Source: Macrostomum lignano
Taxonomy: Eukaryota
Length of the DNA: 64,000 bases
NCBI GenBank assembly: GCA_002269645.1
Contig: NIVC01001382.1
Span: forward strand, 1-64,000
Reading direction: 5' to 3'
Part shown: positions 1-64,000 of the stretch, piece after piece
How the letters are laid out: each line of letters starts with the position of its first letter
Position numbering within the stretch: the first letter of the stretch is position 1
The notes under the pieces: model-generated
What the model saw: the letters and a program-made list of their open reading frames with translations, nothing else
Told to the model about the DNA's origin: nothing
The model's database searches: none
Translations under genes and position numbers: made by a program

Positions 1-1530
1 GTCAATTGGTTGGTGCCATTGTCTCTTGATTAACGCCACTGTCTCTTGATTAAGGCCACTGTCTCTTGATTGTCACTAATATCTCTTGATTGACGCCACT
101 GTCTCTTGATTAAGGCCACTGTCTCTTGATTGTCACTAATATCTCTTGATTGACGCCACTGTCTCTTGATTAAGGCCACTGTCTCTTGATTGTCACTAAT
201 ATCTCTTGATTGGCGCCACTGTCTCTTGATTGTCACTAATATCTCTTGATTAACGCCACTGTCTCTTCATTGTCACTAATATCTCTTGATTGGCGCCACT
301 GTCTCTTGATTGTCACTAATGTCTCTGATTAACGCCACTGTCTCTTCATTGTCACTAATGTCTCTTGATTGGCGCCACTGTCTCTTGATTGTCACTAATG
401 TCTCTTGATTGGCGCCACTGTCTCTTGATTAAGGCCACTGTCTCTTGATTGTCACTAATATCTCTTGATTGACGCCACTGTCTCTTGATTAAGGCCACTG
501 TCTCTTGATTGTCACTAATATCTCTTGATTGGCGCCACTGTCTCTTGATTGTCACTAATATCTCTTGATTAACGCCACTGTCTCTTCATTGTCACTAATG
601 TCTCTTGATTGGCGCCACTGTTTCTTGATTGTCACTAATGTCTCTTGATTGGCGCCACTGTCTCTTGACTGTCACTAATGTCTCTTGATTGGCGCCACTG
701 TCTCCTGATTGGCGCCACTTTCTCTTGATTGGCGCCACTGTCTCCTGATTGGCGCCACTGTCTCCTGATTGGCGCCACTGTCTCCTGATTAGCGCCACTG
801 TCTCCTGATTTGCGCCACTGTCTCTTGATTGGCGCCACTGTCTCCTGATTGACGCCACTGTCTCCTCCTGATTGGCGCCACGGTCTCTTGATTAGCGCCA
901 CTGTCTCCTGATTTGTGCCACTGTCTCTTGATTGGCGCCACTGTCTCCTGATTGACGCCAATGTCTACTGATTGGCGCAACTGTCTCTTGATTGGCGCCA
1001 CTGTCTTTTGCTTGGCGCCACGGTCTCCCGATTGGCGCCACTGTCTCTTGATTGGCGCCACTGTCTCCTGATTGGCGCCACTGTCTCGTGATTGGCGCCA
1101 CAGTCTCTTGATTAGCGCCACTGTCTCCTGATTTGTGCCACTGTCTCTTGATTGGCGCCACTGTCTCCTGATTGACGCCAATGTCTACTGATTGGCGCCA
1201 CTGTCTTTTGCTTGGCGCCACTGTCTTTTGCTTGGCGCCACGGTCTCCCGATTGGCGCCACTGTCTCTTGATTGGCGCCACTGTCTCCTGATTGGCGCCA
1301 CTGTCTCCTGATTGGCGCCACTGTCTCCTGATTGCCGCCACTGTCTCCTGATTGACGCCACTGTCTCCTGATTGGCGCCACTGTCTCCTGATTGCCGCCA
1401 CTGTCTCCTGATTGACGCCACTGTCTCCTGATTGGTGCAACTGTCTATTTGTTGGCGCCATTGTCTTTTGCTTGGCGCCACGGTCTCCCGATTCGCGCCA
1501 CTGTCTCCTGATCGGCGCCGCTGTCTCCAA
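1..1530. repeat. Minisatellite, 20-bp unit ATTGGCGCCACTGTCTC(C/T)TG
   Basis: Direct inspection; variant composition changes from left to right. Confidence 0.95.
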
Positions 1531-1615
1531 GGCAGCTAAGCTAAAACAGTCAGTCATCAAGCCTCTTTGTGGAACCAGTCACAAACATTCAACCATCGCA
1601 GCGTTTTTTACTAAC

Positions 1616-33030
<31,415 letters not shown>

Positions 33031-33374
33031 TCCTAGTGCAGCTGCAGGATTTCGATTCGTCTTCAAACCGAAGAAATGCTGAATTCTACTAGCCAATAAT
33101 CCATGCCAATCATCTGTACTGATCTTATTTATAATAGTAATTAGTATTATAACCAGAATTCTATTGGAAGTAATGCTTTCGCAAAGATAATTTCTTCTCC
33201 CTAAGTCAGTTTGGCTTTTATGGTGGGCGCCAGTGCTAACTGATCCGGGATTGACTGGCTGGAATCAGCGATTCTGATTGGCTGCTGACCAGCTTCCAGG
33301 ATGTCATTTCCAAGAAATGCTCGTAACTAGCATGATTCTAAAAAAGCTGACGCAAATCCTACTTGCTATGTTAG

Positions 33375-34480
33375 CGCCAACTATGACACATGATAGCGCC
33401 ACTATGACACACATGATAGCGCCACTATGACACACATGATAGCGCCACTATGACACAGATGATAGCGCCACTATGACACAGATGATAGCGTCACTATGAC
33501 ACAGATGATAGCGCCACTATGACACAGATGATAGCGTCACTATGACACACATGATAGCGTCACTATGACACAGATGATAGCGCCACTATGACACAGATGA
33601 TAGCGCCACTATGACACAGATGATAACGCCACTATGACACAGATGATAGCGTCACTATGACACATATGATAGCGTCACTATGACACAGATGATAGCGCCA
33701 CTATGACACAGATGATAGCGTCGCTATGACACATATGATAGCGCCACTATGACACAGATGATAACGCCACTATGACACAGATGACACATATGATAGCGTC
33801 GCTATGACACACCTGATAACGCCACTATGACACAGATGATAGCGCCACTATGACACACATGATAGCGTCACTATGATACACACATGATAGCGTCACTATG
33901 ATACACACATGATAGCGCCACTATGACACACATGATAGCGCCACTATGACACACATGATAGCGCCACTATGACACACATGATAGCGTCACTATGATACAC
34001 ACATGATAGCGCCACTATGACACACATGATAGCGTCACTATGATACACACATGATAGCGCCACTATGACACACATGATAGCGCCACTATGACACAGATGA
34101 TAGCGTCACTATGACACACATGATAACGCCACTATGACACACATGATAACGCCACTATGACACACATGATAACGCCACTATGACACAGATGATAGCGTCA
34201 CTATGACACACATGATAGCGTCACTATGACACACATGATAACGCCACTATGACACAGATGATAGCGTCACTATGACACACATGATAGCGTCACTATGACA
34301 CACATGATAACGCCACTATGACACAGATGATAACGCCACTATGACACACATGATAGCGTCACTATGACACACATGATAACGCCACTATGACACACATGAT
34401 AGCGTCACTATGACACACATGATAACGCCACTATGACACACATGATAGCGTCACTATGACACACATGATAGCGTCACTCG
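33375..34480. repeat. Minisatellite, 23-bp unit ATGATAGCG(C/T)CACTATGACACA(C/G)
   Basis: Direct inspection. Confidence 0.95.
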
Positions 34481-34939
34481 CCATTATGAAACACCCCACA
34501 GCTACTAAAAAGACGAGCTTTCATAGTCCATGCCACCGCCCCATTCAGGAACCAATCGTACAAGTGTTTGCCTATAGTAACCGATGGGCTCTGCTGCACT
34601 CTAAAGTGAAAATAATCAGTTTAAGCTGCTAGAGATGCCACCCCTGCAGTCACTTTACAAAGCCGAGTATATTATAGTTTCCACAGGCTCGCTGATCAAT
34701 ACTTGTGCTAATTAATTTCTCTCCACATTTTGCATTTGATTGACAGGTTTATCAAACTAATGCAAATCGGATGCGTAGTTGGCGTGGCTGGTCTGGAAAT
34801 AATTTTTTGCGAGTTTGAAGGCCAGGGTCATTTTTTATGGGAATCGATTGTACTGAGAATAGGTGGCTCTCGGAAGCTGTAAATAAATGCTATTGGTTTC
34901 AGTAACAATAGGGCTGACTGACAGCTCCGTTGCAGTGAG

Positions 34940-36303
34940 GGACAGGGCGGATGGGGAGAGGGGCGGATGGGGAGAGGGGCGGATGGGGAAAGGGGCGGAT
35001 GGGGAGAGGGGCGGATGGGGAAAGGGGCAGATGGGGAGAGGGGCGGATGGAGAGAGGGGCGGATGGGGAGAGGGCGGATGGGGAGAGGGGCGGATGGGGA
35101 GAGGGGCGGATGGGGAAAGTGGCGGATGGGGAGAGGGGCGGATGGGGAGAGGGGCGGATGGGGAAAGGGGCGGATGGGGAGAGGGGCGGATGGGGAAAGG
35201 GGCGGATGGGGAGAGGGCGGATGGAGAGAGGGGCGGATGGGGAGAGGGGCGGATGGGGAAAGGGGCGGATGGGGAGAGGGGCGGATGGGGAAAGGGGCGG
35301 ATGGGGAGAGGGGCGGATGGGGAAAGGGGCGGATGGGGAGAGGGGCGGATGGGGAGAGGGGCGGATGGGGAGAGGGGCGGATGGGGAAAGGGGCGGATGG
35401 GGAGAGGGGCGGATGGGGAAAGGGGCGGATGGGGAGAGGGGCGGATGGAGAGAGGGGCGGATGGGGAGAGGGACGGATGTGGAGAGGGACGGATGGAGAG
35501 AGGGGCGGATGGAGAGAGGGGCGGATGGGGAGAGGGGCGGATGGGGAGAGGGACGGATGTGGAGAGGGACGGATGGAGAGAGGGGCGGATGGAGAGAGGG
35601 GCGGATGGGGAGAGGGGCGGATGGGGAAAGGGGCGGATGGGGAGAGGGGCGGATGGAGAGAGAGGCGGATGGGGAGAGGGACGGATGTGGAGAGGGACGG
35701 ATGGAGAGAGGGGCGGATGGAGAGAGGGTCGGATGGGGAGAGGGGCGGATGGGGAGAGGGGCGGATGGGGAGAGGGACGGATGTGGAGAGGGACGGATGG
35801 AGAGAGGGGCGGATGGAGAGAGGGGCGGATGGGGAGAGGGGCGGATGGGGAGAGGGGCGGATGGGGAGAGGGGCGGATGGGGAGAGGGGCGGATGGGGAG
35901 AGGGGCGGATGGAGAGAGGGGCGGATGGGGAGAGGGACGGATGTGGAGAGGGACGGATGGAGAGAGGGGCGGATGGAGAGAGGGGCGGATGGGGAGAGGG
36001 GCGGATGGGGAAAGGGGCGGATGGGGAGAGGGGCGGATGGAGAGAGGGGCGGATGGGGAGAGGGACGGATGTGGAGAGGGACGGATGGAGAGAGGGGCGG
36101 ATGGAGAGAGGGTCGGATGGGGAGAGGGGCGGATGGGGAGAGGGGCGGATGGGGAGAGGGGCGGATGGGGAGAGGGGCGGATGGGGAGAGGGGCGGATGG
36201 GGAGAGGGGCGGATGGGGAGAGGGGCGGATGGGGAGAGGGGCGGATGGGGAAAGGGGCGGATGGGGAGAGGGGCGGATGGGGAGAGGGGCGGATGGGGAG
36301 GGG
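34940..36303. repeat. G-rich minisatellite, 16-bp unit GGATGGGGAGAGGGGC
   Basis: Direct inspection. Confidence 0.95.
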
Positions 36304-36892
36304 GGCATGTGGGGATTACAGAGAGTAGGCTACGGGAAATGCTAGGAAAACCCTGGAAAGCCTTGCCAACAGCATCAAATTAAAAATGCAATCAAAAATT
36401 GTTCAAAAGCATGTCATAGTGGCACTTCTGTTTCACAAGTAACTCAGACCTTTATGCAGAATTTTTAGCGTTAAAAAATTGCCTGTTGGCACTCCCAAAC
36501 ACTACCCTGACAGCTGAGCCAATATGAGTGCAAAAAGGTCGTACTCTCGGAGAGCTGTCAATCAGGGGTGAATACGCTTGTAAAATATTCCTCATCAAAT
36601 TTCAGTAGCTACCTGTTGTAGTTTATCGAAAGGTTTCAGATTGATTGTTATGAAAAATTTAGTATATTTTCTCAGTCAACTGAGAAGACATAAGCTGTCG
36701 AGAATTAGCGCGACACGATTTTAGTATTTTGTTATAATCGACTAGATTATATTTTTCAATTTTGATTTCTGAGGTGAAGCAGCTCGTCAGCCAATCTTTT
36801 TCTGGTTCTTGCCAATCCCATGCAGAGCTTTCTGATCAAAATGATTTTCGATCATGTAGGTTTAGAACTTTTTAGAAAGGACAGGAAATGGA

Positions 36893-37148
36893 CCATAGCA
36901 ACCAAAACTAGACCCATACCAACCAAAACTAGACCCATACCAACCAAAGCTAGACCCATACCAACCAAAACTAAAGCCATAGCAACCAAAACTAGACCCA
37001 TACCAACCAAAGCTAGACCCATACCAACCAAAACTAGACCCATACCAACCAAAACTAAAGCCATAGCAACCAAAACTGGAGCCATAGCAACCAAAACTGG
37101 ACAAGTAGTAACCAAAACTGGACAAGTAGTAACCAAAACTAGACACTC
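36893..37148. repeat. Minisatellite, 21-bp unit ACCAAAACTAGACCCATACCA
   Basis: Direct inspection. Confidence 0.9.
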
Positions 37149-37749
37149 AGCAACCAATGAGTCTTTAACCGAAAATGATGAAATACTAAACGAAAAACCG
37201 TTTATTTGATTCAATATTGTTCAGGAAATATTTTGCAAAAACTACGTTAGTCGCCTACTGAACTAGTAGTGCGATGCAGAAGCGTAAGCTATTTTCTGCT
37301 AAAAATTGTACCCCGTTAAAAGCCCAGGAAATTCTAATGAAAAATGCCTGGATGCCTGCAAACGTACGCTCCGTACTCGTACTGACACCAAAGTTATTAG
37401 ATAGCATAAAATATTATTCAGACACATCCATTAGCGTGTTGACAGTTGAAGTGCATGATTTGTCTAACTTTTTTCATTGATCGTTTCCTGGAAAATTGTT
37501 CTAAAATGACAGGCTTTTAATGCATCCGTAGATATATTTCTGGACTAAAATAGCATTTTATACGAGTGGTTCTGCATTTGTCCATTGTCGCGTAATGATG
37601 TGTTTTAGCACCTGTGAATTCGTTGGCAGAAACGTGTGGCGTAGAGCTACCTTTTTTATTTAAGGGGCCAGACGAAGAACTCCAGTTCATTGGCTGTGAG
37701 ATACCATGAATGAGAGTGAAAAGGTAAGGGAATAGAAGTTCAGAGACGA

Positions 37750-38220
37750 GAGAGGAGAGGAGAGAAGATAGATGGGATCAGAGAAAACACAAACGAAATG
37801 GGAGAGGGGAGAGGGGAGAGGAGAGGGGAGAGGGAGAGAAGAGGGGAGAGAGGGAGAGAAGAGGGGGGAGAGGGAAAGAAGAGGGGATAGAGGGAAAGAA
37901 GAGGGGAGAGAGGTGAAGAAGAGGGGATAGAGGGAAAGAAGATGGGAGAGAGGGAGAGAAGAGGGGAGAGAGGGAGAGAAGAGGGAAGAGAGGGAGAGAA
38001 GAGGGGGAAGAGGGAAAGAAGAGGGGATAGAGGGAAAGAAGAGGGGAGAGAGGGAGAGAAGAGGGGATAGAGGGAAAGAAGAGGGGAGAGAGGGAGAGAA
38101 GAGGGGAGAGAGGGAAAGAAGAGGGGTGAGAGGGAGAGAAGAGGGGAGAGAAGGAGAGAAAACGGGAGAGAAGCATAGAAGAGGGGAGAGAGGGAAAGAA
38201 GAGGGGGAGAGGGAGAGAAG
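37750..38220. repeat. Purine-rich 20-bp repeat GAGGGGAGAGAGGGAGAGAA
   Basis: Direct inspection. Confidence 0.9.
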
Positions 38221-38349
38221 GCGCTGTTTGTAGTGGGAATTAATTAGTTTAATCAAGAAATAAGTCTGGAGTTTACAAAAGGGGTGCTCTGCATTGAAGC
38301 CAAAGGTTTTTATCTGCTCGACATTGAAGGATAAAAAAATTCGCTAATT

Positions 38350-38530
38350 CGACAGCTAAGCGGTAAACGAAAGCCCCTGGTTTGATCCCCGGTTCGCTTG
38401 TGGTGCAAGCATGTTGGGCGAAGGGATAATCGTGCTTGGCCCCCCAAAGCACAGAGGGTGTACATGCCTGACGATGATTAGAAAGTCAAAGGACCGATGT
38501 ACACCCTTATGTGTGAGCGTGTGTGACAGT
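38350..38530 (+). mobile_element. Diverged partial SINE related to 13306-13655
   Basis: Degenerate A/B boxes; shares GTGTACATGCCT..ACGAT...TGTACAC...TGTGAG.GTGTG. Confidence 0.65.
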
Positions 38531-39596
38531 ACTATTTTCTTCCAAAATCAAGAAGTTTCACTGCCAGCGCGTGAAAGTTAAGCAGAATCGACTGCGGTTA
38601 GTATATAGTTATGAATAGAGCCTACGTCACTCACATAAGGCAGTCAGTTTATACATTGTACAGTTGAAAATACTTCAAAACGAAGCGTACTTAACGAACA
38701 ACCAATTGATGAACGGTCGTTGAGAATCATGAAATTTACAGCCATCCTCATTATCTATCAATTATCTCATCTAAGAGCTAAGGTCAGCATTAATAATTTC
38801 TAATCAATCTTAAATCCTATTGAGCCAACCGCATGTGGCCAAAAAGCAAGCAAAAATCCATTCATCCTAACAAAACAACCCACGCATTGGAATACTCTGG
38901 TAGAAGGTCTACGTTTCTTGAAAAAAATAGGAGGCAGGTTTTACGTAGGATATAAAATTAACATAGAATCATCATTTTATCATTATCATTAAAACAATGA
39001 CAGCTTTTGTGCTGAAAAAATAGAAGCCCGCCTCCTAAAATTTTGTTATAAAGTACTAGAAGTTATAAATTAGTAGAACTATTTAGCCTATAGTTAGCAC
39101 CCTATGAAAAACAAAAACATATTTTACAGCGTCTTCCATGGGCCGCGTAATTAATTAAATTATTATAGGGGGGGGGGGTACTCAATGGTGCTCAATTTTC
39201 AGCCTATACGCAGCAGCTTGATATTCTCTTGAGGTTGGCGCATGCCTAATGCTCTTTGAAATATCCCGACTGTTATATATCTATCTCACCCCACCAACTC
39301 CCATTCTCCCTTCTCTGACCAGTTCCATCCCATGCTGTTCCCTTGTCTAATCACCCTATGCCCGCCTGGAGTCTCTAGTATCCATGGCAACTCAACTGGA
39401 AGGCAAGGAAGCTAAATATATGGCTCAAAGCATTCCTATTGGCTGTTGAGTGCAGGCCCATGGGGCTGCTACAGATTGAAGAGAGCGATGAGAGATCTGC
39501 AACCCCCCCGCCAGCATTGAGGTAAAACAGCACCGCTCAGTTGAGTTTCTTTATTCAACTCGGGAAATTTTTTCCTTGACCCCCAGTCTCCAGAGC

Positions 39597-49445
<9,849 letters not shown>

Positions 49446-50958
49446 ACTGGCTGTTTGCTTTGAAAATTTGATACCGAAAATTTTCATTGATCGCATCGAA
49501 TCGATTGACCAAATACTCGTACAGGTCCCATATCGTTTTACGTTTCGAATTGCAATATCGCGACTGCTTATTTGCCTGTCTTTGAGCAGCCATGAACCTC
49601 TAGCTGCCCGTTTCTCTGCGTGATACTGCATCGATTTCAGTTCTTCCTTTCGTTGCAAAATTTCGTGCGTGTTGCCCACGCTTTCAAAGAACCGGGCTTT
49701 TAATAATTGATTGAAAGAATGAAAATCTTTGCCCTCGTGATTAAATTCTGCAGATGTAATTAAGTAAAATCAGCTAATAATTTTAGCACGAATTAACAAA
49801 TATGTGTAGAGTAATGACAAAAATATTAAAATTTTATTGAATCCTGTTCGGCACTCTTACAGAGGTAACTTGGTAAAATCAGTTGAAAACCGAATTAGTC
49901 GGTAAGAATGGACAGGATTTGCTTTCAAAGAGAGACAGTATGCGCTGGTATCGGGCATTATCTCCCGAAAAAACCTCTGGGATCTTCATTTTTCTGTGTG
50001 CAAAGCTCATTTCTTCCTATTTTCAAGCGCTATAGCTTCGGTACCCAGCGCTGGGAATAAAAAATGCGGTGTTCGATGGATAAATTTACAGACATTTTCT
50101 TTCAGTTCAGGTATAACGCAGTATATAGATTAGGGCGTGAGAGTGTCGAACAGGTAAAATATTAGTCTTCTTTGAGACGCGTTTCTAGCTTCGTGTATAC
50201 GTAGTCTTTTTATATCCTAGAAGTCAGATTTTGCGCCTAGAGATAAATAAATTATGCGGGAGAAAATCGTTTCAACATTCAATATAAGTATACGCAATTA
50301 AATTCATTCAATACGTATGCAGTTACCTGCAGTTTCTGGAGGATAGAGCTATTTTTTGTCTTTTCAATGTTCATGTTTGGAAGGCAGTTCTTACTGTCAT
50401 GTAGTTAATAGGTTCGATAAATTAGATGGGTTAATAATTATAAAAATCCGCAAAAAATAATGACGAAAAACTATATTACTTTTGTTACAGCTTACTAGTA
50501 AATGGAATCGTTTGCATGTTAATTTCTGCTTACTAATATTCCCTAGCAAAGTTGTCTTCCTGCTGTTTCAACTAGCTAGCTATACCCACAATTAGCTAAT
50601 AATATGGATTCCCAAATTCTTTTCGGCATCAAGAGATAGCTTTACGAATGCTATAGCCTCTGAGCCTCTTCAGCCGCTAATCCAAGTATGCTAAAGGAAG
50701 TGCATCGTTAGAATACTTCTTGTAAAAATCTAAACCAATTTGACATAAAACGTATAAAAATATGAAGTTTATGCCCTCAAAAAAGAGAAAAACAGATTAA
50801 TACAAAATAAGCAATTCGCAGTAAAACTATATGGCCTAAGGAAAACAATGCAAAGCTAATTGTGCAAAATTCACTGAGTTCTCATTTTGAAAAAAATTTA
50901 ATAAAAATGTACCGTTAAAAATAATAAAGGCAGGCTCAGCCCGTACTAGATAACATTA

Positions 50959-51358
50959 GTGCTATTTCTAACGCCGAGACCTGGACGCAGACGGAGTCGC
51001 TCGAGCAACAAGATGACGCGGCGCACGCTGGCCTGCTGCGCGCCGCCTCCAAGATCGACTACGAGCGAGTGACCAACCCGGTTTTGTATCACCGCACCGG
51101 CCTAGTCCGTCCAAGCGACCTGTTGCGTCGTCGGCGACTCCAGCTGGCAGGCCGTATCGATACCCACAGCCGGTGCAGGAGGTGCTGCTGCTGCTGACGC
51201 TGCAGGCACTCTACCGGCGGGTGCAGGCCTGCACTCCGCGTTTCGTCGACTGCCTGCTGGCCTGCTGGATTCGGCCGGCGGCGTGTCGTTCGTTCGCGAC
51301 CTGGCCTTGAGACGCGCCCTGTGACGCTAACTGCGTATTTTGTTGTTGTCATTGTTAA
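50959..51358 (+). mobile_element. 5'-truncated non-LTR retrotransposon (LINE) 3' end, frameshifted
   Basis: NAETWTQTESLEQQDDAAHAGLLRAA...RPSDLLRRRRLQLAG resembles the post-RT C-terminus of RTE/L2-like LINEs; stop at 51322 followed by a (TTG)n-like tail. Confidence 0.8.
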
Positions 51359-52212
51359 TAACTTCTTGCTACATTGCTTCTAGAAGTTCAAATTCAAACA
51401 TTTTGTTAGTTTTTGACTGCTGAATTTGTGCTTTATTTTATCCCCAGTGAAGCACAAAGGCAAATCATAAAAATAGATGTGCGATTCATATTTTATAGAA
51501 CCTTGAGTCCCGTTACCATTATTTAGCAGAAAAAAATGAAGCGTGTACTACAAATCAGATTTTTTAAGTCCAATACTTTGTGTATTTTGCTGCAGACATA
51601 TATATGGATACATCAAATTTATCTGCCTCGGCACAATAGCAAGAATTAGGATTGTTAGCAACTCGTACAATAATGTAATGATTTGAAGTGCAATGTTAGC
51701 ACTAAAGCTATAAACTACATTTAACAAACTTTCAGACAGTATACGAAGGTAATCGATCAGGTAAACAACAGCAAATCGAATTTCATAAGTAAACACGGAA
51801 TAGTTAGAACGCTAGAAACGAAACAATCACTAAAACTCCAATGTCTAAATGAATTCTAAATGAAAATACGCGTCGTAAATGTACCTAATCTTTTTTGAGA
51901 CATTAGTTAAACAAGCTACCCGTCAACTGTCTAGCTTTTAAATAAATAGATGAAGTTGAACTATTCTACTACTGCTAGCAGCTTGTGTGGAACTTATTTT
52001 TCTAGATTGTAATGCTTTAAAGCAAATATAGAAAAATTTAAGTTAATAATAGCTTTTGTTTAAAATCAAATAGGGAATGAAAAAAAATCTGGCATTTTAA
52101 CTGTCAGACGTGTCATTCTTTGTTTCGTTTCGAAACGATGGATTTAAATTTTATCTAGTCTGCTACTACGAGTATGATTCAACACAGACGGAGAATCGTC
52201 ACAAAATCTGTT

Positions 52213-55200
52213 TCAACCGCGCTTAGACTTCCCCTCGGCTAGCCTGGCCCTGATGTTGCTCAGGCGGCCCTGCATTCGCTTCACTTTGCGCATCATCTGC
52301 GGAATCAGGCGTGCAGGATCTCCCAGCTCAACTTCGCCAACCAGTTTGGCCCGCTGGCCACGCATCGCGAAAGCCTGCAGAGTGAGGAAGTAGATGATTC
52401 GGTGCTTACTGAACGTCCTTCGGCGCAGCACGATTTCTTCGTGGCGCAGCGTCTCCCAGATTGTTACGACCCAGCGCGCCAACTCGCCCAGAATGCTCAG
52501 CGGAGGCGGCAGCGGCGATCGAACCATGAACTCTTCGAGCAAGTCGTATCTTTCGAACTGCCACATGGCCATCGACTTCTTGTCGATCTCGTCGACAGTC
52601 TTGGAGAAGGACGCAACGATGAGGTTTAGGAGCAGGACGGACACGATAATGATGTAGATGGTCATTATTATATTAGGCACGATAACTTGGCCCAGCGGAT
52701 GCGGACACTTCTTGCTGTCCGCGCAGTCTTTTCCAGACACCAAGTCGGAGCTATACTCGCCAACCATGGCGTAGAAAGTGATTTTGAACATGCTCTGGAA
52801 GATGTCCGCTCCCGAGGTTTGCGTCGGATTGCCCATGTAGTAGCCATTTGGAAACAGCATGGAGTGGATCATGATGCCGAATCCGAACATCATGATAGCC
52901 AGCATGATCAGGAACGGTACGAAGTCTCGCGTAATCATTACTGATATCATCTTGAGCTTCGGTCCGAGGGTTTCCATCACAGTTGACACATAAAGCAGAC
53001 GCATCCAGTACACGAGGCAAGCCATCTGCAGAAGAAACCGAGTCCACCAATAGTACATGTCGGTGAACACGTACTTGTAGCTATCGGTAGCGGTGTTCTT
53101 TAGCATAGGCATTCGCATGCAGAATCCGACAAAGCTGAGGGTCAGACCGATTGTGTCCAGTATGTTCCACCCATCTGTTATGTGATTCAGCACGGATCCG
53201 TTGATGCGGGCGTGATTGATCTCGTGCAACTCCTCGAGGAAGAAGCCGAGCAGAAATAGATACACAATTATCTCAGCCATAGAGATTTGGTATTCGAACT
53301 TAACCACCACAACGTAAGAGAAGAAACCAATAAAGATTATGTGAGCCAATATATGGTAGTGAAACTTGACAGCCGGTGTGAAATAGAATCCGAACATGGT
53401 GCGCGCGTACAAGCCGATCACATTTAGGAAAAAGTTCCCGCCCATCGGTCGGCCAGACTCGTGCAGAATCGTTTCTTTCCACATGACGCCAGTCTTGTCG
53501 TCTGGCTTGGCGGAATTATTCGGGTCAGTTGGAGGCTGGACGAGGTCACATCCTGTTCTTTCTCGGTTTTTTCTTCGGCAACTACTTCGTCGGCCTCGGT
53601 CTCGCTGTCCTCAGGATCGTCAATATCGTCGTCACTTGAGATTACGACGGCCTCGATGCGATCAGTCTGGGCCGTCTCGCCAGGAAAACTGCCCTCCAGA
53701 TGACAGGTGGTGATCCACAGCTTGCGCAGCAGTACAAACAGCAGCGGATTGAATGGTATCAAACCGAGTGCGATCAGGAATTCCCGATAGAATGAGCTCG
53801 TGTGGTACAGTCGCTTGAACCACTCTCGATCCACGCCGCCCTGCACCGCCTGCATGACCATGAAAGAGTCGCTCTGGCCGTGGCTGGCGAGCCCCATGCA
53901 GGTAAGGTCACCGTAGGCCGGCAAGCGCTGGCGGAGGAAGTTGATGGCTACCATTTTCTTTTCGCTAGTGTCGATGGTATTGACAGAACGAACTAGCGTC
54001 ATGCAGATGCTTTCAACTCTGTCAGCCACCTGTTCCATGGTTTTCTTAGTTGGTCTGGGAATGCCAGAGATGACCTGCAGCTTTCGCAGCAGAGCCACGC
54101 AGAATAAGCCATTAGGCAGGATGTCAAACTGCTCGCTCTTTAAAAGCTCCTCTGTCAGATGGAATCGTCCAGACATCACTGACCATACGGTGAGGGTCCC
54201 CGTAGGGTCTCGAAGGAATTTTCTATTCTGGTCTTCGATCGGCTCTATCAGTGGAAGTTTCAGCCTATTGTTAAAGAACTTCGTCATGAGATCAGGCCGC
54301 CACGTGCCTCGTTCTTTGTCGATAAACGTCTTGTGCATCAAGGCTACCATCCCAGTAGATCCAATCTCTGAGCAGTTTTCATACATTATCTCGATGCTGT
54401 CTTCGAGACACTTCTGGATCTTTGGCCATAACGTCGTTCCGAACATAATAGTGGTTAGCAGCTCAACGTCTTCTCTAAATAGTACCAGCTTGCGAACCAT
54501 ATTAACAAAATTCGGTATGCAATCTGCTTCTATCAACATGGACGAAAGATTGTTGGCCGCGATCAGCTGTACCACTCGGCGGAATTCAATGAAATCGATG
54601 CGATCGTCGCATGCGATTCGATTGATAGTCTCTTGCTTCTCCTCATCCGATAGCTTCACCGTTTTGTGGTGGGCAGTGAGCACTGGACTCTCCACTGGAT
54701 TCTCCATGTCGTCGTCGATAGCGTCAAGAACCTGGATCACTCGGTTGAAGTGCTCGCACTCAATAAGCGCATTAATGCTCGGGCAGTCTTCAGGCACCAT
54801 GCTGGCAAAGTAGTCAGCCAATCCAGACAGAGTGTTCTGGTTGCCCATCCGCAGGACAATGTCCATCGGTGTGTGCCTGTCATCGTCGTATTTACGCACG
54901 CTGGCGCCGCGCTCCATCAGCAGTTTCATCAGCGGCAGAGACTGGGCCAGAGCCGCGTAATGCAGCGGCGTTCTATCGTTGGCACCGCGAGCGTCAATAT
55001 CGGCGGTGCCTTTCATTAGGAGACGGGAAATCACCACTTGGCCGTCTTGGCAAGCCTGATGCAGCGGCATGTTTCCAGCCTCATCCGGCAGATTGCAGTC
55101 GGCTCCAGCAGCCATCAGGATTTTAATTAGACGTGGCTCCTCGACCACGCATGCGGCGTGCAGCGGCATCTGGATGTCTTCGTCCGGCTCGTTCGGATCG

Positions 55201-55532
55201 AACTTGATAGTCAGCAGGTACTGGGTAGCTGCCAGAGCTTTTGCTCGAATAGCCGTGTGCAAGCAGTTCTTCTTGCTGCTGTCTTTGTAGACCATGTGTT
55301 TTAGGCTATTGTCGCCCAGTCGATAAAGCAGCTCGAGAACATCCGATCGGTCCTCTCGGCTGGCCAGGATGCACAGGGGTGTGCCGCGAAGCACAGACGC
55401 TTCGCCAGTGATGTAATCCGGACTGCTCTGAAGCAACGAGGACAGGCGATCCAGATCCTCATTGTAGTAGGCCTCCAGCACGGCATCGCCAGTTGTACGG
55501 CTTAATGTTCTTTGCCTCTCTCGCCAATCCAT
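52213..55532 (-). CDS. TRP cation channel: six ankyrin repeats fused to a TRPM-type MHR4, 6TM, TRP box and coiled coil; about 1106 aa once a single -1 frameshift near 53570 is corrected
   Basis: ORFs 55532-53424 and 53484-52213 overlap in different frames. Ankyrin cores: GTPLCILA, KNCLHTAI, QMPLHAAC, NMPLHQAC, RTPLHYAA, HTPMDIVL. MHR4-like: TLTVWSVMSGRFHL...LRQRLPAYGDLTCMGLA...VQGGVDREW. Membrane domain: FYFTPAVKFHYH, LGPKLKMISVM, VLLLNLIVASFSKT. TRP box: MWQFERYDLLEEF-RSPLPPP. Confidence 0.92.
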
Positions 55533-58500
55533 CTTCTTGAACTCCGCCTTCCTTCCGTGCCTGACTCAAGGCTGTATTTGCTTTTTTTCTGCCAATTCTT
55601 GACTTGCAAAAACGTGCTGCGCTTTGTGTGAAGCGAGCGAGCAAGAAACTGAGATAATTTGAGACACTGTACCAAGCATCGTTTCTAGAGCAGTATTTAA
55701 ACCCTCTGAATACTATCAGTATAACTCCAGCCTTCTCCGTTCCATCGTTCTATACATTTCAGAGCGCATGAAAAGCATGCAGACACGTGCGGACCCAGTG
55801 GCCTCCTTTTCAGACCTGTTCTTTTCTTTATCTTGATTTACCTGAGCGAATGAGAGTCTAAGGGCCAAGAAGCGTTTTATTGTTCACTCACTTCGCCTCG
55901 GTTACTGGCAGAGAAGAAGCAGCTACTCTTCTTTCCTATTCCACAATGCAACACTGTTTGAAGAGCATCTGCCAGGCATTCTTCTGCTTAGAATTTGAGT
56001 TTGTGCAACCTTTGCTCTCTGTCTCGCGCTTAGAATTCGGTAGCTGAATTTCATTTAATTTAAACGCAAGGTGCAGAAAAGCGTACATTTTTGGGGCTTT
56101 GCTTTTGCTAAGCTACAAAGAAAAGGTAAAGAAGAGAGATGAGATAAGAGAACAGAGAGATAGGATAAAGCAACGAGAGATGAGGGAGGGAGAGGGTAGA
56201 GAGAGATGTGACAGAGGGGAGAGAGGAGAGAAATTAAAAAGCAGCAGAGCAACCAGAGGTAGTGGCAGAATTTGGCACCTGTTGTGCCGGTACTTGTGGT
56301 GCTGGTACCACCCACTAAAAATATGTCTTACGAGTATAGACTACAAAGGTACGAGTATGGGCTATGGCCTTGCTCTGAGGAATGATTCGACAAAAAGTTC
56401 AACTAGTCGAATCGCAATAATGCAGCATAATTATGCTCAATTGATGGTTTAGTTCAGACACGCTTTTAGTTTAGCGTAAAATGTGTCGATGTTGTTGTGA
56501 CTTGACCTGATCAAGTGTGTCACAGAATTCCCTCAGCGGACGAGCTAGGGATCGCTTCAGCCCACTGGACGGAACTGACTGCAATAGCTGAACGTGAAAT
56601 CGCGTCGAAAAGTGAGCCAGTCCGTCCCTTAAACCCACAATTCTTGAAAGCTCTCGAAGACAGTTTCCCACGAAATTTAAGCGGAAGACTCGCAGTTATA
56701 CTTCTCAGTGGAGCGATCGAGGCAAAGCGGCCGAGAGCGTGCTACAGTTTGTGTGTGCCCTTGTAAGTTAAGTTGTTGAGGTAAGTTCAGCTGGCGCGCT
56801 CTCCCTCGCTCTCCTCCAGCACAAAGCTTGGGGATTTGGACCGTCTGCCATTTCTCGGCCGCCGATCGGCCGGAACTGCATGGAAGTCGCAGGGCTGGCG
56901 CGTAAACTTCTTAGCCTTTAGCAATTGGGGCCACCAGACGAAACGGAAGCCGGGGGGGGGGTAATGGGCACGTGAGGAAAGGTGCAATGACGAGTGCACT
57001 CGCACTGAGGGCTGAATACATGTGTATGTAGATCGCTCAGCAGTGCATGCAAGCGGACGCCGATTATATACCCCGATCAAAAGCATTACCGGATATCAAG
57101 ATTCGCTGCGGGGGCTTCGGCTGACTGTGCACAGCGGGGTGGAGGGGTGGGAAGGTGCATCCACTAATTTTCACGACTCCATATATAGGGGACTTTATAG
57201 CAGTCCTCGACGCGTTTTGATAGGAGAAATACCCGTGTTATGTAGTCGCATGTATGGTCGCATAACACAAATACTCAAGATTCATTAATGCCCGGACGCA
57301 TATGGGTATGAGTGCGCATGGGGTGACGCATTTGCATAGAATATTTGCATCGAAACATTTAACCTAATGGACATGCAGTCTGGCTGTCTGGTATTGCAAA
57401 ATTGCAAAATTTGTTCGTTTTTTAAAAATAAGGCAATTAATAAAACAAGTCATCAATATAACAATAATTGTAAGCTATACAAGATGTGCAGCTGTATCAG
57501 CTACATACGTATATCATTCATATAATGAAAATTTTAGTCACCTTGTCAACAAGCAAATGGGAAGGACCTAGGCATTGGTCACTTCGTCAACCACCAGTAA
57601 AGTCGCCCCAACACTTTGGTCACTTCGTCAACCGAGTTGACGAACCGCCAGTTGACGAAATGACCATCACCCGAAATAGCTAGACTCTACTTTAAGTTCA
57701 ATGAGTTCAGATGGCCTGGATTGTGTAGCAAGAAGGTAAGTAATTTCAGCCATTTGCATGGTTAACTACCTGCCATTTATTTACCTTTTTGACAATTTTA
57801 ATTCTGAAAGTATAGCTTTCGAAGCTATCTATAGTATTACCACTAGAATTTTTTTACATTTTTATACAATACAATAATAGTTGTAGAAGGTTTTTCCCAA
57901 AATAACAGATTTTTTAGAAATTGCCCGAATTTCTATGCATCTATAGCCATAGGCTAATTGCCCAGATTTTTCTTTGGCCTCTGCCATTTTCCAATTTTTA
58001 TTTTTATTGTCATTGACATTGACTAAGTCTAAGATTCTTAGATGCCTTTTAAGTTTGTTATTCATTATTTGGTCCTTTCCTTAGTGCTAAAATTGACTTT
58101 GTTTTAATAAAAGCATGTCTAGCTTTCATTTTTTGTCTTGATTTTTTGTATTAGGTTTGTGAAGTGAGGCAGAGAAAGTTTTCAGATGTTGGTCACTTGA
58201 TAACACCAAAGAAGTGAGAGGTTTCAAACTTCGAATTGCTGCCAGTGTTGTTTTCGCACAAACAAATCCAGAAATTTGTGCAGACAAATTGCAACAAAAA
58301 TTTCCCTGTTTTACTCTGGCTACCAGGTCCTCAAGTCTAGGAGGCAGATAGTTGCAGTTGCAATTGAGCAGTCATTAGCAGCATGTTCATTCAATTGATA
58401 AATCATCGGAGTGAGCTGTTTCCATAAACTAATGCACATAAATTTGCTTTGCTGATTAGGCCCTGATTAGGCTTTGCTGATTAGATGAGAACTAATGGGT

Positions 58501-61500
58501 TATTTTATGTCCCATAGACAAATAACTTAAGATAAGCTATGACTTTCAATTGACAAATAAATATGTTACAACATCATGTGCAACAGTCAGCCAAGTTGGC
58601 CAATCTGGCAAACCAATTTGGTAGCCAACCAAGGTAAGTTGCAAAAATGCCCACTTGAATAAATACTAAAGTAGTACTAAGTAGATAATGAGGCATTTTG
58701 CTTTAATAAGACAGTCATAGCTACTTTTGCCATTTACCCAAAGTGTGTTAATTTTGCTTTAGGGTTTTTTACATGTAAGTTGCATTTTTGGTCCAAAACT
58801 ATGTCACATTTTTGTTAAAACTATAAAGTCACATGGCCAACTAAATTTTATAGGTTGCGCATGTATGTGTTGCAAGGTTTAATTGGTTTATTACTATTTA
58901 TTAATTAGGCAAGAATTAAGGTCTTGGCTTAGTTGATATAAAATGATAATAGATGATAATTGTATAGTAACTTAGCTTCTGGTTGCTTGGGCTAGGTGTT
59001 TTTACTCGAATCCCACCACTATCACCAGTGACATGCTTGGCTTTCTAGATTCTATGGTGGGGCAGACTGCTGTCATTGGAACCAACCTTGTTGAGTATAT
59101 TTATGGGGGCTGAGACTGGGGAGAAATCTAAAATTAAGGGTAGTGCTACCATCATAGGATACCATAGGATCCGCAATGAAGGGGTCTGATTAGGTTCCAC
59201 GCAAATAAATAATGCTAGAACAACTAGTCTCAGATATTTCAATGCCCAAATGACAGGACTCAATGGTAGCAATGGCCTGAGCGGCGTAGTCCTGGCACTG
59301 ACAAATGTTCGCACTTAAGCGTGTCTGAGTTTTAGCTCTCAAAGGACCCTAATTCCTACTAACCTAATAGCTATGTCTTGTTTAGATGGATGGCAAAGAA
59401 TATGTCTATGCGCCTGAAGCAGCAATAGACTCATGCTAACTAAGCTATCAGCTATTTCTTAAAATTGCGCACATGTGCTGCAACTGCACAATCACTCACT
59501 CTTATATTTGCACCTGTGTTGCAAATATATAGTAGCAGAATGGCTTCAGCCAACTGATTTCTTGCCAATAAGGTAGGCTGGAAAACCAGAGCTATAGCAC
59601 TAGCAATGCTCTACCAAGACCTGCTTAGGAGCTTGTGTCTGCTCTTAGCAATGCTTTGCTCTACCAAGACTTGCTCAAGAGCTTTGCTTTGCTATTAACT
59701 GGCGCTAGAGCACTAGACTTGGAGTAGGCTCACGAGGCAGTATCCCTAAATGTGGTTGGGCATAACTCCTAATAAGGTTTCAAGGCAAGACTCCTCTTGT
59801 GCAAAGCTTAAATTTTTCTATTTTAATTCCCTATTTTTGTTTTACTTTGAATTCCCTAGTAAATTTCTAAGTGGGAAAAATGCCACAAATGGGATCACAA
59901 ATGGATGCTTTCCCAAGAACCCAACTGTTCTTAGTAGTTTTAAAGAAACCCCCAAATTAGCAATTTACCCCTGCTTTTATTATTTCCCCTAGTTAAAACT
60001 ACTAATAGTGGGGTAAAAGCATATTTGTCCCGTGACTAATTTCTATTACTAAAATAATGCCCTACTATACTAAAATATTTAAATAAAATGTATAAAACTT
60101 TCTTTTTACCAATTTATTTATCAGGTACATAAAATTTATGTGTAAGATATAGCATTTTTCATGTATGTTTCACCAAAATTTTGCAAATCTTTGAGGTAAA
60201 TTTTTTATATACTTTATGTATTCGTGCATTATGTTGGTGTTTTTCCACTTTACCTTGAAATTAACAATGACAAAAATAACAAGACAAGACACAAGATAGT
60301 TAATAATGTTAATAAGGCTTTTCTTCCTTTTCTATCTTGTTTCATTTGGTTTTATATCATATAGAAAGGTCAAACAACCTAAAAACAAAAAACAAAGTCT
60401 AAACAATGCAATAAAGGCAATAAAATGGAGTCATTTCACCTCAAAGGCATTTCTATCCCTGTTAGAAGCATTTGCATCAATATCTTTTCTGACTTGGTTG
60501 ACTCAGCATGCTTGTCTTGCTTGTCTGTCTCTTGATCCTCTTCTTCTTGCAAAACTTTGCTTTTGCTTTGTTTTTCCTTTGGCATTTAGAATGGTCAAAC
60601 ATTCTCTTAAGGGTGTCTCCACCAAGCCTCTTTAGAACATTGAGCTTCACCTTGGTCTTGTTTACTGAATAGCCTCCATTATTATATTGCTAATCAGTTC
60701 TAGCATAAGTTAACATTCAGTTAAGATATTTGTTGGCTGTGACTTTTGAAAATTGATATTCTGAACCTTTTCTGACTAGGAACTTGAACACAATGTAGAA
60801 TCAGGTTCTAGTCCAGTGATAATCCATATTGTTTAATCACCAGATTTGCTGTTCAGAAGTGAAAAGGCACAATCTAATGATAATGAAGTATTGGTATCTT
60901 GTCTGTGGTTGTCTAGAAATCTTAAATAGAATCACTGCCACCAATGAAATACAGGCTTCTTCTATATTGACTAGAGATGGCCTGGTAGGGCTCCTAGTGC
61001 TGGGCAGTGACCTCTAGCTGGCAGTTTCTTAGAAACTAGTTCTAGGTAGTGCTGCCACCAGCTTTGCAGAGTTGCAGCCTTCAGTGAGGTGCTAAGCTCG
61101 TAGAAGCAAATAACTAAGATGAGAGAGAAAGTCAAGCACTTTGTGCAGATTTAGCAGTCCTTGAGTAGAAGCGTCTGGTCAGCAGTCCCTGCCAGGCAAG
61201 TGCAGGGTTAGAGGGATAGTGCTAGCTTCAGGCAATCTAAGCTGCTTTGCTAATAGATTGCAAGAACAATTTGAAGCAGGCACACGCAAAGTTGGGAGTC
61301 TGGAGAGTCAAACTTAGACTCAAACTTAGAACACAAACTTAGAGACTTGAACTAAGAGAATCTGAGGAAGGGCTGAGGAATGGGCTTGTCTGAGCCAAGC
61401 CATGAGAGGGGCTGCATTTATAGGAAGAATCAATTGCACCATTTAAGGAAAGACCCCCCGCTGAGAGTCCCCTATGACTCTGATGCTAATTTTAGCAACA

Positions 61501-62453
61501 AGCAAGCAGGTTCTGCCTCAAGAGGCAAAGGTCTAGGTGCACATGGTCTCTCTGTAAATGAAAGCCCAGCATACAATGATAAAACCATCATTGCACTTTG
61601 GACTAAAGAAAGAAGAAGACCTTCAAAGGGAAGGGAAAAGGCCCACAAGTGAAAGCACTTGTGACCATGGGACTAGAAAACAGAACAGCACTCCAAATTT
61701 GGAGATGCCAAACAGAGAACAAAACAGAGGCAGGCTAGACCAAGCTGTCTGGGCACTGCAAAAGGGGGAACATAAGACAAAGAAGGCAAACGAGGACAAG
61801 CAGACAGACAGGCAAATGGGCAAAGGACAGGCCAGAGGACAGACGAGATGGACAGGCAACTGCCCAGTGGCAGACAGAAGCCTAGCGCGCAGGCAAGGGC
61901 AACAGCTGACTAGTGCAGCACCTAACTAAATAGTGACTTATTACAATAAGTGATCAACAGAAAATGCTTGGACATTCATGGGACACTTGGGTGCCTAACA
62001 TGTACTGCTATTCAGAATGTGCAATCATTGCTGAAAATGTATAAAGTAAACTGTGTATCATATATAGCAGTTTAGGTATTGAGTTAGAACATTAAGATAA
62101 AATGTATAAACAATAGTTCTAGCAATAATTCAAATAAAAAATCTAAGCAAAATAGTTCAAAATAAGTATTAACAATAAAATTATATTATATAACTCTAAT
62201 TCTAATATCTCTATGACTTAATCTTCCATGAAATATAATTAGGCACTAGTGCTTATAATTGCTTTATGAAATATATTGAAATTCAGTAAAAATACTAAGA
62301 TAAAAAGTGTTTTAATAGTAACATTTTATGTTTTAAAAGATATTGTCCCAGGGCTCTTAATTATTCTTTTGTTTAGTCTTACTTGCTACCACCAAAGTTG
62401 TTGTAGGGCTATTTCTTCTTAACAATCCTACTGGTTATTAATTTCATACATGC

Positions 62454-62616
62454 GCAACCTCGGGAATCACCTGGCCGTTTCTATTGGCAATACACTATAA
62501 GTCGTAAGTGGTAAGTCGCTATTGGCTGAGAGCAGTCACATGACTACTATTCTGTCTAATAGCGACTTACATGTGTGTGTTGCCAATAGAAACGGCCAGG
62601 TGAATCCCTAGGTTGC
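62454..62616. mobile_element. Palindromic MITE-like element
   Basis: 37-bp inverted arms GCAACCT(C/A)GGGA(A/T)TCACCTGGCCGTTTCTATTGGCAA plus an inner pair TAAGTCGCTATT / AATAGCGACTTA. Confidence 0.72.
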
Positions 62617-62811
62617 TCCCAAGCATGATTAATTGCCTTTCTACTGATAGCACATGTACTTCTATTGGTAGCGTATGTACTTCTATTGTACTTTCTGGCC
62701 TCAGTGGTCTAATGGCACTGTCTATCCTATTCCTATACTCGTACTCCTCTAAAGATATTATTCTCTTAGCCCTGGGTGTTCCCTGGATCAGAGGGTCATA
62801 GCTTATGCTCC

Positions 62812-62910
62812 TTTTCTGCCCTGAGGCGATCTTTTCCTGCTATGAAGCATTTTCTCTGCCCTGAGGCAATCTTCTCCTGCTATGAAGCGTTTTCTCTGCC
62901 CTGAGGCGAC
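62812..62910. repeat. 40-bp tandem repeat, about 2.5 copies (CTGCCCTGAGGC...TGCTATGAAGC)
   Basis: Direct inspection. Confidence 0.75.
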
Positions 62911-62987
62911 CTGCTACTCTGTAGGTCCTTTCTACTCTTCTACTCTTCTACTCTTCTACTCACAAGCTTCAAGCTTCATGCACAAAT

Positions 62988-64000
62988 CTAATTTTCTACA
63001 TAATCCCCTCCAGGGTCAGATACTTCTCCATGCAGTGTCGCCATCTCTCCAGGCCATTTGTGTAGAAGGCAGGAGGCTGTGCAGCAAGCCACTGTATGGT
63101 AGCCTTCTTGGCAGCCTCTTTGCTGTCATGTCAAACTCCCTTGATCGCCTCCTTCAGCTTTGGAAACAAAAAAAAGTCTGAAGGAGCCAAATCAGGGCTG
63201 TACAGAGGATGCTGAAGTATTTCCCAGCATAAATCTCGCAGAGCCTCTTGGCACAGTCAAGAAGTGTGGGCTAGTGCATTGTTGTGGTGGAAGAGCACTC
63301 CATGGTGCAGCTTGCCAGGTCACTTTTTGGCCAGTTTGGTGCGGAGCTTTCGCAAAAGCAACTCGTAGTAGATGGCATTGATGGTTTTCTGGCTTTCTAG
63401 GAAGTCAACCATCACAACTCCCTCAGCATCCCAGAACACAGTCGCCAAGACCTTTGCTGCTGACCGCTCGGCACGGAACTTCTTAGGACCCACTGAACCA
63501 CGTGGCAGCCACTCCTTAGACTGGACTTTGGACTCGGGATTGTACTGATATATCCACATTTCATCGCCGGTCACCATCGCATCCAGGCGGTTCAGCAGGC
63601 TGATGGCACATTCAGTGCGCTGAACCTGGTGTTCAGGCTGCAACAGCTGCAGTACCCAGCAGGCACTCAGCTTGCTCAGACCAAGGCTGATGGTGACAAT
63701 TGAGTGGGCACTGCCGTGAGAAATACCCACTACCTCAGCTATCTCATCAATAGTCACACAGCAATCCTGATCAATTAGCTGCTGCATAGCTGCCACATTG
63801 TCTTCTATGCTCAATGTCGTTGGCCTGCCAGACTGCTAGGCATCTTTCACGGATTCTTGGCCTTCCTTAAAGGCTTGAATCCAGTAGTAAAGCATCGGAT
63901 CAGATGGCGCAGTATCACCGTAGACCTTCTTGAAGGCCTCAATAATGTCGGCTGGCTTCTAGCCAAGTTTCACTAGAAACTTTGCATTGATGCAAGCTTT
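62988..64000 (-). mobile_element. Mariner (DD34D) transposase pseudogene, cut off by the window end
   Basis: SGRP, WV(L)(Q)LL for WVPRLL, VTGDEMW, KVLATVFWD, HP(L)YSPDLAPSDFFLF; in-frame stops and a short deletion before the first catalytic D; TIR not identified. Confidence 0.93.

What the first reader, a model, noticed from the sequence alone, without database searches (positions are those of the whole stretch)
52213..55532. Ankyrin-TRPM chimeric channel: ankyrin repeats in place of the TRPM SLOG (MHR1/2) domain
Seen: six ankyrin repeats (about aa 50-235), then a region with clear TRPM MHR4 signatures (LTVWSVM..GR, LRQRLPAYGDLTCMGLA, VQGGVDREW), a TRPM-like S1 entry (FYFTPAVKF), a WQFERY TRP box with RSPLPPP, and a short C-terminal coiled coil. 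No NUDT9H or kinase domain is present. Established: canonical TRPMs lack ankyrin repeats and begin with MHR1/2, whereas ankyrins mark TRPA/C/N/V. Inference: this is a domain-swapped TRP lineage that may have a different gating input. It may also be relevant to flatworm TRPM pharmacology, since the praziquantel target is a TRPM. Whether this architecture is already described could not be checked.
Basis: partly seen in the sequence, partly recalled or inferred. Interest (0 to 1): 0.72.

Follow-up and report, generated by a model that had tools for sequence, protein, structure and literature searches.

The report
Flatworm ankyrin-TRPM channel (TRPM-MCLZ type)
This is a real Macrostomum lignano ion-channel gene in which ankyrin repeats stand where TRPM channels normally carry their SLOG domain, but that architecture is already known from the schistosome meclonazepam target TRPM-MCLZ, so it is a new free-living relative and not a new kind of channel.

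Summary
Window 52213-55532 (minus strand) is a single-exon gene for a protein of about 1106 aa. In order it has six ankyrin repeats, a TRPM MHR3/4-like helical region, a disordered acidic linker, a TRPM-type S1-S6 channel with TRP box, and a C-terminal helix. It has no SLOG, NUDT9H or kinase domain. The two ORFs are split by a 1-nt deletion between 53533 and 53532. A collinear second copy in the same Macrostomum lignano assembly (PAA90938.1) is intact.

The "ankyrin in place of SLOG" reading holds, but it is not new. Schistosoma mansoni TRPM-MCLZ (Smp_333650), the meclonazepam-activated channel, is described as lacking MHR1/2/SLOG and carrying N-terminal ankyrin-like repeats.

The window gene belongs to a clade with 100% bootstrap support. 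That clade contains at least 9 M. lignano paralog groups plus trematode and cestode proteins. The trematode and cestode proteins reproduce the published TRPM-MCLZ pocket residues, spacing and lineage variants. The window protein keeps most pocket residues (H727, H731, E768, D793, R845) but has Tyr at the S4 position that limits drug sensitivity.

What may be new is modest. The family exists, and is expanded, in a free-living early-branching flatworm. Some flatworm TRPMs also carry both ANK and SLOG. Placement of the clade relative to other TRPM clades is unresolved.

The parts
52213..55532 (-). Whole coding region of the ankyrin-TRPM channel gene. It is a single exon of about 1106 codons, split here into two ORFs by a 1-nt deletion.
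   Evidence: ORFs. End-to-end alignment with paralog P0121 (31% identity over about 1150 columns, E 2e-164). Intact sister copy P0122/PAA90938.1 of 1106 aa. An in-frame stop lies 13 codons upstream of the ATG.
54801..55385 (-). Six ankyrin repeats (aa 50-244).
   Evidence: Pfam Ank_2 3.6e-31, Ank 3.7e-18 and related models. Six AF2 helix pairs, the last five 33 residues apart, at pLDDT about 85-93. Coordinates checked by translation.
54507..54800 (-). Helical region between ANK and MHR3/4 (aa 245-342). It is conserved within the family (DDRIDFIEF motif) and has no detectable SLOG remnant.
   Evidence: Family alignment A2. hhalign confidence against canonical TRPM N-termini is about 0-0.2 across aa 246-342; only the short ANK-proximal stretch aa 216-245 reaches 0.2-0.7. 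AF2 helices 253-351.
53700..54506 (-). TRPM homology region MHR3/4-like (aa 343-611).
   Evidence: Pfam PF25508 TRPM2-like at aa 433-558. hhalign of the family N-terminus against canonical TRPM N-termini: probability 99.3%, E 1.8e-20, P0122 216-611 aligned to P0144 480-929, with confidence 9 over about aa 440-580. This is the only hit of a canonical TRPM N-terminal HMM in the six-frame window (E 1.1e-14).
53440..53699 (-). Disordered acidic linker (aa 612-698). It is variable in length among paralogs and contains the frame break.
   Evidence: AF2 pLDDT 26-39 over aa 612-698. The linker is about 150 aa longer in P0121.
53532..53533 (-). Frameshift site. One base is missing relative to the sister copy (the G of CTG, codon 667).
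   Evidence: Pairwise DNA alignment of the two copies: sister TCCAGCCTGCCAACTGA, window TCCAGCCT-CCAACTGA. Sequence read.
52495..53388 (-). TRPM-type channel domain (aa 716-1013): S1-S4 voltage-sensor-like domain, S5, pore helix, S6, TRP helix and the PLPPPL motif.
   Evidence: PDB phmmer with the TMD alone: the top 60 matches are all TRPM, led by nvTRPM2 6co7 at 1e-30. Residue-level alignment. AF2 helices 720-745, 752-777, 788-812, 826-852, 871-893, 908-924, 946-975 and 980-1004. Foldseek top hits are TRPM2/4/5/8/3, E down to 4.6e-17.
52753..52764 (-). Predicted selectivity-filter motif VGEY (aa 924-927).
   Evidence: It aligns to YGEL of nvTRPM2 and YGEV of TRPM3. Translation checked.
52546..52566 (-). 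TRP box MWQFERY (aa 990-996).
   Evidence: It aligns to VWKFQRY and IWKFQRH of TRPM2/TRPM3. Translation checked.
52222..52317 (-). C-terminal long helix (aa 1073-1104), a candidate tetramerisation coiled coil.
   Evidence: AF2 helix 1073-1104. The coiled-coil role is inferred from TRPM structures, not tested.

Best explanation
The locus is one copy of a Macrostomum lignano gene for a TRPM-MCLZ-type channel. This is a tetrameric, non-selective and probably Ca2+-permeable cation channel of the TRPM lineage.

Its cytosolic N-terminus is ANK(6) followed by MHR3/4, in place of the usual SLOG(MHR1/2) followed by MHR3/4. It has no C-terminal enzyme domain. Gating is most likely driven through the S1-S4 ligand pocket and the TRP helix. 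These are the same elements that meclonazepam engages in the schistosome ortholog. A TRPM-style intracellular Ca2+ site (E768, E771, N790, D793 and E1000/1001) is largely preserved. Nucleotide or ADP-ribose sensing by SLOG or NUDT9H is absent.

Shown here: the domain order, TRPM affinity of the MHR3/4 region and the TMD, clade membership, and conservation of pocket residues.

Inferred: ion selectivity, Ca2+ dependence, tetramerisation through the C-terminal helix, and the role of the ANK domain (protein docking or regulatory input).

This window copy carries a 1-nt deletion in the disordered linker. As assembled it would truncate the protein before S1. The collinear second copy is intact, so the deletion is either an assembly indel or a very recent inactivation of one allele or homeolog.
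For: Gene structure:
- Domain content comes from Pfam.
- The sister copy is one continuous ORF.
- In paralog P0121, ANK, MHR and S1-S4 lie on a single uninterrupted exon.

TRPM affinity:
- The TMD matches TRPM and nothing else in the top 60 PDB sequences.
- The AF2 model (pLDDT 75.4, pTM 0.68) matches TRPM cryo-EM structures.
- hhalign maps aa 343-611 onto canonical MHR3/4 at 99.3% probability.
- No SLOG is found in the protein or in any frame of the window.

Family:
- An exhaustive search finds a distinct high-scoring group whose top members score 220-711 bits, against about 100-125 bits for canonical TRPMs.
- Every group member of adequate length that was scanned carries Ank and no SLOG; all but P0141 and P0152 also match Ion_trans and/or PF25508 in Pfam.
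- The members come from M. lignano, Opisthorchis, Dicrocoelium and Schistocephalus.
- Neighbour-joining (NJ) on MHR4+TMD gives the ANK clade 100% bootstrap.

Link to TRPM-MCLZ:
- Published Sm.TRPM-MCLZ pocket residues, their spacing, the cestode-specific variants, the Plagiorchiida Tyr946 and the Opisthorchis duplicated channel exon are all reproduced in the neodermatan members (PMC12861061, PMC10788528).
- The literature states that TRPM-MCLZ lacks SLOG, has ankyrin-like repeats, and conducts cations and Ca2+ when activated (PMC11731825, PMC10788528).

Selection: the two copies differ by 6 synonymous and 3 nonsynonymous changes, pN/pS 0.15.
Against: - No functional or expression data for the Macrostomum gene could be obtained here.
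- The gene structure differs from the published three-exon TRPM-MCLZ layout: one exon here and four in paralog P0121.
- Two pocket positions important for the drug differ. Y1117 is F1002 here, and S4 H946 is Y848. Pharmacology may therefore not carry over.
- The frameshift may mean that this particular copy is non-functional.
- In a TMD-only NJ tree the whole-clade bootstrap was only 36%. The 100% value needs the MHR4 region added.
- The trees are distance-based, not maximum-likelihood.
Confidence: 0.87

Rival explanations
1. The window copy is a pseudogene. The 1-nt deletion is real, the locus makes at most a 702-aa soluble ANK-MHR fragment, and only the other copy encodes a channel.
For: The deletion is not in a long homopolymer (CCT|CCA). 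The public annotation of this contig calls only the 702-aa product. M. lignano carries many near-identical duplicates, so one copy can decay freely.
Against: Apart from this single base the two copies differ by only 9 substitutions in 3321 nt, with pN/pS 0.15. There are no other stops or indels. Residual single-base indels are the typical error of long-read assemblies (my own knowledge). The deletion lies in a disordered linker of variable length.
Confidence: 0.35
2. The ANK-TRPM proteins are a separate TRP family, sister to TRPM+TRPS, that kept ancestral ankyrin repeats. On this view they are not TRPMs that lost SLOG.
For: The root of the MHR4+TMD tree is unresolved, and midpoint rooting separates the ANK clade from all other TRPMs. 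Deep nodes in the TRPN-rooted TMD tree have bootstrap below 20%. The S1 His-His signature is absent from the SLOG-bearing TRPMs examined. Large TRPM surveys did not sample flatworms.
Against: The family was found only in flatworms among 1.84 billion representatives. That fits a lineage-specific derivation better than an ancient family lost everywhere else. MHR3/4, the TRP box and the PPPL motif are canonical TRPM features. Himmel et al. infer an ankyrin-free TRPM-TRPS ancestor (PMC7306681). In the TRPN-rooted tree the clade nests among TRPMs, though without support.
Confidence: 0.1
3. The ANK-channel fusion is an annotation or assembly artefact that joins an ankyrin-repeat gene to a neighbouring TRPM gene.
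For: Flatworm gene models are often fused or split. The Schistocephalus genome annotation splits the locus into three proteins, and the Opisthorchis model fuses two channel domains.
Against: In the window and in the sister copy the ANK, MHR and TMD parts form one ORF without introns. P0121 has them on one exon. A 6.8-kb Logan contig carries a continuous 3219-nt ANK+channel ORF. The S. mansoni cDNA was cloned and is functional (PMC10788528).
Confidence: 0.01

Closest known systems
TRPM-MCLZ (Schistosoma mansoni Smp_333650 and its orthologs in trematodes, monogeneans and cestodes), the meclonazepam-activated TRPM channel
   Same: Both have N-terminal ankyrin repeats and no SLOG/MHR1/2, and neither has a NUDT9H or kinase domain. 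Both have TRPM-type MHR3/4, S1-S6 and a TRP helix. They share a clade at 100% bootstrap. The S1 His-His pair, S2 Glu, S3 Asp and S4 Arg of the ligand pocket are conserved, as H727, H731, E768, D793 and R845.
   Different: The window gene comes from a free-living macrostomorph and is one of at least 9 lineage-specific paralog groups, whereas parasites have a single ortholog. It is a single exon, against three exons in the parasites. The pocket differs at Y864 (F here), I892 (L), Y1117 (F) and T1121 (S). The S4 determinant is Tyr, the low-sensitivity state in schistosomes. No functional data exist for it.
Canonical TRPM channels (for example Nematostella TRPM2 6co7, and vertebrate TRPM2/3/7/4/5/8)
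   Same: The TMD, the TRP box (WQFERY against WKFQRY), the PPPL motif, the GE pore motif shared with nvTRPM2 and TRPM3, the MHR3/4 fold and a C-terminal helix.
   Different: The SLOG (MHR1/2) domain is absent and six ankyrin repeats take its place. There is no NUDT9H or alpha-kinase domain.
Flatworm TRPMs with ANK upstream of SLOG (M. lignano Mlig003066 / P0144; Clonorchis sinensis KAG5447154 / P0155)
   Same: They are flatworm TRPMs with an N-terminal Ank_2 match (32.9 bits in each, cutoff 27.3).
   Different: They keep a full LSDAT_euk SLOG domain (76-80 bits) and a full-length PF25508 domain. They group with SLOG-bearing flatworm TRPMs (bootstrap 81%) and not with the ANK-only clade.
TRPN/NOMPC and other ankyrin-bearing TRP families (TRPA, TRPC, TRPV)
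   Same: N-terminal ankyrin repeats followed by a six-TM TRP channel. NOMPC is Foldseek hit number 3.
   Different: TMD sequence similarity is much lower, about 20-27 bits for the two TRPN TMDs whose scores were printed (partial matches) against 58-110 bits for TRPMs. Those families have no MHR3/4 region.

Membership tests
TRPM-MCLZ-type (ankyrin-TRPM) channels | N-terminal ankyrin(-like) repeats with no MHR1/2/SLOG domain | tested here: met
   Pfam finds Ank families and no LSDAT. hhalign finds no counterpart of the SLOG core. The definition is taken from PMC11731825 and PMC10788528.
TRPM-MCLZ-type (ankyrin-TRPM) channels | Phylogenetic grouping with recognised TRPM-MCLZ orthologs | tested here: met
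   NJ on MHR4+TMD gives the ANK clade 100% bootstrap, with the M. lignano subclade sister to the subclade holding Opisthorchis, Dicrocoelium and Schistocephalus. Those proteins were identified as TRPM-MCLZ orthologs from the published pocket residues, their spacing and variants, and the duplicated exon 3 (PMC12861061). Caveats: Sm.TRPM-MCLZ itself was not in hand, and the method is distance-based.
TRPM-MCLZ-type (ankyrin-TRPM) channels | Conserved VSLD pocket residues (H827, H831, Y864, E868, R943, Y1117 in Sm numbering) | tested here: inconclusive
   H727, H731, E768 and R845 are conserved. Y864 is F764 and Y1117 is F1002. The S4 946 position is Y848.
TRPM-MCLZ-type (ankyrin-TRPM) channels | Activation by (S)-meclonazepam with Ca2+ entry | not testable with these tools
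   This needs heterologous expression. Tyr at the S4 position and Phe at the Y1117 position predict low sensitivity, by analogy with the published mutants (PMC10788528, PMC12861061).
TRPM-MCLZ-type (ankyrin-TRPM) channels | Three-exon gene with the last exon encoding the whole channel domain | tested here: not met
   The window gene and its sister are single-exon. Paralog P0121 has four exons, with S1-S4 on the ANK/MHR exon. This is a gene-structure trait of the parasite orthologs, not a protein-level definition.
TRPM (melastatin) family in the strict sense | N-terminal MHR1/2 = SLOG domain | tested here: not met
   No LSDAT_euk or LSDAT_prok match. No SLOG-like ORF in any frame of the 64-kb window.
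TRPM (melastatin) family in the strict sense | MHR3/4 region, TRPM-type TMD, and TRP box followed by a proline-rich motif | tested here: met
   PF25508 at 29 bits. hhalign probability 99.3%. PDB top 60 matches all TRPM. WQFERY...PLPPPL aligned to TRPM2/3.
TRPS (soromelastatin, ced-11-like) | SLOG and Nudix domains; no ankyrin repeats | tested here: not met
   The window protein has ankyrin repeats and lacks both SLOG and Nudix. The definition is from PMC7306681.
TRPN / TRPA / TRPC / TRPV | TMD closest to that family | tested here: not met
   The TMD-only PDB search gives TRPM for all of the best 60 sequences. The TMDs of two of the five TRPN proteins in hand (P0053, P0056) gave partial matches of 27 and 21 bits; scores for the other three were not printed.

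The most novel reading that the evidence does not exclude
The ankyrin-for-SLOG TRPM architecture arose before parasitism, at or before the base of Rhabditophora. It then diversified into a multigene sensory family in free-living Macrostomum, with at least 9-10 paralog groups. The flatworm ANK+SLOG TRPMs would be surviving intermediates of a stepwise route: ANK gained upstream of SLOG, then SLOG lost. In the strongest form the clade would be a family-level TRP lineage that TRPM surveys have overlooked because they did not sample flatworms.
Probability: 0.2. Interest if true: 0.5.

Novelty: new member of a known kind. Interest (0 to 1): 0.3.

Why it matters
TRPM-MCLZ is a validated anthelmintic target whose natural stimulus and physiological role are unknown. 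It cannot be studied genetically in most parasites. Macrostomum lignano is a transgenic, RNAi-amenable laboratory flatworm, so a clear set of co-orthologs there offers a tractable way to ask two questions: what ankyrin-TRPM channels sense, and what the ankyrin domain contributes in place of SLOG. The finding also pushes the origin of the architecture back to before the parasitic flatworms. It does not reveal a new kind of channel.

Tried and rejected
1. A 44-nt GT..AG mini-intron (about 53504-53547) as the cause of the frame change. Rejected because the intact sister copy reads straight through this stretch and differs by one base only.

2. A homopolymer (CCC to CC) error as the cause. This was my first reading from the protein. 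The DNA alignment shows that the missing base is the G of CTG, not a C in a run.

3. All three word-indexed homology searches were of little use. The full-length query was swamped by generic ankyrin proteins. The non-ANK query and the 14-sequence profile returned only 2-3 M. lignano proteins. The exhaustive representative search was what found the family.

4. A segment I meant as a NUDT9H probe, taken from P0222, overlapped its TMD. That column is meaningless and was ignored.

5. The TMD-only NJ tree could not resolve the clade (36% bootstrap) or its position. Adding MHR4 resolved the clade but left no outgroup.

6. A search for an upstream SLOG exon found nothing. The only features upstream are a mariner remnant and repeats.

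7. Supplementary tables of the TRPM-MCLZ papers are not held, so accession-level identity with the published orthologs could not be checked.

8. The species of P0133 (Logan run DRR639838), P0141 and P0152 could not be determined.
Full report
**What is at the locus**

Two minus-strand ORFs, 55532..53424 (702 aa) and 53484..52213 (423 aa), overlap by 61 nt in different frames.

- The first ORF carries strong ankyrin-repeat matches (Ank_2 108 bits). It also has a match just above threshold to Pfam PF25508 "TRPM2-like domain" at aa 433-558.
- The second ORF has no Pfam match on its own. Even so, it matches TRPM transmembrane domains in the PDB and nothing else among the best 60 sequences. These are Nematostella TRPM2 at 1e-30, then TRPM2, 3, 7, 5, 1, 8 and 4 down to 8e-15.
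- No SLOG/LSDAT, NUDIX or kinase domain is found.
- The contig is NIVC01001382.1 of the Macrostomum lignano assembly GCA_002269645.1.

**The frame break**

The 90% cluster of the 702-aa product contains a second M. lignano protein, PAA90938.1 (BOX15_Mlig011337g1, 1106 aa). It reads straight through the junction (...EKEQDVTSSSLPTDPNNSAKPDDKTGVMWKE...).

- Its locus (NIVC01000100.1) is collinear with window 46.6-58.9 kb at 97-98.6% identity.
- Across the 3321-nt CDS the two copies differ by nine substitutions, six synonymous and three not, giving pN/pS 0.15. They also differ by one missing base in the window, the G of CTG at codon 667, between 53533 and 53532.
- My earlier idea of a 44-nt intron is therefore unnecessary and was dropped.
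- The gene is a single exon. An in-frame stop lies 13 codons upstream of the ATG.
- Whether the deletion is an assembly indel or a real lesion in one copy cannot be decided from the sequence.

**Is the ANK-channel fusion real?**

Yes, on several independent grounds.

- The sister copy is one continuous ORF.
- A paralog only 31% identical (P0121, BOX15_Mlig019746g1) aligns end to end with the window protein across ANK, the middle region, the TMD and the TRP helix (E 2e-164).
- In that paralog's gene, ANK repeats, the MHR-like region and S1-S4 sit on one uninterrupted 2.2-kb exon.
- A Logan contig carries a continuous 3219-nt ANK+channel ORF.
- The S. mansoni member was cloned as cDNA and is functional (PMC10788528).

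**Anatomy**

An AlphaFold2 model of the intact copy was built with a 14-sequence family alignment (pLDDT 75.4, pTM 0.68). In order it shows:

- six ankyrin helix pairs (aa 50-244);
- an all-helical region (aa 245-611);
- a disordered acidic linker (aa 612-698), which contains the frame break;
- pre-S1, S1-S6 with a pore helix, and the TRP helix (aa 980-1004);
- a long terminal helix (aa 1073-1104).

Foldseek places the model with TRPM2, TRPM4, TRPM5, TRPM8 and TRPM3 cryo-EM structures. NOMPC intrudes at rank 3, most likely because it also has ankyrin repeats.

A profile-profile comparison of the family N-terminus with canonical TRPM N-termini aligns aa 216-611 to the MHR3/4 part at 99.3% probability (E 1.8e-20). 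Confidence is near maximal at aa 440-580 and close to zero before about aa 340. So MHR3/4 is retained and nothing corresponds to the SLOG core.

An HMM of canonical TRPM N-termini was searched at maximum sensitivity against all six frames of the window. It hits only this MHR4 stretch, so no SLOG exon lies upstream or anywhere else in the 64 kb.

**Channel features**

Aligned to nvTRPM2, hTRPM2 and TRPM3, the protein has:

- S2 ...LEELHE, where TRPM2 has EE.RQ;
- S3 WNILD, with N and D conserved;
- the pore motif VGEY, aligned to YGEL and YGEV;
- the TRP box WQFERY followed by LLEEF...PLPPPL.

From general knowledge of TRPM structures, these positions form the intracellular Ca2+ site (E, Q, N and D plus a Glu in the TRP helix). 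A Gly-Glu filter is typical of the divalent-permeable TRPMs. Ca2+ permeability and Ca2+ dependence are therefore plausible, but they are inferred only.

**The family**

An exhaustive phmmer search with the non-ANK part against 1.84 billion representatives gave 1411 hits. The top members of a distinct group score 220-711 bits, well above canonical TRPMs at about 100-125 bits.

- Every member of adequate length that I scanned carries Ank repeats and no SLOG. All but P0141 and P0152 also match Ion_trans and/or PF25508 in Pfam.
- Named members are at least nine M. lignano paralog groups (Mlig011337, 012389, 030565, 020550, 019746, 022043/007691, 023207, 033956/026745 and 004154), plus the more divergent P0267. 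The others are Opisthorchis viverrini and O. felineus, Dicrocoelium dendriticum, and Schistocephalus solidus.
- On S1-TRP alone, an NJ tree rooted with TRPN supports the M. lignano subclade (100%) and the neodermatan subclade (100%). The whole ANK clade gets only 36%, and the deep nodes are unresolved.
- Adding the MHR4 block (458 columns, 71 sequences, 300 replicates) gives the ANK clade 100%. The M. lignano subclade (100%) is sister to the subclade holding the parasite proteins (99%). That tree has no outgroup, so the position of the clade relative to other TRPMs remains open.

**Comparison with what is known**

Himmel et al. 2020 state that ankyrin repeats are absent from TRPM and TRPS and infer an ankyrin-free ancestor (PMC7306681). 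A 2026 survey of TRPM evolution sampled no flatworms (PMC13143021).

The parasitology literature, however, already describes exactly this architecture.

- Sm.TRPM-MCLZ (Smp_333650) is the channel activated by the anthelmintic benzodiazepine meclonazepam. [quoted passage not shown]
- It "lacks the NH2-terminal MHR1/2 or SLOG domain" (PMC11731825).
- Sixty-three orthologs in trematodes, monogeneans and cestodes have been catalogued (PMC12861061).

I could not fetch Sm.TRPM-MCLZ itself, so I tested the link through published residues.

- The pocket positions are L826, H827, H831, Y864, E868, I892, D893, R943, H946, Y1117, R1120 and T1121. In the Dicrocoelium protein they recur with spacing identical through S1-S4, and four residues shorter between S4 and the TRP helix. 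Eleven of the twelve residues are identical, and position 946 is Tyr, as published for Plagiorchiida.
- The two cestode-type proteins carry the published cestode variants F826, E893, F946, K1120 and S1121.
- The Opisthorchis model contains two tandem channel domains. This matches the reported duplicated exon 3a/3b.

The parasite half of my clade is therefore TRPM-MCLZ, and the M. lignano genes are its co-orthologs.

The window protein has Y726, H727, H731, F764, E768, L792, D793, R845, Y848, F1002, R1005 and S1006 at these positions. The S1 His-His pair is shared by nearly all clade members and is absent from the SLOG-bearing TRPMs I examined. Tyr at the S4 position and Phe at the Y1117 position predict poor meclonazepam sensitivity, by analogy with the published mutants. 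This is an inference.

**What may be new**

- The family exists in a free-living, early-branching rhabditophoran and is expanded there into many paralogs. The published analyses I could read cover parasites only.
- Two flatworm TRPMs (M. lignano Mlig003066 and Clonorchis KAG5447154) carry an Ank_2 match (32.9 bits, cutoff 27.3) upstream of a full SLOG domain. This leaves open a gain-then-loss route instead of a one-step swap. They group with SLOG-bearing flatworm TRPMs, not with the ANK-only clade, so this remains a hypothesis.

**Verdict**

The structural interpretation is correct, but the architecture is already known as TRPM-MCLZ. The relevant drug link is meclonazepam, not praziquantel. 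This is a new member, in fact a paralog family, of a known kind, in a tractable model flatworm. Interest is modest.

Noticed in passing
window 5650-10253: A 4.6-kb pure (CTAT)n microsatellite of about 1151 copies at 99% match. It creates a spurious 1550-aa ORF.
   Followed up: partly
window 6-44527 (many arrays, e.g. 6-1527, 12428-13305, 17093-17965, 18506-19438, 24039-25696, 33368-34478, 34945-36306): The window is unusually dense in minisatellite arrays with 16-34-bp units and 20-85 copies each. Several units share a GGCGCC/GCGCCA core. The long ORFs at 23.0-23.5, 31.2-31.7 and 34.9-36.4 kb, on both strands, are repeat artefacts.
   Followed up: no
window 2356-5420 (+): A degraded LTR-retrotransposon remnant. 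Fragments of gag/PNMA-like, reverse transcriptase (RVT_1, 32 bits) and integrase (rve, 36 bits) lie in different frames. It was not reconstructed.
   Followed up: partly
window 63320-64000 (-): A mariner-type transposase remnant (Transposase_1, 64 bits) with internal stop codons, about 8 kb upstream of the channel gene.
   Followed up: partly
L003 1331-3884 versus window about 57650: The otherwise collinear sister locus has a 2.5-kb insertion upstream of the gene that the window lacks. The 3' flank is much more diverged (about 4% plus indels) than the 5' flank (0.3%).
   Followed up: no
L002 51-1545: Upstream of paralog Mlig019746 on its contig lies a second, partial and diverged copy of the C-terminal channel part (aa 959-1280, 45-95% identity). 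This is a tandem fragment duplication, reminiscent of the duplicated channel exon reported in opisthorchiid TRPM-MCLZ.
   Followed up: no
P0144 (M. lignano Mlig003066) and P0155 (Clonorchis sinensis KAG5447154): These are flatworm TRPMs with an ankyrin match N-terminal to a complete SLOG domain. They may be intermediates in the replacement of SLOG by ANK.
   Followed up: partly
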